Assembly: GCF_055900595.2 (NCBI RefSeq) | Contig: NZ_CM148325.1 | Direction: 5' to 3' (one strand) | Length of the DNA stretch: 64,000 bases | In this document: in pieces, positions 1-64,000 of the stretch | Position numbering within the stretch: the stretch's first letter is position 1 | Layout of the letters: each line of letters starts with the position of its first letter | Notes under the pieces: generated by a model | Database searches by the model: none | Seen by the model: the letters and a program-made list of their open reading frames with translations, nothing else | Told to the model about the DNA's origin: nothing | Translations under genes and position numbers: made by a program

Positions 1-927
1 TTGAGCCTGATGGTGAAGGTGAGCATATTCTGGTTAGAATCCTCAAAAACGGCTGTAATACCCGTTTTGTGGCGGATGCACTGGCGAAATTCCTGAAAAT
101 TCATGCCCGTGAAGTCAGCTTCGCTGGGCAAAAAGACAAACATGCTGTTACGGAACAGTGGTTATGCGCTCGCGTGCCAGGCAAAGAGATGCCCGATCTC
201 AGTGCTTTTCAACTGGAAGGTTGTCAGGTGCTGGAGTATGCGCGGCACAAGCGTAAGCTGCGTTTAGGGGCGCTGAAAGGTAACGCTTTTACCCTGGTAC
301 TCCGCGAAGTGAGCAATCGTGATGACGTTGAACAACGTCTGATCGATATTTGCGTAAAAGGTGTACCGAACTACTTTGGTGCCCAACGTTTTGGTATTAG
401 CGGCAGCAACTTGCAGGGTGCGCTGCGCTGGGCGCAAACCAATACTCCGGTGCGTGATCGCAATAAACGGAGTTTTTGGTTGTCGGCAGCCCGCAGTGCG
501 TTGTTTAATCAGATTGTTGCTGAGCGCCTCAAAAAAGCAGACGTTAATCAAGTTGTTGACGGCGATGCGCTACAATTAGCCGGACGTGGCAGCTGGTTTG
601 TTGCCTCCAATGAAGAACTGGCGGAATTACAGCGTCGCGTCAACGATAAAGAGCTGATGATTACTGCTGCATTGCCGGGCAGTGGCGAATGGGGAACTCA
701 GCGTGAAGCGCTGGCATTCGAACAAGCAGCTGTCGCCGAAGAAACTGAATTGCAAGCCTTACTGGTGCGCGAAAAAGTTGAAGCCGCGCGCAGAGCGATG
801 CTGCTGTATCCGCAACAATTAAGCTGGAACTGGTGGGATGACGTCACCGTAGAAATCCGTTTCTGGCTTCCGGCAGGCAGTTTTGCGACCAGCGTTGTCA
901 GGGAACTTATCAACACAACAGGTGATT

Positions 928-947
<20 letters not shown>
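1..947 (+). CDS. truD: tRNA pseudouridine(13) synthase TruD, 3' portion (5' end lies outside window)
   Basis: Reading frame is open from window edge (in-frame from nt 3: [18 protein letters not shown]...) and continuous with ORF 69..947; sequence recognised as TruD; stop overlaps surE start. Confidence 0.85.
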
Positions 948-2309
<1,362 letters not shown>

Positions 2310-2448
2310 AACGTGAGGAAATACCTGGATTTTTCCTGGTTATTTTGCCGCAGGTCAGCGTATCGTGAACATCTTTTCCAGTGTTCAGTATGGTGCCTTG
2401 CACGGTAATTATGTCACTGGTTATTAACCAATTTTTCTTGGGGGATAA

Positions 2449-3588
2449 ATGAGCGCGGGAAGCCCAAAATTCACCGTTCGCCGCATTGCGGCTTTGTCAC
2501 TGGTTTCGCTATGGCTGGCAGGCTGTTCTGACACTTCAAATCCACCGGCACCGGTCAGCTCCGTTAATGGCAATGCGTCTGCAAACACCAATTCTGGTAT
2601 GTTGATTACGCCGCCGCCGAAAATGGGGACGACGTCTACAACGCAGCAACCGCAAATTCAGCCGGTACAGCAGCCACAAATTCAATCTGCACAACAACCG
2701 CAAATCCAGCCAGTGCAGCCAGTAGCTCAGCAGCCGGTACAGATGGAAAACGGACGCATCGTCTACAACCGTCAGTATGGGAACATTCCGAAAGGCAGTT
2801 ATAGCGGCAGTACATACACCGTGAAAAAAGGCGACACACTTTTCTATATCGCCTGGATTACTGGCAATGATTTCCGTGACCTTGCTCAGCGCAACAATAT
2901 TCAGGCACCATACGCGCTGAATGTAGGTCAGACCTTACAGGTGGGTAATGCTTCCGGTACGCCAATCACTGGTGGAAATGCCATTACCCAGGCCGATGCA
3001 GCAGAGCAAGGAGTTGTGATCAAGCCTGCACAAAATTCCACCGTTGCTGTTGCGTCGCAACCGACAATTACGTATTCTGAGTCTTCGGGTGAACAGAGTG
3101 CTAACAAAATGTTGCCGAACAACAAGCCAACTGGGACCACGGTCACAGCGCCTGTAACGGTACCAACAGCAAGCACAACCGAGCCGACTGTCAGCAGTAC
3201 ATCAACCAGTGCGCCTATCTCCACCTGGCGCTGGCCGACTGAGGGCAAAGTGATCGAAACCTTTGGTGCTTCTGAGGGGGGTAACAAGGGGATTGATATC
3301 GCAGGCAGCAAAGGACAGGCAATTATCGCGACCGCAGATGGCCGCGTTGTTTATGCCGGTAACGCGCTGCGCGGCTACGGTAATCTGATTATCATCAAAC
3401 ATAATGATGATTACCTGAGTGCCTACGCCCATAACGACACAATGCTGGTCCGGGAACAACAAGAAGTGAAGGCGGGGCAAAAAATAGCGACTATGGGTAG
3501 CACCGGAACCAGTTCAACACGCTTGCATTTTGAAATTCGTTACAAGGGGAAATCCGTAAACCCGCTGCGCTATTTGCCGCAGCGATAA
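2449..3588 (+). CDS. nlpD: murein hydrolase activator lipoprotein NlpD (LysM + M23 peptidase domains)
   Basis: 379 aa, lipobox LAGC, Q/P-rich tandem repeat, C-terminal M23-like region; sits immediately upstream of rpoS. Confidence 0.93.
3050..3085 (+). promoter_or_regulatory. putative major rpoS promoter inside nlpD (-35 TTGCGT 3050-3055, 17 bp spacer, -10 TATTCT 3073-3078)
   Basis: Hexamers seen in sequence ~566 nt upstream of rpoS ATG, matching the known position of the rpoS promoter within nlpD. Confidence 0.55.
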
Positions 3589-3650
3589 ATCGGCGGAACC
3601 AGGCTTTTGCTTGAATGTTCCGTCAAGGGATCACGGGTAGGAGCCACCTT

Positions 3651-4643
3651 ATGAGTCAGAATACGCTGAAAGTTCATGATTTAAATGAAGATGCGGAATT
3701 TGATGAGAACGGAGTTGAGGTTTTTGACGAAAAGGCCTTAGTAGAAGAGGAACCCAGTGATAACGATTTGGCCGAAGAGGAACTGTTATCGCAAGGGGCC
3801 ACACAGCGTGTGTTGGACGCGACTCAGCTTTACCTTGGTGAGATTGGTTATTCACCACTGTTAACGGCCGAAGAAGAAGTTTATTTTGCGCGTCGCGCAC
3901 TGCGAGGAGATGTTGCCTCCCGCCGCCGGATGATCGAGAGTAACTTGCGTCTGGTGGTAAAAATTGCCCGCCGTTATGGCAATCGTGGTCTGGCTTTGCT
4001 GGATCTTATCGAAGAGGGCAACCTGGGGCTGATCCGCGCGGTAGAGAAGTTTGACCCGGAACGTGGTTTCCGCTTCTCAACATACGCAACCTGGTGGATT
4101 CGCCAGACGATCGAGCGGGCGATTATGAACCAAACCCGTACTATTCGTTTGCCGATTCACATCGTAAAGGAGCTGAACGTTTACCTGCGAACCGCACGTG
4201 AGTTGTCGCATAAACTGGACCACGAACCAAGTGCGGAAGAGATCGCAGAGCAACTGGATAAGCCAGTTGATGACGTCAGCCGTATGCTTCGTCTTAACGA
4301 GCGCATTACCTCGGTGGACACCCCGCTGGGTGGAGATTCCGAAAAAGCGTTGCTGGACATCCTGGCCGATGAAAAAGAAAACGGCCCGGAAGATACCACG
4401 CAAGATGACGATATGAAACAAAGCATCGTCAAATGGCTGTTCGAACTGAACGCCAAACAGCGTGAAGTGCTGGCACGTCGATTCGGTTTGCTGGGGTACG
4501 AAGCGGCAACACTGGAAGATGTAGGTCGTGAAATTGGCCTCACCCGTGAACGTGTTCGCCAGATTCAGGTTGAAGGCCTGCGCCGTTTGCGCGAAATCCT
4601 GCAAACGCAGGGGCTGAATATCGAAGCGCTGTTCCGCGAATAA
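3651..4643 (+). CDS. rpoS: RNA polymerase sigma factor RpoS (sigma-38), full length
   Basis: ORF 3615..4643; start at internal Met ([11 protein letters not shown]...) gives 330 aa; no premature stop; codon 33 is GAG. Confidence 0.95.
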
Positions 4644-4659
4644 GTAAGCATCTGTCAGA

Positions 4660-4694
4660 AAGGCCAGTCTCTTATGAGGCTGGCCTTTTTCTTT
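4660..4694 (+). terminator. rho-independent terminator downstream of rpoS
   Basis: GC stem GGCCAG...CTGGCC followed by T-run (ggccagtctcttatgaggctggccttttt). Confidence 0.7.
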
Positions 4695-4763
4695 TGTATG
4701 GGGAGTTGGTGTGTTTTGTCGCCTGGATAAGACACGTCAGCGTCCCATCCGGCAATCAGCATC

Positions 4764-5204
4764 CTATTTGCTCATCATCTTGCGCACCAGCTGCATAAAC
4801 AGCTCCTGCTCTTCTCCACTCAAACGCCCCAAAAATTCCTCATCCACACTGTCACCAATCGGTATCGCCGCAGCAAGTACCTTTTCTCCTTCGGCAGTCA
4901 GCCAGACAAAGCGTCGCCGCTTATCAGCAGAGTCATGTTCTCGTCTGACTAAGCCACGATTTTCCATTCGTGCCAGCATTTCTGCCAGCGTTGCTTTGGT
5001 GCTGACTGCTGCTTCCATCAGCGCAACCTGTTCGATGCCAGGCTTATCAGCAATGGCGCGCATCACCGCGTACTGCGGTTTGGTCAGGTCAGGTAGCTCG
5101 TGCTGCCAGCGAGATGTGTGCTGCTGAAAAAGCTGTCGTAACTGATGGAACGCTTTATTTCGTAACGCCATGTAAACTCCGGGCAAACTATCTGCCGCTA
5201 TCAT
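4764..5204 (-). CDS. MarR/SlyA-family transcriptional regulator
   Basis: 146 aa ORF with winged-helix MarR-like core; divergent from adjacent decarboxylase operon. Confidence 0.8.
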   Translation of the reverse strand: MIAADSLPGVYMALRNKAFHQLRQLFQQHTSRWQHELPDLTKPQYAVMRAIADKPGIEQVALMEAAVSTKATLAEMLARMENRGLVRREHDSADKRRRFVWLTAEGEKVLAAAIPIGDSVDEEFLGRLSGEEQELFMQLVRKMMSK

Positions 5205-5286
5205 AGCGGTTTTTCAGTGACGCAGGGGATGTTGTTACTTTTCAGTGCTTGCCGCGATGAGAACAGAGGCGTATTTTAATAATAAC

Positions 5287-5300
5287 GTTCGTATACGAAC
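5287..5300. promoter_or_regulatory. perfect 14-bp palindrome GTTCGTATACGAAC, candidate MarR-type operator
   Basis: Seen in sequence in the 113-bp divergent intergenic region, 18 bp upstream of the UbiX-like start codon. Confidence 0.45.
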
Positions 5301-5317
5301 AATTAAGAGAATTAACA

Positions 5318-5911
5318 ATGAGACTGATCGTCGGGATGACAGGGGCCACCGGAGCGCCTCTTGGTGTGGCATTACTGCAAGCGCTGCGGGAGATGCCGAA
5401 TGTCGAGACTCATCTGGTGATGTCGAAGTGGGCGAAAACCACCATTGAACTGGAAACGCTTTACAACGCCCGCGATGTTGCTGCCCTCGCAGACTTCTGC
5501 CATAACCCGGCGGATCAGGCCGCAACCATCTCCTCAGGTTCCTTTCGTACCGACGGCATGATCGTTATTCCGTGCAGTATGAAAACGCTCGCCGGTATCC
5601 GCGCTGGTTACGCCGATGGCCTGGTAGGGCGCGCGGCGGACGTCGTGCTCAAAGAAGGCCGCAAACTGGTGCTGGTGCCGCGTGAAATGCCGCTTAGCAC
5701 CATCCATCTCGAAAATATGCTCGCACTTTCGCGCATGGGCGTGGCGATGGTGCCGCCGATGCCTGCCTTTTATAACCATCCCGAAACGGTAGATGACATT
5801 GTCCACCACGTGGTAGCCCGCGTGCTGGATCAATTTGGCCTCGAACATCCTCACGCCAGGCGCTGGCAAGGATTGCCGCAGGCCCGGAATTTTTCCCAGG
5901 AGAATGAATAA
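5318..5911 (+). CDS. UbiX-family flavin prenyltransferase paralogue (decarboxylase B subunit)
   Basis: 197 aa; MRLIVGMTGATGA flavoprotein motif; first gene of a three-gene operon. Confidence 0.85.
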   Translation: MRLIVGMTGATGAPLGVALLQALREMPNVETHLVMSKWAKTTIELETLYNARDVAALADFCHNPADQAATISSGSFRTDGMIVIPCSMKTLAGIRAGYADGLVGRAADVVLKEGRKLVLVPREMPLSTIHLENMLALSRMGVAMVPPMPAFYNHPETVDDIVHHVVARVLDQFGLEHPHARRWQGLPQARNFSQENE

Positions 5912-7338
5912 TGGCATTTGATGATTTACGCAGCTTTTTACAGGCGCTTGATGACTACGGTCAGTTACTGAAAATCAGTGAAGAAGTGAACGCCGAGCCG
6001 GATCTGGCAGCCGCTGCCAACGCCACTGGGCGTATCGGCGACGGTGCACCGGCGCTGTGGTTTGACAATATTCGCGGCTTTACCGATGCCCGCGTGGCGA
6101 TGAACACTATCGGTTCCTGGCAGAACCACGCGATTTCCCTCGGCCTGCCGCCAAACACCCCGGTTAAAAAACAGATTGATGAGTTTATCCGCCGCTGGGA
6201 TAACTTCCCGATTGCCCCGGAACGCCGCGCTAATCCAGCGTGGGCGCAGAACACCGTCGATGGCGAAGAGATTAACCTGTTCGATATCCTGCCGCTGTTT
6301 CGTTTAAACGATGGCGATGGCGGTTTCTATCTCGACAAAGCCTGCGTGGTTTCCCGCGATCCGCTCGACCCGGATAACTTCGGCAAGCAGAATGTCGGCA
6401 TCTATCGCATGGAAGTGAAGGGTAAGCGTAAGCTCGGCCTGCAACCGGTGCCGATGCACGATATCGCCCTGCATCTGCATAAAGCGGAAGAACGTGGTGA
6501 AGATTTGCCAATTGCCATCACGCTGGGTAACGATCCGATCATCACCCTGATGGGCGCCACCCCGCTGAAATACGATCAATCAGAGTACGAAATGGCTGGC
6601 GCACTACGCGAAAGCCCGTACCCGATCGCCACCGCCCCGCTGACCGGTTTTGATGTGCCGTGGGGCTCGGAGCTGATCCTCGAAGGGGTAATCGAAAGCC
6701 GTAAACGCGAGATTGAAGGGCCGTTCGGTGAATTTACCGGCCACTACTCCGGCGGGCGCAACATGACCGTAGTGCGCATCGATAAAGTCTCTTACCGCAC
6801 CAAACCGATTTTTGAATCGCTCTATCTCGGTATGCCGTGGACCGAAATCGACTATCTGATGGGGCCAGCCACCTGTGTGCCGCTGTATCAGCAACTGAAA
6901 GCCGAGTTCCCGGAAGTGCAGGCGGTGAACGCCATGTACACCCACGGCCTGCTGGCGATTATCTCCACCAAAAAACGCTACGGCGGCTTTGCCCGCGCGG
7001 TGGGCCTGCGTGCGATGACCACGCCGCACGGTCTGGGCTACGTGAAGATGGTGATTATGGTCGATGAAGACGTTGATCCGTTCAACCTGCCGCAGGTGAT
7101 GTGGGCGCTTTCGTCGAAAGTGAACCCGGCAGGGGATCTGGTGCAGTTGCCGAATATGTCAGTACTGGAACTCGACCCTGGCTCAAGCCCGGCGGGGATC
7201 ACCGATAAGCTGATTATCGACGCCACTACGCCTGTCGCCCCGGACAACCGTGGTCACTACAGCCAGCCGGTGGTGGACTTACCGGAAACCAAAGCCTGGG
7301 CTGAAAAACTGACCGCTATGCTGGCCGCACGTAAATAA
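5911..7338 (+). CDS. UbiD-family aromatic acid decarboxylase (C subunit)
   Basis: 475 aa UbiD-like protein; start overlaps upstream stop (ATGA coupling). Confidence 0.85.
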   Translation: MAFDDLRSFLQALDDYGQLLKISEEVNAEPDLAAAANATGRIGDGAPALWFDNIRGFTDARVAMNTIGSWQNHAISLGLPPNTPVKKQIDEFIRRWDNFPIAPERRANPAWAQNTVDGEEINLFDILPLFRLNDGDGGFYLDKACVVSRDPLDPDNFGKQNVGIYRMEVKGKRKLGLQPVPMHDIALHLHKAEERGEDLPIAITLGNDPIITLMGATPLKYDQSEYEMAGALRESPYPIATAPLTGFDVPWGSELILEGVIESRKREIEGPFGEFTGHYSGGRNMTVVRIDKVSYRTKPIFESLYLGMPWTEIDYLMGPATCVPLYQQLKAEFPEVQAVNAMYTHGLLAIISTKKRYGGFARAVGLRAMTTPHGLGYVKMVIMVDEDVDPFNLPQVMWALSSKVNPAGDLVQLPNMSVLELDPGSSPAGITDKLIIDATTPVAPDNRGHYSQPVVDLPETKAWAEKLTAMLAARK

Positions 7339-7348
7339 GGAGAACAAG

Positions 7349-7585
7349 ATGATTTGTCCACGTTGTGCCGATGAACAGATTGAAGTGATGGCGAAATCGC
7401 CGGTGAAAGATGTCTGGACGGTCTACCAGTGCCAGCATTGCCTTTATACCTGGCGCGATACTGAACCGCTACGCCGCACCAGCCGCGAACATTACCCGCA
7501 AGCGTTCCGTATGACTCAAAAAGATATTGATGACGCACCGATGGTGCCGAGCATTCCGCCGCTGCTGGCGGCAGATAAGCGCTAA
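7349..7585 (+). CDS. small decarboxylase subunit with CxxC...CxxC zinc-ribbon (D subunit)
   Basis: 78 aa ORF, CPRC...CQHC, 10 nt after the UbiD-like gene. Confidence 0.7.
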   Translation: MICPRCADEQIEVMAKSPVKDVWTVYQCQHCLYTWRDTEPLRRTSREHYPQAFRMTQKDIDDAPMVPSIPPLLAADKR

Positions 7586-7586
7586 T

Positions 7587-7632
7587 AAAAAAGGGCCGGG
7601 TAGAGGCTTTGCTTTACCCGGCCACGTTATTT
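7587..7632. terminator. bidirectional terminator between decarboxylase operon and pphB
   Basis: A-run, stem GGCCGGGTA...TACCCGGCC, then T-rich tract; flanked by convergent genes. Confidence 0.65.
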
Positions 7633-8283
7633 GATTTTATAAAATGACAGCCGCCCGCTTTTCGGCGATCCGGTATCAATATAAATCTGGTTTGCGAACG
7701 TCTGGATGTTATCAAACATCATATGACCGAAGATAAAGCAGTCGGCGCCGTTTATTTCCTGTAACTCGCCTTTGAGCGATTTCAGTACGCGATCAACAGG
7801 CCAGAGCAATTCTCTCTCCGCTATTTCTTTGCCAAAGAGATATTCATTCCCCGGATAATCTGCATGCGCGATGACATATTTTATTATGTCGTTAGTGATT
7901 TCAACAATATGCGGAAGATTATGAAAACGTAGCAACAGGTCTATTGCTTCTTTTTGTTCCGTATCACTTAACTCAAAGAACCAGTCGCCACCGCTGGCAA
8001 GCCACATATTGCCATCGCCGGTCGCGAACGCATCCAATGCCATCGCTTCATGGTTGCCTTTAACCGATGTAAACCAGGGCTGGTTTAGCAGGCGCAGCAC
8101 GTTAAGACTCTCCGGCCCACGATCAATATTATCGCCGACAGAAATAAGTAAGTCGGTTTCAGGGCAAAAAGATAATTGGTGCAGGCGGGATTGCAATAAT
8201 TGATAATCTCCATGAATGTCACCTACCACCCAGATATGGCGATAATGAGTGGTTTCAATTTTACGATAACGAATATCTGGCAT
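7627..8283 (-). CDS. pphB: serine/threonine protein phosphatase 2 (metallophosphatase)
   Basis: ORF 7627..8421 trimmed to internal Met (MPDIRYRKIETTHYRHIWVVGDIHGDY...) giving 218 aa; GDxHG/GDxxDRG motifs; AT-rich. Confidence 0.88.
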   Translation of the reverse strand: MPDIRYRKIETTHYRHIWVVGDIHGDYQLLQSRLHQLSFCPETDLLISVGDNIDRGPESLNVLRLLNQPWFTSVKGNHEAMALDAFATGDGNMWLASGGDWFFELSDTEQKEAIDLLLRFHNLPHIVEITNDIIKYVIAHADYPGNEYLFGKEIAERELLWPVDRVLKSLKGELQEINGADCFIFGHMMFDNIQTFANQIYIDTGSPKSGRLSFYKIK

Positions 8284-8305
8284 TGATCGCGTTCCGTAAA
8301 AAGAA

Positions 8306-9169
8306 TTATTCCGGCTTCTGAAACAGAATGGTGTTAATCTCGACATCAGTGATTGCGCCAGCTGCTTCTGCTTTATGTAACCAGTATAGCGCTTTGTCTT
8401 TATCCACACCGTTCTCATCAATGCCCCAGGCGTAAATGCGGCCTAAGGATATTTGGGCATGAGGTAAATCTTGTGCGGCAGCTTTTTCAAACCAGTATTT
8501 AGCCTGTTTAATATCAGCGGGTACACCATCGCCCGTTAAAAAGAGCGTACCATAATTATACTGACCAATTTTGTCGCCTTTTTCTGCGGCAAACTTAAGA
8601 TATGTCGCAGCCTGGAGATAATTCTTTTCCTCGGCTGCGAGGAGCCCTAAATTAGCATGTGCAATGGGGTTTCCCTTTTGCGCCGCTTTAACGAGCCAGG
8701 ATTTTGCTTTATCGATATCATGGAACTTCTCTGGACCAAACTGATAGATATTGGCACAGTTTATCTGTGCCTGAAGATTTCCCTGTCTGGCTGATTTCTC
8801 ATACCAGTGAATGGCATTCTGGTAATCCGGCGGTGTGTCTTCATCTCCCTGATGATATAAAAGCCCGACATAAAATTGCGCAATGTCATCTCCCTGACTG
8901 GCTGCCAGATTAAACCAGTAAAATGCTTTATCGCGGTTTTTAACCCCCGTTACCCCTTCCTGGTAAACAATTCCCAATCCTTTTTGCGCAGATTTATCGC
9001 CGCCTTGTGCCTTTGCGATGATATTTTTCAGGTTTTCCTGTTTGTTTTTAGAATAACGTTGTTCAGCCTGGATAAGATCATCAAGCGAGGGTTCTTTGGC
9101 ACAATAACCTGTAAGAGGAAAATGCAAAATTAGTAGAGTAAATAAAATTAACTTTTTCATACATTCCAT
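8306..9169 (-). CDS. secreted Sel1-like repeat (TPR-like) protein
   Basis: 287 aa, N-terminal signal peptide, about six Sel1-type repeats; AT-rich; 22 nt upstream of pphB on same strand. Confidence 0.8.
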   Translation of the reverse strand: MECMKKLILFTLLILHFPLTGYCAKEPSLDDLIQAEQRYSKNKQENLKNIIAKAQGGDKSAQKGLGIVYQEGVTGVKNRDKAFYWFNLAASQGDDIAQFYVGLLYHQGDEDTPPDYQNAIHWYEKSARQGNLQAQINCANIYQFGPEKFHDIDKAKSWLVKAAQKGNPIAHANLGLLAAEEKNYLQAATYLKFAAEKGDKIGQYNYGTLFLTGDGVPADIKQAKYWFEKAAAQDLPHAQISLGRIYAWGIDENGVDKDKALYWLHKAEAAGAITDVEINTILFQKPE

Positions 9170-9233
9170 GAATTAATTGTTGAGTCCTGATTTTAATTAT
9201 ACTCCATCTGTTATTGAGCCAATAATAATTAAT

Positions 9234-9262
9234 AATCCCCGATGGGAAGGCCATCGGGGATT
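9234..9262 (-). terminator. rho-independent terminator downstream of mutS
   Basis: Palindrome ATCCCCGATGG...CCATCGGGGAT directly after mutS stop, followed by AT-rich run on minus strand. Confidence 0.6.
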
Positions 9263-9268
9263 ATGCCA

Positions 9269-11830
9269 TTACAGCAAACTCTTCAAGCGGTAAATCCACT
9301 CCAGCGCCTGACGCGGAGTCAGTGAATCCGGGTCGAGATTTTCCAGTGCTTCGACCGCTGGCGAGGTTTCTTCCGGTACTGACAGCAAAGACATTTGCGT
9401 ACCATCCACTTGCGTAGCGGCGGCGTTCGGCGAAATGCTTTCCAGTTCACGCAGTTTTTGCCGTGCGCGCTTAATCACCTCTTTTGGCACGCCCGCCAGA
9501 GCAGCAACCGCCAGGCCGTAGCTTTTGCTCGCCGCGCCATCCTGCACACTGTGCATAAAGGCAATGGTATCGCCGTGCTCCAGCGCATCAAGATGCACGT
9601 TGGCGACGCCTTCCATTTTCTCCGGCAGTTGAGTCAGTTCAAAGTAGTGGGTAGCAAACAACGTCAACGCTTTAATCTTATTCGCCAGATTTTCAGCGCA
9701 CGCCCATGCCAGCGACAGACCATCGTAAGTGGACGTTCCGCGCCCAATCTCATCCATCAACACCAGGCTGTACTCCGTGGCGTTATGCAGAATATTGGCG
9801 GTTTCGGTCATCTCCACCATAAAGGTTGAACGCCCGGATGCCAGATCGTCAGCCGCGCCCACACGGGTAAAGATACGGTCAATCGGGCCAATCTCGACTT
9901 TTTGCGCCGGTACGTAGCTGCCGATATAGGCCATCAGCGCAATCAGTGCGGTCTGGCGCATATAGGTACTTTTACCGCCCATGTTCGGACCGGTGATGAT
10001 CAACATGCGACGCTGCGGCGACAGGTTCAGCGGGTTAGCGATAAACGGCTCATTCAGTACCTGTTCAACTACCGGATGGCGACCTTCGGTAATGCGAATA
10101 CCCGGTTTATCAATGAAGGTCGGGCAGGTGTAGTTCAGGGTATAGGCCCGTTCCGCCAGGTTCACCAGTACGTCGAGTTCTGCCAGTGCGCTCGCGCTCT
10201 GTTGCAACGCCTCCAGATGCGGCAACAGCAGGTCGAACAACTCTTCATAAAGCTGTTTTTCCAGTGCCAGCGCTTTACCTTTCGAGGTGAGTACTTTGTC
10301 TTCATACTCTTTTAGCTCTGGAATAATGTAGCGTTCGGCGTTTTTCAGCGTCTGACGACGCATATAGTTGATGGGTGCCAGATGGCTTTGTCCACGGCTG
10401 ATCTGAATGTAATAACCATGCACCGCGTTAAAGCCGACTTTCAGCGTGTCCAGGCCGGTACGTTCACGCTCGCGAACTTCCAGACGCTCCAGATAATCTG
10501 TCGCGCCGTCAGCCAGCGCTCGCCACTCATCCAGCTCTTCGTTATAGCCTGATGCGATAACACCACCGTCGCGTACCAGCACCGGCGGTGTATCGATGAT
10601 TGCCCGCTCCAGCAGATCGCGCAGCTCGGCAAACTCGCCCATTTTCTCACGCAGCGCCTGTACCGGTGCACTATCGACATTTTCTAACTGTGCACGCAGC
10701 TCCGGCAGTTGCTGGAAAGCGTGACGCATACGGGCCAGATCGCGTGGGCGGGCAGTCCGTAAAGCCAGACGTGCCAGAATACGTTCCAGGTCGCCGACCT
10801 GACGCAGTACCGGCTGCAGCTCAGCGGTGAAATCCTGCAATGCGCCAATAGTTTGCTGGCGCTCAAGCAACACGCGGGTATCGCGCACTGGCATATGCAG
10901 CCAGCGTTTCAGCATTCGACTCCCCATCGGCGTTACAGTGCAGTCGAGCACGGAAGCCAGCGTGTTTTCCGCACCGCCCGCCAGGTTCTGGGTAATTTCC
11001 AGGTTACGACGCGTCGCGGCATCCATAATGATGCTGTCCTGCTCACGTTCCATAGTGATAGAACGAATATGCGGCAGAGTCGTACGTTGAGTATCTTTCG
11101 CATACTGCAACAGACAACCGGCGGCACAAAGTCCGCGCGGCGCGTTCTCGACGCCAAAACCGACCAGATCGCGAGTGCCAAATTGTAGATTCAACTGCTG
11201 GCGCGCGGTGTCGATTTCAAACTCCCACAGCGGGCGACGGCGCAAGCCGCGACGACCTTCAATCAGCGACATTTCAGCAAAATCTTCTGCATACAGCAGT
11301 TCCGCCGGATTAGTGCGTTGCAGTTCTGCCGCCATCGTTTCGCGGTCAGCCGGTTCACTCAGGCGAAAACGACCGGAACTGATATCCAGCGTCGCGTAGC
11401 CGAAACCTTTACTGTCCTGCCAGATAGCCGCCAGCAGGTTGTCCTGACGCTCCTGCAACAGCGCTTCATCGCTGATGGTGCCCGGCGTAACGATACGCAC
11501 AACTTTGCGCTCAACCGGACCTTTGCTGGTCGCCGGATCGCCAATTTGTTCGCAGATGGCAACGGACTCGCCCTGATTCACCAGTTTGGCGAGGTAGTTT
11601 TCCACCGCATGGTATGGAATCCCCGCCATCGGGATCGGCTCTCCCGCGGAAGCGCCGCGTTTGGTCAGTGAAATATCCAGCAGTTGTGACGCACGTTTTG
11701 CGTCGTCATAAAACAGTTCGTAAAAGTCACCCATCCGGTAGAACAGCAGGATCTCGGGATGCTGGGCTTTCAGCTTGAGATACTGTTGCATCATGGGCGT
11801 ATGGGCATCGAAATTTTCTATTGCACTCAT
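9269..11830 (-). CDS. mutS: DNA mismatch repair protein MutS
   Basis: 853 aa; Walker [10 protein letters not shown]; full length. Confidence 0.96.
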
Positions 11831-12076
11831 GGGGTTATGTCCGGTTCCCTGATATTAAATGGGGTGTGATGGTTTTTATTTTCGTTGTAATCACATAAGG
11901 CGCACATGATACCGGAGTTAATCATTTCAGGGGAAGAAGCGAACGGCGAGTTCTTGATGGTGATTCCGGGAAAGATGCTGTTTTGCAGCTTTTGCGTGAT
12001 GCTTATGAAGCAAGTACGCAAAATTGTATCAGTTGGCGAACCCTTCTTCTTCAGAGCCATAGTCCCCTTTCAAATT

Positions 12077-12099
12077 AAGTTGTAATATAAATACATCTT
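12077..12099. promoter_or_regulatory. candidate NsrR operator upstream of ygbA
   Basis: aagttgtaatataaatacatctt; right half AAATACATCTT matches the NsrR half-site; ygbA is a known NsrR target. Confidence 0.45.
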
Positions 12100-12116
12100 A
12101 AGAGTATGGAGGCAGC

Positions 12117-12470
12117 ATGTCTGGCAAGCGTATCTCTCGTGAAAAACTGACGATTAAAAAAATGATCGATCTTTATCAAGCGAAATGCCCGCAGGCGTCA
12201 GCGGAGCCGGAGCATTACGAAGCGCTGTTTGCCTACGCGCAAAAACGGCTGGATAAATGTGTGTTCGGCGAAGACAAACCCGCCTGTAAGCAGTGTCCGG
12301 TGCACTGTTACCAGTCTGCAAAGCGTGAAGAGATGAAACAGATTATGCGTTGGGCCGGGCCGCGCATGCTGTGGCGTCATCCGATCCTAACCGTACGCCA
12401 TCTCATTGATGACAAGCGTCCGGTGCCGGAGTTGCCAGAAAAATATCGCCCGAAAAAAAATCGTGAATAG
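12117..12470 (+). CDS. ygbA: nitrous oxide-stimulated promoter family protein YgbA
   Basis: 117 aa Cys-rich ORF between mutS and fhlA, conserved position. Confidence 0.8.
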   Translation: MSGKRISREKLTIKKMIDLYQAKCPQASAEPEHYEALFAYAQKRLDKCVFGEDKPACKQCPVHCYQSAKREEMKQIMRWAGPRMLWRHPILTVRHLIDDKRPVPELPEKYRPKKNRE

Positions 12471-12508
12471 TATACCGGACAGGCAGATCTGTCCGGCACC
12501 TCATGCAG

Positions 12509-14587
12509 TTAAACCAATGCCGATTTATCAATCCCCAGTCGTTTCATCCGTGATAGCAGTGTGGTGCGTTTTAGTCCCAGACGTTGCGCCGCGCCTTTCG
12601 GCCCGGCAACCACGCCGTTAGTCTCTTTTAATACACGCACAATTAGCTGATATTCATCTTCGCCCTCCTGAGCGACGACCGTTGCAGTCGGCGGCGTTTT
12701 AGGTTCCGGTAAAGCAATATCAGGCAATGACAGCTGCAGCACGTTGCCACGTGTCAGCAATACCGCGCGCTCAATGACGTTTTCCAGCTCGCGTACGTTA
12801 CCTGGCCACTCCATATTGCTCAACGCGCGCAACGTTTCGGCAGGAATGCTGTCGATATTGCGCCCCAGACGACGGGCAATTTTGAAGGTAAAGGCTTTCG
12901 CCAGCAGCGGAATATCTTCCGGACGCTCGCGTAGTGGCGGCAGGTGGATCGGGAATACGTTCAGGCGATAATAGAGATCGCTACGGAACTCGCGGTCGGC
13001 AACCATTTTTTTCAGATCGCGGTTAGTCGCGGCAATTAAACGCACGTCCGTCTGTATAATTTTATTACTGCCGAGACGTTCAAACTCCTGTTCCTGTAAT
13101 ACACGCAGCAACTTCGGTTGTAACTCCAGCGGCATATCACCCACTTCATCGAGGAACAGGGAGCTTTTATCCGCCAGTTCAAAACGACCGATACGCTGGG
13201 CGCTGGCTCCGGTAAACGCACCACGCTCATGACCAAACAGATCGCTTTCTAACAATCCGGCAGGCATAGCCGCGCAGTTCATTTTTACCATGCGGCGATT
13301 ATTACGCCCACTGAGATTATGGATCGCGCGGGCAATCAGTTCTTTACCGGTGCCAGTTTCACCGAGGATCAGAACTGTACTGTCACTTTGTGCCACCATT
13401 TCAACTTGTTTAAGCACGCTGTACATGGCTTCACTGCGACCAATAATCTCGCCAAATTCACTATCAACATTGTTGAGCTGCTCGGTCAGGGCGAGATTTT
13501 CATCAACCAGTCGTTCTTTCAGACGATGAATTTCCTGATAGGCAAGGGCGTTATCGACAGCGATTGCCACACGTTCGGCAATCTGGCGCAGTAAATTCAG
13601 ATTGGTCGTGGTAAACACTTTCTCTTCGCATTGCGCCAGTTTCAGCACGCCCAGCATGGTGTCGCCAGACATCAGCGGTAACAGGCACAAGGTTTGAATC
13701 TGGTTGCCCCAGGTGTCGAACAACATGCGTTCGTAGGGGGCTAAATTATCTCGCTCGTGGAGATTAATCAGCAGCATCTCTTTGCTTTTAAACACGCGTT
13801 CGGTGAGGGTTCCTGCTTCATCGACTTCGCTCTGTTCGTGAGCGGGATGCTGTTTATCAAGATAGTGAGTGGAGTAGATGTTGAGTTTGTTTTTACGGTG
13901 GCTGCGTAAGACGATGCTGATATCGTCAATGTCGAAATAGTAATGGATTTCTTTGGCGACTTCGCTGACCAGTTCGTCCATATCCAGGCGAGAAAGCACC
14001 GCGTTGGTGATGGCAACCAGGATGCGGAAGTTATCGCGTTCCCGGCATAACAACTCATAGTCGACATTATTGACGACGCGGCTCTGGATTTGTTCGGTGA
14101 CGACAGAAATGATCTGCGTAAAAGTTTGCAGGCGATTGAACTCTTTTTCACTCCACGGGCGATCGTCATAACGAATAAATTCACAGCCACCAAAAATATG
14201 CCCTTCCGCCGCCAGTGGCATCAGGCAATAGTGACCAAATTTGGGGTATAGCCCACCAGCGGCCAGCTGCGGCCAGGTTTCACAAAATTCTTCGTAACTG
14301 CAATGCAGTGTATCAGGGCGCGACAAAATGCTGCGCACCGGACCGTGTGCCAGAACAGTTTCGTCTTCATAATTTATGGGGGTGTCTTTTTCACGCGACG
14401 CGTAATAAGACGCACGTTGAGTCTGCGCTTGCCACAACACAATAGCTGCATTGTCGGCGAGCGCAGAACGCTTTACCAATTGCGAAAGAGCCTCACACAG
14501 CGAGGCCAGATCGGGCTGCTGCAATAGTGTCCGAGTGATGTCGAACAACCCTTGTTGTCCGAGATCACTCATCGGTGTATATGACAT
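12509..14587 (-). CDS. fhlA: formate hydrogenlyase transcriptional activator FhlA (sigma54-dependent)
   Basis: ORF 12509..14623 trimmed to MSYTPMSDLGQ... (692 aa); AAA+ GETGTGKE and GAFTGA motifs; C-terminal HTH. Confidence 0.93.
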   Translation of the reverse strand: MSYTPMSDLGQQGLFDITRTLLQQPDLASLCEALSQLVKRSALADNAAIVLWQAQTQRASYYASREKDTPINYEDETVLAHGPVRSILSRPDTLHCSYEEFCETWPQLAAGGLYPKFGHYCLMPLAAEGHIFGGCEFIRYDDRPWSEKEFNRLQTFTQIISVVTEQIQSRVVNNVDYELLCRERDNFRILVAITNAVLSRLDMDELVSEVAKEIHYYFDIDDISIVLRSHRKNKLNIYSTHYLDKQHPAHEQSEVDEAGTLTERVFKSKEMLLINLHERDNLAPYERMLFDTWGNQIQTLCLLPLMSGDTMLGVLKLAQCEEKVFTTTNLNLLRQIAERVAIAVDNALAYQEIHRLKERLVDENLALTEQLNNVDSEFGEIIGRSEAMYSVLKQVEMVAQSDSTVLILGETGTGKELIARAIHNLSGRNNRRMVKMNCAAMPAGLLESDLFGHERGAFTGASAQRIGRFELADKSSLFLDEVGDMPLELQPKLLRVLQEQEFERLGSNKIIQTDVRLIAATNRDLKKMVADREFRSDLYYRLNVFPIHLPPLRERPEDIPLLAKAFTFKIARRLGRNIDSIPAETLRALSNMEWPGNVRELENVIERAVLLTRGNVLQLSLPDIALPEPKTPPTATVVAQEGEDEYQLIVRVLKETNGVVAGPKGAAQRLGLKRTTLLSRMKRLGIDKSALV

Positions 14588-14660
14588 TTTGTTCTTCCAG
14601 GAAAGCACCGCAAAGCGGTGCAAAAGGTCATTGACTAAATATAGGAGATTTAGAATTTTA

Positions 14661-15671
14661 TTAGCATATACGCGGAAGCGGTTCGGCGTGTGGTAAATCG
14701 AGGGTTCGTTTCACGCCATACAGACCGGCAAGACGAACACCTTTACGTTCCACCACTTCACCAATCAGCGCCGCGTCTTTCCCCAGTGGATGGGAATGTA
14801 ACGCCGCCAGCACTTGCTCTGCTGCGTTGCGTTCAACGGCGATCACCAGTTTGCCTTCGTTGGCAAAGTTAAGGGCGTCCAGCCCCAGCAGTTCGCAAAC
14901 GCCGCGCACGGCAGGTTTAACCGGCAGTGCCGCTTCTGAAATTTCAATACCACAACCGCAGGCTGCCGCGAACTCATGAACTACCGCGTTCACTCCACCA
15001 CGGGTGGCGTCACGCAGTGCCTTCACACCGGGAATATCACGCAGCGTCTGGATGAGCGGCGTCAGCACTGCGCAGTCGCTGACCAGTTCGCCATCCAGCC
15101 CCAGTTGCTCGCGCAGATTAAGAATAGTTGCTCCGTGGTCGCCGAGAGTTCCACTCACCAGCAGAACATCGCCTGCGGTTAGCGTCTGTGCGCCCCAGTG
15201 AATATTCGCCGGGATCGCGCCCATGCCAGCGGTGTTGATAAACAGTTTATCTGCCGCGCCGCGTTGCACCACTTTAGTGTCGCCTGTAACGATGGCAATG
15301 CCTGCCGCGCGGGCGGTTTCTGCCATGCTGGTCACCACGGCTTTTAGCGTCTCCATCGGCAATCCCTCTTCGAGGATAAAGCCACAAGAGAGATAGCGCG
15401 GAATAGCGCCACTGACCGCAACGTCATTCGCGGTGCCACAAATCGCCAGCTTGCCGATATTGCCACCAGGAAAGAACAGCGGGTCGATGACGTAGCTGTC
15501 GGTGGAGAACGCCAGACGGTCGCCTTCTGCCACCAGCTGCGCCAGCTCAAGGCGCGCCTGGTCTTCCTGTTCTGCCAGCCACGGATTGGCAAAAGCTTCC
15601 ATAAACAGGCTGTTGATTAATTGCTGCATCGCCTGGCCGCCGCTGCCGTGGGCGAGTTGGATATTATTCAC
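14661..15671 (-). CDS. hypE: hydrogenase maturation protein HypE
   Basis: 336 aa, conserved position after hypD. Confidence 0.93.
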   Translation of the reverse strand: MNNIQLAHGSGGQAMQQLINSLFMEAFANPWLAEQEDQARLELAQLVAEGDRLAFSTDSYVIDPLFFPGGNIGKLAICGTANDVAVSGAIPRYLSCGFILEEGLPMETLKAVVTSMAETARAAGIAIVTGDTKVVQRGAADKLFINTAGMGAIPANIHWGAQTLTAGDVLLVSGTLGDHGATILNLREQLGLDGELVSDCAVLTPLIQTLRDIPGVKALRDATRGGVNAVVHEFAAACGCGIEISEAALPVKPAVRGVCELLGLDALNFANEGKLVIAVERNAAEQVLAALHSHPLGKDAALIGEVVERKGVRLAGLYGVKRTLDLPHAEPLPRIC

Positions 15672-16789
15672 GCTTCACTCTCCTGCTGACGATACTGATA
15701 CCACGCGGCGCACGCTCCTTCGGAGGAAACCATCAGCGCACCAAACGCGGTTTGAGGATTACAGGTGTTACCAAACAGCGGGCATTGATGCGGCTTACAT
15801 TTGCCCGTCAAGACTTCGCCACAACGCGCGCGCGGGTCATCGCAGACCTGCTGCGGTGCCGGGCGGAAATGCGCTTCGGCGTCAAATCGTTGATAATCCG
15901 GCGTCAGGTGTACACCAGAAGATTCAATCACGCCTAAGCCGCGCCATTCGCTGTCGCCGTTGACGCAGAAGACATCCGCAATCGCCTGTTGCGCCAGCAG
16001 GTTACCGGCATCCGGCACCACCCGACGATACTGATTCTCCACCTTGCTGTGGGCCGCTATTTTCTGCTCCACCAGCATGACCACGCCTTGTAGTAGATCA
16101 AGCGGTTCGAATCCAGCAACCACCAGAGGACGATGAAAATCACTGGCGATAAAATTATAGGCGTCGGTGCCGATAACCATACTGACGTGGCCCGGCGCGA
16201 GGAACGCATCGATACCGTTATCCGGCTGTTCCAGCAAACTGCGTAGCGTTGGGATCAGCGTAATATGCTGGCAGAAAAAGTAAAAATTTTGCACATCGCG
16301 GGCTTTCGCCTGTTGCAGAGTGATGGCCGTCGTCGGCATGGTGGTTTCAAACCCTAAGCCGAAGAACACCACTTTACGAGTTGGATTCTCCTGCGCCAAT
16401 TTTAACGCATCCATTGGCGAGTAAACGATGCGAACATCGGCACCGCGCGCTTTTGCCTGTAACAGCGACCCCTGTTTCCCTGGTACGCGCATGGCGTCGC
16501 CAAAGGTACAGAAGATGACTTCCGGATGGCTGGCAATCTCCACGCAGGTGTCGATTCTTCCCATCGGCAGTACACATACCGGGCAACCCGGACCGTGGAT
16601 AAACTCGACGTTTTCCGGCAGCAACTGGTCGAGGCCGAATTTAAAAATGGCGTGGGTATGACCGCCACACACTTCCATAATCCGCAGAGGGCGTTCGGCG
16701 GTGTAAGAGAGATGTGAAGCACGTTCGCGCAGATGCTCAATTAACTGCATCACCTGTTCCGGCGCGCGATATTCATCAACAAAACGCAT
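15668..16789 (-). CDS. hypD: hydrogenase maturation protein HypD
   Basis: 373 aa with CGxH/GPGCPVC motifs. Confidence 0.93.
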   Translation of the reverse strand: MRFVDEYRAPEQVMQLIEHLRERASHLSYTAERPLRIMEVCGGHTHAIFKFGLDQLLPENVEFIHGPGCPVCVLPMGRIDTCVEIASHPEVIFCTFGDAMRVPGKQGSLLQAKARGADVRIVYSPMDALKLAQENPTRKVVFFGLGFETTMPTTAITLQQAKARDVQNFYFFCQHITLIPTLRSLLEQPDNGIDAFLAPGHVSMVIGTDAYNFIASDFHRPLVVAGFEPLDLLQGVVMLVEQKIAAHSKVENQYRRVVPDAGNLLAQQAIADVFCVNGDSEWRGLGVIESSGVHLTPDYQRFDAEAHFRPAPQQVCDDPRARCGEVLTGKCKPHQCPLFGNTCNPQTAFGALMVSSEGACAAWYQYRQQESEA

Positions 16790-17061
16790 TATTTTTCCTC
16801 GCCATACAACAGCGCGCCGACATCCGGCTCAACGTCAAACATGTTTTGTAAGGCGTCGAGGGTGTCGCGCGCTTCGGCTTCATTAATTACGCTCATGGCA
16901 AAGCCAACGTGAACCAGTACCCACTGGCCCACGCGTGGCTGACCGTTTTCATCGCAGCTGCCGACTAACGTTAGATCGACGTCGCGTTGAATACCGCAGA
17001 CGTCGACTTTCGCCTGGTTGCCGTCAATGGTGCGGATCTGGCCGGGAACGCCTATGCACAT
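16789..17061 (-). CDS. hypC: hydrogenase maturation chaperone HypC
   Basis: ORF trimmed to MCIGVPGQ... (90 aa), N-terminal MC motif. Confidence 0.88.
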
Positions 17062-17924
17062 CGCTGTGTCTCCAGCCAGTTCAGCCACTGGTCCATCCCT
17101 TCGCCGCTGGTGGCGGAAATAAGGATGATTTCAATTTCTGGATTGACTTCGCGGGCGCAGGCGATGCACTTCTCAACGTCGAAATTGAGATACGGCAGCA
17201 GGTCAACTTTGTTGAGCAGCATCAGCGAGGCGGCGGCAAACATATGTGGATATTTCAGCGGTTTGTCTTCACCTTCGGTAACGGAAAGCACCGCCACTTT
17301 GTGTTTTTCACCGAGATCGAAGCTCGCCGGACATACGAGGTTGCCAACGTTTTCGATAAACAGAATACCGTTATCGTCCAGTGGCAGGCGCGGCGCGGCG
17401 TCGGCAATCATCTGTGCGTCAAGATGGCAGCCTTTACCGGTATTCACCTGAATCGCTGGTGTGCCGGTAGCGCGAATGCGCGCGGCATCGTTCACGGTTT
17501 GCTGATCGCCTTCAATAACTGCGCACGGAACGCTGTCTTTCAGGCGTATCAAGGTTTCCGTCAGCAGGGTGGTTTTACCGGAACCAGGGCTGGAAACCAG
17601 GTTGAGTACCAACTGATTGCGGGCAGCAAAGCGCGCTCGGTTGCGTTCAGCCAGACGGTTGTTTTTGTCTAGCACGTCAATTTCGACTTCCAGCATCCGA
17701 CGCTGGCTCATGCCCGGCGCGTGAGTGCCCGCTTCGCCATGACCGTAATGCAGGTCGCCTTCTTCAGTCTGGCTGGGGGTAAATTCAGGCGCTTTAATGC
17801 CGGTGATTTTCATCTTCGGGCGTGCCGCCGGGGCAAATGGCGCGCTACGAAACGCGGAATGAGGGTTATGTTCATCACCCTCGATATACAGGTTGCCTTC
17901 ACCGCAACCGCATGTTGTACACAT
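17052..17924 (-). CDS. hypB: hydrogenase nickel incorporation GTPase HypB
   Basis: 290 aa with [10 protein letters not shown]-loop and N-terminal His-rich/CxxCGC region. Confidence 0.93.
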
Positions 17925-17927
17925 CGC

Positions 17928-18278
17928 TCACTCCTGGTCTATTTCTATCCGCCGAATCTGTAAACCGTCGTCTGCCACAATTTGTAGCATGTCGCCATGA
18001 CACTGTGGACAGCGCCGGACGCGCTGGGTCAGTAGCGTCACATACTGTTGGCATGTTTCACACCAGCATTCGGCCTCTTGTTCTTCGAGGTGCAGTTTAC
18101 AACCTTCTGCCACGCTGCCGCGGCAAACCAGATCAAAACAAAAGGCAAGAGAGCTGGTTTCGACACAAGAAAATGCGCCAATTTTGAGCCAGACCCCAGT
18201 TACGCGTTTTGCGCCGTGTTTTGCGGCCTGCTGTTCGATCAATTCCAGTGCCCGTTGGCAGAGGGTTATTTCGTGCAT
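17928..18278 (-). CDS. hypA: hydrogenase nickel insertion protein HypA
   Basis: ORF trimmed to MHEITLCQ... (116 aa); CxxC...CxxC zinc site. Confidence 0.9.
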   Translation of the reverse strand: MHEITLCQRALELIEQQAAKHGAKRVTGVWLKIGAFSCVETSSLAFCFDLVCRGSVAEGCKLHLEEQEAECWCETCQQYVTLLTQRVRRCPQCHGDMLQIVADDGLQIRRIEIDQE

Positions 18279-18307
18279 ATCGCCTCCCATTAACTATTGC
18301 CAGCTAC

Positions 18308-18326
18308 AAGCAATAATTGTGCCAGT
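18308..18326 (-). promoter_or_regulatory. sigma54 (-24/-12) promoter for the hyp operon
   Basis: Minus-strand reading CTGGCACAATTATTGCT = TGGCAC-N5-TTGCT, 5' of hypA. Confidence 0.6.
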
Positions 18327-18350
18327 GTTGATTATCCCTAAAGTGAATAA

Positions 18351-18388
18351 TGTCGATGATGTCGAAATGACACGTCGACACGGCGACG
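18351..18388. promoter_or_regulatory. FhlA upstream activating sequence in hyp-hyc divergent region
   Basis: tgtcgatgatgtcgaaatgacacgtcgacacggcgacg; repeated GTCGA/TGACA half-sites between two sigma54 promoters. Confidence 0.5.
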
Positions 18389-18437
18389 AAATTCATCTTT
18401 AGCTTAAAAATTGCTTTAATAACAATAAATTAAAAGT

Positions 18438-18453
18438 TGGCACAGAAAATGCT
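18438..18453 (+). promoter_or_regulatory. sigma54 (-24/-12) promoter for hycA
   Basis: TGGCACAGAAAATGCT: GG-N10-GC spacing, ~40 nt upstream of hycA ATG. Confidence 0.6.
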
Positions 18454-18489
18454 TAAAGCTGGCATCTCTGTTAAACGGGTAACCTGACA

Positions 18490-18951
18490 ATGACTATTTG
18501 GGAAATAAGCGAGAAAGCCGATTACATCGCACAGCGGCATCGTCGCCTACAGGACCAGTGGCATCTCTACTGCAATTCGCTGGTTCAGGGGATCACGTTA
18601 TCGAAAGCGCGCCTGCATCACGCCATGAGCTGTGCGCCAGACAAAGAACTCTGTTTCGTCCTTTTTGAACATTTTCGCATTTACGTCACCCTGGCGGATG
18701 GCTTTAACAGCCACACCATCGAGTATTACGTCGAAACGAAAGAGGGTGAAGAAAAACAGCGGATTGCGCAGGCACAATTGAGCATTGACGGAATGATAGA
18801 TGGCAAGGTCAACATCCGCGATCGCGAACAGGTACTGGAACACTATCTCGAAAAAATCGCTGGCGTTTACGACAGCTTATACACCGCCATTGAAAACAAT
18901 GTACCGGTGAATTTAAGCCAACTGGTAAAGGGACAAAGCCCGGCGGCATGA
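18490..18951 (+). CDS. hycA: formate hydrogenlyase regulatory protein HycA
   Basis: 153 aa, first gene of hyc operon. Confidence 0.92.
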   Translation: MTIWEISEKADYIAQRHRRLQDQWHLYCNSLVQGITLSKARLHHAMSCAPDKELCFVLFEHFRIYVTLADGFNSHTIEYYVETKEGEEKQRIAQAQLSIDGMIDGKVNIRDREQVLEHYLEKIAGVYDSLYTAIENNVPVNLSQLVKGQSPAA

Positions 18952-19001
18952 GCTGAGGCTTTGCCCGTTTTGCAGGCGTTACGCCTGTTTGGGGATGGGC
19001 G

Positions 19002-19056
19002 TGTCGATGAGTGTCGAAAATGACATTTCATCGGCATGTTTTCGTCAAAAATGACA
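19002..19056. promoter_or_regulatory. second FhlA UAS-like element, hycA-hycB intergenic
   Basis: tgtcgatgagtgtcgaaaatgaca nearly identical to the motif at 18351. Confidence 0.45.
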
Positions 19057-19075
19057 ATCACCTGAGGAATGCCTG

Positions 19076-19687
19076 GTGAATCGTTTTGTAATTGCTGACT
19101 CCACGCTCTGTATCGGCTGCCACACCTGTGAGGCCGCCTGTTCAGAGACGCATCGCCAGCACGGCCTGCAATCAATGCCGCGCCTGCGAGTGATGCTAAA
19201 TGAAAAAGAATCTGCGCCGCAGCTCTGTCACCACTGTGAAGATGCACCCTGTGCGGTGGTCTGCCCGGTTAACGCTATCACCCGCGTTGATGGGGCAGTG
19301 CAGCTGAATGAAAGCCTGTGCGTAAGCTGCAAACTGTGCGGCATCGCCTGCCCGTTTGGCGCAATCGAATTTTCCGGCAGCCGTCCGCTGGATATTCCGG
19401 CAAACGCCAATACCCCGAAAGCACCACCGGCACCGCCTGCTCCGGCGCGTGTCAGCACGTTGCTTGACTGGGTGCCGGGTATTCGCGCGATCGCCGTCAA
19501 ATGTGACCTCTGTAGCTTTGATGAACAAGGTCCGGCCTGCGTGCGGATGTGCCCAACCAAAGCCCTGCATCTGGTGGATAACACCGATATCGCCCGCGTC
19601 AGCAAGCGTAAGCGTGAGCTGACCTTTAACACGGACTTTGGCGATCTCACCTTGTTTCAGCAGGCTCAAAGTGGAGAGGCTAAATGA
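19076..19687 (+). CDS. hycB: formate hydrogenlyase 4Fe-4S ferredoxin subunit HycB
   Basis: 203 aa, multiple CxxCxxCxxxCP motifs. Confidence 0.94.
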   Translation: MNRFVIADSTLCIGCHTCEAACSETHRQHGLQSMPRLRVMLNEKESAPQLCHHCEDAPCAVVCPVNAITRVDGAVQLNESLCVSCKLCGIACPFGAIEFSGSRPLDIPANANTPKAPPAPPAPARVSTLLDWVPGIRAIAVKCDLCSFDEQGPACVRMCPTKALHLVDNTDIARVSKRKRELTFNTDFGDLTLFQQAQSGEAK

Positions 19688-21510
19688 GCGCAATTTCCCT
19701 GATCAATAGCGGCGTGGCGTGGTTTGTTGCTGCTGCTGTTCTGGCATTTCTCTTTTCTTTTCAAAAGGCGTTAAGCGGCTGGATTGCCGGAATTGGCGGC
19801 GCGGTGGGTAGCCTGTATACGGCAGCCGCAGGCTTCACTGTGCTGACTGGCGCGGTTGGCGTGAGCGGCGCGTTGTCGCTGGTAAGCTACAATGTGCAAA
19901 TCTCTCCGCTTAATGCGATTTGGCTGATAACCCTCGGCCTGTGCGGTCTGTTTGTCAGCCTCTACAACATTGACTGGCATCGCCATGCGCAGGTGAAGTG
20001 TAACGGCTTGCAGATCAATATGTTGATGGCTGCTGCCGTCTGTGCCGTCATTGCCAGCAATCTGGGCATGTTCGTAGTAATGGCAGAAATCATGGCCCTG
20101 TGTGCGGTGTTCCTCACCAACAACAGCAAAGAGGGCAAACTGTGGTTTGCGCTGGGGCGTCTTGGCACTTTGCTGCTGGCGATTGCTTGCTGGCTGCTGT
20201 GGCAACGTTACGGCACGCTGGATCTGCGCCTGCTGGATATGCGCATGCAACAGCTGCCGCTTGGTTCCGATATCTGGCTGCTCGGTGTGATTGGTTTTGG
20301 CCTGCTGGCCGGGATTATCCCGCTGCACGGCTGGGTGCCACAGGCTCATGCTAACGCCTCTGCGCCAGCTGCCGCGCTGTTTTCCACGGTGGTGATGAAA
20401 ATTGGCCTGCTGGGTATTTTAACCCTGTCTCTGCTGGGCGGTAATGCGCCGCTGTGGTGGGGAATTGCACTTCTGGTACTCGGCATGATCACCGCGTTCG
20501 TCGGCGGTCTGTATGCGCTGATGGAGCACAACATTCAGCGTCTGCTGGCTTACCACACTCTGGAAAATATCGGCATCATCCTGCTGGGGCTAGGCGCTGG
20601 CGTAACGGGTATCGCGCTTGAACAACCGGCGCTGATTGCCCTTGGCCTGGTCGGTGGTCTGTACCATCTGCTTAACCATAGCCTGTTCAAAAGCGTACTG
20701 TTCCTTGGTGCGGGGAGCGTCTGGTTCCGTACCGGGCATCGCGATATCGAAAAACTCGGTGGTATTGGCAAAAAAATGCCGGTTATCTCCATCGCCATGT
20801 TAGTTGGGCTGATGGCAATGGCTGCGTTGCCGCCACTGAACGGGTTTGCCGGGGAATGGGTTATCTATCAATCCTTCTTCAAACTGAGCAATAGTGGCGC
20901 GTTTGTTGCCCGTCTGCTGGGGCCGCTGCTCGCAGTGGGGCTGGCAATTACCGGTGCGCTGGCAGTGATGTGTATGGCGAAAGTTTATGGCGTTACTTTC
21001 CTTGGCGCGCCGCGTACCAAAGAAGCCGAAAACGCCACCTGTGCGCCGCTCCTGATGAGCGTAAGCGTAGTGGCACTGGCGATTTGCTGCGTGATTGGCG
21101 GTGTTGCTGCGCCGTGGCTGCTGCCGATGTTGTCTGCTGCCGTACCTCTGCCGCTGGAGCCTGCTAATACAACCGTTTCTCAACCAATGATCACGTTGCT
21201 GCTGATTGCCTGCCCGCTGCTGCCATTCATCATTATGGCGATTTGCAAAGGCGATCGTTTGCCGTCGCGTTCCCGCGGCGCGGCCTGGGTGTGCGGCTAC
21301 GACCATGAAAAATCAATGGTGATTACCGCTCACGGTTTTGCCATGCCGGTGAAACAGGCATTTGCGCCAGTGCTGAAACTGCGCAAATGGCTGAATCCGG
21401 TGTCGCTGGTACCAGGCTGGCAGTGCGAGGGGAGTGCGTTGCTGTTCCGCCGGATGGCGCTGGTTGAACTGGCGGTGCTGGTGGTGATTATTGTTTCACG
21501 AGGAGCCTGA
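19684..21510 (+). CDS. hycC: formate hydrogenlyase membrane subunit HycC
   Basis: 608 aa polytopic membrane protein. Confidence 0.94.
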   Translation: MSAISLINSGVAWFVAAAVLAFLFSFQKALSGWIAGIGGAVGSLYTAAAGFTVLTGAVGVSGALSLVSYNVQISPLNAIWLITLGLCGLFVSLYNIDWHRHAQVKCNGLQINMLMAAAVCAVIASNLGMFVVMAEIMALCAVFLTNNSKEGKLWFALGRLGTLLLAIACWLLWQRYGTLDLRLLDMRMQQLPLGSDIWLLGVIGFGLLAGIIPLHGWVPQAHANASAPAAALFSTVVMKIGLLGILTLSLLGGNAPLWWGIALLVLGMITAFVGGLYALMEHNIQRLLAYHTLENIGIILLGLGAGVTGIALEQPALIALGLVGGLYHLLNHSLFKSVLFLGAGSVWFRTGHRDIEKLGGIGKKMPVISIAMLVGLMAMAALPPLNGFAGEWVIYQSFFKLSNSGAFVARLLGPLLAVGLAITGALAVMCMAKVYGVTFLGAPRTKEAENATCAPLLMSVSVVALAICCVIGGVAAPWLLPMLSAAVPLPLEPANTTVSQPMITLLLIACPLLPFIIMAICKGDRLPSRSRGAAWVCGYDHEKSMVITAHGFAMPVKQAFAPVLKLRKWLNPVSLVPGWQCEGSALLFRRMALVELAVLVVIIVSRGA

Positions 21511-21512
21511 GA

Positions 21513-22436
21513 ATGAGTGTTTTATATCCGTTAATTCAGGCGCTGGTGTTATTTGCCGTTGCGCCGCTGCTCTCTGGTATTACCCGCGTGGCGCGCGCCC
21601 GCTTGCATAACCGTCGCGGGCCGGACGTGTTGCAGGAGTATCGCGACATTATCAAACTGCTGGGTCGTCAGAGCGTTGGCCCCGATGCCTCCGGCTGGGT
21701 GTTCCGCCTGACGCCGTATGTGATGGTGGGCGTCATGCTGACTATCGCTACCGCGCTGCCGGTGGTGACCGTCGGTTCTCCGCTGCCGCAACTGGGGGAT
21801 TTGATCACTTTACTGTATCTCTTCGCCATTGCGCGTTTCTTCTTTGCCATTTCTGGTCTGGATACCGGTAGTCCGTTTACTGCTATTGGCGCGAGCCGTG
21901 AAGCGATGCTGGGCGTGCTGGTCGAACCGATGTTGTTGCTTGGTCTGTGGGTCGCCGCGCAGGTGGCTGGTTCCACCAACATCAGCAACATCACCGACAC
22001 CGTTTATCACTGGCCGCTGAGCCAGAGCATTCCGCTGGTGCTGGCGCTCTGTGCCTGCGCATTCGCCACCTTTATCGAAATGGGCAAACTGCCGTTCGAC
22101 CTGGCGGAAGCCGAGCAGGAGCTGCAGGAAGGTCCGCTCTCTGAGTACAGCGGCAGCGGCTTTGGCGTCATGAAATGGGGTATCAGCCTGAAACAGCTGG
22201 TGGTGTTACAGATGTTCGTCGGGGTGTTTATTCCGTGGGGACAAATGGAAACCTTCACTGCCGGTGGGCTGCTGCTGGCGCTGGTGATTGCCATCGTCAA
22301 ACTTGTGGTCGGCGTACTGGTTATCGCGCTGTTCGAAAACAGCATGGCCCGTCTGCGTCTTGATATTACTCCACGCATTACCTGGGCTGGTTTTGGCTTT
22401 GCATTTTTAGCGTTCGTCTCCTTGCTGGCGGCGTGA
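21513..22436 (+). CDS. hycD: formate hydrogenlyase membrane subunit HycD
   Basis: 307 aa membrane protein. Confidence 0.94.
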   Translation: MSVLYPLIQALVLFAVAPLLSGITRVARARLHNRRGPDVLQEYRDIIKLLGRQSVGPDASGWVFRLTPYVMVGVMLTIATALPVVTVGSPLPQLGDLITLLYLFAIARFFFAISGLDTGSPFTAIGASREAMLGVLVEPMLLLGLWVAAQVAGSTNISNITDTVYHWPLSQSIPLVLALCACAFATFIEMGKLPFDLAEAEQELQEGPLSEYSGSGFGVMKWGISLKQLVVLQMFVGVFIPWGQMETFTAGGLLLALVIAIVKLVVGVLVIALFENSMARLRLDITPRITWAGFGFAFLAFVSLLAA

Positions 22437-22453
22437 TTAAAGAGAGTTTGAGC

Positions 22454-24163
22454 ATGTCTGAAGAAAAATTAGGTCAACATTATCTCGCCGCGCTGAATGA
22501 GGCATTTCCGGGCGTCGTGCTGGACCACGCCTGGCAGACCAAAGATCAGCTGACTGTCACCGTGAAGGTGAACTATCTGCCGGAAGTGGTGGAGTTCCTC
22601 TACTACAAGCAGGGGGGCTGGCTGTCGGTGCTGTTTGGTAACGATGAACGCAAACTGAATGGTCATTACGCCGTTTATTACGTGCTGTCGATGGAGAAGG
22701 GCACCAAGTGTTGGATTACGGTTCGCGTCGAAGTTGACGCCAACAAACCAGAATATCCGTCCGTGACGCCGCGCGTTCCGGCGGCGGTGTGGGGCGAGCG
22801 TGAAGTGCGCGATATGTACGGTTTGATTCCGGTAGGGCTTCCGGATGAACGCCGTCTGGTGCTGCCGGATGACTGGCCGGATGAACTCTACCCGCTGCGT
22901 AAAGACAGCATGGATTATCGTCAACGTCCGGCACCAACTACTGATGCTGAAACCTACGAGTTCATCAACGAACTGGGCGACAAGAAAAACAACGTCGTGC
23001 CGATTGGTCCACTGCACGTCACTTCTGACGAACCGGGCCACTTCCGTCTGTTCGTTGATGGCGAAAACATTATCGACGCCGACTACCGCCTGTTCTATGT
23101 CCATCGCGGCATGGAAAAACTGGCGGAAACCCGCATGGGTTACAACGAAGTGACCTTCCTCTCCGACCGTGTGTGCGGGATCTGCGGCTTCGCCCACAGC
23201 ACCGCTTACACCACGTCGGTGGAAAACGCGATGGGTATTCAGGTGCCAGAACGTGCGCAGATGATTCGCGCCATTTTGCTGGAAGTGGAACGCCTGCACT
23301 CGCATCTGCTCAACCTTGGCCTTGCCTGCCACTTCACTGGCTTTGACTCTGGTTTTATGCAGTTCTTCCGCGTGCGTGAAACCTCCATGAAAATGGCGGA
23401 GATCCTTACCGGTGCGCGTAAAACCTACGGCCTGAACCTGATCGGCGGGATTCGTCGCGATCTGCTGAAAGATGACATGATCCAGACCCGTCAACTGGCG
23501 CAGCAGATGCGTCGTGAAGTGCAGGAGCTGGTGGATGTGCTGCTGAGCACACCGAACATGGAACAGCGCACTGTCGGCATTGGTCGTCTGGACCCGGAAA
23601 TTGCCCGCGACTTCAGTAACGTCGGCCCGATGGTCCGCGCCAGTGGTCACGCCCGCGATACCCGCGCCGATCACCCGTTTGTTGGCTATGGCTTACTGCC
23701 AATGGAAGTTCACAGTGAGCAGGGCTGCGATGTGATTTCCCGTCTGAAAGTGCGTATCAACGAAGTCTATACCGCGCTGAACATGATTGACTACGGTCTG
23801 GATAACCTGCCGGGCGGCCCGCTGATGGTGGAAGGCTTTACCTACATTCCGCACCGTTTTGCGCTGGGCTTTGCCGAAGCGCCGCGCGGTGATGATATTC
23901 ACTGGAGCATGACCGGCGACAACCAGAAGCTGTACCGCTGGCGCTGCCGTGCCGCGACCTACGCGAACTGGCCGACCCTGCGCTACATGCTGCGCGGCAA
24001 CACCGTTTCTGATGCGCCGCTGATTATTGGTAGCCTGGACCCTTGCTACTCCTGTACCGACCGCATGACCGTGGTCGATGTGCGTAAGAAGAAGAGCAAA
24101 GTGGTGCCGTACAAAGAACTTGAGCGCTACAGCATTGAGCGTAAAAACTCGCCGCTGAAATAA
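22454..24163 (+). CDS. hycE: hydrogenase 3 large subunit HycE
   Basis: ORF 22433..24163 trimmed to MSEEKLGQ... (569 aa); NiFe ligand motifs RxCGxC and DPCxxC. Confidence 0.94.
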   Translation: MSEEKLGQHYLAALNEAFPGVVLDHAWQTKDQLTVTVKVNYLPEVVEFLYYKQGGWLSVLFGNDERKLNGHYAVYYVLSMEKGTKCWITVRVEVDANKPEYPSVTPRVPAAVWGEREVRDMYGLIPVGLPDERRLVLPDDWPDELYPLRKDSMDYRQRPAPTTDAETYEFINELGDKKNNVVPIGPLHVTSDEPGHFRLFVDGENIIDADYRLFYVHRGMEKLAETRMGYNEVTFLSDRVCGICGFAHSTAYTTSVENAMGIQVPERAQMIRAILLEVERLHSHLLNLGLACHFTGFDSGFMQFFRVRETSMKMAEILTGARKTYGLNLIGGIRRDLLKDDMIQTRQLAQQMRREVQELVDVLLSTPNMEQRTVGIGRLDPEIARDFSNVGPMVRASGHARDTRADHPFVGYGLLPMEVHSEQGCDVISRLKVRINEVYTALNMIDYGLDNLPGGPLMVEGFTYIPHRFALGFAEAPRGDDIHWSMTGDNQKLYRWRCRAATYANWPTLRYMLRGNTVSDAPLIIGSLDPCYSCTDRMTVVDVRKKKSKVVPYKELERYSIERKNSPLK

Positions 24164-24172
24164 GGAATCGCC

Positions 24173-24715
24173 ATGTTTACCTTTATCAAAAAAGTCATCA
24201 AAACCGGCACGGCGACCTCGTCTTACCCGCTGGAGCCGATTGCGGTTGATAAAAACTTCCGTGGTAAGCCAGAGCAGAACCCGCAGCAGTGCATCGGCTG
24301 TGCAGCCTGCGTCAATGCCTGCCCGTCAAACGCCTTAACGGTTGAAACTGATCTCGCCACCGGTGAGCTGGCATGGCAGTTCAATCTCGGTCGCTGCATC
24401 TTCTGTGGACGCTGCGAAGAAGTCTGCCCGACGGCGGCGATCAAACTGTCGCAAGAGTACGAACTGGCGGTGTGGAAGAAAGAAGATTTCCTGCAACAGT
24501 CTCGCTTCGCGCTGTGCAACTGCCGCGTCTGCAATCGTCCTTTCGCCGTCCAGAAAGAGATCGACTACGCCATTGCGCTGCTTAAGCACAATGGTGACAG
24601 CCGTGCGGAAAACCACCGCGAAAGCTTTGAGACTTGCCCGGAATGTAAGCGCCAGAAATGCCTGGTGCCGTCCGACCGTATTGAACTGACTCGCCATATG
24701 AAAGAGGCCATCTGA
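24173..24715 (+). CDS. hycF: formate hydrogenlyase Fe-S subunit HycF
   Basis: 180 aa, two 4Fe-4S cysteine clusters. Confidence 0.94.
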
Positions 24716-25482
24716 TGAGCAATTTATTAGGCCCCCGTGACGCCAACGGCATTCCGGTCCCGATGACGGTGGATGAATCCATCGCCAGTATGAAGGCGTC
24801 GTTACTGAAAAAAATCAAACGTTCTGCCTACGTTTACCGCGTGGACTGCGGCGGCTGCAACGGCTGCGAAATTGAAATTTTCGCAACCTTATCGCCGCTG
24901 TTCGATGCAGAACGCTTCGGCATTAAAGTCGTTCCTTCTCCGCGTCATGCGGATATTTTACTGTTTACCGGCGCGGTCACCCGTGCAATGCGATCCCCTG
25001 CGCTGCGTGCGTGGCAGTCCGCGCCGGACCCGAAAATCTGTATCTCCTACGGTGCCTGCGGTAACAGCGGCGGGATCTTCCACGATCTCTACTGCGTGTG
25101 GGGGGGTACGGATAAAATCGTCCCGGTGGATGTCTACATTCCGGGGTGCCCGCCAACGCCAGCCGCCACGCTGTACGGCTTTGCAATGGCGCTCGGCCTG
25201 CTGGAGCAGAAAATTCACGCCCGTGGGCCGGGTGAACTGGATGAACAACCGGCAGAGATCCTGCATGGCGATATGGTGCAGCCGCTGCGTGTAAAAGTAG
25301 ATCGCGAAGCACGCCGCCTGGCGGGTTATCGTTACGGTCGCCAGATTGCCGATGATTTCCTGACGCAGTTAGGGCAGGGTGAAGAGCAGGTTGCACGCTG
25401 GCTGGAAGCGGAAAACGATCCGCGTCTGAACGAGATTGTCAGCCATCTGAATCATGTTGTTGAAGAGGCGCGTATTCGATGA
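24715..25482 (+). CDS. hycG: hydrogenase 3 small subunit HycG
   Basis: 255 aa, NuoB-like cysteine motifs. Confidence 0.94.
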
Positions 25483-25889
25483 GTGAAAAGGTGGTGTTCA
25501 GTCAACTGAGCCGTAAATTTATTGATGAGAACGATGCTACGCCCGCCGAGGCGCAGCAGGTGGTCTATTACAGCCTGGCGATTGGTCACCACCTTGGGGT
25601 TATCGATTGCCTGGAAGCCGCGCTCACCTGCCCGTGGGATGAATATCTGGCATGGATTGCCACTCTGGAGGCGGGCAGTGAAGCCCGCCGTAAAATGGAA
25701 GGCGTGCCGAAATATGGTGAGATCGTTATCGACATTAACCATGTGCCGATGCTGGCCAACGCATTCGATAAAGCCCGGGCAACGCAAACTTCGCAGCAGA
25801 AAGAATGGAGTACCATGCTGTTAAGTATGCTGCATGATATTTATCAGGAAAATGCCATCTATTTGATGGTGAGGAGACTGCGTGACTGA
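25479..25889 (+). CDS. hycH: formate hydrogenlyase maturation protein HycH
   Basis: 136 aa, conserved position. Confidence 0.92.
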
Positions 25890-26352
25890 CGTTTTACTCT
25901 GTGTTGGCAATAGCATGATGGGCGATGATGGCGCAGGTCCGCTGCTGGCGGAAAAGTGCGCCGCCGCGCCGAAAGGTAACTGGGTGGTGATTGACGGCGG
26001 TAGCGCACCGGAAAACGACATTGTCGCCATCCGTGAACTGCGCCCTACGCGACTGCTGATTGTCGACGCCACTGATATGGGGCTAAACCCCGGCGAGATC
26101 CGCATCATCGACCCGGATGACATCGCCGAGATGTTTATGATGACTACCCATAACATGCCGCTGAACTACCTTATCGACCAGTTAAAAGAAGACATTGGCG
26201 AAGTGATTTTCCTCGGCATCCAGCCGGATATCGTCGGTTTTTACTACCCGATGACCCAGCCGATTAAAGACGCCGTAGAAACCGTTTATCAACGACTTGA
26301 AGGCTGGGAAGGGAATGGTGGATTTGCGCAGTTAGCGGTGGAAGAAGAGTAG
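25882..26352 (+). CDS. hycI: hydrogenase 3 maturation endopeptidase HycI
   Basis: 156 aa, conserved position. Confidence 0.93.
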   Translation: MTDVLLCVGNSMMGDDGAGPLLAEKCAAAPKGNWVVIDGGSAPENDIVAIRELRPTRLLIVDATDMGLNPGEIRIIDPDDIAEMFMMTTHNMPLNYLIDQLKEDIGEVIFLGIQPDIVGFYYPMTQPIKDAVETVYQRLEGWEGNGGFAQLAVEEE

Positions 26353-26376
26353 TTTTTCAGTAAGGAATTCAGGGAA

Positions 26377-27150
26377 TTGAAAATCAGAACAGGGATGTGC
26401 GCTTTTTTATTTTGCTTAGTGCTTCCTGCGCAGGCTACCAGCTTTACCGAATATCTGCCAATGAGTGACAGCGAATACGCGCAAAAGCGGGCGCTGAAAC
26501 CTCTCCTGACTATGCCTTATTATACCGAGCAAACCTGGCATTTTAGAAAAGTGGGCGTTGCTGGCGTGACGCTTGAGAAGATGCCAAATGAAGAGGATTA
26601 CTGGCAATTAACTGCTAAAGACCGCGCCGGTAAATCCTGGAAGGTGCCTGTGGGTATGCTGGCAAATATGGCGGGCAAAGGGCAACTCTATCGCGCCGAT
26701 CTGGATCGTAACGGCATTCAGGATCTGGTTATCTGGTTACCAAGTGCTGGTAATGGTCTGGCTCCTTATGCACATTTAATCCTTATGACGTTCACGCGCG
26801 ATGGTCGTCCCTGTGTCTTTGAACCCTGGGGATTCTACACCGCAAGCAAAACTGGCGTAGATGATTTGCTGGATTTGCAAGGCAATGGCCACACACAATT
26901 GCTGGATATGCAGTTTAATTCTGGTTACTGGATAACCAGTCTGTATCAGGTAAAAGACGCCAAATGGCAACGTGTTCACGGCTGGTTTGGCAAGTTAAGC
27001 TATCCCGCGCTCACGCGTTTCACTTATACCCCCAACCGTAAACTCGTCCTCAAACCCATTGCCGGGCGCGACCCGCAAACGGAAGATCTGGCGTTGACCC
27101 AGCGTTGCTTGATAACAGAGGATATGCTTGATGGGGTGAATCAGCTCTGA
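26377..27150 (+). CDS. hypothetical secreted protein with FG-GAP/VCBS-like DxDxNG motifs (start may be ATG at 26395)
   Basis: 257 aa ORF; signal-peptide-like N-terminus (CAFLFCLVLPAQA); motifs DLDRNGIQDLV and DLQGNGHTQLLD; lies between hycI and a REP pair. Confidence 0.6.
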   Translation: MKIRTGMCAFLFCLVLPAQATSFTEYLPMSDSEYAQKRALKPLLTMPYYTEQTWHFRKVGVAGVTLEKMPNEEDYWQLTAKDRAGKSWKVPVGMLANMAGKGQLYRADLDRNGIQDLVIWLPSAGNGLAPYAHLILMTFTRDGRPCVFEPWGFYTASKTGVDDLLDLQGNGHTQLLDMQFNSGYWITSLYQVKDAKWQRVHGWFGKLSYPALTRFTYTPNRKLVLKPIAGRDPQTEDLALTQRCLITEDMLDGVNQL

Positions 27151-27159
27151 TGCCAAACG

Positions 27160-27250
27160 CCAGATTGCCCGATGCGCTGCGCTTATCGGGCCTACATGTC
27201 GCACGAACTATGTAGGCCGGATAAGGCGTTCACGCCGCATCCGGCACGTT
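27160..27250. repeat. BIME (pair of inverted REP elements)
   Basis: gcccgatgcgctgcgcttatcgggcctaca ... tgtaggccggataaggcgttcacgccgcatccggca. Confidence 0.8.
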
Positions 27251-27253
27251 TGC

Positions 27254-29835
<2,582 letters not shown>

Positions 29836-30094
29836 CGGATTTTATCCTGTTATCAGTAGGGTAGAGGTAGTTGTTATCAGTCGACGTGACGGGAAATTGC
29901 CGATGCTGAAACGGAATTAAGAAACCGGTTTCACAAAATCATGAATAGTTGATACTGATTAAGCAAGAGAGTTAATTGCTCATTTTTTATATTTGTGAAA
30001 CCGGTCACCTGAATATTTTTCCCGCTGCTTGCACAAGGACAATCAGCCAACGGTGCAGTACACTGCGTTGATTGCGTGTAAAGGGATGAAAATG

Positions 30095-31105
30095 ATGACG
30101 ACAATGCTGGAAGTGGCGAAGCGCGCCGGGGTTTCAAAAGCGACCGTTTCCCGCGTGCTTTCAGGTAATGGCTACGTCAGCCAGGAAACTAAAGATCGCG
30201 TGTTTCAGGCGGTGGAAGAGAGCGGCTACCGCCCAAATTTGCTGGCGCGCAATCTGTCAGCGAAGAGTACCCAGACGCTGGGGCTGGTAGTGACCAACAC
30301 GCTTTACCACGGCATTTATTTTAGTGAATTACTGTTTCATACCGCGAGAATGGCGGAAGAGAAAGGGCGTCAGCTGCTATTGGCAGATGGCAAACATAGC
30401 GCCGAAGAAGAACGCCAGGCGATTCAGTATCTACTGGATCTGCGCTGCGACGCCATTATGATTTACCCGCGCTTTTTAAGCGTGGATGAGATTGATGACA
30501 TCATTGATGCACACAATCAGCCGATAATGGTGCTCAATCGCCGCCTGCGCAAAAACAGTAGCCATAGCGTCTGGTGCGATCATAAACAGACCAGCTTTAA
30601 CGCCGTGGCAGAGTTGATAAACGCCGGACATCAGGAGATTGCTTTCCTTACCGGTTCGATGGATTCCCCCACCAGCATTGAACGCCTTGCCGGATATAAA
30701 GACGCGCTGGCGCAGCATGGTATTGCACTCAATGAAAAACTTATCGCTAACGGTAAATGGACGCCTGCCAGCGGGGCCGAAGGGGTAGAAACGTTGCTCG
30801 AACGTGGTGCTAAATTTAGCGCGTTAGTTGCCAGTAACGACGATATGGCGATAGGTGCGATGAAAGCGTTGCATGACCGTGGTGTAGCGGTGCCGGGGCA
30901 AGTATCGGTTATTGGATTTGATGATATCGCAATTGCCCCCTACACCGTTCCGGCGCTCTCCAGCGTAAAAATTCCGGTGACTGAGATGATTCAGGAAATA
31001 ATTGGGCGGCTGATATTTATGCTCGATGGTGGTGCTTACACACCGCCGAAAACCTTCAGCGGAAAACTGATCCGCCGCGACTCCCTCATTGATCTTTCGC
31101 GATAA
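30095..31105 (+). CDS. ascG: LacI-family repressor AscG
   Basis: ORF 30029..31105 trimmed to MTTMLEVAKRAGVSKATVSRVL... (336 aa); divergent from ascF. Confidence 0.92.
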   Translation: MTTMLEVAKRAGVSKATVSRVLSGNGYVSQETKDRVFQAVEESGYRPNLLARNLSAKSTQTLGLVVTNTLYHGIYFSELLFHTARMAEEKGRQLLLADGKHSAEEERQAIQYLLDLRCDAIMIYPRFLSVDEIDDIIDAHNQPIMVLNRRLRKNSSHSVWCDHKQTSFNAVAELINAGHQEIAFLTGSMDSPTSIERLAGYKDALAQHGIALNEKLIANGKWTPASGAEGVETLLERGAKFSALVASNDDMAIGAMKALHDRGVAVPGQVSVIGFDDIAIAPYTVPALSSVKIPVTEMIQEIIGRLIFMLDGGAYTPPKTFSGKLIRRDSLIDLSR

Positions 31106-31109
31106 GCAT

Positions 31110-31148
31110 TGTCATCACATGTCATCGTCACTAGTGTCGATGACATCG
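31110..31148. promoter_or_regulatory. FhlA UAS-like element upstream of hydN-hypF
   Basis: tgtcatcacatgtcatcgtcactagtgtcgatgacatcg shares TGTCGATGA/TGACA half-sites with the hyc sites. Confidence 0.45.
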
Positions 31149-31253
31149 TTTTTTCTGCATTGCAGAATTTAATTTCTTTAAATAACAATCAATTAAAAGT
31201 TGGCATGATTTGTGAATGTATCGGCGCATTAACTGTCATTGCTGGAGAATTTG

Positions 31254-31781
31254 ATGAACCGTTTCATCATTGCTGACGCGAGTAAATGTATTGGTTGTCG
31301 TACCTGTGAAGTGGCGTGCGTGGTTTCTCATCAGGAGAATCAGGACTGTGCATCGCTGACCCCGGAAACTTTTTTACCGCGAATCCATGTCATTAAAGGT
31401 GTGAACATTTCCACGGCGACAGTTTGCCGTCAGTGTGAAGATGCACCGTGCGCTAACGTCTGCCCGAATGGTGCTATCAGCCGTGATAAAGGGTTTGTTC
31501 ATGTCATGCAGGAACGTTGCATTGGTTGCAAAACCTGCGTTGTGGCTTGCCCGTATGGTGCGATGGAAGTGGTAGTGCGTCCGGTGATTCGCAACAGCGG
31601 CGCAGGGCTTAACGTACGCGCTGACAAAGCCGAAGCTAATAAATGCGACCTCTGTAACCATCGTGAAGACGGCCCGGCCTGTATGGCTGCTTGCCCGACC
31701 CATGCGCTGATTTGTGTCGATCGTAATAAACTTGAACAACTGAGCGCAGAAAAACGCCGCCGCACGGCGCTAATGTTCTAA
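31254..31781 (+). CDS. hydN: formate dehydrogenase-H-associated 4Fe-4S ferredoxin HydN
   Basis: ORF trimmed to [22 protein letters not shown]... (175 aa); HycB-like. Confidence 0.92.
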
Positions 31782-31933
31782 AAATCTTACAGAACTGTTC
31801 TGGCATCAAAGGAATTCCCGGAAATATTCGTAGAATACGGAGCGGGCGGTATCGCCAACCTGTGACTACCGGATGCGACGCGGTCGTGTCCGGCTGGGCG
31901 GGTTACGCAATTCATGATGGCGGGAATAACTCA

Positions 31934-34186
31934 ATGGCAAAAAACACATCTTGCGGTGTCCAACTGCGTATTCGTGGCAAAGTGCAGGGCGTCGGTTTTC
32001 GTCCCTTTGTCTGGCAACTGGCACAGCAATTAAATCTTCACGGCGATGTCTGTAATGACGGCGATGGCGTAGAAGTCCGGCTGCTGGAAGACCCGAAAAC
32101 GTTTCTTGTTCAATTGCATCAGCACTGCCCGCCGCTGGCGCGTATTGATAGCGTCGAATGTGAGCCGTTTATCTGGATGCAGCCGCCCACTGAGTTCACC
32201 ATCCGCCAGAGCGCGGGCGGCGTCATGAATACGCAAATTGTTCCCGATGCCGCAACTTGCCCTGCCTGTCTTGCCGAAATGAATACCCCAGGCGAACGGC
32301 GTTATCGTTATCCGTTTATCAACTGTACCCATTGCGGCCCGCGTTTCACCATTATTCGCGCGATGCCTTACGACCGTCCATTTACCGTGATGGCGGCGTT
32401 TCCGCTATGTCCGGCCTGCGATAAAGAATATCGCGACCCGCTCGATCGTCGCTTCCACGCCCAGCCGGTGGCCTGCCCGGAGTGTGGCCCACATCTTGAA
32501 TGGCTAAGTCCTGGTGAACATGCGAAACAAGATGCGGCATTACAGGCGGCTATCGCTCAGTTAAAAATGGGCAACATTGTCGCTATCAAAGGGATTGGCG
32601 GATTTCATCTCGCCTGCGATGCGCGTAACAGTAACGCGGTGGCGACACTACGGGCGAGCAAACATCGCCCGGCGAAACCGCTGGCGGTTATGTTGCCAAC
32701 GGCAGAAGGTTTACCCGACGCTGCCCGTCAGTTGCTCACCACGCCCGCCGCGCCGATTGTTCTGGTGGATAAAATATATGTTCCGGAACTTTGTGACGAT
32801 ATCGCCCCTGGCCTTAACGAAGTCGGGGTGATGTTGCCTGCGAATCCGCTCCAGCATTTGCTGTTACAGGAACTGCAATGCCCGCTGGTGATGACCTCCG
32901 GCAACCTGAGCGGTAAACCACCGGCTATCAGCAACGAACAGGCGCTGGAGGATTTGCAGGACATTGCCGACGGATTCTTGATTCATAACCGCGACATCGT
33001 GCAGCGGATGGATGATTCAGTGGTGCGCGAAAGTGGCGAAATGTTGCGCCGCTCGCGGGGGTATGTACCGGATGCGCTGGCTTTGCCTCCGGGCTTTAAA
33101 AATATTCCTCCTGTGCTGTGTCTCGGTGCGGATCTGAAAAATACCTTCTGTCTGGTGCGTGGTGAACAGGCGGTGTTGAGTCAACATTTGGGCGATTTAA
33201 GTGACGATGGCATTCAGATGCAGTGGCGCGAAGCGTTGCGCCTGATGCAAAACATCTACGATTTTACTCCACAGTTTGTGGTGCATGATGCGCATCCGGG
33301 CTATGTCTCCAGCCAGTGGGCGCGTGAGATGAATCTGCCGACGCAAACGGTGCTGCATCACCATGCCCACGCGGCGGCGTGTCTGGCAGAACATCACTGG
33401 CCGCTGGATGGCAGTGATGTCATTGCTTTGACGCTCGACGGTATTGGTATGGGCGAAAACGGCGCTTTATGGGGCGGCGAGTGCTTGCGGGTGAACTATC
33501 GCGAATGCCAGCACCTGGGCGGCTTGCCTGCGGTGGCGCTTCCGGGGGGCGATCTTGCGGCAAAGCAGCCGTGGCGAAACCTGCTGGCGCAGTGCCTGCG
33601 CTTTGTGCCGGAGTGGCAGAATTACCCTGAAACGGTAAGTGTGCAACAGCAAAACTGGAGCGTGCTGGCGCGGGCCATTGAGCGTGGAATTAACGCGCCG
33701 CTGGCGTCATCGTGTGGGCGTTTGTTCGATGCTGTGGCGGCGGCACTGGGCTGTGCGCCAGCCACGTTAAGTTATGAAGGTGAAGCGGCTTGTGCCCTCG
33801 AGGCGCTGGCGGCTTCGTGCCAGGGAGTAACGCATCCGGTGACGATGCCGCTGGTGGACAATCAACTGGATCTCGCCACTTTCTGGCAGCAGTGGCTGAA
33901 CTGGCAGGCACCGGTTAATCAACGCGCGTGGGCATTTCATGATGCGCTGGCGCAGGGTTTTGCCGCGTTGATGCGTGAGCAGGCCACGATGCGTGGTATC
34001 ACTACGCTGGTATTTAGCGGCGGGGTTATTCATAACCGTTTGCTGCGTGCACGTCTGGCGCATTATCTTGCTGACTTTACGTTGCTCTTCCCGCAGAGTT
34101 TACCTGCGGGGGATGGCGGGTTGTCTCTGGGGCAGGGGGTTATTGCTGCGGCCCGTTGGGTGGCGGGTGAAGCCCAGAACGGATAA
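31934..34186 (+). CDS. hypF: carbamoyltransferase HypF (hydrogenase maturation)
   Basis: ORF 31862..34186 trimmed to [27 protein letters not shown]... (750 aa); acylphosphatase, Zn-finger CxxC pairs, YrdC and Kae1-like domains. Confidence 0.93.
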
Positions 34187-34204
34187 ACGTGTTGCATTTG
34201 GGCG

Positions 34205-34295
34205 CAGTGCCGGATGCGGCGTGAACGCCTTATCCGGCCTACACATGCGCTTCCCGTAGGTCGGATAAGACGCGCCAGCGTCGCATCCGACATTT
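34205..34295. repeat. BIME (pair of REP elements) between hypF and norW
   Basis: gccggatgcggcgtgaacgccttatccggcctaca ... gtaggtcggataagacgcgccagcgtcgcatccgaca. Confidence 0.8.
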
Positions 34296-34312
34296 TGGGC
34301 ACACTAGCCCGC

Positions 34313-35446
34313 CTACATCGGCAAGGTTTTCAACAATCCAAACGCCTCTTTCATCCGATCCTCACTGACTACAAAGGCGCGAAGCTGGTCGGCATCGTCA
34401 ACGCCGCGCGCCACCATTCCCTGGCTTTCGGTACAAATCTGCCAGCGCAAATCCCGACGCTGGGTTTCGCCTGCCAGATGCAGCGGTAATTCCGGCGTTT
34501 TGATTTTCACCAGCATCGCCGGGAGTTTCAGCGGCGTGTTATTGCCGAGAAGATTTTTTGCCAGCACCATCGCGCTAAGTTGAATCGGCTGGAGGAACGG
34601 CAATACCTGACCGTTAATTTCCGCGCAATCGCCCAGCGCATAAATATCGGCATTACTGGTTTGCAGATAACTATCGACGCAAACGCCGCGATTAATCGTC
34701 AGCCCTGCACGTCGTGCCAGGGCGGTTTCCGGGCGCAGTCCGGTGGCGGCAATTACCGCATCCACTTCGATGCTGCGCTGGCGGTCCAGCGTTGCCAGAA
34801 TGCCAGAATCCGTTTTTTCCAGCCCCTGCAACTGAGATTTCAACAGCAGATGAACGCCCATCTCCGTCAACCGATGCTGTAAGCGACTGCTTACTTCCGG
34901 TGGCATTAACGACGCCAGAATACTGGCAGCGTTGTCGATTAGCGTGACCGCTTTGCCTGCCCGACAAAAATCCATCGCCAGTTCGCTACCAATCAAACCA
35001 CCGCCTACAATCAACACCCGTCGGGCATCCCTCAGTTGTGTTTCACAGGCGCGATACTCTTGCTGACTATTTAACGTCAGCATTAACTCACGCCCAGGCA
35101 CCGGCGGGACAAAGGCGTTGGCACCGGTTGCCAGCACTAGCTTGTCGTATTGCCACTGATTATTCTGGCTTTTCACCACATGGGCTTCGGCATCGATATC
35201 CGTCACCCAGGTGTGCGGAAACAGGCGCAGATTAAACTGCTCGGCAAATTCACCCGCCGTCTGGCGGGTAAGGTCGTCGGCACGTTGCCCCTGACTGATC
35301 ACATGGCTAAGATCAGGTTTGTTGTACTCATCCATGCTGTCGGCGGCAATCAGGGTCAATGGAATACCGGTATCCTGTTTACGAATATTTTTCACCAGTT
35401 GGCGGGCGGCGAAGCCTGAACCAATGATCACAATGCCGTTGCTCAT
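34313..35446 (-). CDS. norW: NADH:flavorubredoxin reductase NorW
   Basis: 377 aa; FAD/NAD GxGxxG motifs. Confidence 0.93.
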
Positions 35447-36882
35447 TTTGCCTCCGATGCCAGTTCGTCAAAGACGTCTTTGCCGAGAGAGCATTCCGGG
35501 CACAGGAAGTTATCCGGGACTTCACTCCACGGCGTTCCTGGCGCAACGTCCTGCATTGGCTCGCCTTTTGCCGGATCGTAAATCCACTGGCAGACACTGC
35601 ACTGCATCCGTGGGCCGAGGTCAGCCGTCGTGGTGGCACAGGTTTCTTCTTTAACCACCGTATTCACCGTGCTCTGTGGCAGCGGCGAAAGCGCCCACTG
35701 ACGGGCAATTTCACGACCGTGTTCACGGCATAACTCCAGCGCGTCCTGGTCCGGTCGCCATTTGGCTTTCAGGCTAAGCGACATTTCGAAACCTGCATCC
35801 TGCAGGCGTGTGGAAAGACGATCCACCGCACCGCCGCTCCAGCCGTGAGAGCCGAAAGCACTGGCGCGTTTGTTACGGAAGCGTAATCCGGTCATCTCCT
35901 CCACCAGCCCGGCGATTTTCGGCATCATCACGTTATTCATCGTCGACGTGCCGACCAGCACGCCTTTTGAGCGGAAGACATTGGTCAGGATTTCGTTTTT
36001 ATCGCTTCGGGCAACGTTGAAAATTTTCACCGCCACGCGTGGGTCGGTTTCCGCAATACCCTGGGCGATAGCATCGGCCATCATGCGGGTATTATTCGAC
36101 ATGGTGTCGTAGAAAATGGTGATTCTGTCTTCCTGATAATCCGCCGCCCATTTCAGGTACAGCTCGACAATTTGCGTCGGGTTATCGCGCCATACCACGC
36201 CGTGAGAGGTCGCTATCATATCGACCGGCAAGTTAAAGCCCAGGATCTCGGTGATTTTCGGCGTTACCAGGCGGCTGAACGGTGTCAGGATATTGGCGTA
36301 GTAACGCTGACACTGCTCGAAAAGCTCGGTCTGATCCACTTCATCGTTGAAGAGATGCTCGTCGCAGTAGTGCTGACCGAAAGCATCGTTACTGAACAGC
36401 ACCGCGTCGCCCGTCAGGTAAGTCATCATGCTGTCCGGCCAGTGCAGCATTGGCGTTTCGACAAAAATGAGTTGTTTGCCGTTGCCGATATCCAGCGTGT
36501 CGCCGGTTTTCACCACGTTGAAATTCCACTCCGGATGATGGTGATGACCATTTATTGAGTCGATAGCGTTGGCAGTACAATAGATCGGCGTATCGGGAAT
36601 TTGCGCCATCAGTTCGGTCAGCGCCCCGGCGTGGTCCTCTTCAGCATGGTTAATCACGATGTAATCGATATCCGCCAGATCGATTTCATTACGCAGGTTC
36701 TGCACAAATTCGCGGCTGAATTTATGGTCGACGGTGTCGATCAGTACGTTTTTTTCTTCGCGGATGAGGTAGCTGTTGTAACTGCTGCCGCGCAGCGTTT
36801 TATATTCTGTACCGTGAAAATCACGCACTTCCCAGTCACGTTGACCAACCCAATGAATGTTATTTTTCACCACAATAGACAT
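35443..36882 (-). CDS. norV: anaerobic nitric oxide reductase flavorubredoxin NorV
   Basis: 479 aa; metallo-beta-lactamase + flavodoxin + C-terminal rubredoxin CxxC...CxxC. Confidence 0.94.
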
Positions 36883-36928
36883 AGCAACCTCAATTTATTC
36901 AGCGTGTTCTAAAAAGATGTCTTGCTAA

Positions 36929-36946
36929 TTGCAGATTGCGTGCCAG
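36929..36946 (-). promoter_or_regulatory. sigma54 promoter of norVW
   Basis: Minus-strand TGGCACGCAATCTGCAA (TGGCAC-N5-CTGCA), ~45 nt upstream of norV start. Confidence 0.7.
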
Positions 36947-37000
36947 TTTTTTATCTAATTGTTTTTAATCTATAAATTAATTTATGCTCATTAATGAGTA

Positions 37001-37056
37001 GTCAAAATGACTATCAATAAAATGGTCGATATGACAATATCTATAGTCAAATTGAC
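37001..37056. promoter_or_regulatory. three NorR binding sites (GT-N7-AC)
   Basis: GTCAAAATGAC (37001-37011), GTCGATATGAC (37025-37035), GTCAAATTGAC (37046-37056) in norR-norV divergent region. Confidence 0.8.
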
Positions 37057-37068
37057 AGTGAGGCAAAG

Positions 37069-38583
37069 ATGAGTTTTTCCGTTGATGTGCTGGCGAATAT
37101 CGCCATCGAATTGCAGCGTGGGATTGGTCATCAGGATCGTTTTCAGCGCCTGATCACCACGCTGCGTCAGGTGCTGGAGTGCGATGCGTCTGCGTTGCTA
37201 CGTTACGACTCGCGGCAGTTTATTCCGCTTGCCATCGACGGGCTGGCGAAGGATGTACTCGGTAGACGCTTTGCGCTGGAAGGTCATCCACGGCTGGAAG
37301 CGATTGCCCGCGCCGGGGACGTGGTGCGTTTTCCCGCAGACAGCGAATTGCCCGATCCTTATGACGGTTTGATTCCCGGGCAGGAGAGTCTGAAGGTTCA
37401 CGCCTGCGTTGGTCTGCCGTTATTTGCCGGACAAAACCTGATCGGTGCATTGACACTCGACGGGATGCAGCCCGATCAGTTCGATGTTTTCAGCGACGAA
37501 GAGTTACGGCTGATTGCCGCGCTGGCGGCGGGAGCGTTAAGCAATGCGTTGCTGATTGAACAGCTGGAAAGTCAGAATATGCTGCCGGGCGATGCCGCGC
37601 CGTTTGAAGCGCTGAAAGAGACGCAGATGATCGGCCTGTCGCCAGGCATGACGCAATTGAAAAAAGAGATTGAGATTGTGGCGGCGTCCGATCTCAACGT
37701 CCTAATCAGTGGTGAGACGGGAACGGGTAAGGAGCTGGTGGCGAAAGCGATTCATGAAGCCTCGCCACGGGCGGTGAATCCGTTAGTCTATCTCAACTGT
37801 GCCGCACTGCCGGAAAGTGTGGCGGAAAGTGAGTTGTTTGGGCACGTGAAAGGGGCGTTTACTGGCGCTATCAGTAACCGCAGTGGGAAGTTTGAAATGG
37901 CGGATAACGGCACGCTGTTTCTGGATGAGATCGGCGAGTTGTCGTTGGCATTGCAGGCCAAGCTGCTGCGGGTGTTGCAGTATGGCGATATTCAGCGCGT
38001 TGGCGATGACCGCAGTTTGCGGGTCGATGTGCGCGTGCTGGCGGCGACTAACCGCGACTTGCGCGAAGAGGTGCTGGCAGGGCGATTTCGTGCTGACTTG
38101 TTTCATCGCCTGAGTGTGTTTCCGCTTTCGGTGCCGCCGCTGCGTGAGCGGGGTGATGACGTCATTCTGCTGGCGGGGTATTACTGCGAACAGTGCCGCC
38201 TGCGGTTGGGGCTTTCCCGCGTGGTGTTAAGTTCCGGGGCGCGGAATTTATTGCAACATTATAGTTTCCCGGGGAACGTGCGCGAACTGGAACATGCTAT
38301 TCATCGGGCGGTGGTGCTGGCGAGAGCGACCCGCAGCGGCGATGAAGTGATTCTCGAGGCGCAACATTTTGCTTTTCCTGAGGTGACGTTGCCGCCGCCA
38401 GAAGCGGCGGCGGTGCCTATTGTTAAGCAAAACCTGCGTGAAGCGACAGAAGCGTTCCAGCGTGAAACTATTCGCCAGGCGCTGGCACAAAATCATCACA
38501 ACTGGGCTGCCAGCGCACGGATGCTGGAAACCGACGTCGCCAACCTGCATCGGCTGGCGAAACGTCTGGGGCTGAAGGATTAA
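37069..38583 (+). CDS. norR: nitric oxide-responsive sigma54 activator NorR
   Basis: 504 aa; GAF + AAA+ ([14 protein letters not shown]) + HTH. Confidence 0.94.
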
Positions 38584-39545
38584 ATAATCCCGGCCTGATA
38601 GAAATCCTGCAGGTTAATTGCGCCGGTAAGTTTGCCATTTTCATCCACCACTGGTGCGGCGGTGATTTTGCGCTTCATCAGAACTTCTTTGGCGTCGATG
38701 GCGCGACTTTGCGATAGCAACGTCGTGCCGCCTGCCGTCATCGCTTCATTAACTGGCGTGGTGAGTGCACCGCCGCCAACCAGCCAGCGACGTAAATCCC
38801 CGTCGGTAAAGACGCCTTTCACCAGCCGTTGATCGTCGCACACGGCTACCAGTCCCAGACCGGTGCGACTAAGTTCCAGCATCGCATCCATCACGCTGGC
38901 GGTTAACGCCACCTGCGGGATGGTGTCATCACGGCGCATCAGATGATGCACTTTGTTCAGCAAGCGAGCGCCCAGAGCCCCAGCTGGGTGGGAGCGGGCA
39001 AAATCTTCTTCATTAAATCCGCGCGCCTGCATGACCGCCATCGCCAGCGCGTCGCCCATCATCAGGGTATTGACGGTGCTGGAGGTCGGCGCAAGGTGCA
39101 TCGGGCAGGCTTCGCGTTCTACAGAGATATCCAGCACCGCTTTCGCCGCCAGGCCCAGCGGTGATGTCGGTTTACCGGTCATCGCCAGCAGCGCGATAGA
39201 TTTGTCTTCCAGACGCGGAATAATCAGATCCAGTTCCTTTGCGCCACCGGAGTAAGAGATAAACAGCATCACATCGCGGCTTTCAATCATCCCCAGATCG
39301 CCGTGCAGTGCTTCTGCCGGATGGACAAAAAAAGCAGGCGTGCCGGTACTGGCAAGCGTTGCGGCGATTTTCTTACCAATGTGGCCCGATTTGCCAATTC
39401 CCGAAACCACCACTTTGCCTTCGCAGTGCAGGATGATATTGGCGGCGCGAACAAAATCATCGCCCAGACGTTCTGGTAAACGGCTTGCTTCCTGCAACTC
39501 CAGCATTAACGTCTGACGCCCCGCGTTCAGTAGTGCTTCACTCAT
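38580..39545 (-). CDS. gutQ: arabinose-5-phosphate isomerase GutQ
   Basis: 321 aa SIS + CBS-pair protein at end of srl operon. Confidence 0.92.
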
Positions 39546-40311
39546 TGCTCTCTCCGGTTATGATCACATCGATCCCTTTCTCTTCCAGCGCCTGACGAAA
39601 CGCCGGATCGATACCTGCGTCGGTAATCAGCTTATCGACGCTTTCAAGACTACAAACCACGTTGGGGCTTTTACGGCCAAACTTCGATGAGTCAGCCATC
39701 AAAATCACTTCGCGCGCGGCATTACACATCGCTTTACTGACGGTATAGACCTCGTTGAAGGTGGTTACGCCTGCATTGAGATCGATGCCATCGGTGCCCA
39801 TAAACAATTTATCGAAGCTGAAATGTTCGAAGGCGTTCTCTGCCAGCTGCCCGTGAAATGAGGCCGATTTTTTACGAAATGTGCCGCCTGGCATCAGGAT
39901 AGTTTGTTCGTTATCCAGTTCGGATAGCGCATTGACGATGTGCAGGCTGTTGGTCATCACCGTGATGTTATTAAAGCGCGAGAGCAGGGGCACCATCTGT
40001 AATACAGTACTTCCAGCATCAAGAATGATTGAATCGCCATCATGAATAAAACTGACGGCAGCTTCTGCAATCAGCTCTTTCTTGTGGGTGTTGATGAGTG
40101 TTTTATGATCGATAGGCGGATCGGATTCCTCTTTATTCAACACCACTCCGCCATAAGTACGAATGACGGTTCCTGCATGTTCCAGAATGACCAGATCTTT
40201 GCGAATGGTTGTGCCTGTGGTGTCAAAGTATTGCGCCAATTCTTCAACCGAGCATTTCCCCTGCTTTTGCAGGTACTCCAGAATGGCGGCCTGACGCTGA
40301 CGAGGTTTCAT
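39538..40311 (-). CDS. srlR: DeoR-family glucitol operon repressor
   Basis: 257 aa DeoR HTH + sugar-binding domain. Confidence 0.92.
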
Positions 40312-40377
40312 GGGCGTGATTACCTGATTTAGGTTTCAAAATGATAACTTCGCAAGCTAGTAACATTCACAACGAAA

Positions 40378-40737
40378 TTATCCACGTTTCAGTTTAAGCG
40401 CCAATGATAGAGCATTCTGTGATAGTGGATCATGGGGAAAGATCACATCGGGCTGTAAATCAGCAGAATGCATGCCCGTAATTGCGGGAATTTTTTGCGG
40501 TCGGGCGAAGACAGTCAGTCCTTTCATAAACAAGGTGTCGACGATGCGCTGCTGATCGTCCAGGGCGATGGCGACCACGACCCGCGGTTTAAAGCGCCCG
40601 CTGGAACGGCCCACGCCAACCCGCCCTTGCTGGCAAAGTGCGTCGAAGGCGCGGTTAAAACGAGAAATTTGCCAGCCGCCTAAGGCCAGTTGCGCACACC
40701 AGGCGATAACGGCGACGGTGATGAGTGTGGATACCAT
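40378..40737 (-). CDS. srlM: glucitol operon activator GutM
   Basis: 119 aa, conserved position between srlD and srlR. Confidence 0.88.
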   Translation of the reverse strand: MVSTLITVAVIAWCAQLALGGWQISRFNRAFDALCQQGRVGVGRSSGRFKPRVVVAIALDDQQRIVDTLFMKGLTVFARPQKIPAITGMHSADLQPDVIFPHDPLSQNALSLALKLKRG

Positions 40738-40842
40738 AACTTTTCCTTAATGTAGCGGCGGAAGTCCTGTAGGCCTGATCAACGTAGCGCATCAGGCATT
40801 CTATTAGTCTCGCGGAGATCCTTAACGGATCTCCGCTGTTGA

Positions 40843-41997
<1,155 letters not shown>

Positions 41998-42007
41998 GTT
42001 TCAGCCT

Positions 42008-43545
<1,538 letters not shown>

Positions 43546-43782
43546 TTATTGTTTTATTACCAAACGGCAACCTAATCTAATCAGATTGAAAGATTTAAAA
43601 GTGTTATTTTGATCGCAAAATGAAAGATAAATATTTTAATTTGAAAGTTTGTATAAAAGGATAGTGAGGCGGATGAGTTGAGTTATGTAAAGTCCGTATC
43701 GGGCAGTGACTACCGCTTCCTTGTGCGGGGCGTGATGCTTTACCATACTTGCCCCTGGTTGAATCTGTTAAATGGACCCCTC

Positions 43783-44868
43783 ATGTTCAAGCGTCGTTAT
43801 GTAACATTGCTTCCCCTTTTTGTGTTGCTTGCCGCCTGTAGCAGCAAGCCAAAATCTACTGAGACTGAAACGACCACCGGAACGCCGTCTGGCGGCTTCC
43901 TGCTTGAGCCGCAGCACAATGTGATGCAGATGGGCGGCGATTTCGCTAACAACCCGAATGCCCAGCAGTTCATCGACAAAATGGTGAACAAACACGGTTT
44001 CAATCGTCAGCAGTTGCAGGAAATTCTCTCCCAGGCGAAACGTCTGGATTCGGTATTGCGGCTGATGGATAACCAGGCACCAACCACATCGGTGAAGCCG
44101 CCATCAGGTCCGAACGGCGCATGGCTGCGTTATCGCAAAAAATTTATTACGCCGGACAACGTGCAAAACGGCGTGGTTTTCTGGAATCAGTATGAAGACG
44201 CGTTGAATCGTGCGTGGCAGGTGTATGGTGTACCGCCGGAAATTATCGTCGGGATTATCGGCGTCGAAACTCGCTGGGGACGCGTGATGGGGAAAACTCG
44301 TATCCTCGATGCGCTGGCAACGTTGTCATTTAACTACCCACGCCGCGCGGAGTATTTCTCTGGTGAGCTGGAAACCTTCTTGCTGATGGCGCGCGACGAG
44401 CAGGACGATCCGCTCAATCTGAAAGGCTCTTTTGCCGGTGCGATGGGCTACGGTCAGTTTATGCCATCGTCTTATAAACAATATGCAGTGGATTTTAGCG
44501 GCGACGGGCATATCAACCTGTGGGATCCGGTTGATGCCATCGGTAGTGTGGCGAACTATTTTAAAGCGCACGGCTGGGTGAAAGGTGATCAGGTTGCGGT
44601 GATGGCAAACGGTCAGGCTCCAGGCTTACCGAATGGCTTCAAAACCAAGTACAGCATTTCACAACTTGCTGCAGCTGGACTAACGCCACAGCAGCCGCTG
44701 GGCAATCATCAGCAGGCCAGCTTACTGCGCCTGGATGTTGGCACCGGTTATCAGTACTGGTACGGTTTGCCGAACTTCTACACTATCACCCGTTACAATC
44801 ACAGCACCCATTACGCAATGGCCGTCTGGCAGTTAGGACAAGCCGTGGCACTGGCGCGCGTGCAGTAA
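43783..44868 (+). CDS. mltB: membrane-bound lytic murein transglycosylase B (lipoprotein)
   Basis: ORF 43678..44868 trimmed to MFKRRYVTLLPLFVLLAACSS... (361 aa), lipobox LAAC. Confidence 0.9.
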   Translation: MFKRRYVTLLPLFVLLAACSSKPKSTETETTTGTPSGGFLLEPQHNVMQMGGDFANNPNAQQFIDKMVNKHGFNRQQLQEILSQAKRLDSVLRLMDNQAPTTSVKPPSGPNGAWLRYRKKFITPDNVQNGVVFWNQYEDALNRAWQVYGVPPEIIVGIIGVETRWGRVMGKTRILDALATLSFNYPRRAEYFSGELETFLLMARDEQDDPLNLKGSFAGAMGYGQFMPSSYKQYAVDFSGDGHINLWDPVDAIGSVANYFKAHGWVKGDQVAVMANGQAPGLPNGFKTKYSISQLAAAGLTPQQPLGNHQQASLLRLDVGTGYQYWYGLPNFYTITRYNHSTHYAMAVWQLGQAVALARVQ

Positions 44869-45012
44869 CTATTTGCAAGAGGGGGGCGTGAGCTTCCCTC
44901 TGGCTAATCAGCTTTTTTCTGAATCCTCCTCGTAAAATTGCAACGCCAACACCATCTTCCTGACGAAAGTGCTATCTTGTCCGACATAAATTTTTGACTG
45001 ACAGAGGTTGTG

Positions 45013-45506
45013 ATGACTGACAGTGAACTGATGCAGTTAAGCGAACAGGTTGGGCAGGCGCTGAAAGCCCGTGGCGCAACCGTAACAACTGCCGAGTCTT
45101 GTACCGGCGGTTGGGTAGCGAAAGTGATTACCGATATTGCCGGTAGTTCCGCCTGGTTTGAACGCGGATTTGTCACCTACAGTAACGAAGCCAAAGCGCA
45201 GATGATCGGCGTACGCGAAGAGACGCTGGCGCAGCACGGCGCGGTGAGCGAACCCGTCGTGGTGGAAATGGCGATAGGCGCACTGAAAGCGGCTCGTGCT
45301 GATTATGCTGTGTCTGTCAGCGGTATCGCCGGGCCGGATGGCGGCAGTGAAGAGAAACCTGTCGGCACTGTCTGGTTTGCTTTTGCCACTGCCCGCGGCG
45401 AAGGCATTACCCGCCGGGAATGCTTCAGCGGTGACCGTGATGCGGTGCGTCGTCAGGCTACTGCGTATGCATTGCAAACCTTGTGGCAACAATTTCTACA
45501 AAACAC

Positions 45507-45510
<4 letters not shown>
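45013..45510 (+). CDS. pncC: NMN amidohydrolase PncC (CinA-like C-terminal domain)
   Basis: ~165 aa ORF immediately upstream of recA. Confidence 0.88.
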
Positions 45511-46651
<1,141 letters not shown>

Positions 46652-46670
46652 TCGTCTTGTTTGATACACA

Positions 46671-46700
46671 AGGGTCGCATCTGCGGCCCTTTTGCTTTTT
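46671..46700 (+). terminator. terminator/attenuator hairpin between recA and recX
   Basis: aagggtcgcatctgcggcccttttgcttttt: stem plus T-run. Confidence 0.6.
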
Positions 46701-46718
46701 AAGTTGTAAGGGTATGCC

Positions 46719-47219
46719 ATGACAGAATCAACATCCCGTCGCCCGGCATATGCTCGCCTGTTGGATCGTGCGGTACGCATTCTGGCGGTGCGCGATCACA
46801 GTGAGCAAGAAGTGCGACGTAAACTCGCGGCACCGATCATGGGCAAAAATGGCCCGGAAGAGATTGATGCCACGGCAGAGGATTACGAGCGTGTTATTGC
46901 CTGGTGCCATGAACATGGCTATCTCGATGACAGCCGATTTGTTGCGCGCTTTATCGCCAGCCGTAGCCGCAAAGGTTATGGACCTGCGCGTATTCGTCAG
47001 GAACTGAATCAGAAAGGTATTTCCCGCGAAGCGACAGAAAAAGCGATGCGTGAATGTGACATCGACTGGTGTGCACTGGCGCGCGATCAGGCGACGCGAA
47101 AATATGGCGAACCTTTGCCAACTGTCTTTTCAGAAAAAGTTAAGATCCAGCGTTTTCTGCTCTATCGCGGCTATCTGATGGAGGATATCCAGGATATTTG
47201 GCGAAATTTTGCCGACTGA
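46719..47219 (+). CDS. recX: RecA regulator RecX
   Basis: 166 aa, immediately downstream of recA. Confidence 0.93.
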
Positions 47220-47346
47220 ACGCATACGGTATTTTACTTCCCAGTCAAGAAAACTTATCTTATTCCCACTTTTCAGTTACCAGCCCGGCGGTTAAGACAC
47301 GCTGTAGCTGGTGGCGATATTTCGTTAGCTTGATTTCAGGATAATT

Positions 47347-49977
47347 ATGAGCAAGAGCACCGCTGAGATCCGTCAGGCGTTTCTCGACTTTTTCCATAGT
47401 AAGGGACATCAGGTAGTTGCCAGCAGCTCCCTGGTACCCCATAACGACCCAACTTTGTTGTTTACCAACGCCGGGATGAACCAGTTCAAGGATGTGTTCC
47501 TTGGGCTCGACAAGCGTAATTATTCCCGCGCTACCACTTCCCAACGCTGCGTGCGTGCGGGTGGTAAACACAACGACCTGGAAAACGTCGGTTACACCGC
47601 GCGTCACCATACCTTCTTCGAAATGCTGGGCAACTTCAGCTTCGGCGACTATTTCAAACACGATGCTATTCAGTTTGCATGGGAACTGCTGACCAGCGAA
47701 AAATGGTTTGCCCTGCCGAAAGAGCGTCTGTGGGTTACCGTCTATGAAAGCGACGACGAAGCCTACGAAATCTGGGAAAAAGAAGTAGGGATCCCGCGCG
47801 AACGTATTATTCGCATCGGCGATAACAAAGGTGCGCCATACGCATCTGACAACTTCTGGCAGATGGGTGACACTGGTCCGTGTGGCCCGTGCACCGAAAT
47901 CTTCTACGATCACGGCGACCACATTTGGGGTGGCCCTCCGGGAAGTCCGGAAGAAGACGGCGATCGCTACATTGAGATCTGGAACATCGTCTTCATGCAG
48001 TTCAACCGCCAGGCCGATGGCACGATGGAACCGCTGCCGAAGCCGTCTGTAGATACCGGTATGGGTCTGGAGCGTATTGCTGCGGTGCTGCAACACGTTA
48101 ACTCTAACTATGACATTGACCTGTTCCGCACGCTGATCCAGGCAGTAGCGAAAGTCACTGGCGCGACCGATCTGAGCAATAAATCACTGCGCGTAATCGC
48201 TGACCACATTCGTTCTTGTGCGTTCCTGATCGCGGATGGCGTAATGCCGTCCAACGAAAACCGTGGTTATGTACTGCGTCGTATCATTCGTCGCGCAGTG
48301 CGTCACGGCAATATGCTCGGCGCGAAAGAAACCTTCTTCTACAAACTGGTTGGTCCGCTGATCGACGTTATGGGATCTGCAGGTGAAGACCTGAAACGCC
48401 AGCAGGCGCAGGTTGAGCAGGTGCTGAAGACTGAAGAAGAGCAGTTTGCCCGCACGCTGGAACGCGGTCTGGCGCTGCTGGACGAAGAGCTGGCGAAACT
48501 TTCTGGCGATACGCTGGATGGCGAAACTGCTTTCCGTCTGTACGACACCTACGGTTTCCCGGTTGACCTGACGGCTGATGTTTGTCGTGAACGCAACATC
48601 AAAGTTGACGAAGCTGGTTTTGAAGCAGCAATGGAAGAGCAGCGTCGTCGTGCGCGCGAAGCCAGCGGCTTTGGTGCCGATTACAACGCAATGATCCGTG
48701 TTGACAGTGCATCTGAATTTAAAGGCTATGACCATCTGGAACTGAACGGCAAAGTGACTGCGCTGTTTGTTGATGGTAAAGCGGTTGATGCCATCAATGC
48801 AGGCCAGGAAGCTGTGGTCGTGCTGGATCAAACGCCATTCTATGCGGAATCTGGCGGTCAGGTTGGCGATAAAGGTGAACTGAAAGGCGCTAACTTCTCC
48901 TTTGCGGTGGAAGATACGCAGAAATACGGCCAGGCGATTGGTCATATCGGTAAACTTGCTGCGGGTTCTCTGAAAGTGGGCGACGCGGTGCAGGCTGATG
49001 TTGATGAGGCTCGTCGCTCTCGTATTCGTCTGAATCACTCCGCAACGCACCTGATGCACGCTGCGCTGCGCCAGGTTTTGGGTACTCATGTATCGCAGAA
49101 AGGTTCACTGGTTAACGACAAAGTGCTGCGCTTCGACTTCTCACACAACGAAGCGATGAAACCAGAAGAGATTCGTGCGGTTGAAGACCTGGTGAACGCG
49201 CAGATTCGCCGTAACTTGCCGATCGAAACCAACATCATGGATCTCGAAGCGGCGAAAGCGAAAGGTGCGATGGCGCTGTTTGGCGAGAAGTATGATGAGC
49301 GCGTACGCGTGCTGAGCATGGGCGATTTCTCCACCGAGCTGTGTGGCGGTACTCACGCCAGCCGCACCGGTGATATTGGTCTGTTCCGCATCATCTCTGA
49401 ATCGGGTACTGCTGCAGGCGTTCGTCGTATCGAAGCGGTAACCGGAGAAGGCGCTATCGCCACCGTTCATGCAGACAGCGATCGCTTAAGCGAAGTCGCA
49501 CATCTGTTGAAAGGCGATAGCAATAATCTGGCTGATAAAGTGCGCTCAGTACTGGAACGTACGCGTCAGCTGGAAAAAGAGTTACAACAGCTTAAAGAAC
49601 AAGCTGCCGCACAGGAGAGCGCAAATCTTTCCAGTAAGGCAATTGATGTTAATGGTGTTAAGCTGTTGGTTAGCGAGCTTAGCGGTGTTGAGCCGAAAAT
49701 GTTGCGTACCATGGTTGACGATTTAAAAAATCAGCTGGGGTCGACAATTATCGTGCTGGCAACGGTAGCCGAAGGTAAGGTTTCTCTGATTGCAGGCGTA
49801 TCTAAGGACGTCACAGATCGTGTGAAAGCAGGGGAACTGATTGGTATGGTCGCTCAGCAGGTGGGCGGCAAGGGTGGTGGACGTCCTGACATGGCGCAAG
49901 CCGGTGGTACGGATGCTGCGGCCTTACCTGCAGCGTTAGCCAGTGTGAAAGGCTGGGTCAGCGCGAAATTGCAATAA
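47347..49977 (+). CDS. alaS: alanine--tRNA ligase
   Basis: 876 aa, class II aaRS. Confidence 0.96.
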
Positions 49978-50211
49978 TATAAGCGTCAGGCAATGCCGTG
50001 GACTCGCTTCACGGCATTCGCATTAACGCTATCGACAACGATAAAGTCAGGTTGAAGTTGTGTATATCGGCTAAACTTAGGTTTAACAGAATGTAATGCC
50101 ATGACTGCTTACATGTAATGTGTTTGTCATTGCTTACTTTTTGGCGTTATATGATGGATAATGCCGGGATACAGAGAGACCCGACTCTTTTAATCTTTCA
50201 AGGAGCAAAGA

Positions 50212-50397
50212 ATGCTGATTCTGACTCGTCGAGTTGGTGAGACCCTCATGATTGGGGATGAGGTCACCGTGACAGTTTTAGGGGTAAAGGGCAACCAGGT
50301 ACGTATTGGCGTAAATGCCCCGAAGGAAGTTTCTGTTCACCGTGAAGAGATCTACCAGCGTATCCAGGCTGAAAAATCCCAGCAGTCCAGTTACTAA
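50212..50397 (+). CDS. csrA: carbon storage regulator CsrA
   Basis: 61 aa, [40 protein letters not shown]... Confidence 0.96.
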
Positions 50398-50711
50398 TCT
50401 TTCCGCGTCTCATCTTTATCGGTGAGACGCACCCTCAAAATTCCTCCTTCACTCCATTTCTTTTCGCGTTATTCCCGTTCATTCAACTTAAGTCTCCATT
50501 TTTTTGCATTACTGCTATCTGTCAGACCTCCGTTTTTCTGTTGATAAAACACTCTTTTTGACGTTTTTACAGACTAATTGAGCGTGAAGTGTGCAAACGA
50601 TAAAAGTGTGGGAAAAATTGTTTGACTTATAAGTCTCAGAAAGTAATATGTGCGCCACGCAGCGACGATGAGCGATAAACAAGTTCTTCGAAGCACTCGT
50701 AAGAGGCGTGT

Positions 50712-50804
50712 GGTGAGGTGGCCGAGAGGCTGAAGGCGCTCCCCTGCTAAGGGAGTATGCGGTCAAAAGCTGCATCCGGGGTTCGAATCCCCGCCTCACC
50801 GCCA
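50712..50804 (+). tRNA. serV: tRNA-Ser (anticodon GCU)
   Basis: 93 nt with long variable arm, anticodon loop CU-GCU-AA, 3' CCA encoded. Confidence 0.93.
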
Positions 50805-50807
50805 TTT

Positions 50808-50884
50808 GCATCCGTAGCTCAGCTGGATAGAGTACTCGGCTACGAACCGAGCGGTCGGAGGTTCGAATCCTCCCGGATGCACCA
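50808..50884 (+). tRNA. argV: tRNA-Arg (anticodon ACG), copy 1
   Basis: 77 nt GCATCCGTAGCTCAGCTGGATAGAGTACTCGGCTACGAACCGAG...CACCA; 3 nt after serV. Confidence 0.93.
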
Positions 50885-50947
50885 TATTCTACGAAATCTT
50901 CAGCAATGAAGGTGTCGAAGAGGTGGCGGTACTAACCGCAAGCACCA

Positions 50948-51019
50948 GGGAGGATAACGTTGCTTTAGCAACGGCCCGAAGGGCGAGCCGTAAGGCGAGT
51001 AATCCTCCCGGATGCACCA
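50948..51019 (+). other. tRNA-like structured spacer element ending in a copy of the tRNA-Arg 3' end
   Basis: 72 nt: stem GGGAGGA...TCCTCCC, internal hairpins, terminal aatcctcccggatgcacca identical to tRNA-Arg 3' 19 nt. Confidence 0.45.
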
Positions 51020-51083
51020 TCTCTTACTTGATACGGCTTTAGTAGCGGTATCAAAAAATCTGCAGTAAAGTAAGTTTCCCGAT

Positions 51084-51160
51084 GCATCCGTAGCTCAGCT
51101 GGATAGAGTACTCGGCTACGAACCGAGCGGTCGGAGGTTCGAATCCTCCCGGATGCACCA
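51084..51160 (+). tRNA. argY: tRNA-Arg (anticodon ACG), copy 2
   Basis: 77 nt, identical to copy 1. Confidence 0.92.
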
Positions 51161-51262
51161 TATTCTCCGTAATCATCAGTGATGATGGTTAAGATGGATT
51201 TTCTTATTTGATATGGCTTTAGTAGCGGTATCAATATCAGCAGTAAAATAAGTTTTCCCGAT

Positions 51263-51339
51263 GCATCCGTAGCTCAGCTGGATAGAGTACTCGGCTACGA
51301 ACCGAGCGGTCGGAGGTTCGAATCCTCCCGGATGCACCA
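51263..51339 (+). tRNA. argZ: tRNA-Arg (anticodon ACG), copy 3
   Basis: 77 nt, identical to copy 1. Confidence 0.92.
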
Positions 51340-51549
51340 TATTCTCCGTAACCTTCAGCAATGAACGTATCGAAGAGGTAGCGGTACTAACCGCAGGCAC
51401 CATCTCCTCCAAAAAATCCCCTTCAAAAATATTTCATTTCTAAATAACTATTTTATCCATTTCCTGAATATTCTTCTCCTTCGCCATCAGCGACAAAATC
51501 AAGCAATTACGCTAAAGTAGCGTCATATTTTTCGACTTGCGAGAAGACC

Positions 51550-52116
51550 ATGTACGAGCGTTATGCAGGTTTAATTTTTGATATGGATGGCACAATCCTG
51601 GATACGGAGCCTACGCACCGTAAAGCGTGGCGCGAAGTATTAGGGCACTACGGTCTTCAGTACGATGTTCAGTCGATGATTGCGCTTAATGGCTCGCCCA
51701 CGTGGCGCATTGCTCAGGCGATTATTGAACTGAATCAGGCCGATCTCGACCCGCATGCGCTGGCGCGTGAAAAAACAGAAGCAGTCAGAAGCATGTTACT
51801 CGATAGCGTCGAACCACTCCCCCTTGTTGAAGTGGTGAAAAGCTGGCACGGACGTCGACCAATGGCTGTAGGAACGGGGAGTGAAAGCGCCATCGCTGAG
51901 GCACTGCTAACGCACCTGGGATTACGCCGTTATTTTGACGCCGTCGTTGCTGCCGATCACGTCAAACATCATAAACCTGCGCCAGACACATTTTTGTTGT
52001 GCGCGCAGCGTATGGGCGTGCAACCAACGCAGTGTGTGGTCTTTGAAGATGCTGATTTCGGTATTCAGGCGGCCCGTGCTGCAGGCATGGACGCTGTGGA
52101 TGTTCGCTTGCTGTGA
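51550..52116 (+). CDS. yqaB: HAD-family sugar phosphatase YqaB
   Basis: 188 aa with HAD motif I FDMDGTILDT. Confidence 0.9.
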   Translation: MYERYAGLIFDMDGTILDTEPTHRKAWREVLGHYGLQYDVQSMIALNGSPTWRIAQAIIELNQADLDPHALAREKTEAVRSMLLDSVEPLPLVEVVKSWHGRRPMAVGTGSESAIAEALLTHLGLRRYFDAVVAADHVKHHKPAPDTFLLCAQRMGVQPTQCVVFEDADFGIQAARAAGMDAVDVRLL

Positions 52117-52541
52117 GTGAAGCTTTATCGCTTTTCTCGTTGTTTGCCAGTAGTTTCCTCAGCGCTACACTATTACCCGGTAATTCCGAAGTCGTGCTGG
52201 TTGCAATGTTGCTTTCCGGGGTAAGTCATCCCTAGGTTTTAGTGTTAACAGCAATAATGGGTAATAGCCTTGGAGGGTTAACTAACGTTATTCTTGGGCG
52301 TTTCTTTCCATTGCGTAAAACATCGCGCTGGCAAGAGAAAGCTACTGGTTGGCTGAAACGCTATGGTGCAGTCACGCTATTATTAAGCTGGATGCCCGTG
52401 GTTGGCGATTTACTGTGTCTGTTAGCGGGATGGATGCGCATCTCCTGGGGGCCAGTAATCTTTTTTTTGTGTCTTGGTAAAGCGTTACGTTATGTTGCAG
52501 TTGCAGCAGCGACCGTTCAGGGCATGATATGGTGGCACTAA
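52113..52541 (+). pseudogene. yqaA: DedA-family inner membrane protein YqaA interrupted by in-frame amber (TAG at 52233-52235)
   Basis: GTG at 52113 opens VSEALSLFSLFASSFLSATLLPGNSEVVLVAMLLSGVSHP-TAG-VLVLTAIMGNSLGG..., continuing in the same frame into ORF 52242..52541. Confidence 0.75.
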
Positions 52542-52586
52542 TTGTAGGCCTGCACACATGGTCACCATTACAGTTATGCTAATTAA

Positions 52587-54170
<1,584 letters not shown>

Positions 54171-54175
54171 CAGAA

Positions 54176-54250
54176 AAGAAAAAGGCCACTCGTGAGTGGC
54201 CAAAATTTCATCTCTGAATTCAGGGATGATGATAACAAATGCGCGTCTTT
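54176..54250 (-). ncRNA. micA: small regulatory RNA MicA (SraD)
   Basis: Minus strand reads GAAAGACGCGCATTTGTTATCATCATCCCTGAATTCAGAGATGAAATTTTGGCCACTCACGAGTGGCCTTTTT; between gshA and luxS, divergent from luxS. Confidence 0.85.
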
Positions 54251-54319
54251 CATATACTCAGACTCGCCTGGGAAGAAAGAGTTCAGAAAATTTTTAAAAA
54301 AATTACCGGAGGTGGCTAA

Positions 54320-54835
54320 ATGCCGTTGTTAGATAGCTTCACAGTCGATCATACCCGGATGGAAGCGCCTGCAGTTCGGGTGGCGAAAACAATGAACACC
54401 CCGCATGGCGACGCAATCATCGTGTTCGATCTGCGCTTCTGCGTGCCGAACAAAGAAGTGATGCCAGAAAGAGGGATCCATACCCTGGAGCACCTGTTTG
54501 CTGGTTTTATGCGTAACCATCTTAACGGTAATGGCGTAGAGATTATCGATATCTCGCCAATGGGCTGCCGCACCGGTTTTTATATGAGTCTGATTGGTAC
54601 GCCAGATGAGCAGCGTGTCGCTAATGCCTGGAAAGCGGCAATGGAAGACGTGCTGAAAGTGCAGGATCAGAATCAGATCCCGGAACTGAACGTCTACCAG
54701 TGTGGCACTTACCAGATGCATTCGTTGCAGGAAGCGCAGGATATTGCGCGTAGCATTCTGGAGCGCGATGTACGCATTAACAGTAATGAAGAACTGGCAC
54801 TGCCAAAAGAGAAGTTGCAGGAATTGCACATCTAG
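54320..54835 (+). CDS. luxS: S-ribosylhomocysteine lyase LuxS
   Basis: 171 aa; HTLEHL metal-binding motif. Confidence 0.96.
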
Positions 54836-54852
54836 TCAGTTTAAGCAGAAGA

Positions 54853-54884
54853 GGCCGGGCTGGTGAAATCACCGCCCGGCTTTT
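54853..54884 (+). terminator. luxS rho-independent terminator
   Basis: ggccgggctggtgaaatcaccgcccggc + TTTTATT; convergent gene stop codon abuts it. Confidence 0.7.
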
Positions 54885-54885
54885 A

Positions 54886-55998
54886 TTACCTGTCAGTCAC
54901 CCGATATTCCACGCTATGTGCTTCATCAGGTTGAGGAACTTCCAGCCTTGAGGCCATCCGCATCACGACCGCTTCAGGAACGGCATACTCGCGCCTGGCA
55001 TTTTGCTGCTTCCATTGCGCCCACGGTACTTCCAGATAAACGATTTTTACTCGTGCACCGTAAGCCGTAAATAGACTGATGAGCTGGCTACGCAACTGGC
55101 GGGTAATGTTCGTTGCATTCCAGATGAACGGCTTCTTCTGGCGTAAAAAAACGCGCGCTTCTTCTTTTGCCTGTTGCACAATACGCCCGGTGGCGGTTTT
55201 GTCGTCCGGACTGGCATTGATTCGCCGCCGCATATCATCAAGGCTGATAACGTTCACTCTCTGGCACTGTTCACTGATAAAGCGATCTTTGCCCATACCC
55301 GGTAAACCACACAGCAAAATAACCTCAAAAGATTCAGCCTCCCAGGGAACAAAATCAGGAGAACTTTGTTCATGGGTCAGGTAATGCCAGCGTGCGGAAT
55401 CCGAAGCGAATGAACGCACTTTTCCCCAGCATTGTTGCTCCTGGCAAAATAGCTCGAACAGATCGATGCGTTCCAGCATTGATTGCTGATCATGACAATG
55501 GCGACCAAGCAGATCGGCACGAGCAAGCAAAGCGAGCAGACGTGTGTCGATACGCATTGCAGCCGTGAGCAGCAAACGCTCCGGTTCCGGACGTTCCAGT
55601 AACCATAGCGGTAACCCATGCAGACGCACCAGTGCAACAATTTGCTCGCGTAGCACGAACGGCGTCGGGATATCGCGCCATAAAATTTGTCGGGCCGTCA
55701 ATTCCCCCCGACGAGCATGACCAGGGGACTGAATACGTCCGTTTTCCTGCACGGTAGTACTGCGCTTTTCAACGTCATGCAATAACGCCGCCGCCCATAA
55801 AATTTCCTGCTGCTGAGCGGGGAGTTGCTGAAACTCAGCCATCGCAACGAGTGCGTTCAGCACCATTTCAGTATGCACACCAACGTCGCCTTCACCATGA
55901 TGCTCCGGGTCTTGCGGCGTGTTATGCATATCCTCAACCCAGCTAAAACGCTGGCGTAGCGTCGACCAGCGTTTGTCGTCGGTAAGTTGCCAAATCAT
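54886..55998 (-). CDS. bifunctional HD-domain phosphoesterase / P-loop polynucleotide kinase-like protein (HD-Pnk type)
   Basis: 370 aa; N-terminal HD motifs ([18 protein letters not shown]), C-terminal P-loop-like GLPGMGKD; start overlaps upstream ligase stop (ATGA). Confidence 0.75.
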
Positions 55999-56702
55999 GA
56001 CTGTTCTCCATAAGCGAACTCATGGGCCATCCGCGCCCGTCGCCAGTGGCGTTTCCAGTGCTCGGTGGTTTTGACATGATTTTTGCGCACATACTTGAAG
56101 ACGTTATGCGAAAAGTCAGCGACGGAAAACGCATCACGATTCCGGCTGACAATGCCTTCCAGCGTACAGGGTTGCCCGGTTTGTGTATCCCAGGGATCGA
56201 ACGCGCCGCGCGCATTGGTCAGCGCCAGAAAATCACGTTGCCAGCTTTTTTCATCATTCCCCGGCTGCGGGCCGGAGATTTCGGGAACGCAGGGGAAATC
56301 AAACAGAGCGGCGTAAAACTGCACCTCTTCCCAGCTCAGCCACATATCCTGGCAGCGAACGGCAAACAGGTAAAAGTCCTGTTCCAGGGCGCGGTATTCA
56401 ATGGAATGAACGGCGTAGAGATTTTCACCAAACAGTTCCAGATCGCCGAGATCGTTTTTCAGCAGTTGCCAACGCTGGCGAATTTTATAAGTCCATGCCG
56501 ACTGCGTAGGCGCAGCATGGGAACGGGCAAACACGCCGTAGCGGTTAAGGCAGTTATTTTCGCCGTCGAGTTTTTCTGTATGCACCAATTGCGTGATGGC
56601 CTGTAAATCCTGCCAGTAATCGGCATTAATACGGTCATCGCTGGTGGTGCCAGGGGAGAAAGGATAATGCCAGGTTCTCCCGTATTTCCGTTGGGTATTC
56701 AT
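55995..56702 (-). CDS. ATP-dependent polynucleotide (RNA/DNA) ligase-like nucleotidyltransferase
   Basis: 235 aa; motif I KLDG, motif IV-like LEGIV, motif V-like FKYVRK; first gene of two-gene operon. Confidence 0.75.
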
Positions 56703-56754
56703 AATAATCCATTATTTTGTGTGTAATAAATGTACGCCCGCGAGGGTGCGAGTT

Positions 56755-56922
56755 ATGGGGTTAAAAGAAAAATGTGAGTATCACCCGCGAAAGCGAGGGC
56801 GAAGGAAAAAGAGAATTAACAACCTGAGCGAATGCTCAGAACCGGTTAATGGTGAATGGAAGAGTTTGGGGCGGCGAAAAGATACACCGTTTGAGATGAT
56901 AAAACAACCGTTTACAGAATGA
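56755..56922 (+). CDS. possible small basic protein (55 aa), speculative
   Basis: ATG preceded by GAGGG 8 nt upstream; product MGLKEKCEYHPRKRGRRKKRINNLSECSEP...; divergent from ligase operon; no homology support. Confidence 0.25.
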   Translation: MGLKEKCEYHPRKRGRRKKRINNLSECSEPVNGEWKSLGRRKDTPFEMIKQPFTE

Positions 56923-56924
56923 GC

Positions 56925-56952
56925 AAATAAAAAGGGAGCCGCAGCTCCCTTT
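56925..56952 (-). terminator. emrB rho-independent terminator
   Basis: Minus strand: gggagctgcggctccc followed by TTTTT directly after emrB stop. Confidence 0.7.
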
Positions 56953-56959
56953 GACAACC

Positions 56960-58498
56960 TTAGTGCGCACCGCCTCCGCCGCCACCTGCGCCAAATGGCG
57001 GTTTAGCAAACCACACCAGCCCCAGCAGGACGAGGAATATCCCGGCTGACATCCAGAAGATCTCATTGGCGGAAATAATCAGCCCCTGATTGGTGATCTG
57101 CTGGGCAATCCAGCCTGATGCCTGTTGTTGCGTCATCCCCAGCCCTTCCAGTTGGCTGTACATCGCCTGAGCGTTCGGGTTAAACGGGTTTACCGACTCG
57201 GTTAACTGTGCGTGGTGCATCGACTCGCGGTTAGTCCACATGGTGGTGGTGATGGATGTGCCGATAGACCCCGCCAGCGTTCGCGTAAAGTTAGAGAGGC
57301 TCGATGCCGCCGCCAGTCGTTCCGGTGGCAAACCAGACAGCGTAATGGTGGTCAGCGGCATAAAGAAGCAGGCCACTGCGAAGCCCTGGATAAACTGCGG
57401 CCAGGCCGACGCACCAAAATCCATACCCGGTTCAAAGGTATAGGCACGCCAGTAGAAGCAGACGGCATACATAATAAAGCTGAAGGTTACCAGCCGCCGC
57501 ATATCCAGTTTATGCGCGAAGCGGCCGATAATCGGCGACAGGATCACCGGAATAATCCCTACCGGCGCAGAGGCCAAACCTGCCCAGGTCGCCGTGTAAC
57601 CGTAGACCTCCTGCAACAACTGCGGCAGCAGAACAATCGCGCCGAAGTAGAGCATATACGCGAGGCTGATACACAAGCAGCCGATGGTGAAGTTGCGCGA
57701 CTTAAACAACGACAGATCGACTATCGGGTTATCGTCGGTCAGCTCCCAGACAATCAGGAAGCAGATAGCCACCACCGCCACCACGGTGAGGATGATTATT
57801 TCCTGCGATGAGAACCAGTCCAGCTCTTTACCGCGGTCGAGCATAATCTGCAGGCTGCCGATACCAATCACCAGCAGTGCCAGCCCCACGGCATCAATCC
57901 GCCGCCGTTCGGTGCGGGTTTCGCGTCCGCGCAGGGTTTGCAGTGTCATCAACACCACCGCCACGCCAATCGGCACGTTGATGAAGAATATCCAGCCCCA
58001 GTGGTAATTATCGCTGATATAACCGCCGAGGATCGGGCCGCAAATTGGCGCGACAATCACCGTCATCGACCACAACGCCAGCGCGATCGAGCGTTTGGCT
58101 GGCGGGTAGTTATTCAGCAATAGACTTTGCGAAAGCGGGATCAATGGCCCGGCGACAATCCCCTGAATCACGCGGAAGAAGATCAGCATATTCAGGCTGC
58201 TGGAGACACCACATGCCCACGATGCAATAGCGAAGGCGATGGTCGACCAGAGGAACAGCTTCACTTCCCCAACACGTTTTGCCAGCCAGCCGGTAAGCGG
58301 GATCGAGATGGCATTCGCCACCCCGAAAGAAGTGATTACCCACGTTCCCTGGCTGAGCGATGAGCCCAGATTCCCGGCGATAGTGGGGATCGCCACGTTA
58401 GCAATGGTGGAGTCCAGCACCTGCATGAATGTCGCTAGTGACAGCGCAATCGTCATAATGACCAGTTGCGCGCCTTCCAGCGGTTTTTGCTGTTGCAT
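56960..58498 (-). CDS. emrB: multidrug efflux MFS transporter EmrB
   Basis: ORF trimmed to MQQQKPLEGAQLVIMTIALSLATFM... (512 aa). Confidence 0.94.
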   Translation of the reverse strand: MQQQKPLEGAQLVIMTIALSLATFMQVLDSTIANVAIPTIAGNLGSSLSQGTWVITSFGVANAISIPLTGWLAKRVGEVKLFLWSTIAFAIASWACGVSSSLNMLIFFRVIQGIVAGPLIPLSQSLLLNNYPPAKRSIALALWSMTVIVAPICGPILGGYISDNYHWGWIFFINVPIGVAVVLMTLQTLRGRETRTERRRIDAVGLALLVIGIGSLQIMLDRGKELDWFSSQEIIILTVVAVVAICFLIVWELTDDNPIVDLSLFKSRNFTIGCLCISLAYMLYFGAIVLLPQLLQEVYGYTATWAGLASAPVGIIPVILSPIIGRFAHKLDMRRLVTFSFIMYAVCFYWRAYTFEPGMDFGASAWPQFIQGFAVACFFMPLTTITLSGLPPERLAAASSLSNFTRTLAGSIGTSITTTMWTNRESMHHAQLTESVNPFNPNAQAMYSQLEGLGMTQQQASGWIAQQITNQGLIISANEIFWMSAGIFLVLLGLVWFAKPPFGAGGGGGGAH

Positions 58499-58514
58499 TA
58501 CACGCACCTCTGGA

Positions 58515-59687
58515 TTAGCCAGCGTTAGCTTTTACGATATCGTCGATCAGTTTATTGACAGGAGCCAGGCTTATTTCACGCGCGGTGCTCACCGCTACCG
58601 GCGTAGAACGTACTTTATTTGCCAGTACCTGACCGTCACGGTTAGTGGTATTGACGCTCACCAGCGTGGATAAACCGATACGCAGCGGGTATTGTTCCAG
58701 CTGTTTTTGGTCCAGTTCAATACGTACAGGCAGACGCTGAACAACTTTTATCCAGTTACCAGTGGCATTTTGCGCCGGAAGCAGCGAGAACGCGCTACCT
58801 GTCCCCATATCCAGACCAACCACTTTACCGGTGTATTTCACATCATCGCCGTAAATATCCGTGGTGATGGTGACCGGCTGACCGATGCGCATATTGGCAA
58901 TCTGCGTCTCTTTAAAGTTGGCATCCACCCACATATTGGTGGCTGGAACGACCGCCATCAGCGGCGTCGTTGGGCTAATTTGCGCCCCAGGCTGTACTGC
59001 TCGGCGGGAGACATAACCGGTCATCGGACTGACAATACGGGTACGCTCCAGCGCCAGCCAGGCGTTACGTACTTCGGTGGCAGCCTGTTGCACGGCAGGC
59101 TGATCTTCCAGTTTAGTCCCCAGAATCATCGCCTGATTGGCATTGTATTGTTGAATGGCGACATCCAGTTGCGCCTGGGCACTGGTCACCGCGTCGCGGG
59201 CGTGTTGCAGCTCTTCGCGACCAATCAGGTTGGCATTGCCCAGCGGCACACGGCGGTTGTAGTCGCTTTGTGCTTTCGCGAGGGCGATTTTTTGCACCTC
59301 AATATTCGCCTGCAACTGTTTGCTGTTAATCATCAGCTGGTGGGTTTGGCGCACGCTGGAAGCCAGTGCCGTTTTGGCTTTTTCAAACGCCTGGCGAGCA
59401 TCTGTCGGGTCGAGAGTGACCAGCACATCGCCTTCTTTTACAAAATCGGTGTTATCGGCCCAGACTTTCGTCACGCTGCCAGACACCTGAGACATAATTT
59501 GAATCTGATTCCCTGCCACGTATGCGTCATCGGTTTCTTCGAAATGACGCAGTACTAAAAACCAATAAATCCCTATCGCTACGGCAATAATTATAAAGAG
59601 CAAGGTGAGAAGCAGGAGCAGACGCTTACGTTTGCCGCTCTTCTTTACCGGTTGCTGCGGGGTTTGAGTCTCCGCATTTGCGCTCAT
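58515..59687 (-). CDS. emrA: multidrug efflux periplasmic adaptor EmrA
   Basis: ORF trimmed to MSANAETQTPQQPVKK... (390 aa). Confidence 0.94.
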   Translation of the reverse strand: MSANAETQTPQQPVKKSGKRKRLLLLLTLLFIIIAVAIGIYWFLVLRHFEETDDAYVAGNQIQIMSQVSGSVTKVWADNTDFVKEGDVLVTLDPTDARQAFEKAKTALASSVRQTHQLMINSKQLQANIEVQKIALAKAQSDYNRRVPLGNANLIGREELQHARDAVTSAQAQLDVAIQQYNANQAMILGTKLEDQPAVQQAATEVRNAWLALERTRIVSPMTGYVSRRAVQPGAQISPTTPLMAVVPATNMWVDANFKETQIANMRIGQPVTITTDIYGDDVKYTGKVVGLDMGTGSAFSLLPAQNATGNWIKVVQRLPVRIELDQKQLEQYPLRIGLSTLVSVNTTNRDGQVLANKVRSTPVAVSTAREISLAPVNKLIDDIVKANAG

Positions 59688-59813
59688 ATTGTTCTCCACG
59701 ATCTTCTTAACTCATCGGCTGAGCCGACCTGCTTGCCAAAAAGGCCAGCATGTTGCGATGCTGGCCAGTCATTTTTTCTGTTATAAATCTGGATTTTTGA
59801 GCGAGATGACGCG

Positions 59814-60344
59814 TTAGCTCATCGCTTCGAGAACCACACCGTCTTGTTCCATCTGGTCGAGACGGGAGAGCAATTTGCGGGTGATTTGCTCGAGCTGATC
59901 TTTTTCTGTTGTGCTGAGCGCGGACCAGAGTTGATGCAGGCAATTATGCTGCGGTGGTAAAACTTCGCGCAAAAACTCGTGACCTTTTTCCGTTAATTGC
60001 AGATGCAGGCAGCGGCGATCGTTATCGCTTTCACGACGTTCGATCCAACCGCGTTTTTCCAGTTCATCGGCAATACGCGTCGCGTTGGTACGGGATGATC
60101 CAAGAGCACAACTCAATTCAGAAGGCTGAATACTGTGGTTTTCCTGAGACTCCAGCGTAATCAACGCCATAAACAACGTCTCGTTAATCCCCTGAGCCTT
60201 CAGCATTTTATTGCGGTTCTCCAGCAGCTTGCTTTGCATATGCATGCAAAGACGGGTCAGAAGGATCTCCTGATAAGGAAAATCTTCGTGGCGGCTGGCG
60301 CGAAATTTTAGCATTTGTTCAATGGGCGTAAACGAACTATCCAT
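59814..60344 (-). CDS. emrR: MarR-family repressor EmrR (MprA)
   Basis: 176 aa, first gene of emrRAB. Confidence 0.94.
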
Positions 60345-60434
60345 TTGGGTATGACCTCATTAATTTCAGCCGATATAGTAACGACAGTGACAAATAAAGT
60401 AAATGTATTGTTTTAGAAAAATGATTCTTGTGGG

Positions 60435-60770
60435 TTATATAATCGCCATCACTTTCCAGGCGAGCCCATAGGCCAGCGCACTAAGCAGTGTTGGGATGAT
60501 AATGCTGCGTGTTTTATAGAAACTGGCACCCAGTACCGCGAAGCCGACCAGAGTGGGCACGAAACGGCGTGTATCGTGCATCACTTCTGGTGCGGTAGAG
60601 ACAACCAGCAGAGCGCATATCGAGGCGATGCCAATGGTGTCGAGCAAAATACCTACCGCGCCACGTTTGGTTGGGCGGGCATTACCCACACGCAGGCGCA
60701 GCGGCAAATAGCGGAAGCAATAATTCGCCGCGCCAACCAGTAACCCAAGCAGCAGAACCTCATAGCTCAT
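60435..60770 (-). CDS. ygaH: L-valine exporter small subunit YgaH
   Basis: 111 aa membrane protein, overlaps ygaZ end. Confidence 0.9.
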
Positions 60771-61497
60771 CGGGCGCTCCTTGCCAGAATGCCTGGATTA
60801 ACGCAGTGAGGCAGCCACAGACAATGCCTGCCAGAATGGCGACGGGAATAGAAAATAGCGTTACGCCTGCAAGGGCACCAACTAACGCTGCGGTAACGCA
60901 AAGAGATTGTTTGCGCTGGAAAGATGCGAGCAGGAAACTCATAAAGAGTGCCGGAAGCATAAAACCTAATGCTGCTTCAACGGCGGGATATCCTTGCAGC
61001 AAGCCGCTGCCGGAGAATGCCCCTATTACCGTACCAAATACCCACGATGACCATGAACTGAAGGCAATGCCGATCATCCAGTTCTCGCTCCAGCGGCGAT
61101 TATTGCGTACCAGTTTTGCGGTTGCGGCGGCAAAAACCTCATCCGTCAGGCCAAACGCCCACAGGGCGGTTTTCGATTTTTGCAGACGCTGAATAATACG
61201 GCTACGCAGTGACGGGCCATACAAAACATGGCGAACATCCATTGCCATGACGGTCAGTGCAGCAACCCACAAACTACTCCCGGCTGCCAGCATCGCGGTA
61301 ATGACGAACTGGCTCGCGCCTGCATAAATGATGCAGGAGAAAAAAACGCTTTCGAGAGGAGAGAATCCCAGACGGGTCGCATTCAGACCGAACGCAAAGG
61401 CCACCGGAATATAACTAATAACAATCGGTAAACTGTCTTTGCATCCTTCCATGAAGGTCGCCGAACCAGGAGCAGGCTGTGGAGTAGGGCTTTCCAT
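60760..61497 (-). CDS. ygaZ: L-valine exporter subunit YgaZ (AzlC family)
   Basis: 245 aa membrane protein. Confidence 0.9.
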
Positions 61498-61620
61498 AGA
61501 GTGTACGCTTAACGATTGTTAATATTATAAATAGACTGAATGAATATCTTAACCTTATCAGACTGATGGGCTTCTTAACACCCTTATAAGTGTAAAGCCA
61601 CGAAAACGGTTGCTGATTGC

Positions 61621-62805
61621 TTAATTTGCGGCTTCCTGACGATGAAAACCTCGCCACCAGACCAGTAAGTTAACCAGGGCAATCGTCGCGCCAGCCAGAC
61701 AAACGCCAGACCAACCGCCATGTTGCCAGGCTGAGGCTGAAATTAGCGAACCGGCGGCACCGCCAATAAAGTAGCTGGTCATGTAACCTGCGGTCAGGCG
61801 ATTACGCGCATCAGGGTGTATTCGATAAATTACCGTCTGGTTAGTGATATGCACGCCCTGCACGGTGAGGTCCAGCACCAGGATGCCGATAATCAAGGCC
61901 AGTACGGAAGTGTGGCCAAACCAGATAGCAAGCCATGAAAGTAACAGCAGCAGCAGACCGAAAGTTGTGGTGTGGTGCGATTTGCCCTTATCGGCAAAAC
62001 CGCCCGCCGGACGAGCGCCCAACGCTCCGGCAGCTCCCGCGAGTCCAAACAGACCAATGACGCCATCGCTGTAGTTAAAAGGTGGAGCGGCGAGCAAAAA
62101 GGCCATTGAGGTCCAGAGAATGCTGAAGTTGGCAAAGGTCAGGCAGCCCAGCAACGCGCGGGTGCGCAGAATTTTATCGCTGATAAACATACTGAAAACG
62201 GAACCTAACAACTGTGGATAGTTGAGGTGGGTTTCTGATTTCATCTGCGGCAGGCCGCGCCATAACGCCAGCGCCATCAGTGCCATTAACACCGAGGCAA
62301 CCCAAAAGACGGTGCGCCAGCCGCCGAGGTTTGCCAGCAACCCGGCAACGGTTCGTGCCAGCAAGATCCCCAACAGCAGCCCGCTCATAATGGTGCCGAC
62401 CACTTTGCCGCGTTTGTCCGGTGAAGCCAGCGTCGCTGCCAGCGGAACCAGAATTTGTGCCACGACCGAGAATAAACCGGTTAATGCCGTACCGAGGATC
62501 ATCATCGCCAGCGACTGACTGCTGGCGGTAATCAACATACCGCCCGCTGCCAGTAAGGTCATCGAGACAATCAGGCGGCGGCGTTCAAACATATCACCGA
62601 GGGGAACAAGAAACAGCAGACCTGCGGCATAGCCCAACTGCGCGGCGGTAACAATAAAGCCCGCCGAACTGGCGGAAAGGGAAAAGTTACGCGCGATGGT
62701 GTCGAGTAATGGCTGGGCGTAATAGTTACTGGCTACCGCCAGACCGGTGGCGATAGACATCAGCACGATCAGTGCCGGGCTAAGCTCATGATTAGGTTTA
62801 GTCAT
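61621..62805 (-). CDS. ygaY: MFS transporter YgaY, intact
   Basis: 394 aa, ~12 TM MFS; uninterrupted frame. Confidence 0.85.
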   Translation of the reverse strand: MTKPNHELSPALIVLMSIATGLAVASNYYAQPLLDTIARNFSLSASSAGFIVTAAQLGYAAGLLFLVPLGDMFERRRLIVSMTLLAAGGMLITASSQSLAMMILGTALTGLFSVVAQILVPLAATLASPDKRGKVVGTIMSGLLLGILLARTVAGLLANLGGWRTVFWVASVLMALMALALWRGLPQMKSETHLNYPQLLGSVFSMFISDKILRTRALLGCLTFANFSILWTSMAFLLAAPPFNYSDGVIGLFGLAGAAGALGARPAGGFADKGKSHHTTTFGLLLLLLSWLAIWFGHTSVLALIIGILVLDLTVQGVHITNQTVIYRIHPDARNRLTAGYMTSYFIGGAAGSLISASAWQHGGWSGVCLAGATIALVNLLVWWRGFHRQEAAN

Positions 62806-62906
62806 TATTTTTGTTCATCAGGTGATGATTAAGCTGGAAATCAATAATAGCGGATGTTGATGAATATGGGATGAAAGATAGATTGTTGAAATGTGCGGTG
62901 TGGTTT

Positions 62907-62986
62907 GTAGGCATGATAAGACGCGGCCGCATCGCATCAGGCATTGTGTACAGAGCGGCGGATGAGGCAAAAGCGCCTTATCCGCC
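62907..62986. repeat. REP-like palindromic elements between ygaY and proX
   Basis: tgtaggcatgataagacgcggccgcatcgcatcaggca ... gcggatgaggcaaaagcgccttatccgcc. Confidence 0.6.
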
Positions 62987-62996
62987 CGAATAAAAA

Positions 62997-63989
62997 TTAC
63001 TTCTGCGCTGCCAGCGCCTCATTCACCCAGCCATCGAACTGCTGCTGGTGGGCTTTGATCCAGCCATCAACGTGTCCCTGAATATCGCCTTCTGAGGCTT
63101 TGCCGTCATGCATGATGGCGTTCTGGGCGTTAATGTCTGCCACCGGCAACTGCATAATGGCAAACAGTTTCGCTGCTGCCGGGTTTTTCTCGGCCCAGGC
63201 TTTGTTGGCAACGATATGCATGGTACTGACCGGGAAGCCGTAATTCGCGCCATTCGGCAGTTTGGTATCGGCATTTTTATCGCCCGGCAGTGCGGAGAAC
63301 GGCACCTGCAACCAGACCACATCTTTCCCCGGTTTCAGTTCGTTACTCACCCAGTACGGCGTCCAGGTGTAGTAAAACACCGGCTTACCCTCTTTGTAAC
63401 GACTGATGGTGTCAGCCATCATCGCTGCGTAGTTCCCCTGATTATGCGTCACGGTATTGGTCAGTCCATACGCGGCAAGCTGGTGGTTGATCGCACCTTC
63501 GCAGCCCCAGCCTGGGTTACAGCCGGTTAAATCCGCTTTACCGTCGCCGTTGGTATCGAACAGTTTGGCGATCTTCGGATCTTTAAGTTGCGCGATGTTG
63601 GTAATTTTATACTGGTCGGCGGTTTTCTTATCGATCAGGTAACCCTGTGCCGCGCCGTTAACAAATACTCCTTCACGATAAAATTTCTTATCGCCACCGG
63701 CAGCTTCGTACATGTTGTCATGCAGTGGCGTCCAGTTCACGGCGGTGAAGGTTGCATCGCCGGAAGCAAGCGAGGTGTAGCCAACGTTGTAATCCACTTC
63801 GCTGGGTTTATTGACGGTATAACCTAATTTCTCCAGCGCGCGGCTGACCAGCAGCGTCTGGAAAGTTTCTTCGGTGATGGTGCTCTGAACCGGATTAACA
63901 GTAATGCCTTTGCCCGGCAGGTCGGCAGCAAAAGTTTGTGTAGAGATAAGCGTGGCAAACGCTGTCGCAAAAAGTACGCTATGTCGCAT
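62997..63989 (-). CDS. proX: glycine betaine/proline ABC transporter periplasmic binding protein ProX
   Basis: 330 aa with signal peptide; proW would lie beyond the window end. Confidence 0.93.
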
Positions 63990-64000
63990 TGTTATTCCTT

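Follow-up and report, generated by a model that had tools for sequence, protein, structure and literature searches.

Which promoter drives hydN-hypF in the DNA studied here, and which regulator acts on it? An initial annotation of this 64,000-nucleotide stretch (64 kb, hereafter the window) had placed a UAS of FhlA type upstream of hydN-hypF, followed by a poor -24/-12 match that was read as either a weak sigma-54 promoter or a different promoter. We followed up this proposal by motif scoring, by comparison within E. coli and across genera, and by reference to published binding and expression data. Taken together, these make it highly probable that positions 31110-31216 are the hydN-hypF regulatory region, belonging to the formate regulon and composed of an FhlA UAS and a weak sigma-54 promoter.

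Gene context of the ascG-hydN intergenic region

The source DNA is an E. coli chromosome, and positions 31110-31215 lie in its ascG-hydN intergenic region. A 601-nt query around these positions found a match in 5425 of 5426 complete E. coli genomes, each annotated with ascG on one side and hydN on the other; identity was 100% to strain Z0117EC0005 and ~95% to K-12. From the local gene order together with this annotation, the UAS and promoter therefore fall within the 148-nt intergenic region between ascG and hydN, with the UAS starting 5 nt after the end of ascG (Table 1). The wider gene order is fhlA-hypEDCBA (minus strand), hycA-I, a hypothetical gene, ascBF (minus strand), ascG, hydN, hypF, norWV (minus strand) and norR. 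The gene for the cognate enhancer-binding protein, fhlA, is intact and lies 17 kb from the hydN UAS, both being inside the window. The products of hydN, hypF and fhlA all score above their NCBIfam equivalog cut-offs. Near hydN, ascF carries a 309-bp in-frame deletion in the source strain relative to K-12.

Table 1. Coordinates of the hydN-hypF regulatory region, its genes and the comparator sites in the window.
Feature	Position	Strand	Basis or remark
fhlA, cognate sigma-54 enhancer-binding protein, intact	12509..14587	-	NF011958 FhlA equivalog, 1542.8 bits, full length 1-692
Comparator: hypA-hycA intergenic UAS with TGTCGATGA and TGACA	18351..18396	.	Sequence
Comparator: hycA-hycB intergenic cluster TGTCGATGAgTGTCGAAAATGACA...TTCGTCAAAAATGACA	19002..19056	.	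Sequence; among the four densest TGWCR/YGWCA clusters in the window
ascG, LacI-family repressor	30095..31105	+	RefSeq annotation of matching E. coli records; best NCBIfam, LacI/GalR-type regulators
Upstream half-site-like repeat TGTCATCACA, third TGTCATC copy	31110..31119	+	Sequence; 11 bp before the next copy
Core UAS, candidate FhlA site, 26-bp palindrome TGTCATCGTCA-CTAG-TGTCGATGACA	31120..31145	.	Palindrome and conservation; centre at -94 from the predicted start
T6 run, 3 nt after the palindrome; possible ascG intrinsic terminator with the hairpin	31149..31154	+	Escherichia/Salmonella only
A+T-rich polymorphic spacer, UAS to IHF-like site	31150..31182	.	7 SNPs relative to K-12 here or just before -24
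IHF-like site TAACAATCAATTA	31183..31195	+	WATCAANNNNTTR with 1 mismatch; abuts the -24 element
Sigma-54 element TTGGCATGATTTGTGAA	31200..31216	+	GG of -25/-24 at 31202-31203; G-A for GC at 31214-31215
Predicted transcription start (+1), 27-nt leader	31227	+	Predicted from -12 = 31215
hydN Shine-Dalgarno GGAG	31244..31247	+	Sequence; CTGGAG/CCGGAG kept in the cross-species set
hydN, 4Fe-4S ferredoxin-like electron transport protein	31254..31781	+	NCBIfam NF007658 HydN equivalog, 383.5 bits (cutoff 260); annotation
hypF, carbamoyltransferase, [NiFe]-hydrogenase maturation, second gene of the operon	31934..34186	+	TIGR00143, 1041 bits (cutoff 466); annotation

The locus is orthologous to K-12 hydNp, with which it shares the UAS at 31110-31148, the TGGCATGATTTGTGAA core, the distance to hydN and the flanking genes. 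The UAS and the segment from the -24/-12 element to the ATG are identical between the two, and the differences consist of 7 SNPs in the spacer or just before -24, where the base preceding TGG is T here and C in K-12. The same partition is seen across the species. Of 5426 E. coli records, 4752 have the UAS 40-mer without any change and 4554 the promoter 40-mer (31201-31240), the rest being at 95-99% identity in both cases, whereas just 14 records share the exact spacer 40-mer (31150-31189), which could be detected at all in 1664 of the 5426 genomes. The spacer allele of the source strain is thus rare (~14/5426).

Score and published status of the -24/-12 element

The sequence that the initial annotation had singled out downstream of the UAS, TGGCATGATTTGTGA, is present, although its coordinates (31200-31214) were off by one and should read 31201-31215. 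Its description as having the GG and lacking the canonical GC at -12 agrees with our comparison to TGGCACG-N4-TTGCW, from which the hydN element departs by G for T at -15 (31212) and A for C at -12 (31215). The -24 half is TGGCAT (31201-31206), the GG-to-G spacing is correct, and the T of TGG lies 53 nt before the hydN ATG in sense orientation. With -12 at 31215, the transcription start is predicted at 31227, a distance to hydN that equals the 27 nt given for this gene in PMC4591121.

We scored both strands of the window with a sigma-54 PWM built from 41 intergenic sense ChIP-seq motifs (Bonocora et al. 2015, PMC4591121), from which hydN was left out. This scoring, which had been named as a check when the site was first noted, bore out the weakness of the hydN element (31200-31216; 9.8 bits), marginal by motif alone, as compared to hypA (21.7 bits), norV (18.8 bits) and hycA (16.4 bits) in the same window. 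The element ranked 25th of 127,968 window positions (top 0.02%), and the 24 others that scored at or above it were mostly intragenic. In a leave-one-out PWM it was 40th of 42 ChIP-confirmed intergenic sites. Of the 42 ChIP sites that are intergenic and in sense orientation, four (pspA, pspG, ygeW and hydN) have no C at -12, so that membership in the sigma-54 class rests on binding and rpoN-dependence data rather than on this base. Like hydN, pspA and pspG are confirmed sigma-54 promoters that do without the -12 C (TTGTA); unlike hydN, they retain the first two bases of TTG, carry T where hydN has A at -12, and respond to a different activator, PspF.

Binding and dependence data of this kind are available for the locus. 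In K-12, the sigma-54 ChIP-seq site OS26 at CTGGCATGATTTGTGAA (FAT 11, PSSM 9.175) is flagged C, that is, experimentally confirmed in EcoCyc, with a predicted start 27 nt before hydN (PMC4591121), and the -24/-12 16-mer of the window is the same 16-mer as in OS26. gSELEX with reconstituted RpoN holoenzyme recovers the ascG-hydN spacer (PMC8743547). At the orthologous site of Salmonella LT2, TGGCACGATTCGTGTATA, which likewise lacks the -12 C, ChIP-chip signal was 23-fold higher in wildtype than in ΔrpoN, and with a promiscuous activator supplied, hydN-hypF expression was 13-fold higher in wildtype than in ΔrpoN; the activator assigned to the operon was FhlA (PMC3844500). A 2025 review lists hydN-hypF as a member of the formate regulon that is enhanced by formate-FhlA (PMC11841067). 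Obtained on K-12 or Salmonella sequence, these data show sigma-54 binding, rpoN dependence and membership in the FhlA/formate regulon. Among FhlA-regulon promoters in K-12, ChIP occupancy was 201 at hypA, 91 at hycA, 41 at fdhF, 16 at hyfA and 11 at hydN (PMC4591121), and this last and lowest value fits the weak motif.

We then examined the element outside E. coli. GTDB species representatives scanned with HydN yielded 80 loci distributed over more than 20 genera of enterobacteria, making 81 sequences with the window; roughly 270 hydN loci were detected, and the species counts given here cover the 81 sequences. A -24/-12 element was present in 81/81 species; its TGG is invariant and begins 50-55 nt ahead of the hydN ATG. 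Salmonella Typhimurium hydN (STM2843; Samuels et al. 2013) resembles the E. coli promoter in lacking the -12 C (GTGT), in being sigma-54-bound and in its rpoN dependence. It differs in having TGT rather than TGA at -12 and in its upstream genes, and the -24 element reads TGGCAC in LT2 and TGGCAT or TGGCAC in sampled S. enterica subspecies.

Could hydN instead be transcribed from a sigma-70-type promoter, with TGGCAT...GTGA a chance or non-productive sigma-54 site? The low PWM score at hydN would suit this explanation, as would the finding that many E. coli sigma-54 ChIP sites are not known promoters (PMC4591121), and our scan of 30900-31400 did return one sigma-70 match (ATGACA-17-CAGAAT, 31140-31168; 9 of 12 positions). 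However, one match is the chance level (1.1 expected), its -10 falls in the polymorphic, non-conserved spacer, and the -24/-12 element is kept in position in every one of the 81 species. Given also the 13-fold rpoN dependence of hydN-hypF in Salmonella and the 'confirmed' status in EcoCyc, we consider transcription from a sigma-70-type promoter extremely unlikely. Of the two possibilities raised by the initial annotation, the weak sigma-54 promoter is thus upheld by ChIP-seq, gSELEX and Salmonella rpoN dependence, and the different promoter, represented by a chance-level sigma-70 match, is not.

The upstream palindrome and its kinship with FhlA sites

The UAS had been drawn as the 39-mer tgtcatcacatgtcatcgtcactagtgtcgatgacatcg at 31110-31148, and this position is exact. 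Its core is contained in a 28-nt near-perfect palindrome, ATGTCATCGTCACT/AGTGTCGATGACAT (31119-31146), with one mismatch. The 26-mer pattern occurs only once in the 64-kb window even when 3 mismatches are allowed (0 expected). Upstream of the palindrome, TGTCATC at 31110-31116 is inverted relative to GATGACA at 31139-31145, and the palindrome together with this repeat amounts to three GATGACA/TGTCATC units. Other genera also have an element related to the upstream repeat, GTC(A/G)(T/W)CA, which directly precedes the palindrome at variable offset.

Across species, the UAS takes the general form TGTCATCGTCA-N4-TGWCGATGACA. The palindrome is present in 80/81 species at ≤2 mismatches, with essentially invariant arms and a free central 4 bp; in the sampled S. 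enterica subspecies it lies at -94, as here, and shows one mismatch. In an independent pattern search, 72 of 86 loci each contained a single exact match to the degenerate palindrome. Measured from the predicted start, the palindrome centre falls in one of just two ranges, -93 to -96 (50 species) or -83 to -86 (30 species). These two classes lie about one helical turn apart, as would be predicted for an activator that must act on a given face of the helix through DNA looping. Within E. coli, strains in which the asc genes are replaced (by higBA and a DUF4259 gene) regain homology at CGATAA, directly 5' of an intact UAS, and in effect form a set of natural deletions whose endpoint is the UAS boundary.

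These features bear on whether the palindrome serves mainly to terminate ascG transcription in a rho-independent manner, in which case its likeness to an FhlA site would be incidental. As RNA, the palindrome folds to -18.1 kcal/mol (z -2.67; only 2/200 shuffles fold as well), the ascG stop lies 14 nt before the hairpin, after which comes CGTTTTTT, and an ascG-like gene ends just upstream in many other genera too. Yet it is the arm sequence itself, beyond pairing, that is invariant in more than 20 genera, and the sole variable arm position (9, with partner 18) changes without compensation, leaving T opposite T here. Moreover, the T-run is missing outside Escherichia/Salmonella (e.g. in Citrobacter, Klebsiella and Enterobacter), the palindrome is unchanged in the E. 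coli strains with ascG replaced, which have their upstream gene on the other strand, a terminator scan of 30900-31400 left the hairpin uncalled, and the stem is not G+C-rich. An Rfam search of 30900-31500 at E≤1 returned no RNA family. We regard a primary terminator function as very unlikely. Because the arms are invariant, the change is non-compensatory, the T-run is absent elsewhere and the palindrome persists in asc-less strains, the palindrome and T-run could serve as an ascG terminator in Escherichia in a secondary, moonlighting role at most.

We next considered how the palindrome, read as a UAS, relates to other FhlA sites. The hydN UAS had been described as sharing half-sites with the hyc UAS, and the two indeed have an exact 9-mer, TGTCGATGA, in common. 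This 9-mer occurs in 4 copies in the 64 kb (both strands) versus 0.58 expected, a number reached in 0/100 shuffles. Three copies are intergenic, at 18351 (hypA-hycA), 19002 (hycA-hycB) and 31135 (ascG-hydN), and the fourth, at 43970 (minus strand), is coding; the three intergenic regions are those carrying or expected to carry FhlA sites. In both hyc UASs TGTCGATGA sits beside CGAAA(A)TG half-sites, and the copy at 19002 adjoins TGTCGAAAATGACA. The hydN UAS is also the densest cluster of TGWCR/YGWCA pentamers in the window (5; reached in 0/100 shuffles), with the two hyc clusters among the next three, although the margin is modest, the runner-up value of 4 being reached in 28% of shuffles. A search for TGTCGATGA at one mismatch gave 46 copies versus 14.9 expected, yet these were mostly coding-sequence noise, and this relaxed form was set aside as not useful.

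The similarity extends to the promoters downstream. The divergent hycA/hypA promoters (18309-18453, 19002-19056) have the same activator, TGTCGATGA with TGACA, a UAS ~90 bp upstream, and a block, TTTAATAACAATnAATTAAAAGTTGGCA, spanning the IHF-like site and -24, that is almost identical to that of hydN. They differ from hydN in their canonical TGC at -12, in their scores (16-22 bits, against 9.8) and in their K-12 ChIP values (91 and 201, against 11), and the spacers of their UAS half-sites are longer (TGTCGAAATGACA) than in the compact, symmetric palindrome of hydN (TGTCGATGACA). The fdhF gene of E. coli K-12 is likewise in the FhlA regulon, and its UAS, which precedes a TGGCAT -24 element, is built from inverted pentamers of the CGTCA/TGACG type; unlike hydN, fdhF uses CGTCAAAACTGACG, in which the spacer is 4 nt, its -12 is the canonical TGC, and a 26-bp perfect palindrome is absent.

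The published FhlA consensus was of little help in judging the site. This consensus, CATTTCGTACGAAATG, attributed to Leonhartsberger 2000 as quoted in PMC4987338, differs as a contiguous 16-mer from the hydN UAS at 7-8 positions. Accepted UASs miss it by 7 (hyp-hyc), 7 (fdhF) and 5 (hycA-hycB), so that the contiguous CATTTCGTACGAAATG cannot tell true from false sites, and the best matches in a scan of the window were unrelated. The half-site CATTTCGT at ≤1 mismatch occurs in the window at chance frequency (53 versus ~49 expected), with none in the hydN intergenic region. The hydN half-sites, CAT-CGT/ACG-ATG, are 2 nt shorter than this quoted half-site.

The shorter half-sites, together with the lack of a ≤1-mismatch CATTTCGT in the hydN intergenic region, could mean that the protein binding the palindrome is not FhlA but another regulator, such as the HyfR paralogue or an unrelated dimeric repressor, with FhlA acting from elsewhere or from solution. 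Against this, TGTCGATGA accompanies the CGAAA(A)TG half-sites of both hyc UASs, the palindrome is confined to -94/-84, in steps of the helix, as the site of an enhancer-binding protein should be, and the literature assigns the operon to the FhlA regulon. A further argument comes from Enterobacter sp. Ag1, where hydN precedes a 716-aa, fdhF-sized ORF and the palindrome is replaced by a UAS of fdhF type, AAAATGACACCGTCAAAAGTGTCGAA. This sequence resembles the E. coli fdhF UAS CGTCACGTCAAAACTGACGACAG and is followed by the same TGGCAC...ATGAA type of promoter, so that an fdhF-like UAS takes the place of the palindrome in a hydN-fdhF-type arrangement. The Ag1 locus supports the view that the hydN palindrome and the fdhF/hyc-type sites may be interchangeable inputs for one activator. 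Binding by a different regulator appears highly improbable to us, and we retain FhlA as the probable ligand of the palindrome.

Between the UAS and the promoter, the spacer ends in an IHF-like site. The IHF motif WATCAANNNNTTR is found at offset -18 from TGG (≤1 mismatch) in 32/81 species. The hydN block around this site, TTTAAATAACAATCAATTAAAAGTTGGCA, is nearly identical to its counterpart in the hycA promoter (18410-18442), the two promoters sharing the form TTTAA(A)TAACAAT(C/A)AATTAAAAGTTGGCA. These elements suggest a mechanism in which sigma-54 RNA polymerase holoenzyme would form a closed complex on TTGGCATGATTTGTGAA (31200-31216), and formate-activated FhlA would oligomerise on TGTCATCGTCA-N4-TGTCGATGACA (31120-31145) and the flanking TGTCATC repeat. 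Looping of the A+T-rich spacer, probably with IHF at 31183-31195, would then allow FhlA to meet the polymerase on the correct helical face, and the FhlA ATPase would drive open complex formation, with transcription from near 31227 through hydN and hypF. In such a scheme the non-canonical -12 region (GA for GC; G for T at -15) would make hydN a low-occupancy sigma-54 site and still the same kind of promoter. FhlA contact with exactly this palindrome, the involvement of IHF and the position of the start are what we infer from the arrangement of these elements.

Reciprocal degeneracy of -24 and -12, and what the locus means

While the position of the -24/-12 element is fixed, its sequence varies among species in a reciprocal manner. 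In 52 of the 81 species, a canonical -24 (TGGCAY) is paired in all cases with TGA or TGT at -12; in the other 29, a defective -24 (TGGAAC, TGGCTC or TGGCGY) is always paired with a canonical TGC. Both elements canonical, or both defective, occurred in 0/81 species. PWM scores of the two half-sites were anticorrelated across the 81 species (r = -0.86), and the total score had a standard deviation of 2.14 as compared to 4.69 for shuffled combinations (0/5000 permutations). The lowest total score among the species was that of Escherichia, where an A-to-C change at -12 would add ~6 bits by the PWM.

On a rough NJ tree of hydN-hypF, the class switch falls on only two branches, which means that shared ancestry could produce most of the reciprocity. 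The same tree shows 9 hexamer and 7 trinucleotide changes, throughout which the rule is unbroken. The pattern is suggestive of selection for intermediate promoter strength, and does not demonstrate it. That the hydN promoter is held at sub-optimal sigma-54 affinity across Enterobacteriaceae through reciprocal degeneracy is accordingly a tentative proposal, which we think rather less likely to be right than wrong.

It has been known from the literature since 1996 that hydN-hypF has this promoter, that the promoter depends on sigma-54 and that the operon belongs to the FhlA/formate regulon. The sigma-54/FhlA promoter of hydN-hypF was reportedly first described by Maier, Binder and Bock in that year. 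Genome-wide sigma-54 mapping has re-confirmed it. For sequence-based annotation, the locus has value as a calibration case, in that it is a genuine sigma-54 site without the -12 C that a PWM alone misses in this window. Conservation, in the form of fixed position, palindrome arms, helical phasing and within-species invariance, finds the hydN site where the motif score fails. The analysis also provides small new leads, namely the possible dual use of the palindrome as an ascG terminator, UAS half-sites that fall 2 bp short of the FhlA consensus as quoted, and the reciprocal degeneracy of -24 and -12. If this last proposal is true, hydN-hypF, with its two UAS positions, would be a natural case of compensatory evolution inside a sigma-54 core promoter.

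Sigma-54 elements of hydN across genera

Across 81 upstream regions (the window and loci L007-L086 from other enterobacteria), the -24 and -12 elements of the hydN promoter were reciprocally degenerate without exception. Promoters with a canonical -24 element carried a non-GC -12 element in every case (52 species), and all of those with a defective -24 element retained a canonical TGC at -12 (29 species). When these pairings were placed on a rough gene tree, only two switches between the classes were found. Enterobacter sp. Ag1 had its own arrangement: a 716-aa ORF of fdhF size replaced hypF 3' of hydN, the 26-bp palindrome that forms the putative FhlA site (UAS) of the window was absent from its hydN upstream region, and an fdhF-like UAS preceded TGGCACGCTTTATGAA in that region.

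We also noted a sigma-54-like motif, GTGGCATCTCTACTGCA, within the hycA coding sequence, which at 13.4 bits scored above the genuine hydN site. A search for hycA in the paper reporting the K-12 ChIP-seq sites (Bonocora et al., 2015) did not find this motif among them, and the match probably has no function or is specific to this strain.

The hydN UAS and spacer in E. coli

A 40-mer query spanning the UAS matched 5,982 places across 5,426 E. coli records. Some genomes contributed two places each, probably through the palindrome matching its own opposite strand. The spacer between UAS and promoter contains a small perfect inverted repeat that was terminator-like according to the scan. Since SNPs in K-12 and other strains break this repeat, it probably has no function.

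Variation in the neighboring asc region

Among complete E. coli genomes, roughly 13%, counted as those whose match covers <80% of a 601-nt query around the hydN upstream region, have genes for a HigB-family toxin, an HTH antitoxin and a DUF4259 protein in place of ascFBG, and the right-hand breakpoint of this replacement adjoins the hydN UAS. Between hycI and ascB, the window has an ORF without a counterpart in K-12, and related strains have a 'hypothetical protein' at this position. A separate observation concerns ascF, which carries an in-frame internal deletion of 309 bp. The EIIC domain thereby loses 103 aa (about residues 247-349), and the product has 382 aa versus 485 aa in K-12 and in strain Z0117EC0005, the latter being about 100% identical to the window apart from this deletion. 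BLAST placed a roughly 14-nt overlap at the junction, which suggests that the deletion arose between short direct repeats.

Coordinates of features in the window and in comparison loci
Feature	Sequence	Position	Strand
sigma-54-like motif in hycA	window	18558-18574	+
257-aa ORF between hycI and ascB	window	26377-27150	+
ascF with internal deletion	window	28687-29835	-
Spacer inverted repeat, TTCTGCA-t-TGCAGAA	window	31153-31167	
ascFBG replacement	L003, E. coli EC5654	2523-3770	
ascFBG replacement	L004, E. coli FDAARGOS_1260	2512-3759	
hydN upstream region	L056, Enterobacter sp. Ag1	470-620	
716-aa ORF	L056, Enterobacter sp. Ag1	1199-3349

Follow-up and report, generated by a model that had tools for sequence, protein, structure and literature searches.

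Does the short spacer between norV and norR in this DNA hold a complete nitric-oxide (NO) switch of the kind known from Escherichia coli K-12, or has the switch been altered? The window, that is, the whole stretch of DNA that we analysed (64,000 nucleotides of contig NZ_CM148325.1), came with an initial annotation made from its letters alone, which called positions 36929 to 37056 a canonical norV control region with three tandem NorR sites and a sigma54 promoter. Alignment with K-12, the oligonucleotides of a published NorR study (PMC2831303) and the flanking norR and norVW genes all agree with that call. We put a probability of about 0.95 on this being the canonical E. coli norR-norVW divergent control region, present here as a rare but ordinary allele, and no observation speaks against it.

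Organization of the norR-norVW locus

The norR-norV spacer is 186 bp long (36883-37068), with norVW on the minus strand on one side and norR on the plus strand on the other. In the NorR-regulated operon norV is the first gene (35443-36882, minus strand; a full-length flavorubredoxin NO reductase of 479 amino acids) and norW the second (34313-35446, minus strand; an NADH:flavorubredoxin reductase of 377 amino acids), and the divergent norR (37069-38583, plus strand) encodes an NO-sensing sigma54 activator of 504 amino acids. We assigned norV and norR by their identity to K-12 and their domains, and norW by its open reading frame, its Pfam matches and the annotation of collinear genomes; in the closest, collinear genomes RefSeq annotates the flanking genes as norR and norV-norW. 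The proteins encoded by the flanking genes are 98-99% identical to those of K-12, with 475 of 479 residues of NorV (no gaps) and 493 of 504 residues of NorR unchanged.

All three proteins are full length with every expected domain. Pfam matched GAF, Sigma54_activat and AAA_lid_14 on NorR, metallo-beta-lactamase-like, flavodoxin and rubredoxin domains on NorV, and Pyr_redox_2 and Rbx_binding on NorW. For the NorR C-terminus, Pfam gave no helix-turn-helix model above threshold; the last 50 residues, where a DNA-binding region is expected, are highly conserved across 81 sequences. NorR shows no difference from K-12 over residues 1-176, a stretch that takes in most of the GAF sensor domain (Pfam 22-154), and both the GAFTGA loop and the Walker A motif GETGTGKE are unbroken. 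Ten of the 11 NorR substitutions relative to K-12 also occur among other Enterobacterales NorR proteins; the S316 and S482 of the window, for instance, are the most frequent choice there. F372Y, in the AAA+ lid, is a conservative, lineage-specific change, and phenylalanine stands at this position in all 80 others of the 81 Enterobacterales sequences. A 204-bp deletion in norV has been described in many O157 isolates (PMC4667661), and the norV of the window is free of this O157-type deletion. Judged from the sequence, the NorR-NorVW defence against NO is complete and intact in this strain, in contrast to O157 lineages whose norV is deleted. The genes rpoN, ihfA and ihfB are located outside the 64-kb window.

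NorR enhancer sites

A pattern search, comparison with K-12 and published site-specific oligonucleotides placed three NorR sites in the spacer: site 1, promoter-proximal (GTCAAAATGAC, 37001-37011, Site1 oligonucleotides), site 2 (GTCGATATGAC, 37025-37035, Site2 oligonucleotides) and site 3, nearest norR (GTCAAATTGAC, 37046-37056, Site3 oligonucleotides). Each is a GTC-N5-GAC repeat with an A/T-rich centre, and from start to start they lie 24 and 21 bp apart. Relative to the norR ATG, the sites occupy the 13-68 bp upstream, leaving 12 bp between the end of site 3 and the start codon. All three are exactly as the initial annotation quoted them, and all three are intact and identical to K-12.

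The mutagenic oligonucleotides of Tucker et al. 2010 identify these three 11-mers as NorR sites 1, 2 and 3 (PMC2831303). When we reverted the GG/CC mutations of these oligonucleotides to GT/AC, exactly the three sites of the window were recovered, and the 21-bp site 1 oligonucleotide probe from the same study was found unaltered in the window. None of the three sites is dispensable in K-12: norV activation in vivo, stimulation of ATPase activity and open-complex formation each require every one of them (PMC2831303). Genomic SELEX in K-12 placed NorR at the norR-norV spacer only (PMC8249747).

The sites had been described by the loose consensus GT-N7-AC, and here the initial annotation was right about the sites, but the consensus taken by itself is not discriminating: GT-N7-AC has 213 matches in the window. 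We dropped it as a criterion because clusters arise by chance, with triple clusters appearing in 292 of 300 shuffles. The stricter GTC-N5-GAC has 21 matches in the 64-kb window against 11.8 expected, and this is the only place within the window where three of them fall inside 60 bp. Such a strict triple cluster was seen in none of 300 whole-window shuffles and in none of 20,000 shuffles of the spacer. The significance of the cluster rests on the stricter GTC-N5-GAC palindrome, its A/T-rich centre and the fixed spacing.

A fourth GTC-N5-GAC is found inside norV at 36835-36845 (GTCAACGTGAC; GTCACGTTGAC on the plus strand), in codons 12-15, about +75 to +85 from the start. All Escherichia sequences have it unchanged, and a published 362-bp footprinting fragment has its end within it (PMC2831303). 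We found this match unsupported as a fourth NorR site: only some third of the related loci in other genera have it, its codons GGT CAA CGT GAC spell the conserved residues G-Q-R-D, and nothing beyond the choice of the GGT and GAC codons is needed in addition. Coding constraint suffices to explain GTCAACGTGAC.

The sigma54 promoter and the norV leader

On the minus strand, reading towards norV, a sigma54 -24/-12 promoter lies at 36945-36930 (TGGCACGCAATCTGCA; TGGCAC-GCAAT-CTGCA) and carries both the -24 (GG) and the -12 (GC) elements. The promoter pattern has a single match in 64 kb, where 0.03 would be expected. The claim that this minus-strand TGGCAC-N5-CTGCA promoter is intact holds, as its sequence is as quoted and the same as in K-12. 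As to the extent of the control region, 37056 is the exact end of the outermost NorR site, but 36929 runs one base beyond the promoter.

Counting from a -12 C at 36931 gives a +1 position of 36919, and we infer from this that norV transcription starts at about 36919 (+/- 1-2). The predicted norV 5′ leader (36883-36919, minus strand) would then be about 37 nt long; it includes a GAGG Shine-Dalgarno sequence and is identical to that of K-12. With this putative start, the NorR sites would cover -82 to -137, and the guanines that the sites carry on the norV-sense strand would span -137 (37056) to -84 (37003). These predicted positions coincide with the published range of NorR protection, which is -137 to -84 (PMC2831303).

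A simple scan of 36700-37250 gave no sigma70-like norR promoter on the plus strand; it returned one weak minus-strand match, TTGTCA-16-GATAGT, which is composed of NorR sites. An Rfam scan of the whole window placed no RNA family within the norR-norV spacer.

Comparison with K-12 and conservation across Enterobacterales

Taking the norR-norV spacer of strain BW25113 as the K-12 reference, we obtained the alignment that the initial annotation had named as the check on its reading. It is gap-free with 180 of 186 bases identical; the leader, the ribosome-binding site, the promoter and the NorR sites with the distances between them are unchanged. The two regions have the same flanking genes, orientation and 186-bp length, the same three 11-bp sites and the same -24/-12 promoter, and they differ at six single bases. 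Five of these differences (36957, 36968, 36978, 36981 and 36988) fall in the A+T-rich IHF region and one (37019) in the spacer between site 1 and site 2. The K-12 norR-norVW control region, with its sites 1-3, IHF and the sigma54 promoter norVp, was reportedly described by Tucker et al. 2004. With every known functional element identical to K-12, the judgement that the region is known biology of low novelty is borne out.

We then compared the spacer with 5,426 complete E. coli genomes. It was matched in 5,425 of them, always flanked by annotated norV and norR. The 49 bp spanning sites 2 and 3 were identical in 5,033 of 5,417 matching records, a 30-mer containing site 1 matched 4,791 of the 5,426 genomes, and the 57 bp around the promoter were identical in 3,900 of 5,410 records, with one checked variant differing in the N5 of the promoter. 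The exact allele of the window is rare, being found in eight of the 5,426 genomes, and these are 100% identical to it across 6 kb. Among eight Escherichia sequences, including E. albertii and E. whittamii, the NorR sites, TGGCAC and CTGCA are invariant, and variation is limited to the spacers, the promoter N5 and the A+T-rich stretch.

To look beyond Escherichia, we scanned species-representative genomes for NorR, which yielded 80 loci from Escherichia, Salmonella, Citrobacter, Klebsiella, Enterobacter, Kluyvera, Kosakonia and others. The comparison set of 79 consists of the 78 loci with enough upstream sequence and the window itself. Three GTC-N5-GAC sites with 21/24-bp spacing are present in 76 of the 79 loci, placed relative to the norR ATG as they are in the window. 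A TGGCA(C/T)-N5-NTG promoter element is present in all 79, and its distance from site 1 is 64-67 bp in 78. The conserved columns are the three NorR sites, a block just 5′ of the -24 element, the -24 element itself, part of the leader and the ribosome-binding site; the remaining spacer columns diverge across Enterobacterales. The other Enterobacterales loci differ from the window in the centres of their sites, of which GTCATTTTGAC and GTCATATTGAC are common forms, and in their -12 regions: 42 of the 79 loci (L039, L046, L052, L072, L074 and others) have TTGAT, which is without the GC dinucleotide, whereas Escherichia, Citrobacter and Salmonella have CTGCA. The near-fixed 21/24-bp spacing and the 64-67 bp distance fit the published model in which three dimers build a hexamer, and are unsurprising.

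One of the loci, L003, lies on a short contig (contig 30) of the metagenome-assembled genome HRGM_Genome_0066, labelled Citrobacter sp., and combines a NorR 99% identical to that of the window with an Escherichia-type spacer. The same metagenome-assembled genome also holds a Citrobacter-type norR (L012), and the two norR types suggest E. coli contamination of the bin.

Proposed mechanism

The mechanism proposed for this locus is taken from the K-12 literature, from which we infer binding, looping, the NO response and autoregulation in this strain. Three NorR dimers would fill the three GTC-N5-GAC sites, and DNA binding would promote assembly of the NorR hexamer; in the published system, this assembly is driven by enhancer DNA and not by the signal (PMC2831303). 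Binding of NO to the non-haem iron in NorR's GAF domain would then free the AAA+ ATPase domain from repression. A bend in the A+T-rich stretch, assisted by IHF, would allow the hexamer to meet the closed complex of sigma54-RNA polymerase at TGGCAC-N5-CTGCA, and ATP hydrolysis would open the promoter for norVW transcription, so that flavorubredoxin and its reductase could remove NO. Bound NorR probably dampens norR expression too: as site 3 ends so close to the norR ATG (12 bp), NorR occupancy should also affect norR.

Activator sites clustered upstream, a -24/-12 promoter and a bend between the two make up a general logic that is also found in, for example, NifA-nifH and NtrC-glnAp2. NorR is, like other bacterial enhancer-binding proteins that act with sigma54, an AAA+ protein with a GAFTGA loop (PMC2831303). 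Unlike the other systems, it has three dimer sites that are all essential, and its signal is NO at the GAF-domain iron. Taken at the level of its DNA, the norVW NO switch of the window is intact and probably functional. The control of norVW by NorR is already known biology, and the locus is of little import beyond annotation.

The A+T-rich stretch and alternative readings

Between the promoter and the enhancer, at 36946-37000, lies a region of 84% A+T that corresponds to the reported IHF bending region. IHF binds between the transcription start and the NorR sites (PMC2831303), and a "second IHF site" has been mentioned for the K-12 norV promoter, pNorV (PMC11334186). By consensus and conservation, we found a candidate IHF core, AAACAATTAGATA, on the minus strand at 36952-36964, with two mismatches to WATCAANNNNTTR. 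The two mismatches are found in the window and in K-12 alike, and the difference from K-12 at 36957 falls within the N4 part of the core. The candidate sits in the conserved block directly upstream of TGGCAC, and 27 of the 79 related loci carry a perfect WATCARNNNNTTR whose start lies 18-19 bp upstream of TGGCA; many Enterobacterales loci match the IHF consensus perfectly at a place where Escherichia deviates from it by two bases. These matches point to 36952-36964 as a putative IHF site.

Two further features of this stretch involve bases that differ from K-12. An additional IHF-like core, AATCTATAAATTA (36967-36979, one mismatch), is created by the window's bases at 36968 and 36978, and the equivalent of 36967-36979 in K-12 has no match to the IHF consensus with two or fewer mismatches. 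A 12-nt direct repeat (GTTTTTTATCTA / GTTTTTAATCTA, 15-bp spacing, 36946-36972) is nearer perfect in the window than in K-12 because of the bases at 36957 and 36968. We also observed a perfect 12-bp palindrome, CTCATTAATGAG, at 36987-36998, 2 bp away from NorR site 1, where K-12 has CCCATTAATGAG; the window's base is common to most of the other Escherichia examined, and the palindrome is unconserved outside the genus.

These features bear on the possibility that the switch is intact but quantitatively retuned, such that the single-base differences in the A+T-rich region, together with F372Y in NorR, shift the basal level, the NO sensitivity or the maximal output. All five differences are located in the interval from site 1 to the -24 element, where two of them make the IHF-like core AATCTATAAATTA particular to the window and two sharpen the direct repeat, the allele is rare (8/5,426 genomes), and removal of the second IHF site has been reported to alter the behaviour of pNorV in biosensors (PMC11334186). 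However, at most of the positions in question the window shares its base with E. albertii, E. whittamii and Escherichia sp. E1V33, and since its bases are mostly common to other Escherichia, the allele looks like an older state rather than a new adaptation. The A+T-rich stretch also varies freely, both in Escherichia and across genera, except for the block beside the -24 element; the distance from enhancer to promoter is the same as in K-12; and matches to the IHF consensus are poor predictors of binding. Any functional effect of the differences is speculative, and we regard retuning as unlikely. It is similarly doubtful that the rare allele gives the norV promoter a basal level or NO threshold measurably different from that of K-12, though if it did, the allele would be a natural analogue of the engineered pNorV biosensor variants.

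It could also be argued that the main role of the three sites is that of an operator through which NorR represses its own gene, and not that of a norV enhancer. The position of the sites just upstream of the norR ATG is consistent with such a role, as are published statements that NorR controls norVW as well as the divergent gene that encodes it (PMC8249747; PMC11334186). Yet norV activation in K-12 depends on every one of the sites (PMC2831303), conservation extends from the sites to the sigma54 promoter and to the distance that separates it from the enhancer, and the roles of enhancer and operator are compatible with each other, so that we consider a mainly operator function very improbable. 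That the motifs are functionless chance matches in an A+T-rich spacer, as the abundance of loose GT-N7-AC matches and their triples in shuffled sequence might suggest, is refuted by the absence of strict triple clusters from all shuffles, the low expectation for the promoter and the preservation of the elements, position for position, in 79 loci from many genera while the surrounding spacer diverges.

Other observations in the window

Several features elsewhere in the window emerged from comparison with the closest genome, the near-identical strain Z0117EC0005. The gene ascF (28687-29835, minus strand), encoding a PTS cellobiose/arbutin/salicin IIBC component, specifies 382 amino acids in the window and 485 in Z0117EC0005. 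The difference is a 309-bp in-frame internal deletion that removes approximately residues 247-346 of the membrane domain, and the transporter is probably inactive as a result. In the serV-arg tRNA cluster (50712-51339, plus strand) there are three copies of tRNA-Arg(ACG), compared with four in Z0117EC0005, the shortfall amounting to one repeat unit of about 141 bp. ARAGORN also predicted a minus-strand tRNA-Arg(TCG) at 50828-50899, which overlaps a plus-strand gene and looks spurious. Near rpoS, Z0117EC0005 has gained about 709 bp by insertion of an IS200/IS605 tnpA element; this insertion is absent from the window (at about 4688-4690).

Next to norW, the hypF-norW spacer (34187-34312) contains palindromic repeats of the REP/BIME type (GCCGGATGCGGCG...CTTATCCGGCCTAC and a partner), and these repeats are probably the reason why a 6-kb query returned about 33 matching places per E. 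coli genome. Finally, the small RNA MicA was identified at 54180-54251 on the minus strand (Rfam, 83.9 bits), where it adjoins luxS as expected.

Follow-up and report, generated by a model that had tools for sequence, protein, structure and literature searches.

Among intercistronic REP elements located at mRNA ends, the classic case is said to be that of the malE-malF REPs, reportedly described by Newbury, Higgins and colleagues in 1987. The defining features of a REP are a GTAG tetranucleotide at the foot of the palindrome and a mismatch in the stem (PMC3333891). Three REP queries are known for Escherichia coli, one of which is the z1 query GCCTGATGCGCTACGCTTATCAGGCCTAC, and the natural target of IS621 in REPs is ATCAGGCCTAC with a CT core (PMC11208160). 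Recently, REP325 of the yjdM-yjdN operon was revealed to combine partial Rho-dependent termination with stabilisation of the mRNA upstream of it, and REP-containing tandem gene pairs showed a median log2 upstream/downstream value of 0.96 versus -0.09 in controls (Harris et al. 2026 preprint). The same authors found no uniform lengthening of mRNA half-lives by REPs, the effects of which depend on context. Where Rho ends transcription, the 3' ends seen at steady state are precise and lie right after stable stem-loops without U-tails, the stems of which block PNPase and RNase II (PMC6061677). REPs that lie close to a stop codon (<16 nt) have also been reported to lower translation (Liang, Rudd and Deutscher 2015, summarised in PMC12306157).

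The spacer between srlD and gutM in the sorbitol operon of E. coli holds two palindromes, of which palindrome 1 is a REP and palindrome 2, hereafter hairpin 2, is not. Like other z1 REPs of E. coli, palindrome 1 shows the sequence class, the GTAG/CTAC tag, the stem mismatch, the copy number and the targeting by IS621; like other intercistronic REPs of this species, it is extragenic, lies between co-oriented genes of one operon and separates an upstream segment from a less abundant downstream one. Unlike BIME-type REPs, it is a single unit; its inner stem is weakened by two substitutions in the window strain, and the K-12 copy carries the tag GTAT. REP325 shares with this junction the position between tandem genes of an operon, the lack of a U-tract, the partial effect of bicyclomycin and the excess of the upstream over the downstream gene, whereas it comprises 12 palindromic units of the z2 and y types and the srlD-gutM spacer has one z1 unit and a non-REP hairpin. 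As at Rho-dependent protected 3' ends, the 3' end mapped here in K-12 lies just past a stable stem-loop without a uridine tail and is followed by a mildly C-rich stretch; nevertheless, this end is intra-operonic, read-through is substantial and Rho dependence is modest (1.91). Hairpin 2 resembles stop-proximal REPs in being a stable palindrome that starts fewer than 16 nt past a stop codon (here 6 nt), but the proximal palindrome is in this case not a REP. With Rho-independent terminators the two hairpins share a G+C-rich stem-loop after a gene, but not a U-tract, a call on the minus strand or a sufficient score (1.51 vs 3). The junction is thus best read as a textbook intra-operon mRNA-end or attenuation element of an already known kind, consisting of an annotated REP and a conventional unique stem-loop, with a 3' end that stands in a public table. 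Its meaning beyond annotation is small, and its role is the one expected from forty years of REP work.

A REP and a unique hairpin between srlD and gutM

The stretch analysed, 64,000 nucleotides of contig NZ_CM148325.1 (assembly GCF_055900595.2) and referred to here as the window, is identical over positions 40300-41300 to E. coli Z0117EC0005 (NZ_CP098223.1; 100% identity), and is 96-97% identical over the same positions to most of 5,410 other genomes. According to the ORF list and the RefSeq annotation, the sorbitol operon srlAEBD-gutM-srlR-gutQ is encoded on the minus strand, and both palindromes lie where the first-pass annotation had placed them, between the structural genes and the regulatory genes gutM-srlR-gutQ (Table 1). 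Reading along the mRNA, the UGA of srlD is followed by 6 nt, hairpin 2, 14 nt, the REP GCCUGAUGCGCUACGUUGAUCAGGC with CUAC, 31 nt that include AAGGAAAA, and the AUG of gutM. A Shine-Dalgarno sequence, AAGGAG or AAGGAA, is kept before gutM in nearly all loci compared. An extra small hairpin that would mask this Shine-Dalgarno (-4.8 kcal/mol, z +0.8) was no better than shuffled sequences and was rejected. A 45-aa ORF at 40655-40792, which has its ATG inside the REP and runs out of frame over gutM, was treated as a mechanical ORF.

Table 1 Features of the srl operon and its srlD-gutM junction in the window, with RNA abundance of the corresponding genes in K-12 (baseMean, and baseMean per nt of gene length)
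Feature	Positions	Strand	K-12 baseMean	Per nt	Remarks
srlA	42964-43527	-	5059	9.0	
srlE	42008-42967	-	9888	10.3	
srlB	41626-41997	-	3582	9.6	
srlD	40843-41622	-	14816	19.0	sorbitol-6-phosphate dehydrogenase, last structural gene; ORF list, RefSeq annotation of identical strain and K-12
srlD stop TGA	40845-40843	-			
srlD-gutM spacer	40738-40842				105 nt
Hairpin 2 (palindrome 2)	40812-40836	-			locus-specific RNA stem-loop GCGGAGAUCC-GUUAA-GGAUCUCCGC, two GATC sites inside; plus-strand letters gcggagatccttaacggatctccgc
Candidate -35-like TTAAGG	40825-40820	-			loop and 3' arm of hairpin 2; 16-nt spacing to TAGAAT, 8/12 matches
Candidate -10-like TAGAAT	40798-40803	-			between the hairpins; relaxed hexamer scan
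REP, z1 class, single copy	40769-40797	-			iREP orientation on mRNA, GCCUGAUGCGCUACGUUGAUCAGGC and CUAC
Palindrome 1	40773-40797	+			plus-strand letters gcctgatcaacgtagcgcatcaggc
GTAG tag	40769-40772	+			immediately 5' of GCCTGAT at 40773
Equivalent of K-12 3' end 2828590	40768	-			via alignment; Adams et al. supplementary files 1 and 3
gutM Shine-Dalgarno region	40741-40748	-			AAGGAAAA, read from sequence
gutM	40378-40737	-	590	1.6	first regulatory gene past the junction; ORF list, annotation
srlR	39538-40311	-	2494	3.2	
gutQ	38580-39545	-	2536	2.6	

Palindrome 1 is a REP of the z1 class, as is indicated by its agreement with the consensus, its tag, its stem mismatch, its copy number and its extragenic site. 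On the minus strand it agrees with the z1 consensus at 27/29 positions, with two mismatches, and in its fold a perfect outer stem of 7 bp is separated by a mismatch from a short inner stem. When 5,426 complete E. coli genomes were searched with blastn (E <= 10), a 37-nt query of palindrome 1 was found in 5425 of them, at a median of at least 40 places per genome (at least 40 places in 3,977 records). Three other REPs lie within the window, at 27167-27195, 27216-27245 and 34209-34238. The first-pass annotation had called both palindromes strong. This description suits hairpin 2 but not palindrome 1, the RNA of which (minus strand) reaches -11.1 kcal/mol with z = -1.9 and is matched in stability by 11/200 shuffles. 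The significance of palindrome 1 lies in its membership in a dispersed repeat, and not in its fold energy.

Previous annotation and natural insertions bear on the same assignment. In K-12, gutM is marked 'REP-adjacent: Yes' (Harris et al., Table 10), indicating that the srlD-gutM REP has already been annotated. The K-12 RefSeq record carries no repeat_region features, even at the REPs of norW-hypF and ascB-hycI, and its silence at srlD-gutM is therefore uninformative. The srlD-gutM REP contains the IS621 target ATCAGGCCTAC, and in strain SCU-301 an IS621 copy is inserted in this REP at ATCAGGC|CT|AC with the CT duplicated. This insertion supports the assignment indirectly, in that mobile elements treat the element as a REP. 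In Rfam, no family reached its gathering threshold; the best score was that of NiCo-AnGGAG (25.4 bits vs 64.5), and naRNA4, which is derived from REP325, scored 14.5 bits against a gathering threshold of 59.5.

The REP varies among Escherichia strains. It matches the z1 consensus at 29/29 positions in the Escherichia loci L003-L007 and L073, whereas the window copy has two substitutions that weaken the inner stem. In K-12, two differences from the consensus destroy the GTAG tag and lengthen the stem; the tag reads GTAT in K-12 and O157, so that the K-12 copy lacks this feature of TnpA-REP recognition. The fold energies are -18.2 kcal/mol for the K-12 copy, -13.2 for the consensus copy and -11.1 for the window copy. 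Having lost the mobile-element tag and gained stem stability, the K-12 REP would suit testing whether REPs are retained for an RNA function.

Hairpin 2 is of a different nature. Its arms, 40812-40821 and 40827-40836, are 10 nt each and 100% complementary around a loop of 5 nt, so the perfect 10-bp stem reported earlier is real. The RNA of its minus strand has a fold energy of -20.8 kcal/mol (z = -6.4), a stability that 0 of 200 shuffles attained. The 64-kb window has 2 loci with a perfect stem of at least 10 bp and a loop of 3-8 nt; the mean for dinucleotide-shuffled versions of the sequence is 0.37 hits. In the same blastn search, a 43-nt query of hairpin 2 was found at one place per genome in 5407-5408 of the 5426 genomes, and the entire srlD-gutM spacer was found in 5,408/5,426. 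Given this single copy at E <= 10, hairpin 2 as a decayed partner of the REP was rejected. Since it is not a REP, the palindrome pair is not a BIME: the single-copy neighbour does not provide the inverse second REP expected beside the first, the query of which hits at least 40 places.

An alignment of 16 Escherichia sequences, comprising the window, representatives of the E. coli phylogroups, E. whittamii and other Escherichia species, retained hairpin 2 in all 16. The loop varies (GUUAA, AUUAA, UUUAA and UUAAA). Among the 20 stem positions, substitutions are of three kinds only, and all of them replace Watson-Crick pairing by G.U on the mRNA strand: K-12 and O157 have U for the closing C, L077 and L080 have U for C at position 10 of the 5' arm, and L007 has G for A in the 3' arm. 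Read on the opposite strand, the same substitutions would give A.C mismatches, so that the pattern favours an RNA stem of the srl message. As evidence for conservation, three one-sided events and no compensatory double change are weak.

Transcript ends and RNA levels in K-12

The two checks that had been proposed for the junction, a step in RNA-seq coverage and the mapping of 3' ends, could be carried out on public K-12 data, and both gave the predicted outcome. Term-seq of K-12 MG1655 in LB at OD 0.4 placed a 3' end at 2828590(+) with 4,666 reads (Adams et al. 2021, PMC7815308). It lies 31 nt before the gutM ATG, 1 nt beyond the position of the CUAC tag and, counted from the foot of the K-12 REP hairpin, 3 nt downstream, within the sequence ...CATCAGGCATACA|GG. 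No further 3' ends are given for 2828300-2828799 in supplementary files 1 and 3 of Adams et al., and none after hairpin 2. The two palindromes are accordingly not the equivalent pair that they had first been taken for, one being a member of the REP family and the other a unique hairpin without a mapped 3' end.

Coverage by DirectRNA-seq (Adams et al.), calculated over 800 nt on either side, was 585 upstream and 197 downstream without bicyclomycin, a 3-fold drop, and 309 upstream and 199 downstream with bicyclomycin, by which the drop was halved. The Rho score at the REP 3' end is 1.91, which was flagged as a significant Rho termination region and is below the authors' two-fold guide value. The C>G skew just 3' of the REP is mild (C/G 1.4). 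The 800-nt intervals at the REP overlap a stronger Rho region inside srlR (2829346, score 3.7), and the coverage step could stem from elsewhere, for example from this region.

A second, independent K-12 RNA-seq data set points in the same direction (Harris et al. 2026 supplement). The baseMean values in Table 1 are DESeq2 values from this one study, averaged over wild-type and mutant samples, and the values per nt were computed in the present analysis as baseMean divided by gene length. RNA density falls 6-12-fold from srlD (about 19 per nt) to gutM, srlR and gutQ (1.6-3.2), srlD being the highest and gutM the lowest of the operon. That the 3'-proximal srlD segment exceeds the other structural genes is to be expected if a 3' end is protected. 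In terms of RNA, the srl operon is thus split at the REP-containing spacer, the structural genes being abundantly represented and the regulatory genes scarcely.

The tails past the two stems read GAGACUAAU and CUACAGGAC, and neither hairpin is followed by a U-tract. No terminator-like site was found on the minus strand in 40200-41100, and the published intrinsic-terminator score at the K-12 3' end is 1.51 against a threshold of 3.0. A Rho-independent terminator was rejected on these three grounds. The first-pass suggestion of an intra-operon attenuator or RNA-stability element that uncouples the two halves of the operon survives in part: the K-12 3' end and the coverage step fit it, and an intrinsic attenuator, with no U-tract and a score of 1.51, does not.

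It is probable that 3' hairpins that block exonucleases, together with partial Rho-dependent attenuation, leave the cell with more structural-gene mRNA than regulator mRNA. The structural part of the srl message would carry, in its 3' untranslated tail, two stem-loops encoded by the spacer. As neither hairpin has a U-tract, RNA polymerase is expected to transcribe through both. A fraction of the transcripts would then stop downstream, in part through Rho, or be cut, and 3'-to-5' exonucleases would trim them back to the first stable hairpin, that of the REP, leaving a discrete 3' end just beyond it. Hairpin 2, the stronger of the two in the window strain, may provide a second barrier right behind the srlD stop. 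The outcome would be a long-lived and abundant srlAEBD segment and several-fold less gutM-srlR-gutQ message, so that the boundary would set the mRNA of enzymes and transporter above that of the regulators. The hairpins themselves would thereby cause the coverage step. All of the transcript data were obtained in K-12 in LB with the operon uninduced, and the mechanism may extend to the window strain, a different strain in which the REP is much less stable (-11.1 vs -18.2).

The same junction in other Enterobacteriaceae

A scan for GutM yielded 69 loci. The spacer comparison covers 68 loci in which both SrlD and GutM were located, two of these loci being taken separately from E. coli records. Spacer lengths run from 41 to 612 nt, and what lies between srlD and gutM is non-homologous from genus to genus. 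Citrobacter, Klebsiella, Salmonella and many Enterobacter spacers hold REPs or BIMEs of other classes, with BIME-like pairs in Citrobacter, Klebsiella and Enterobacter. A CCCUCUCCC...GGGAGAGGG stem is found in some Enterobacter and Lelliottia spacers, and Trabulsiella, Pluralibacter, some Kosakonia and others have short GGCCCC...GGGGCC stems at the junction. The distance from stop codon to hairpin varies from 0 to 60 nt.

The 68 loci gave 66 distinct srlD-gutM spacers of at most 200 nt, every one of which contains a hairpin of -10 kcal/mol or lower, and 61/66 reach -15 or lower (median -23.5). The fold z-score of the spacer is below -2 in 58/66 (median z -3.75), whereas the gutM-srlR spacer, used as a control, has a median z of -1.4 and a value of about 0 in Escherichia. 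A strong hairpin in 66/66 spacers next to a weakly structured control indicates a feature of the junction that is family-wide and supplied by different sequences. The sorbitol junction is hence a clean natural case of a hairpin whose position is conserved without conservation of sequence. REPs insert preferentially in 3' intergenic regions, and the recurrence of REPs at this junction may in part reflect such an insertion niche rather than selection.

These comparisons also bear on the possibility that the spacer is neutral or selfish DNA, in which the REP would be the remnant of a mobile element and hairpin 2 incidental, the RNA step arising elsewhere, from termination by Rho within gutM or srlR and from a promoter that srlR has to itself. 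The turnover of spacer REP content between genera, over lengths of 41-612 nt, is what would be seen in such a case, and REPs are in general non-autonomous repeats recognised by TnpA-REP and targeted by IS621 (PMC3333891, PMC11208160), as the hit in the srlD-gutM REP of SCU-301 illustrates. Strong hairpins, however, occupy 66/66 spacers even where there is no REP, next to an unstructured gutM-srlR spacer. Hairpin 2 is likewise kept across the sampled Escherichia species with changes that all preserve pairing, and the K-12 REP has no GTAG tag and yet a more stable stem. The strongest Rho region does sit inside srlR, a promoter-like site at 40404-40377 precedes srlR, and the fold of the window REP is equalled by 11/200 shuffles; on the other hand, K-12 RNA has a discrete 3' end 3 nt past the REP. 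The neutral origin, which leaves the 3' end at the REP and the universal hairpin unexplained, is on balance unlikely.

Promoter, translation and DNA-level readings

The preferred reading, protection of the upstream RNA with partial Rho-dependent attenuation, has also to be weighed against an internal promoter in the spacer or at the srlD 3' end that would drive gutM-srlR-gutQ, with the palindromes as part of the promoter or of a 5' leader and the 3' end as premature termination in this leader. By gSELEX, a peak of RpoD holoenzyme has been assigned to the srlD>gutM spacer (gutM-srlRQ), but the hexamers of this site are not given. Supplementary file 3 of Adams et al. retains 3' ends only where a TSS lies at most 200 nt upstream, and this filter implies a TSS in 2828390-2828570. 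A candidate TTAAGG-16-TAGAAT spans hairpin 2 and the spacer between the hairpins, and its -10-like element is kept as TA[G/A]AAT in all Escherichia sequences aligned; the match to the hexamers is nevertheless weak (8/12), and the combination failed the standard criteria and is absent from the stricter promoter scan. Within srlD, a candidate extended -10, TGcGATTAT, is situated about 170-180 nt upstream of the 3' end. A promoter at this place would have to be reconciled with gutM being the scarcest gene of the operon in RNA-seq, and it would leave unexplained the strong junction hairpins of genera with unrelated spacers. The promoter reading is quite doubtful; it is compatible with the preferred reading, and the two could coexist.

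One more reading is a long shot. The hairpin at this junction in Enterobacteriaceae might be a selected, convergent boundary module that is always kept and yet built from any available sequence, be it REP, BIME, some other repeat or a unique stem, and in Escherichia hairpin 2 might be put to dual use, as the RNA barrier proximal to srlD and, through its loop and 3' arm, as the -35 which together with the TAGAAT -10 would form a promoter of gutM-srlR-gutQ. If true, one stretch of 60 bp would serve both to terminate the message of the structural genes and to initiate that of the regulators.

A brake on translation, in which hairpin 2 would hinder ribosomes terminating at the srlD stop and so reduce the yield of SrlD, is suggested by the position of the hairpin 6 nt past the srlD stop, a distance read directly from the sequence and inside the range of <16 nt reported for down-regulating REPs (PMC12306157); several other genera likewise have a hairpin 4-10 nt from the stop. 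The published effect belongs to REPs, though, and hairpin 2 is not a REP; moreover, no other part of the operon is as abundant in mRNA as srlD, and across genera the distance is spread over 0-60 nt. Such a brake therefore appears very unlikely.

Even less credit can be given to a role at the DNA level (an operator of SrlR or GutM, or a GATC cluster sensitive to Dam and SeqA) or to a classical Rho-independent terminator: although the 10+10 palindrome of hairpin 2 is perfect and holds two GATC sites, and although DNA-level roles of REPs have been proposed in the literature, the stem substitutions keep pairing only as G.U on the mRNA strand, and neither stem has a U-tract behind it (score 1.51). 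An operator of SrlR or GutM at hairpin 2 was rejected, the srlA promoter region being free of any half-site like that of hairpin 2. A full-site match to hairpin 2 occurs in the window only at hairpin 2 itself, and 18/100 shuffles give at least one. The spacer region has four GATC sites in 108 nt compared with 1 per 249 bp in the window as a whole, and two of the four are forced by the palindrome itself.

Variation of the REP in the srlD-gutM spacer

The REP between srlD and gutM, a z1-type copy with the GTAG/CTAC tag, is interrupted in E. coli SCU-301 (NZ_CP051751.1) by IS621, an IS110-family element with a bridge-RNA recombinase. The element occupies positions 3070-4349 of the recovered srl locus (L081), at a site equivalent to window 40769-40772. 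The junction reads exactly ATCAGGC|CT|AC, the CT core flanks both sides, and srlD and gutM are separated by about 1.3 kb through IS621. In the K-12 and O157 copies, GTAT replaces the GTAG tag and a T-to-C change is also present (L001 3560-3591 vs window 40769-40801). Together, the two changes lengthen the stem: the consensus copy folds at -13.2 kcal/mol, this variant at -18.2. In K-12 and O157 the RNA hairpin gains strength while the mobile-element signature disappears.

The spacer itself reaches 612 nt in Kosakonia cowanii (L045) and 550 nt in Phytobacter ursingii (L066), being 41-180 nt elsewhere; the extra length may represent an insertion or an additional small gene. Four GATC (Dam) sites lie in the 108 nt of window 40738-40845, against a window average of one per 249 bp. 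One overlaps the srlD stop codon, two fall in hairpin 2 (the perfect 10-bp stem-loop directly after that stop) and one in the REP variant of this strain; two of the four are imposed by the palindrome itself.

Transcript ends and a candidate promoter within the operon

A strong Rho termination region in K-12 is centred 300 nt into srlR, with values of 697/76 without and 386/156 with bicyclomycin and a score of 3.7 (Adams et al., PMC7815308). C exceeds G in the window near 40012-39986 and 40142-40116. Within srlA, the same public table records another Term-seq 3' end, supported by 1,412 reads (Adams et al., PMC7815308).

Ahead of srlR, the terminal part of gutM contains a candidate sigma-70-like site (TTGGCG-16-GATAAT, 9/12; window 40377-40404, minus strand). 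Such a site would agree with the K-12 RNA-seq coverage, which is higher over srlR and gutQ (~3 reads/nt) than over gutM (1.6 reads/nt).

Other palindromes and REP copies in the window

Besides hairpin 2, the sole perfect palindrome of at least 10 bp in the window is ATCCCCGATGGGAAGGCCATCGGGGAT (9235-9261), with an 11-bp stem. A perfect 9-bp palindrome, ATACTGTATGAGCATACAGTAT, lies at 45510-45531; it follows the CTGT-N8-ACAG pattern of the LexA (SOS) box, and recA is located in the same part of the chromosome.

Further REP copies and mapped transcript features
Feature	Window position	Strand	K-12 coordinate
Inverted REP pair, BIME-like, first copy	27167-27195	+	
Inverted REP pair, BIME-like, second copy	27216-27245	-	
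Lone y-type REP	34209-34238	+	
Rho region inside srlR	~40012	-	2829346
srlA-internal 3' end	~43301	-	2826058

Follow-up and report, generated by a model that had tools for sequence, protein, structure and literature searches.

A three-copy serV-argV tRNA operon of Escherichia coli and the RtT-like units in its spacers

The 64,000-nt stretch of DNA analyzed here (the window) very probably carries the serV-argV operon of E. coli in a form that has recently lost one of its tRNA-Arg genes through unequal exchange or replication slippage, and in which the paired spacer modules A and B make up a short member of the RtT RNA type. The array contained three tRNA-Arg(ACG) genes, and seven of its eight closest relatives among complete genomes had a span corresponding to four. 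The difference amounted to a single 139-nt unit.

Results and Discussion

Locus and operon anatomy

The host was E. coli and the gene order was alaS-csrA-(Ser-Arg x3)-yqaB-yqaA-gshA, as given by the annotation of the identical locus in E. coli AST85. A query covering the array region (positions 50500-51600) aligned to AST85 at 100% identity and in the same gene order. The array lies between csrA and yqaB (ATG at 51550), on the strand of both genes. It was comprised of a tRNA-Ser(GCU) gene followed after 3 nt by tandem tRNA-Arg(ACG) genes: three identical 77-mers with the CCA encoded, separated by spacers of 199 nt (50885-51083) and 102 nt (51161-51262). ARAGORN and the Rfam tRNA model (RF00005) agreed on the Ser gene and on all three Arg genes (Table 1), so that the arrangement given in the preliminary description held to the nucleotide. 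In RefSeq, three tRNA-Arg genes and the tRNA-Ser gene are annotated in AST85; the three-copy allele was therefore already on record. ARAGORN also called a minus-strand tRNA-Arg(tcg) at 50828-50899, which overlaps the true gene and was rejected as a mirror artefact, and weak Rfam matches to Plastid-ycf2 and Plastid-psbl-rps4 antisense to the tRNAs were set aside as artefacts of the same mirror type.

At the same place K-12 MG1655 carries serV-argV-argY-argZ-argQ (b2695-b2691); its spacers measure 198, 62, and 198 nt and its tail 280 nt. The preliminary description was correct in giving four Arg copies for this strain. The window and K-12 share the locus, the sequences of tRNA-Ser(GCU) and tRNA-Arg(ACG), the 3-nt gap, and a near-identical first spacer. 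They differ in the number of Arg genes (three in the window against four in K-12, within a species range of 2-5 that is not fixed) and in the spacers that follow: the window has a 102-nt second spacer that K-12 lacks, and is itself without the 62-nt spacer and the second 198-nt spacer of K-12. Copy number and spacers thus departed from the reference.

Table 1. Features of the serV-argV array and its surroundings in the window
Feature	Positions	Strand	Evidence
Candidate sigma-70 promoter, TTGACT-16 nt-TAATAT, then GC-rich GTGCGCC	50622-50649	+	Consensus scan
tRNA-Ser(GCU), serV equivalent	50712-50804	+	ARAGORN; Rfam tRNA, 56.8 bits; AST85 annotation
tRNA-Arg(ACG) copy 1, argV equivalent, 77 nt	50808-50884	+	ARAGORN; Rfam
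RtT-like unit, modules A+B, 135 nt	50885-51019	+	Sub-threshold RF00391 match; core alignment; fold
Structured tRNA-like element, module B and its 5' strand	50942-51019	+	Inverted and direct repeats; alignment of 39 homologues
Module C, 64 nt, leader of the next tRNA, with hairpin TTGATACGG...CGGTATCAA	51020-51083	+	Repeat families; fold
Predicted crossover interval, 87 nt, TTTCCCGAT + tRNA + T	51075-51161	+	Alignment with a four-copy relative
tRNA-Arg(ACG) copy 2, putative recombinant of ancestral copies 2 and 3	51084-51160	+	ARAGORN; alignment
102-nt spacer, a* (51161-51200) and module C (51201-51262), without B	51161-51262	+	Module parsing; fold
tRNA-Arg(ACG) copy 3, last gene, argQ equivalent	51263-51339	+	ARAGORN; Rfam
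Module A', 63 nt, 5' half of an RtT-like unit without the B half	51340-51402	+	Repeat comparison
Unique tail U, 147 nt, to the yqaB start; terminator-like hairpin and T run at 51509-51533	51403-51549	+	Consensus match

Repeat modules and array architecture

The 63 nt that follow the third tRNA-Arg gene (51340-51402) matched the start of the first spacer (50885-50947) at 56 of 63 positions (seven mismatches, 89% identity), in agreement with the repeat pointed out beforehand. The accompanying statement that only this module follows the third copy did not hold, as the module (A'), which ends in GCACCA, is joined straight onto the 147-nt unique tail that precedes yqaB. A repeat search placed the tRNA together with the 63-nt module in a 141-nt repeat family at 95% identity, and the 63-nt modules are evidently homologous repeats rather than chance matches. 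Two further repeats lie within the spacers: positions 51001-51019 in spacer 1 repeat the 19-nt 3' end of tRNA-Arg (AATCCTCCCGGATGCACCA), and spacers 1 and 2 close with a shared module of ~62 nt (repeat family D5).

A module grammar was derived by reading 15 E. coli loci. Its modules were: T, the tRNA-Arg gene (77 nt); A (~63 nt), with GCACCA at its end; B (~72 nt), which is tRNA-like and whose 3' end repeats the final 19 nt of the tRNA; C (62-64 nt), which serves as leader to the following tRNA; a* (40 nt), a diverged and truncated stub of A that keeps a GNRA-capped hairpin; and U (147 nt), the unique tail. Spacers were of three types, ABC (~198 nt), C (~62 nt), and a*C (102 nt), as were tails, ABU (280 nt), AU (210 nt), and U (147 nt), and the grammar accounted for all spacer and tail variants. 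Written in these terms, the K-12 array is T-ABC-T-C-T-ABC-T-ABU and the window array is T-ABC-T-a*C-T-AU. The 102-nt a*C spacer was also present in AR_0006, O157:H7 strain 2571, N1131, and STO_Bone2. In HS and N1131 tail U was found directly 3' of the last tRNA; in K-12 and other strains A+B follows the last tRNA, giving a 280-nt tail, whereas the window tail lacks this terminal B half and measures 210 nt. The single-sequence fold of module C was weakly supported (z = -2.0).

Because B ends in the tRNA 3' end, the junction of T with C is the same as the junction of B with C. An exchange between the 19-nt 3' end of the tRNA in T and the copy of it that ends B would remove A+B, yielding the 62-nt spacer and the 147-nt tail, and an exchange between the GCACCA ends of A and B would remove B and produce the AU tail of the window. 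Such exchanges would be earlier instances of the process that shortened the window array, acting between repeats of lesser length.

The tyrT locus reportedly has a comparable organization, with 178-bp tandem repeats that each hold the tRNA-Tyr 3' end, a finding said to go back to Egan and Landy in 1978 and Rossi et al. in 1981. The tyrT repeats and the modules of the window each carry a partial tRNA 3' end and so give rise to nested direct repeats, a setting for unequal recombination and copy-number change. The tyrT units are stacked after the last tRNA; the units of the window alternate with full tRNA genes.

Loss of one tRNA-Arg gene

The 1.5 kb of sequence on either side of the array, without the array itself, served as a query against 5,425 genomes. 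Flanks were at least 99% identical in only 13 of them and 99.9% identical in eight. Among the eight complete genomes at 99.9%, seven had a span of 3977 nt, corresponding to four copies, and only AST85 had a span of 3838 nt like that of the window. Over 3.8 kb, the window differed from Z0117EC0005 by three SNPs and a single 139-nt gap, and this indel corresponded to one tRNA-Arg gene and one 62-nt C spacer. The three SNPs lie outside the array and are private to the strain of the window, since at all three sites AST85 and Z0117EC0005 agree with one another and not with the window.

The direction of the change was considered next to the reading that three copies are ancestral in this clade and that duplication added a copy in the seven relatives. 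Tandem arrays do expand, five-copy arrays exist, and RMDEC465, which is slightly more distant (99.1% flanks), is also three-copy. Yet a duplicating exchange within T-ABC-T-a*C-T could copy only the ABC or the a*C spacer and could not make the T-C unit of the four-copy form, and for this reason three copies were taken as the derived state. The missing 62-nt spacer is moreover identical to spacer 2 of K-12 and is therefore old and not newly made. The four-copy order with spacers of 199, 62, and 102 nt is common to distant lineages (e.g., AR_0006), and the next relative out, 2017-02-2CC (99.3% flanks), has the four-copy span. An ancestral three-copy state is thus very unlikely, and flank identity together with the logic of the events supports derivation by contraction, in keeping with the recombination between repeats that the preliminary description had proposed. 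As RMDEC465 is three-copy too, the deletion may have occurred earlier or more than once.

The ancestor of the contracted array would have been T-ABC-T-C-T-a*C-T-A-tail (spacers 199, 62, and 102 nt; tail 210 nt), and by this comparison it was a four-copy arrangement other than that of K-12. The short tail had earlier been counted as part of the same rearrangement. That part of the claim fell away: the AU tail appears to be an older variant, common to unrelated strains such as AR_0006 and STO_Bone2.

Between the two parental contexts, 87 nt are perfectly identical (51075-51161 in the window), and the exchange must fall inside this interval. Identity of this length, repeated at a spacing of 139 nt, would amply suffice for unequal exchange with RecA or for slippage without it. 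Either process, acting between adjacent identical tRNA genes, would drop 139 nt and one gene, and one such unequal exchange would take out precisely the missing unit.

A contraction would also be simulated if one tRNA and one 62-nt unit had been collapsed by the assembler in a genome that truly has four copies. The repeat unit is just 139 nt, the tRNA copies are identical, and four copies are the rule among the eight closest complete genomes (seven of eight); in addition, many drafts of related species break exactly at the array, which indicates that it is hard to assemble. This explanation is nonetheless unlikely, as AST85, a complete genome assembled independently, shows the three-copy array in identical form, the same architecture recurs in about ten further complete genomes, and the window crosses the array within a contiguous 64-kb sequence.

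The presence of the same architecture in genomes with flanks only ~97.5% identical means that donors exist from which the three-copy allele could have been taken up in one piece, through homologous recombination with a different lineage. A donor segment at 97.5% identity would, however, bring many substitutions with it, and the array and 3 kb of flanks matched the four-copy relatives save for the indel and the three private SNPs. No cluster of donor-type substitutions was seen around the window array in comparison with its clade. Import is considered extremely unlikely, and contraction in place is retained as the reading of the three-copy array.

Copy-number variation across E. coli and Enterobacterales

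The number of Arg copies in complete E. coli genomes ranged from 2 to 5, and a few modules were combined into at least 14 architectures. In a sample of 59 evenly spaced complete genomes, the insert between the flanks fell into at least ten size classes, and the K-12 insert type (1143 nt) accounted for 24 of the 59. One representative locus was read per size class; provided that the classes are uniform, the sample held about 5 three-copy, 52 four-copy, and 2 five-copy arrays. A two-copy array was found in TUM13770 and a group of genomes with similar spans. Copy numbers of 2, 3, 4, and 5 were each verified by reading loci. The exact architecture of the window was collinear in ~10 complete genomes, some of them with the flanks of only ~97.5% identity mentioned above, so this architecture has arisen or spread more than once. 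Architecture counts based on a coverage threshold (179 and 65 genomes) were discarded in favor of flank spans and locus reading, because BLAST pieces of other architectures also reach 80% coverage and make such counts unreliable. Against this background the contraction in the window would be an unremarkable allele at a tRNA array that is highly polymorphic.

Beyond E. coli, the Ser-Arg array was conserved across 78 yqaB-anchored loci, one per species-level genome and mostly from Enterobacterales. Its Arg genes numbered 1-5 and its spacers measured 28-331 nt. The array was upstream of yqaB in about 60 species, and many draft contigs in this survey terminated at it. That short-read assemblies often break at the array, and may collapse there, is a warning for their use.

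A further setting in which tRNA gene copy number shifts by tandem duplication is Pseudomonas fluorescens SBW25, according to two reports (PMC7661048, PMC10954465). Dosage in SBW25, as at the present locus, is altered by recombination-type events and varies within populations. The SBW25 events they describe are large-scale duplications that include whole tRNA genes, whereas here the exchange would take place between adjacent 77-nt genes and the change is 139-275 nt.

RtT-like spacer units

The A+B unit of spacer 1 (50885-51019) begins right after the CCA of Arg copy 1 and ends in the pseudo-tRNA 3' end at 51001-51019. It thus shares with the RtT units a position in a tRNA operon, a start after a tRNA 3' end, and an end in a copy of that tRNA 3' end. 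The Rfam model of RtT RNA (RF00391; rttR of the E. coli tyrT-tyrV operon) matched it with 30.2-33.8 bits, below the gathering score of 45; the match spanned model positions 1-130, aligned end to end with 50892-51019. All A+B units of other E. coli strains gave full-length, sub-threshold matches of 25-38 bits, and the RtT units of the K-12 tyrT locus scored 133-138 bits.

Alignment of the units located their likeness in the core of B. This core, AACGTTGC-TTTA-GCAACG-GCCCGAAGGGC-GAG...GAGTAATCC, aligned almost base for base with the RtT consensus and with four K-12 tyrT units. The terminal ~14 nt were of the tRNA-Arg type here and of the tRNA-Tyr type at tyrT, and in other genera the pseudo-end tracked the local tRNA variant. 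Altogether, the Arg units and RtT RNA shared the core (AACGTTGC...GCAACGGCCCGAAGGG...GAGTAATCC), a layout of a minihelix with an insert, and placement between tRNA genes as well as 3' of the final one. The E. coli Arg units were shorter: the 5' half of the tyrT units (TTCGAC..GAGCG.CAGCGAGAG) was absent, with a different module, A, in its place. They also bore tRNA-Arg arms where the tyrT RtT units bear tRNA-Tyr arms.

Arg-operon copies from Yersinia and Serratia grimesii scored 62-74 bits, which passes the Rfam gathering score, and retained the longer tyrT-type 5' half. They bridge the Arg-operon units of E. coli and tyrT RtT. A Salmonella homologue of the core carries the annotation "RtT RNA"; in K-12 and AST85, the Arg-operon A+B units are without RefSeq annotation. 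Judged from these alignments, the similarity of Arg-operon A+B to RtT reflects real homology. Complete RtT-like units numbered one in the window and three in K-12, and some strains had none. Within the literature searched, no description of RtT-like units in the E. coli Arg operon was found, and such units may have been described in older work such as Komine 1990 and Bosl and Kersten 1991.

A mobile-element origin of the RtT core, for example as a phage att site with a tRNA 3' end, was considered and received no support from a search of phage and plasmid records. Matches of the 135-nt unit among 50,697 phage and 72,556 plasmid records were almost only to misfiled chromosomal contigs of Escherichia, Klebsiella, and Salmonella.

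Secondary structure and conservation

Pseudo-tRNA B modules were present in this operon in ~35 of the species examined, ranging from Escherichia to Yersinia, Hafnia, Brenneria, and Pantoea stewartii. The A+B unit is a structured RNA with the acceptor/T-arm minihelix layout of the neighboring tRNA and a conserved ~50-nt insert. In the window, 50942-50955 pair with 51002-51015 to form an outer stem around three hairpins. This stem was composed of an acceptor-like part (GCACCAG/CGGATGC) and a T-stem (GGAGG/CCTCC). As a single-sequence fold, the 135-nt unit of the window took the same shape, with a minimum free energy of -60 kcal/mol and z = -5.6.

Conservation of the structure in module B was assessed with an alignment of 39 distinct B copies from about 30 species. 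In this alignment 89.1% of cells were paired, compared with 31-48% when the partners were slid by 1-3 columns. Changes on both sides of a pair were seen at six pairs (30 cells; the slid controls gave 0-6). The covariation score was 0.145 against a shuffle mean of 0.091 and was reached by none of 500 shuffles. RNAalifold returned the same three inner hairpins and one additional covarying pair.

In genera with a GGAAG/CTTCC tRNA-Arg, both strands of B were altered to match. Selection for pairing could account for this outer-stem covariation, and so could repeated copying from the tRNA gene. Because the outer stem may be copied in this way, the inner hairpins were the part counted as independent structural evidence. 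Reading the spacers as short, structured RtT-type elements conserved in Enterobacterales would extend the RtT family.

Transcription, processing, and possible function

The match TTGACT-16-TAATAT at 50622-50649 was the sole plus-strand promoter match between csrA and serV. Promoter- and terminator-like matches were no more numerous than in shuffled sequence, and the promoter call is consequently based on position. A single promoter would drive tRNA-Ser(GCU) and the tandem array of identical tRNA-Arg(ACG) genes, with transcription starting from the 50622-50649 site and ending near 51509-51533, both placed by consensus matches.

In such a transcript, RNase P would cut the tRNA 5' ends and RNase E would cut the U/A-rich sequence after a real or pseudo CCA (ACCA-UAUUCU and ACCA-UCUCUU, cleaved at the hyphen). 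These cuts would free the tRNAs and a ~135-nt RtT-like RNA analogous to tyrT RtT. By analogy with tyrT, the nucleases acting on the tRNAs presumably also cut A+B out of the precursor; the release model for tyrT RtT is said to be based on work by Bosl and Kersten in 1991, Ow and Kushner in 2002, and Li and Deutscher in 2002.

A possible link of RtT to the stringent response is repeated in the literature. One speculative and rather improbable proposal is that the RtT-like units act as tRNA mimics that titrate a tRNA-handling factor, so that their number would tune tRNA maturation or the stringent response apart from gene dosage. The minihelices would then match the neighboring tRNA and be co-transcribed with tRNA-Arg2 in a fixed ratio, and candidate factors would include: RNase P, the CCA-adding enzyme, TadA, and the ribosome/RelA system.

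Gene dosage

After A34-to-I editing by TadA, tRNA-Arg2 reads CGU, CGC, and CGA, which include the main arginine codons. The four tRNA-Arg2 genes of K-12, argVYZQ, are all in one array; deletion of three of the four copies lowered tRNA-Arg2 about 16-fold, and duplication of the operon raised it 2.4-fold and reduced TadA-dependent RNA editing (PMC13170351). With all tRNA-Arg2 genes of K-12 in this one array, array length sets gene dosage. The natural range of 2-5 copies is thus of use when codon usage and tRNA supply are modelled from the K-12 gene count. The strain of the window has 25% fewer tRNA-Arg2 genes than K-12, i.e., three-quarters of its dosage.

Relationship to the closest relatives

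At window position 52234 an A was present, while both of the closest relatives, AST85 (a complete E. coli genome with the identical three-copy tRNA-Arg array) and Z0117EC0005 (a relative with four copies), had a G and the codon TGG. The resulting in-frame TAG fell at yqaA codon 41, which is Trp in K-12 (...SHP*VLVL...). Either the window's strain carries a private nonsense allele or the TAG is a sequencing error. Two more single-base differences from AST85 and Z0117EC0005 were found, at window 49869 (alaS) and 51891 (yqaB); AST85 and Z0117EC0005 were the same as each other at both positions. Since the two relatives agree where the window differs, the window's strain is a slightly diverged third member of the clade. 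No complete RefSeq genome is identical to this strain across the stretch containing the 49869 and 51891 differences.

RtT units and tRNA-Arg copy number

The 135-nt unit (modules A and B), a short relative of the tyrT RtT RNA, matched 10 places in the Klebsiella pneumoniae chromosome CP125156.1; in E. coli chromosomes misfiled as plasmids it matched 5-7. The K-12 tyrT locus contained four full RtT units, one of them between tyrT and tyrV. The RtT family is multi-copy and associated with tRNA operons.

Many draft-genome contigs stopped at the tRNA array, upstream of yqaB and no more than a few hundred bases from it (loci L017, L020, L022, L027, L029, L032, L036, L042, L043 and others). Because contigs end there, Arg copy numbers taken from draft assemblies may be underestimates. 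The three-copy Arg array of the window also occurred in E. coli TUM14759, which carried an IS1 copy between alaS and csrA.

Joint change at two positions of the B module

In the alignment of B modules (A1), seven modules, belonging to Pseudocitrobacter, Pluralibacter and Kosakonia, carried a joint change from A...G to G...A at column 24 (window 50957) and column 41 (window 50974). These columns flank the second hairpin of the module, and a Watson-Crick pair between them is impossible; the joint change may reflect a non-canonical or tertiary contact.

Rfam and ARAGORN matches

Among 20 loci scanned, MicA sRNA was found downstream of gshA in 19/19 reaching that far; L087, which ends short of the position, was left out of the count. 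MicA beside gshA is an expected, ordinary conserved neighbour. The tRNA-Arg(tcg) call, antisense over the first real Arg gene, was rejected as a mirror-image artefact, as were the weak Rfam matches Plastid-ycf2 and Plastid-psbl-rps4, antisense to tRNA genes.

Table. Coordinates of features in the window and in related loci
Feature	Position	Strand	Source
135-nt unit	window 50885-51019
yqaA TAG	window 52233-52235
tRNA-Arg(tcg), rejected	window 50828-50899	minus	ARAGORN
MicA sRNA	about 5630-5760 of related loci	minus	Rfam scan
RtT units, K-12 tyrT locus	L015 711-1495
IS1, TUM14759	L095 867-1564

Follow-up and report, generated by a model that had tools for sequence, protein, structure and literature searches.

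A shortened, tRNA-Arg-linked relative of the RtT RNA in the serV-argX operon of Escherichia coli

In the serV-argX operon analysed here, a 72-nt element stands in the spacer that separates tRNA-Arg(ACG) copies 1 and 2. It is a relative of the RtT RNA (RF00391), shortened and without annotation, and not the scar of a mobile island. The element is homologous to RtT, has a structure that is conserved on the sense strand, is linked to the 3' end of the gene that precedes it, and belongs to a set of units that are gained and lost between direct repeats. Our overall reading, to which we assign a probability of roughly three in four, is that it represents a short-form, tRNA-Arg-linked RtT module that is co-transcribed with its operon, folds as a four-way junction, is probably excised as a by-product, and comes and goes between repeats of the tRNA 3' end. 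Elements of this kind are already known: RtT was described in 1991, reportedly by Bosl and Kersten as the rtT RNA encoded by rttR of the E. coli tyrT-tyrV operon, and is represented in Rfam. The novelty is modest, and lies in an Arg-linked short form that is unannotated in RefSeq and falls below the Rfam threshold, and in the extension of the RtT family to copies linked to 5S rRNA.

The element within the serV-argX operon

The DNA analysed, hereafter the window, is a stretch of 64,000 nucleotides from contig NZ_CM148325.1 of the RefSeq assembly GCF_055900595.2, and all positions are counted from its first letter. The region is 100% identical to that of E. coli AST85 and displays the gene order alaS, csrA, tRNA-Ser, three tRNA-Arg, yqaB, yqaA, gshA and luxS. 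The operon corresponds to serV-argVYZQ of K-12, which carries four Arg genes; the three tRNA-Arg(ACG) genes of the window are identical to one another, and a three-tRNA-Arg layout exactly as in the window is rare, being found in 179 genomes. The element lies in a 199-nt spacer, on the same (+) strand as the tRNAs, and its surroundings comprise the following features:

50622..50649, + strand: putative promoter-like site, TTGACT-16-TAATAT, upstream of serV (consensus scan)
50712..50804, + strand: tRNA-Ser(GCU), serV (ARAGORN; Rfam tRNA 56.8 bits)
50808..50884, + strand: tRNA-Arg(ACG) copy 1, equivalent of argV (ARAGORN; Rfam tRNA 67.1 bits)
50885..50947, + strand: module 1 of the spacer, two hairpins and then A-AGCACCA (sequence, predicted fold, spacer comparison)
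50892..51019, + strand: predicted extent of an RtT-like RNA (span of the full-length Rfam RtT alignment; analogy with K-12 rttR)
50948..51019, + strand: short-form RtT-family element (fold z = -4.0; sub-threshold Rfam RtT; model R1, described below)
50948-50955 with 51002-51009, + strand: closing helix of the element (predicted fold)
50958-50973, + strand: hairpin C of the element (predicted fold)
50975-50983, + strand: hairpin D, CCC-GAA-GGG (predicted fold)
50984-50999, + strand: hairpin E, flanked by CGAG/CGAG tandem G.A (predicted fold)
51001..51019, + strand: 19 nt identical to tRNA-Arg positions 58-76 (AAU of the T loop, 3' strands of T stem and acceptor, ACCA)
51010-51019, + strand: 3' strand of the element running on into GGATGCACCA (predicted fold)
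51020..51083, + strand: basic 64-nt inter-tRNA spacer, which in element-free strains stands directly 3' of the tRNA
51084..51160, + strand: tRNA-Arg(ACG) copy 2 (ARAGORN; Rfam tRNA)
51161..51262, + strand: 102-nt spacer, its first 39 nt related to module 1 and fused to the basic spacer (spacer comparison)
51263..51339, + strand: tRNA-Arg(ACG) copy 3, the last (ARAGORN; Rfam tRNA)
51340..51402, + strand: second copy of module 1, after the third tRNA and without the 72-nt element (spacer comparison)

An earlier note on this DNA, made from the sequence, had described a 72-nt segment with a closing stem, internal hairpins and an exact duplicate of the tRNA-Arg 3' end, and this description holds. 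The quoted segment is present exactly at 50948-51019, and its predicted fold is a helix, GGGAGGAU/AUCCUCCC, enclosing three hairpins. The predicted stability is -33.6 kcal/mol, against -21.0 +/- 3.2 in 200 dinucleotide shuffles (z = -4.0), none of which folds as stably; the minus strand folds slightly less well (z = -3.3). The last 19 nt, AATCCTCCCGGATGCACCA, are identical to those of tRNA-Arg including the CCA. The window has four copies of this 19-mer, at the three tRNA-Arg 3' ends and at 51001-51019, and 100 shuffles have none; the copies at 50866-50884 and 51001-51019 constitute a 19-nt direct repeat. The internal 48 nt of the element, on the other hand, occur only once in the 64-kb window. 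ARAGORN makes no call at 50948-51019 and there is no Rfam tRNA match to it even at E <= 10; the element imitates only the T-stem and acceptor strands of a tRNA. The fallback explanation offered in the earlier note, a pseudo-tRNA or a processing element of the precursor, comes close to what the kinship with RtT (see below) indicates, the first known RtT being an RNA set free from the tyrT precursor, but the element is no pseudo-tRNA with a cloverleaf.

Module 1 is predicted to form the hairpins CUUCA-GCAA-UGAAG and GCGGU-ACUA-ACCGC, and its last 12 nt, CCGCAAGCACCA, are similar to the tRNA end CCGGATGCACCA, which suggests that they may be a degenerate 3' remnant of a tRNA. The 102-nt spacer at 51161-51262 is a third structural variant, of the same type as in O157:H7, and with all variants taken together the operon has at least four spacer types. 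In the minimum free energy fold of 135 nt the upstream GCACC pairs with the tail of the element to give an extended acceptor-like helix, which we rejected because it has no counterpart in Lys or Tyr copies; the pairing results from the palindromic UGCA contained in the tRNA-Arg end. A role as an RNase P substrate or natural external guide sequence was likewise left unadopted, the tail being of 8 nt instead of 4 nt. A small protein comparable to tpr was also discarded, as the only ORFs that overlap the element are short and unsupported.

Several other observations were made in this part of the window. ARAGORN reports a tRNA-Arg(tcg) at 50828-50899 on the - strand, opposite argV, but this prediction overlaps a real gene and lacks Rfam tRNA support on that strand, and was rejected as a mirror-image artefact. 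The MicA sRNA is found at 54180-54251 on the - strand (Rfam 83.9 bits), in its expected place between gshA and luxS. Approximately 3.5 kb from the tRNA operon, a two-gene cassette occupies the interval between luxS and emrB (54886-56702, - strand): the first gene codes for a 370-aa protein with a strong match to the AAA_33 P-loop kinase domain and a weak match, below the Pfam cutoff, to an HD domain, and the second for a 235-aa RNA ligase family protein (Pfam). The cassette looks like an RNA-repair pair that combines end-healing and sealing; PADLOC returned no match for its kinase and ligase genes.

Kinship with RtT and the conserved fold

A permissive Rfam scan of the element yielded one informative match, to RtT, which was sub-threshold. 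The family model aligns end to end with 50892-51019 (30.2 bits, E 1e-3), and its 3' half aligns with the element itself (32.7 bits, E 6e-5), so that the element does not reach the gathering score of 45 bits set for this 130-position model. The shortfall stems from the absence of the 5' hairpins A and B of the RtT model and not from divergence of the core: in the Rfam alignment the element and RtT are near-identical over AACGUUGC..GCAACGGCCCGAAGGGCGAG..CGAGUAAUCC, and the core that they share can be written as AACGUUGC-loop-GCAACGG-CCCGAAGGG-CGAG-hairpin-CGAGUAAUCC. The Arg copies of K-12 were likewise absent from a larger Rfam search at E <= 0.01.

Relatives were collected with a core-pattern scan of one genome per species, which gave at least 156 core matches at no fewer than 120 loci. 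From 40 aligned cores linked to tRNA-Tyr, tRNA-Lys (long form), tRNA-Pro, tRNA-Glu or 5S rRNA we built a covariance model, R1, with every Arg and short-form member excluded from the training set. R1 finds the element of the window at 50956-51005 with 62.7 bits (E ~7e-17). With filters off this is the one real match in the 64-kb window, the next on the + strand scoring below 7 bits, and the 102-nt spacer at 51161..51262 gives no match to the RtT core. The same model assigns 67-75 bits to the four tyrT RtT units, 53-63 bits to the three K-12 Arg copies, 50-59 bits to the E. coli Lys copies and 44.7 bits to the rrnB T1-T2 interval, and has no match in E. coli O127:H6. Like RtT, moreover, the element is placed behind a tRNA on the same strand, ends in the 19-nt tail, and joins the core to a closing helix that incorporates the T-stem 3' strand.

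The 22 short forms (Arg and Lys) align readily, and the proposed structure pairs 93.9% of the alignment cells, against 27-50% when the partners are slid. It comprises a closing helix of ~10 bp, hairpin C, the CCC-GAA-GGG hairpin, and hairpin E with its flanking CGAG/CGAG. Compensatory changes in the alignments support a predicted four-way junction. At 17:80 the Lys copies have U-A where the Arg copies have G-C, and among the 40 diverse cores hairpin E shows such changes at five of its six pairs (69 cells against 20.6 +/- 3.6 in shuffles, a control that overstates significance because the aligned relatives are related by descent). The bases that flank hairpin C form a covarying purine-purine pair: of 62 distinct cores, 34 have A.G and 22 have G.A, 56 together, and the others A.A (5) or G.G (1). 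Hairpins C and D themselves were fixed by the search pattern, so that their invariance is partly a matter of ascertainment. A covariation-supported tandem G.A motif has been noted in RtT (PMC7657543), and we find that the tandem G.A of the tRNA-linked forms is replaced by G-C and A-U in the 5S-linked forms. The pairs include 31 G.U against 14 A.C mismatches, which together with the weaker fold of the minus strand favours an RNA of the sense strand; an antisense-strand reading was rejected on the same grounds.

The 3' strand of the closing helix is made of the T-stem 3' strand of tRNA-Arg and the first acceptor nucleotides, the last ~8 nt of the tRNA sequence being left unpaired. Its 5' strand reads as acceptor positions 5-7 joined to the T-stem 5' strand, and the helix as a whole imitates the T stem and the inner acceptor stem. 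The helix follows the type of the linked tRNA, with GGGAGGAU/AUCCUCCC in Arg copies and GUGAAGGAU/AUCCUGCAC in Lys copies, and in the Arg copies of Hafnia it takes the form GGGAAGAU/AUCUUCCU, tracking the T stem of Hafnia's own tRNA. Across types, 8.6-9.5 of the 10 positions of the 5' strand fit the tail of its own type, and 6.8-8.6 fit tails belonging to the other types.

Breadth of the family

In most of the matches from the core-pattern scan (at least 156, at a minimum of 120 loci) the final 19 nt of the gene upstream recur as the tail of the copy, with no more than one mismatch. The genes concerned, among the matches listed, are those for tRNA-Tyr(GUA) (~50 copies), tRNA-Lys(UUU) (~49), tRNA-Arg(ACG) (15), tRNA-Pro(CGG and UGG) (8), tRNA-Glu(UUC) (3) and, in Marinobacterium, tRNA-Arg(CCG), and a further 14 copies end in the 3' end of 5S rRNA; the hosts among the matches listed belong to the Enterobacterales, Orbaceae, Pasteurellaceae and Oceanospirillales. 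Within K-12, tyrT is followed by four units, each closing with the last 19 nt of tRNA-Tyr, and the annotated rttR has its start 7 nt past tyrV, its last bases being precisely the CCA of the repeat. The long spacers of the lysT operon contain Lys-type copies, detected by both Rfam and R1. In the distal region of rrnB a 5S form lies between the terminators T1 and T2, and beyond it AACTGCCAGGCATCAAAT, the 5S 3' end, occurs a second time (L127:229-326); this T1-T2 segment is present in many cloning vectors. Long forms score 52-137 bits with Rfam, Arg short forms and 5S forms go unrecognised, and the 5S-linked copies are sub-threshold for both RF00391 and RF02902.

In the long forms the core is preceded by the T-stem 5' strand and TTCGA of the copy's own tRNA, and in Yersinia by tRNA sequence from the anticodon stem onward; with this partial tRNA sequence in front of it, the core looks as though it had been inserted into a partial gene copy, between positions 58 and 59 of the T loop. 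In species other than E. coli the module is often found behind an intrinsic terminator and is then followed by a duplicate terminator; every Pro and Glu copy is arranged in this way, as are half of those linked to tRNA-Lys. Such modules would be transcribed only by read-through, which is awkward for a role as an abundant RNA.

Two kinds of rearranged copies were also encountered. In the tyrT-tyrV spacers of Citrobacter, Phytobacter and Kosakonia (L003, L017, L038 and L057) the core is joined to a tRNA-Tyr-like body, ...GTCATCGACTTCGAAGGTTCGA leading directly into the core; ARAGORN finds no intact upstream tRNA at these loci and the tail is diverged past AATCCTT, which suggests that a deletion has joined the T loop of tyrT to the T-loop remnant in the element. 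On one viral contig (L130) a tyrT RtT unit has had its 5' half cut off by unrelated DNA, and the breakpoint may be the boundary of an insertion sequence or prophage inside the repeat.

A more far-reaching interpretation is that all these copies, covering Tyr, Lys, Arg, Pro and Glu tRNAs as well as 5S rRNA with the rrnB T1-T2 form, constitute a single, largely unrecognised superfamily. In it a core of ~50 nt would have been grafted into partial copies of stable-RNA genes, ~13-19 nt before the 3' end, with the closing helix re-fitted each time to the acceptor/T-arm minihelix of the host RNA and a tail resembling a tRNA left at the 3' side; the module would then be either a dedicated functional device of stable-RNA operons or the footprint of a mechanism that targets the 3' regions of stable RNAs. 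We regard this as a tentative and rather unlikely proposal. As such a device, the module might offer the enzymes of 3'-end maturation a decoy or a site of entry on read-through RNA in the stretch between tandem terminators.

Variation, origin and comparison with known systems

Megablast finds the element in 4173 of 5426 complete E. coli genomes, at 1-5 places in each and never on a plasmid. In K-12 it stands behind argV and argZ, with a degenerate copy behind argQ. ST131 has three plain spacers of 62-64 nt and only the degenerate trailer copy, the arg operon of O157 is similar, and O127:H6 has no Arg-linked copy at all. The element-free spacers of ST131, O157 and O127:H6 have the form TCTCTTACTTGATA...CCCGAT and measure 62-64 nt. 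Filled and empty inter-tRNA sites differ by ~135 nt (module 1 and the element), with the repeated tRNA end at the borders, whereas filled and empty trailer sites differ by the 72-nt unit alone, with GCACCA at the borders. The window has such an empty trailer site at 51402/51403, where ...CAGGCACCA is followed directly by TCTCCTCC. At exactly this site, between GCACCA and TCT, the trailers of K-12, ST131 and O157 carry an RtT-type unit of 72 nt (70 nt in K-12), the K-12 trailer running from ...CAGGCACCA through the unit GGAAGGATAACG...GGATGCACCA into TCTTCTCC.

The trailer junction of O127:H6 lies within TTCTCC, downstream of the CCA, a position that fits recombination between direct repeats and argues against a T-loop crossover. 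The lack of any Arg-linked copy in this strain further implies that the element is inessential for the maturation of tRNA-Arg and that any function it has is dispensable. A survey from 2012 recorded that rttR of the tyrT operon was lost in E2348 and IAI39 (PMC3318445); O127:H6 is an E2348/69 derivative, and RtT-type elements at separate loci may thus have been lost together in one lineage.

Among other accounts of the element, one would treat it as neutral debris, that is a tandem tRNA-Arg copy that decayed by loss of its D and anticodon arms, was kept tRNA-like by gene conversion and has no role. This accommodates the 3' strand, which is the tRNA itself, and the 5' strand GCACCAGGGAGG, which can be read as acceptor positions 1-7 (with one deletion and one insertion) plus the T-stem 5' strand; it is also in keeping with the tRNA sequence retained by the long forms (T-stem 5' strand and TTCGA, or in Yersinia everything from the anticodon stem), with the variable copy number, and with the one strain that lacks the element. 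However, the interior of ~46 nt is not derived from a tRNA and is conserved from Enterobacterales to Oceanospirillales behind at least seven genes, and one and the same core would not arise by independent decay. The covariation of hairpin E and of the purine-purine pair, and a closing helix whose pairs, also those beyond the T stem, are re-fitted for every tRNA type, also speak against mere decay, and we consider this account improbable.

Nor are we much persuaded that the unit is a selfish repeat acting at the DNA level, with a lifestyle like that of REP/BIME sequences, in which a non-autonomous unit spreads through recombination at the T-loop/T-stem AATCC, or by means of an enzyme, and duplicates the 3' end of its target. 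The same core does occur behind many genes at a constant 13-19 nt from the 3' end of the partial gene copy, tandem arrays and presence/absence polymorphism are seen, and the equal truncation of the Arg and Lys short forms suggests transfer between loci. Yet no transposase or recombinase was found in association with it, target-site duplications apart from the gene's own 3' end were not seen, an E. coli genome has just 1-5 Arg-type places, and the orientation is always that of the host gene; furthermore, selection on an RNA strand, as opposed to duplex DNA, is what the tandem G.A motifs and the excess of G.U over A.C indicate. Such a lifestyle is therefore doubtful at best.

The main proposal of the earlier note, that the 19-nt duplicate is a scar of integrase action, here an attR-type remnant of an island or prophage whose integration into tRNA-Arg, in the T-loop region, was followed by decay or imprecise excision, fares worst and is in our estimate extremely improbable. 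Integration at a T-loop site by tRNA-targeting integrases does give the geometry seen here, with a repeat of tRNA positions 58-76 flanking a 116-nt insert directly behind the tRNA, and strains with filled and empty sites exist; but the direct repeat of a tRNA 3' end is common to RtT and att scars and hence does not discriminate between them. No integrase, transposase or island lies within 9 kb on either side, where the adjoining genes are csrA, the tRNAs and yqaB, and neither the insert nor the spacer contains a credible ORF. Strains with an island in the site, which the earlier note suggested looking for, were absent among the E. coli genomes, whose variants have only 0, 72 or ~135 nt there, and among 2.9 million viral contigs there was no phage counterpart bearing an attP; of the four stretches recovered, one is a chance match within a coding sequence and the others are host flanks of the tyrT and Lys kind. 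A junction remnant would also not be expected to show compensatory changes in its interior, to share its core with copies, often arrayed in tandem, whose 3' ends are those of six further tRNA types and of 5S rRNA, or to be lost at a junction in TTCTCC, outside the T loop. K-12 itself has three copies, and matches extend to most of the E. coli genomes searched. There being no island or integration site at this place, a false lead is removed.

Under the preferred reading, that of a short-form RtT module, the element lies on the sense strand of the tRNAs inside the serV-argX unit and would thus be made as part of the polycistronic precursor. Its RNA would fold as a four-way junction, in which a hairpin (A)CGUUGC-loop-GCAACG(G), closed by the covarying purine-purine pair, is followed by the invariant CCC-GAA-GGG hairpin and then by the variable hairpin with CGAG...CGAG, all joined by the closing helix of ~10 bp. 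In the current model of tRNA precursor processing, RNase E cuts 1-3 nt past each CCA (PMC2190699). For the lysT operon, RNase P has been found to cut the tRNA 5' ends; the 3' trailers left behind, of up to 150 nt, were taken to be removed by RNase II and PNPase, and the study mentions no discrete product (PMC4176162). RtT, in turn, has been described as an RNA released from tRNA operon transcripts, such RNAs coming from "many other tRNA operons" (PMC4986893).

By analogy with rttR of tyrT, the nucleases that mature the flanking tRNAs would probably excise the Arg element, which would then be trimmed back to its own CCA and persist as a stable by-product RNA of ~72-128 nt. A closed helix with a short tail is the type of structure at which exonucleases like RNase II and PNPase stall, and the closed 10-bp helix of the element with its 8-nt tail could in this way define the end of the RNA. 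At the DNA level, identity with the tRNA 3' end provides direct repeats of 6-27 nt between which the unit is gained and lost, and this in turn accounts for the differences in copy number among E. coli strains. As to function, the tyrT RtT RNA, and that RNA only, has been suggested to possibly affect the stringent response or the response to amino-acid starvation. A partner of the element, be it a protein or a tertiary contact, is suggested by its invariant stems and its tandem G.A motifs. Our search of the literature for the arg operon spacers or for rttR function returned nothing specific: a preprint on pseudouridine mentions only tpr and a tRNA-Tyr antisense, and one on the mobilome reports raised coverage at rttR and nothing further on it.

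These results indicate that the RtT family is broader than the Rfam threshold captures, and that Arg- and Lys-linked short forms and 5S-linked forms are unannotated in E. coli, including K-12 and the rrnB terminator region. A closing helix that is re-tuned to each host RNA, in a module that often lies between duplicated terminators, makes the question of what the family does testable, and natural E. coli strains with none, one or three Arg-linked copies offer ready experimental material.

Set against known systems, the element resembles the attL/attR duplications left by integrases in having a direct repeat of the tRNA 3' segment from the T loop, and differs in that a conserved structured RNA module stands between the repeats and no island, integrase or phage counterpart was found. 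Another precedent for an RNA from a transcribed tRNA spacer is 3'ETS-leuZ, which Lalaouna et al. reportedly showed in 2015 to act, through Hfq, by base pairing to RyhB and RybB. As a spacer-encoded product of a tRNA precursor the Arg element would be comparable, but the two are unrelated in sequence and structure.

The 5S-linked relatives (in rrnB T1-T2, and the Pasteurellaceae family AaHKsRNA22 of Rfam, RF02902) have in common with the element hairpin C, the CCCG(A/G)AGGG hairpin and a variable third hairpin, and they too terminate with the 3' end of the gene next to them, AACTGCCAGGCAT; in contrast to the element, their tail is the 3' strand of helix I of 5S rRNA and Watson-Crick pairs replace the tandem G.A. 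The tyrT RtT RNA agrees with the element in its position behind a tRNA on the same strand, in a tail equal to the last 19 nt of that tRNA, in the core and in the use of the T-stem 3' strand by the closing helix. It is, however, ~130-171 nt long against 72 nt, the element lacking the two 5' hairpins of the Rfam model, and it is linked to tRNA-Tyr, whereas the element is linked to tRNA-Arg and has no tpr-like ORF. The Lys short copies of the lysT operon (lysY-lysZ and lysZ-lysQ) have the tail and closing helix of tRNA-Lys and no module 1 upstream, and they reach 55-60 bits with Rfam only through an alignment that crosses a tRNA gene; they share with the Arg element the truncated architecture, a near-identical core and a closing helix fitted to the tRNA.

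Follow-up and report, generated by a model that had tools for sequence, protein, structure and literature searches.

DedA proteins are encoded eight times over in Escherichia coli, and four of the eight sustain viability alone. YqaA is not among these four; it is placed in the separate, uncharacterised COG1238 DedA subfamily, which is not believed to act as an undecaprenyl-phosphate flippase (PMC10127716). For the type of lesion that we describe in this gene, a close parallel is the set of lacI amber hotspots (Coulondre et al. 1978, reviewed in PMC12606429), which are G:C to A:T changes at the second C of CCAGG. The methylation of such sites by Dcm and the repair carried out by Vsr have been described elsewhere (PMC4924334). 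The same motifs have a second relevance to genome comparison, as a documented error context for nanopore sequencing (PMC8106442). Finally, strain-specific pseudogenes created by a single nonsense SNP form a familiar class, in which a derived early stop codon is found in a dispensable gene at the tip of the tree.

The stretch of DNA that was analysed, referred to here as the window, comprises 64,000 nucleotides of one strand. Read along the plus strand, the gene order around the locus of interest is serV, three copies of tRNA-Arg(ACG), yqaB, yqaA, gshA, micA, and luxS. The order yqaB-yqaA-gshA is the same in K-12, and on this synteny the window's gene is the ortholog of E. coli yqaA (b2689; YqaA family, DedA superfamily, COG1238), with which it shares the locus, the GTG start, and the length of the frame. 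It differs from b2689 in having TAG at codon 41, so that normal decoding cannot give the 142-aa protein. The features of the locus are as follows.

51550 to 52116, plus strand: yqaB (HAD phosphatase), intact, from the list of open reading frames (ORFs), with the same annotation in Z0117EC0005, AST85, and K-12.
52113 to 52541, plus strand: the full yqaA frame for a DedA/VTT-domain protein of the inner membrane, 142 codons and a stop, interrupted at codon 41, from the translation.
52113 to 52235, plus strand: predicted truncated YqaA product of 40 aa with a C-terminal His-Pro, from the ORF list, an AlphaFold model, and conservation.
52233 to 52235, plus strand: premature amber codon TAG in place of the ancestral TGG (Trp41), from the sequence and alignments.
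52234, plus strand: the mutated base, A in the window and G in all relatives read, from alignments.
52231 to 52235, both strands: ancestral Dcm site, which read CCTGG (minus strand, CCAGG) until the mutation abolished it, from the sequence.
52242 to 52541, plus strand: possible restart ORF of 99 aa, beginning with a GTG 6 nt past the TAG, from the ORF list.
52257, plus strand: ATG, an alternative restart that would give 94 aa.
52614 to 54170, plus strand: gshA (glutamate-cysteine ligase), intact, start codon TTG preceded by its own strong Shine-Dalgarno sequence, from the ORF list and annotated in relatives.

The yqaA start codon (GTG, 52113-52115) and the yqaB stop codon (TGA, 52114-52116) overlap in the four bases GTGA, an arrangement that implies translational coupling of the two genes. 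A first-pass annotation of this DNA had likewise opened yqaA at the GTG that overlaps the yqaB stop, in agreement with the sequence and with the RefSeq annotation of Z0117EC0005, AST85, and K-12 MG1655, in all of which yqaA begins at the same codon, overlaps yqaB likewise, and is equally long. The 40 sense codons that precede the TAG encode VSEALSLFSLFASSFLSATLLPGNSEVVLVAMLLSGVSHP, and beyond it the frame continues for 101 more sense codons, ending in WWH before a TAA at 52539-52541; the interruption of yqaA at 52233-52235 and the continuation of the same frame to WWH, both of which that annotation had reported, can be read directly. Apart from codon 41, the window's product is 100% identical to WP_032303635.1, a "YqaA family protein". 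The restored protein matches Pfam PF09335 (VTT_dom) over residues 29-132 with an i-Evalue of 3.6e-10, in keeping with the DedA-like N-terminus that had been noted, and the 99-aa fragment too has a precomputed PF09335 match. The 142-aa YqaA matches no NCBIfam family at E <= 0.01, and for the 99-aa fragment there is a sub-threshold match to UptA, of 16 bits against a cut-off of 300.

Aligned base by base with the copies of the nearest relatives, yqaA of the window has one differing position, a G to A change at 52234 that converts TGG to TAG. K-12 carries TGG (Trp41) with the same surroundings, catccctgggtt, in agreement with the first-pass annotation, which gave Trp for K-12 and proposed that a single base would restore this codon. 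Comparison with the yqaA genes of other strains gave TGG in every relative that was read, with G at 52234 in alignments to Z0117EC0005, 2013C-4282, O157 TR01, AST85, K-12, and the index entries L016-L018 and L022-L024. A megablast search with 52000-52650 recovers the locus from 5,424 of 5,426 complete E. coli genomes, eight of which match at 99.8% and none at 100%. The window's yqaA is a pseudogene in that it carries a derived in-frame stop at codon 41 of 142, or 28% of the gene length.

The closest complete genome is that of AST85 (human, Japan), from which the window is separated by 17 SNPs and no small indels over 63,987 aligned bases. Eight of these SNPs are synonymous, seven are missense, one is intergenic, and the last, the G to A change at 52234, is the only nonsense change. 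The combination of 17 SNPs, the lack of indels, and an intact mutS indicates that the assembly is clean and that the strain is a normal one and not a mutator. A mutator background was considered and rejected, as the window's mutS is identical to the intact copy of AST85 and the SNP load is ordinary.

We regard it as highly probable that yqaA W41amber is a real and very recent nonsense mutation, private to one isolate of a tight, repeatedly sampled E. coli clone, that it came about through deamination at a Dcm site, and that YqaA function has been lost or severely reduced as a result. The first-pass annotation had left three options standing, a recent nonsense mutation, a sequencing error, or a gene read in a suppressor background. 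The first of these is the one favored here, the second is unlikely, and nothing that we found supports the third. The event itself is an ordinary pseudogenisation of a well-known kind. When set against other strain-specific nonsense pseudogenes, the window's yqaA has nothing unusual about it, sharing with them the derived early stop, the dispensable gene, and the position at the tip of the tree, although the window also contains an older, lineage-wide lesion in ascF.

The ancestral sequence CAT CCC TGG GTT holds a CCTGG Dcm site at 52231-52235, which was overlooked in the first-pass annotation. The minus strand of the site reads CCAGG, and its second C lies opposite G52234; the change from G to A on the plus strand corresponds to C to T on the minus strand, a G:C to A:T transition. 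The window and AST85 have 157 Dcm sites in common, of which 156 are intact in the window and the one at 52231-52235 is the sole one lost. Because methylated C:G pairs make up 0.49% of the bases aligned to AST85, a mutation is unlikely to have fallen on such a pair by chance, and the location of the mutated base within a Dcm methylation site offers an explanation for why G52234 in particular changed. The dcm-vsr genes are present at a coverage of at least 80% in 5,358 of the 5,426 complete E. coli genomes (98.7%), a frequency that makes the presence of dcm in the window's strain a strong default.

In the mechanism that we propose, the C5-methylated cytosine opposite G52234 would have deaminated to thymine, and the resulting T:G mismatch would have escaped very-short-patch repair by Vsr and become fixed as A:T, turning TGG into TAG. 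The resemblance to the lacI amber hotspots of Coulondre, Miller, Farabaugh, and Gilbert (1978) extends to the G:C to A:T change, its position at the second C of CCAGG, and the amber codon that it produces. The two cases differ in strand, since the hotspot codons of lacI change from CAG to TAG on the coding strand, whereas the methylated C of yqaA lies on the non-coding strand and the coding change is TGG to TAG. They also differ in kind, lacI offering a measured mutational spectrum and yqaA one natural event. Deamination of 5-methylcytosine at the Dcm site is the most likely origin of yqaA W41amber; this is a cause that we infer, a single event not being provable, and the allele makes a neat natural example of the textbook amber hotspot associated with Dcm methylation.

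A second of the 17 SNPs, at 32511 in hypF, also affects a Dcm site at its second C, the one that is methylated; the site reads CCTGG in the window and CATGG in AST85. Here the siblings of the window share its C, and the A of AST85 looks derived. By our own calculation, two of 17 SNPs would fall on 0.49% of positions by chance with a probability of about 0.003. The hypF gene holds three SNPs relative to AST85 within 1.3 kb (32511, 32657, and 33829), two of which are missense.

The rarity of the TAG allele was assessed with a 34-nt megablast query centred on the A of 52234, which seeds only on genomes that share this A. The query hit none of the complete E. coli genomes, either with the window's own flanks or with the commonest E. 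coli flank haplotype; a G control in the commonest haplotype hit 3,232 genomes, so the query works. In an index of 15 billion proteins, the intact allele occurs on about 400 contigs and the 99-aa product that would begin after the stop occurs on one. This single contig comes from the Logan assembly of SRA run SRR27886137, carries the TAG, and is 100% identical to the window from 51322 to 62541 (11,220 bases), with the 99-aa restart ORF called as a gene. Upstream of the window's exact GshA allele, other contigs encode a YqaA of 142 aa; in the three of them that were read, position 52234 is G.

On present evidence, the TAG appears to be confined to one isolate and one run of identical sequence, a private status that is based on the exact-protein index and on relatives somewhat more distant than the closest siblings. 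For those closest siblings (GCA_045890235.1, GCA_037973475.1, GCA_021485535.1, and GCA_965259535.1) the stretches that were compared lie outside yqaA. The window's exact HypF allele recurs in 37 blocks of the index, and siblings that share both this allele and the ascF deletion differ by 0-1 SNP over 7-22 kb. The clone is natural and is not a K-12 derivative: its yqaA region is less than 97% identical to that of most E. coli, and its relatives were recovered from humans and a dog.

Some other entries in the index have altered yqaA genes. Those labeled L006-L010, which appear as a 94-aa "truncated YqaA", are truncated by contig ends and are irrelevant here. The 94-aa entry L005 has a different nonsense change (Leu23, TTA to TGA) on an error-rich metagenome scaffold with a frameshift in yqaB and a split gshA, and the damage to these three genes is probably an assembly error; this entry was also set aside. 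In L023 (GCA_974490495.1), from elsewhere in the lineage, a 1-bp deletion in the T8 run that corresponds to window positions 52461-52468 gives a frameshifted YqaA of 137 aa, which may be real or may be a homopolymer sequencing error.

Among the alternatives to a genuine mutation and its loss of function, the one that survives best, improbable as we judge it to be, is that position 52234 is really a G and was entered as A in the consensus by mistake, as might happen if 5-methylcytosine at the Dcm site misled a nanopore basecaller. [quoted passage not shown] In addition, the TAG allele is known from one strain only, and the window and SRR27886137 assemblies may come from the same reads, in which case a shared read error would agree in both. 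However, a motif-driven artefact strikes many sites, and all but one of the 157 Dcm sites are intact. The absence of small indels relative to AST85 extends over about 64 kb, homopolymers included, which is unlike an error-prone long-read consensus. The Logan assembly of SRR27886137, which is k-mer based, also gives A at 52234 and matches the window at 100% over 11.2 kb; if it derives from the same library, this agreement excludes an artefact of the assembler or of polishing but not an error shared by the reads. Its contig breaks at the tRNA-Arg repeat, as expected of accurate short reads.

What yqaA has in common with documented nanopore errors at Dcm motifs is the discrepant base inside CCWGG. 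It differs from them in that one of 157 motifs is affected, no indels occur alongside, and the base is reproduced by a second assembly. There is a practical side to this comparison for genome scans, in which a SNP on a CCWGG site needs to be checked for a nanopore methylation artefact, and a count of the other affected CCWGG sites serves as a quick test that needs no reads.

If the TAG is taken as a real nonsense mutation, translation coupled to yqaB would stop after 40 residues and release the first re-entrant hairpin alone. The remaining 70% of the DedA/VTT core would not be made, or at most would be made as a separate restart fragment. An AlphaFold model of YqaA built with 95 diverse homologs (pLDDT 95.8, pTM 0.87) reproduces the DedA/VTT core architecture of two re-entrant hairpins with flanking TM helices (as laid out in PMC10127716). 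Helices 3-19 and 25-35 form the first re-entrant hairpin, helices 72-93 and 95-107 make up another pair, and residues 40-64 and 112-141 form long helices. According to this model, the TAG falls at the start of helix 40-64, just after the first hairpin and the short loop of residues 36-39.

The 40-aa product holds the first re-entrant hairpin only, including its tip, LLPGNSE, with the invariant E26. This glutamate is found in 95 of 95 homologs, and S25, P22, and T19, likewise encoded ahead of the stop, are conserved in 92 or more of the 95. Downstream of the stop, the invariant residues are N51, G54, P95, G98, D99, G106, and R126. Assignment to COG1238 by the features given for the subfamily (PMC10127716) is borne out by E26 and the other conserved residues of hairpin 1 and by a hairpin-2 motif, P95, G98, and D99, that is not basic. 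Close homologs of YqaA are 140-142 aa in length. The idea that homologs also start at the internal Met, which the first-pass annotation had raised, does not hold, since all 95 have at least 34 residues N-terminal of column 41. By this alignment and model, neither the 40-aa nor the 99-aa piece would contain the conserved core on its own.

Column 41 itself is a tolerant position. Trp41 is invariant in Enterobacteriaceae, but in the wider subfamily Trp occurs in 26 of 95 homologs, and the residues found in the column are W, L, A, V, F, and G. Because Trp41 is variable across the subfamily, the damage would lie in the truncation, not in the missing Trp, and a YqaA produced by read-through with another residue at 41 would probably work. 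The anatomy of the protein points to a YqaA function that would be lost or severely reduced. Persistence of the 40-aa peptide is unlikely; a C-terminal proline before a stop codon promotes stalling, slow termination, and SsrA tagging. Loss of yqaA would be tolerated because the gene encodes one of eight DedA paralogs and is not sufficient alone for viability.

A different outcome would follow if the gene had been split and not destroyed, with ribosomes re-initiating at the GTG of 52242 and the 40-aa hairpin and 99-aa remainder assembling into a functional YqaA. This GTG is in frame only 6 nt after the TAG, and yqaA is itself normally started by a similar coupling to yqaB. The break would also fall, according to the structural model, outside any helix, in the short loop (residues 36-39) that joins two structural elements. 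Restarts after early nonsense codons in lacI and functional split membrane proteins such as LacY are known precedents. Nonetheless, the Shine-Dalgarno interaction at 52242 is predicted at -3.1 kcal/mol, a value reached by 41% of random start triplets in the window, and none of the natural homologs is split or starts at the equivalent of 52242. The TAG allele is private, and there is accordingly no sign that it has been maintained; the 40-aa peptide, with its terminal proline, is likely unstable; and a product restarted at 52242 would be without the first re-entrant hairpin and E26. Termination followed by re-initiation at this GTG, giving a predicted C-terminal fragment, is possible, but a functional two-piece YqaA strikes us as very unlikely. 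If it were true, it would show a DedA/VTT protein able to accept its first re-entrant hairpin in trans.

The least probable alternative, to which we give hardly any credence, is that full-length YqaA is still made through a supE- or supF-like amber suppressor tRNA or through high natural read-through: column 41 tolerates many residues, and insertion of Gln or Tyr would probably be functional, but the tRNAs of the window are serV and three Arg(ACG) with no CTA anticodon in 64 kb, supE is carried by 155 of 5,423 complete genomes with all 40 among the matches listed being K-12 laboratory derivatives, the window's clone is natural and non-K-12, the sequence around the stop has no stimulatory RNA structure (z = -0.39 against shuffles), and no homolog has a stop at column 41. 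Programmed recoding has no better footing, as there is no conserved stop, no recoding signal, and no Rfam family over yqaA; a recoding signal was dropped as a candidate because the RNA fold around the stop is no better than that of shuffled sequence and Rfam has nothing over the gene. We infer that the TAG is not read through.

Returning to the preferred reading of W41amber as a recent nonsense mutation that removes YqaA, one might ask about effects on the gene downstream. gshA starts 72 nt after yqaA with its own Shine-Dalgarno sequence of -11 kcal/mol. A promoter scan found no consensus promoter in the spacer between yqaA and gshA, and a scan for promoters and terminators around yqaA gave nothing above shuffled expectation. 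A small hairpin followed by a T-run at the stop (52218-52232) was considered as a terminator and is regarded as a chance occurrence. Rho-dependent polarity on gshA, predicted from the approximately 300 nt that would go untranslated, is conceivable. We found no literature on a yqaBA-gshA operon or on run SRR27886137.

For annotation, yqaA in this genome should be flagged as a pseudogene (Trp41 to stop), and neither presented as two small ORFs nor silently "repaired". A natural yqaA-null isolate that stands beside near-identical yqaA+ siblings could also be used in the search for a phenotype of COG1238 DedA proteins.

Several other features of the window were recorded in the course of the comparison. 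The MicA small RNA lies at 54180-54251 on the minus strand (Rfam RF00078, 83.9 bits), its expected place between gshA and luxS. Between luxS and emrB, at about 54886-56702 on the minus strand, are genes for an AAA_33/KTI12-like ATPase (370 aa) and an RNA_ligase-family protein (235 aa). This gene pair, which is not known from K-12, may be an accessory module for RNA repair or defence. In the tRNA array at 50712-51339, tRNA-Arg(ACG) is present in three copies in the window and in AST85 and in four copies in Z0117EC0005, so that the copy number varies. An antisense "tRNA-Arg(tcg)" called by ARAGORN at 50828-50899 overlaps a real tRNA on the plus strand, has no Rfam support, and looks like a false positive. 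Beside rpoS (window position about 4690), AST85 carries about 0.7 kb of additional sequence with an IS200/IS605 tnpA, which the window is without.

The lesion in ascF, which encodes a PTS EIIBC component for arbutin, salicin, and cellobiose, lies at 28687-29835 on the minus strand. The product is 382 aa in length compared with 485 aa, owing to an in-frame deletion of 309 bp, with its junction near 29098/29099, through which part of the EIIC membrane domain is lost. It lies between imperfect direct repeats, GTTTTTCGT...CACCGCC[A/G]GTG. The deletion junction was found in 0 of 5,426 complete genomes, and the deleted 382-aa AscF was found in 109 blocks of the index of draft genomes and metagenomes. 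A deletion private to this isolate is rejected on the strength of those 109 blocks, and the 382-aa AscF is therefore a marker of the lineage.

Follow-up and report, generated by a model that had tools for sequence, protein, structure and literature searches.

[quoted passage not shown] This analysis itself established what MicA is here, how it is built and how far it is conserved, and also that the tails following the hairpin on the two strands are asymmetric.

The MicA gene and its neighbors gshA and luxS

The whole window was searched against Rfam with cmscan, and the sole sRNA match was to RF00078 (MicA), on the minus strand from 54251 to 54180. The match scored 83.9 bits against a gathering score of 41 (E = 1.4e-11), covered positions 1–75 of the 75 in the model and contained 0 non-canonical pairs. 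The preliminary description of this DNA had placed MicA on this strand and had named a region that the covariance model does not score as what would speak against it; the score bears the assignment out. The range that it gave for the RNA, 54171–54250, misses the +1 G (54251) by one base and adds about 5 nt of spacer past the 3′ end (~54176). On the minus strand the MicA sequence reads GAAAGACGCGCAUUUGUUAUCAUCAUCCCUGAAUUCAGAGAUGAAAUUUUGGCCACUCACGAGUGGCCUUUUUCUUUU, and it comprises the following elements:

54176–54251, minus strand: micA (MicA/SraD sRNA), with the +1 G at 54251; the RF00078 match covers 54180–54251 and the MG1655 annotation equals 54179–54251
54209–54228, minus strand: MicA stem-loop 1 (nt 24–43), helix 1 100% paired, helix 2 94% paired, one compensatory pair
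54202–54208, minus strand: A/U-rich linker AAAUUUU ahead of the terminator, the presumed Hfq-binding module, Hfq binding by MicA being established knowledge
54184–54201, both strands: shared hairpin GGCCACT / 4-nt loop / AGTGGCC, the stem of the MicA intrinsic terminator; the same DNA folds in the gshA 3′ UTR
54174–54183, minus strand: MicA terminator U-tract UUUUUCUUUU, tail score −5.59, with 7 of 8 positions T in 103 of the 105 species among the matches listed

In the centroid fold, stem-loop 1 and the terminator hairpin are formed and the 5′ 22 nt of MicA are single-stranded, and the RNA thus shows the whole MicA architecture of single-stranded 5′ region, stem-loop 1, A/U linker, terminator hairpin and U-tail. 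The hairpin has a 7-bp stem with 5 G-C pairs and a 4-nt loop, and its plus-strand stem, GGCCACTCGTGAGTGGCC, had been quoted exactly, at 54184–54201, in the preliminary description. The 3′ end at about 54176–54175 on the window comes from published K-12 Term-seq/RNAtag-seq (K-12 2814876–78). Hfq binding, and a MicA RNA of ~72–76 nt under envelope stress or in stationary phase, have been published for the identical K-12 sequence.

Pfam matches and the K-12 map put micA between two genes, on the strand opposite both:

52614–54170, plus strand: gshA (glutamate-cysteine ligase), TTG start, 518 aa, PF04262 at 564 bits, convergent with micA, stop codon at 54168–54170
54320–54835, plus strand: luxS (S-ribosylhomocysteine lyase), PF02664 at 198.8 bits, divergent from micA

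The annotation of K-12 MG1655 has the same arrangement of luxS, micA (b4442, 2814802..2814874) and gshA, and a window coordinate equals 2869053 minus the K-12 coordinate. Compared with K-12, the gshA–luxS spacer (54171–54319) has 0 mismatches in 149 nt, gshA and luxS differ by 2.4–2.5%, and the block from yqaB to luxS carries 113 mismatches in 3450 nt; third codon positions hold 31 of the 38 gshA mismatches and 10 of the 13 luxS mismatches. The window is part of an E. coli chromosome. Of 5426 complete E. coli genomes, 5423 contain the 241 nt around micA, which match many of them with 100% identity. The mismatch-free spacer and the RF00078 score together indicate that the MicA observation is real and no chance match, and we found no evidence against this identity. 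It is essentially certain that the locus is the known E. coli sRNA MicA, at the site where it is normally found, the gshA–luxS spacer.

For one E. coli genome whose spacer is identical (L002, NZ_CP025842.1, 6072–6220), the PGAP record has no feature between gshA and luxS, which indicates that micA is unannotated in typical RefSeq E. coli records, although MG1655 does annotate it. Recognizing micA here is useful for annotation, since most automatically annotated E. coli genomes omit it. Elsewhere in the window, a tRNA cluster (50712–51339) consists of serV and three tRNA-Arg(ACG) copies (50808, 51084 and 51263), versus four tRNA-Arg copies in K-12 (argV, argY, argZ and argQ), a copy-number variation in a tandem tRNA array.

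A two-gene cassette beyond luxS

Homology to K-12 reaches 54840, 5 nt beyond the luxS stop, where it breaks to return at 56959; the luxS side of the region is thus conserved up to the cassette, as had been claimed. Between luxS and emrB, 2118 bp (54841–56958) replace 57 bp of K-12 and contain two overlapping minus-strand ORFs:

54886–55998, minus strand: 370-aa protein with an N-terminal HD/HDIG domain and a C-terminal AAA_33 kinase-like domain, with a weak likeness to the kinase part of bacterial Pnkp
55995–56702, minus strand: RNA ligase family protein (PF09414)

Together, the two ORFs resemble a pair for the healing and sealing of RNA ends. The cassette was found in 999 of 5426 complete E. 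coli genomes, as a single chromosomal copy that is mostly 90–95% identical to this one, and it carries its own terminators (54853–54888 and 56931–56952). Directly after luxS, a long hairpin (GCCGGGC...GCCCGGC) followed by TTTTATTA abuts the stop of the convergent HD-kinase ORF, and luxS and this ORF form another convergent pair with one common hairpin. The emrB terminator here (AAAGGGAGC-TGCG-GCTCCCTTT, then TTATTT) differs from, and replaces, the hairpin that emrB and luxS share in K-12.

Conservation across Enterobacterales

Species-representative genomes were scanned with a 20-nt pattern of the MicA 5′ end, which gave at least 120 loci. In 107 of the 120 loci among the matches listed, gshA is convergent with micA and lies directly downstream of it, nearly all of these loci also having luxS divergent upstream; further listed loci end too near micA for gshA to be visible. 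The species counts in this text cover 105 species among the matches listed, drawn from the 107 gshA-convergent loci. Two Dickeya loci (L031 and L057) were excluded from the counts, their longer, imperfect terminator stem having been missed by the simple hairpin finder. Six of the 120 listed pattern matches, on contigs of Elusimicrobium, Clostridiales, Lokiarchaeota and Carboxylicivirga and at loci L085 and L116, were chance matches that have no MicA 5′ end, hairpin, gshA or luxS, and all were discarded.

Six of the 7 pairs of the terminator stem (GGCCAC/GTGGCC) are identical in all 105 species among the matches listed, from Escherichia to Edwardsiella, Pantoea and Yersinia. Pair 7 varies in a compensatory manner, being U-A in E. 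coli, E. albertii and Citrobacter, A-U in most species, and otherwise G-C. Terminator stems typically drift via compensatory changes. The invariant GGCCAC/GTGGCC stem points to a sequence-specific constraint beyond hairpin formation. Across 28 diverse sequences, 98.5% of the cells are paired, 2 pairs have changed on both sides and most pairs are invariant. Because most MicA pairs never vary, the support from covariation is modest, and the structure rests mainly on conservation and on the curated Rfam model.

Promoter and ompA seed of MicA

Two promoter elements and the seed were located around the MicA start:

54279–54285, minus strand: σE-type −35 element TGAACTC, positions −34 to −28; the published consensus is GGAACTT (PMC1804206)
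54258–54263, minus strand: σE-type −10 element GTCTGA, positions −12 to −7
54228–54244, minus strand: MicA seed, nt 8–24 (GCGCAUUUGUUAUCAUC), which pairs with ompA mRNA at −21 to −6 and is invariant in the alignment

The motif TGAACTC-N15-GTCTGA has the correct spacing to +1 for σE, and its elements match the σE motifs GGAACTTTT and GTCAAA described by Papenfort et al. 2006 (PMC1804206), in whose work the micA promoter was strictly σE-dependent in Salmonella. Both the −35 core (AAC at −32 to −30) and the −10 core (T-C-T at −11 to −9, with A at −7) are kept in 104–105 of the 105 species among the matches listed. micA is here driven by a promoter that is predicted, from its motifs and their conservation, to be σE-dependent.

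Because ompA lies outside the window, the K-12 ompA leader was used for the pairing. The duplex of the seed with the K-12 ompA translation initiation region has an energy of −23.1 kcal/mol, and 7 of 2000 shuffles were equally good; we take this pairing of MicA nt 8–24 with ompA to be the interaction published in 2005. A duplex fold of full-length MicA with the whole ompA leader gave uninformative long-range structure and was replaced by that of the seed with the initiation region.

The hairpin seen from the gshA side

The hairpin spans +14 to +31 after the gshA stop, leaving 13 nt between the two, which makes the earlier placement at 1–30 nt after the stop roughly right. The gap is 8–14 nt in 93 of the 105 species among the matches listed. 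One G+C-rich hairpin, foldable in both transcripts, is thus found between the convergent genes, and inspection of the sequence together with the terminator scan gave no other terminator or structured element between the gshA stop and luxS. On the plus strand, the stem is flanked by AGAAAAGAAAAA upstream and AAAATTTC downstream. The A/T runs on both sides that had been described before are therefore literally there, but the A-run touches the stem on both sides of the plus strand, and a U-run consequently follows straight after the stem only on the minus (MicA) strand.

The sequences that follow the hairpin in the two senses were compared. A U-tract comes right after it on the MicA side (UUUUUCUUUU) and is lacking on the gshA side, where the tail, AAAAUUUC, places AAAA directly after the stem. 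The terminator scan likewise called the hairpin on the minus strand only. By a TransTermHP-style tail score, with the usual threshold of −2.5, the MicA sense scored −5.59 and the gshA sense −1.80, and the threshold was passed by the MicA side in 105 and by the gshA side in 0 of the 105 species among the matches listed. The gshA-sense score is worse than the median of random 15-mers (−2.08), and the tail is no better than random in any of the 105 species among the matches listed. The AAA with which it begins in 93 of the 105 species among the matches listed stems from the U-rich linker ahead of the MicA terminator, to which this tail is complementary; in this strain the complement of the linker, AAAAUUU, makes up the non-canonical tail after the hairpin in the gshA sense.

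MicA itself, its locus, promoter and targets, its antisense relation to the luxS leader and the genome-wide occurrence of bidirectional terminators are already published. A gshA-side tail that is never U-rich beside an invariant stem would be the only, and small, addition of this comparison to that knowledge. The literature search turned up no explicit mention of gshA being served by the MicA terminator.

Published 3′ ends and transcripts across the hairpin

For the 3′-end positions, the luxS P1 transcript and the σE dependence of micA we rely on published work on the identical sequence of K-12, and all expression data are from K-12, not from this strain. Two transcript features were placed on the window from these sources:

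54171–54208, plus strand: gshA 3′ UTR to the published 'primary' terminus (K-12 2814845), overlapping the MicA 3′ end by ~33 nt
53988–54319, plus strand: luxS P1 5′ UTR, with its start G at −332, inside gshA (Udekwu 2010, PMC2956633); the G is present at 53988

The TRS paper (PMC10687069) gives a 'Primary' 3′ terminus for gshA whose dominant K-12 position, 2814845, corresponds to 54208 of the window, 7 nt past the stem. This terminus appears in three tables of re-analyzed K-12 RNAtag-seq/term-seq with R = 0.51, 0.54 and 0.70, and the MicA terminus at 2814876–78 (window 54177–54175) has R = 0.95–0.999 (PMC10687069), R being a ratio of read starts and not a termination efficiency. It is defined as L/(L+D), the fraction of read starts that fall at the site itself out of all those there and in the next 67 nt, and a lower value means more downstream signal. 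With these ends, at 54208 and at 54177–54175, the two RNAs overlap by ~33 nt across the hairpin. Adams et al. (PMC7815308) located the MicA end at 2814877 in all three of their conditions. In the gshA sense, one of their conditions gave an end in the hairpin loop, 2814861 (54192), and another gave an end with a high read count at 2814914 (54139, 31 nt before the gshA stop); the 54208 end is absent from their Term-seq. The 3′ ends of both transcripts past the hairpin are thus seen in the TRS re-analyses (PMC10687069) and not reproduced in Adams et al. (PMC7815308). Because the gshA-sense ends differ between studies, their positions depend on study and condition and may reflect processing.

No hairpin or U-run precedes the 54139 end. 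It maps ~150 nt downstream of where luxS P1 transcripts start, at a distance of 37 nt from the 3′ end of MicA, and may belong to a short RNA derived from P1 or mark a site of processing or of collision. We considered a polymerase stalled there head-on against one paused at the MicA terminator, and the fit was poor, since the two points are 37 nt apart and collided polymerases sit 26–31 bp apart (Wang et al. 2022 / PMC13082048). On the MicA strand, a bicyclomycin-sensitive (Rho-dependent) 3′ end antisense to gshA was mapped at 53808 (−), K-12 2815245 (+), ~370 nt downstream of the MicA terminator (Adams et al., PMC7815308). This suggests that part of the transcription on the MicA strand continues antisense into gshA and is then stopped by Rho.

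The luxS P1 transcript has to pass through the hairpin, is antisense to the whole of MicA and undergoes RNase III- and MicA-dependent processing (Udekwu 2010, PMC2956633). The same study reported no evidence for a gshA–luxS polycistronic mRNA, which would argue that gshA termination is more efficient than the tail sequence suggests. The K-12 luxS gene has a strong 3′ end (R 0.93–0.98; PMC10687069) behind a tail, UUAGUUGU, that scores −3.5, which indicates that a weak U-tract can still yield a strong end. The preliminary description had called the hairpin a terminator shared with gshA that acts bidirectionally. Sharing agrees with the geometry and has partial experimental support in the K-12 terminus at 54208. 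Bidirectional action is partly supported by this gshA end past the hairpin and by the luxS example, but was overstated in view of the tail asymmetry, the one-sided terminator scan, the lower R, the ends of Adams et al. and the P1 transcript.

How one hairpin may serve two transcripts

MicA would be produced as a σE-dependent, Hfq-binding sRNA of Enterobacterales, transcribed from 54251 to ~54176. The hairpin, 7 bp long and G+C-rich, together with the UUUUUCUUUU that follows it forms the canonical intrinsic terminator of this RNA, whose nt 8–24 would pair with the region of ribosome binding in ompA mRNA and in further envelope mRNAs and thereby repress them. This mechanism is essentially certain. 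The gshA gene points towards micA and its stop lies 13 nt ahead of the hairpin, so that gshA transcripts contain the hairpin too, and because in this sense it is followed by AAAAUUUC, with no U-tract, it should be only a weak, leaky element for 3′-end formation. For the gshA 3′ ends themselves we infer the following. Some gshA transcripts would end ~7 nt past the hairpin, be it by inefficient hairpin-dependent termination, by termination helped by head-on collision with polymerases transcribing micA, or by processing of read-through RNA, with an exonuclease trimming it to the hairpin or RNase III cutting it. The remaining gshA transcripts, and those from luxS P1, would run on into luxS and be antisense to MicA. 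That collisions can assist termination at hairpins between convergent genes has been published (Wang et al. 2022 and PMC13082048).

A doubtful but possible reading is that the hairpin does not terminate gshA, whose transcripts would read through into luxS or stop elsewhere, for example by Rho, the mapped ends being processing products left by a 3′→5′ exonuclease stalled at the hairpin or by RNase III/RNase E cleavage of the MicA duplex. A gshA-sense tail no better than random in 105 of the 105 species among the matches listed, ends that are heterogeneous across studies (54208, 54192 and 54139), and luxS P1 transcripts that get past the hairpin and undergo MicA-dependent cleavage by RNase III (PMC2956633) all agree with it. 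However, three TRS tables place the 54208 end exactly at the canonical termination distance, 7 nt after the stem (PMC10687069), the K-12 luxS hairpin gives R 0.93–0.98 with a weak U-tract (UUAGUUGU, −3.5), and no evidence has been cited for a gshA–luxS co-transcript (Udekwu, PMC2956633). At the other extreme, it is very improbable that the hairpin is a symmetric and efficient bidirectional intrinsic terminator that ends both MicA and gshA. The missing U-tract, which such a terminator requires, the silence of the scan on the gshA side, the 0 of 105 species among the matches listed that pass the threshold there, the difference in R (0.51–0.70 for gshA versus 0.95–1.0 for MicA; PMC10687069) and the luxS P1 mRNA that must read through (PMC2956633) speak against symmetry, even though the hairpin lies 13 nt from the gshA stop (8–14 nt in 93 of the 105 species among the matches listed), no other terminator stands ahead of luxS, the K-12 gshA 3′ end maps just beyond the hairpin (PMC10687069) and overlapping bidirectional terminators are common in E. 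coli (Wang et al. 2022 and PMC13082048).

We favor the leaky 3′-end element for gshA. The locus also carries a caution: a hairpin beside a convergent stop should not be taken for a bidirectional terminator just because A/T flanks it on either side, and luxS depends partly on transcripts that cross this one. The convergent overlap might further act as a regulatory gate, which we consider unlikely: micA induced by σE would raise the stopping, or the cutting by RNase III, of gshA-sense transcripts including the luxS P1 leader, and so couple envelope stress to transcription from gshA into luxS. The 8–14-nt spacing, the invariant GGCCAC/GTGGCC and the condition-dependent ends at 54192 and 54139 are consistent with such a gate and do not prove it. 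If gshA/luxS read-through were gated by σE in this way, envelope stress would be linked to glutathione and AI-2 metabolism, which is speculation.

Comparison with known systems

The closest system is MicA of K-12 (b4442; RF00078), with which the RNA, its promoter and the whole spacer are identical, as are gene order, orientation, seed, the two hairpins and the U-tail. The element itself shows no difference; divergence in the flanking genes is ~2.5%, and this strain has the 2.1-kb two-gene cassette in place of 57 bp. The position of SraG in the rpsO–pnp spacer is similar (PMC5029454): an sRNA gene lies between two co-oriented genes and is transcribed against them, with RNase III involved. From this position on the opposite strand, such an RNA would be antisense to the 5′ UTR of the downstream gene. 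SraG has an unrelated sequence and other regulators and targets, and the likeness is one of architecture only. RybB shares with MicA a σE promoter, Hfq binding, a 5′ seed, a canonical terminator, the repression of omp mRNAs and the envelope-stress circuit (PMC1804206). It differs in sequence and locus, and no convergent gene is known to share the RybB terminator.

[quoted passage not shown] As at the ynaJ–uspE pair studied by the Liu laboratory (Wang et al. 2022 and PMC13082048), a single hairpin lies between convergent units and 3′ ends are found on its opposite sides, with an overlap of ~33 nt here. Bidirectional terminators of the classical form have an A-tract upstream and a U-tract downstream, and thus a U-tail on both strands, whereas here the U-tail is present on the MicA strand only. 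Compared with them, the gshA side of the MicA hairpin would be leaky, and the downstream gene, luxS, depends on read-through.
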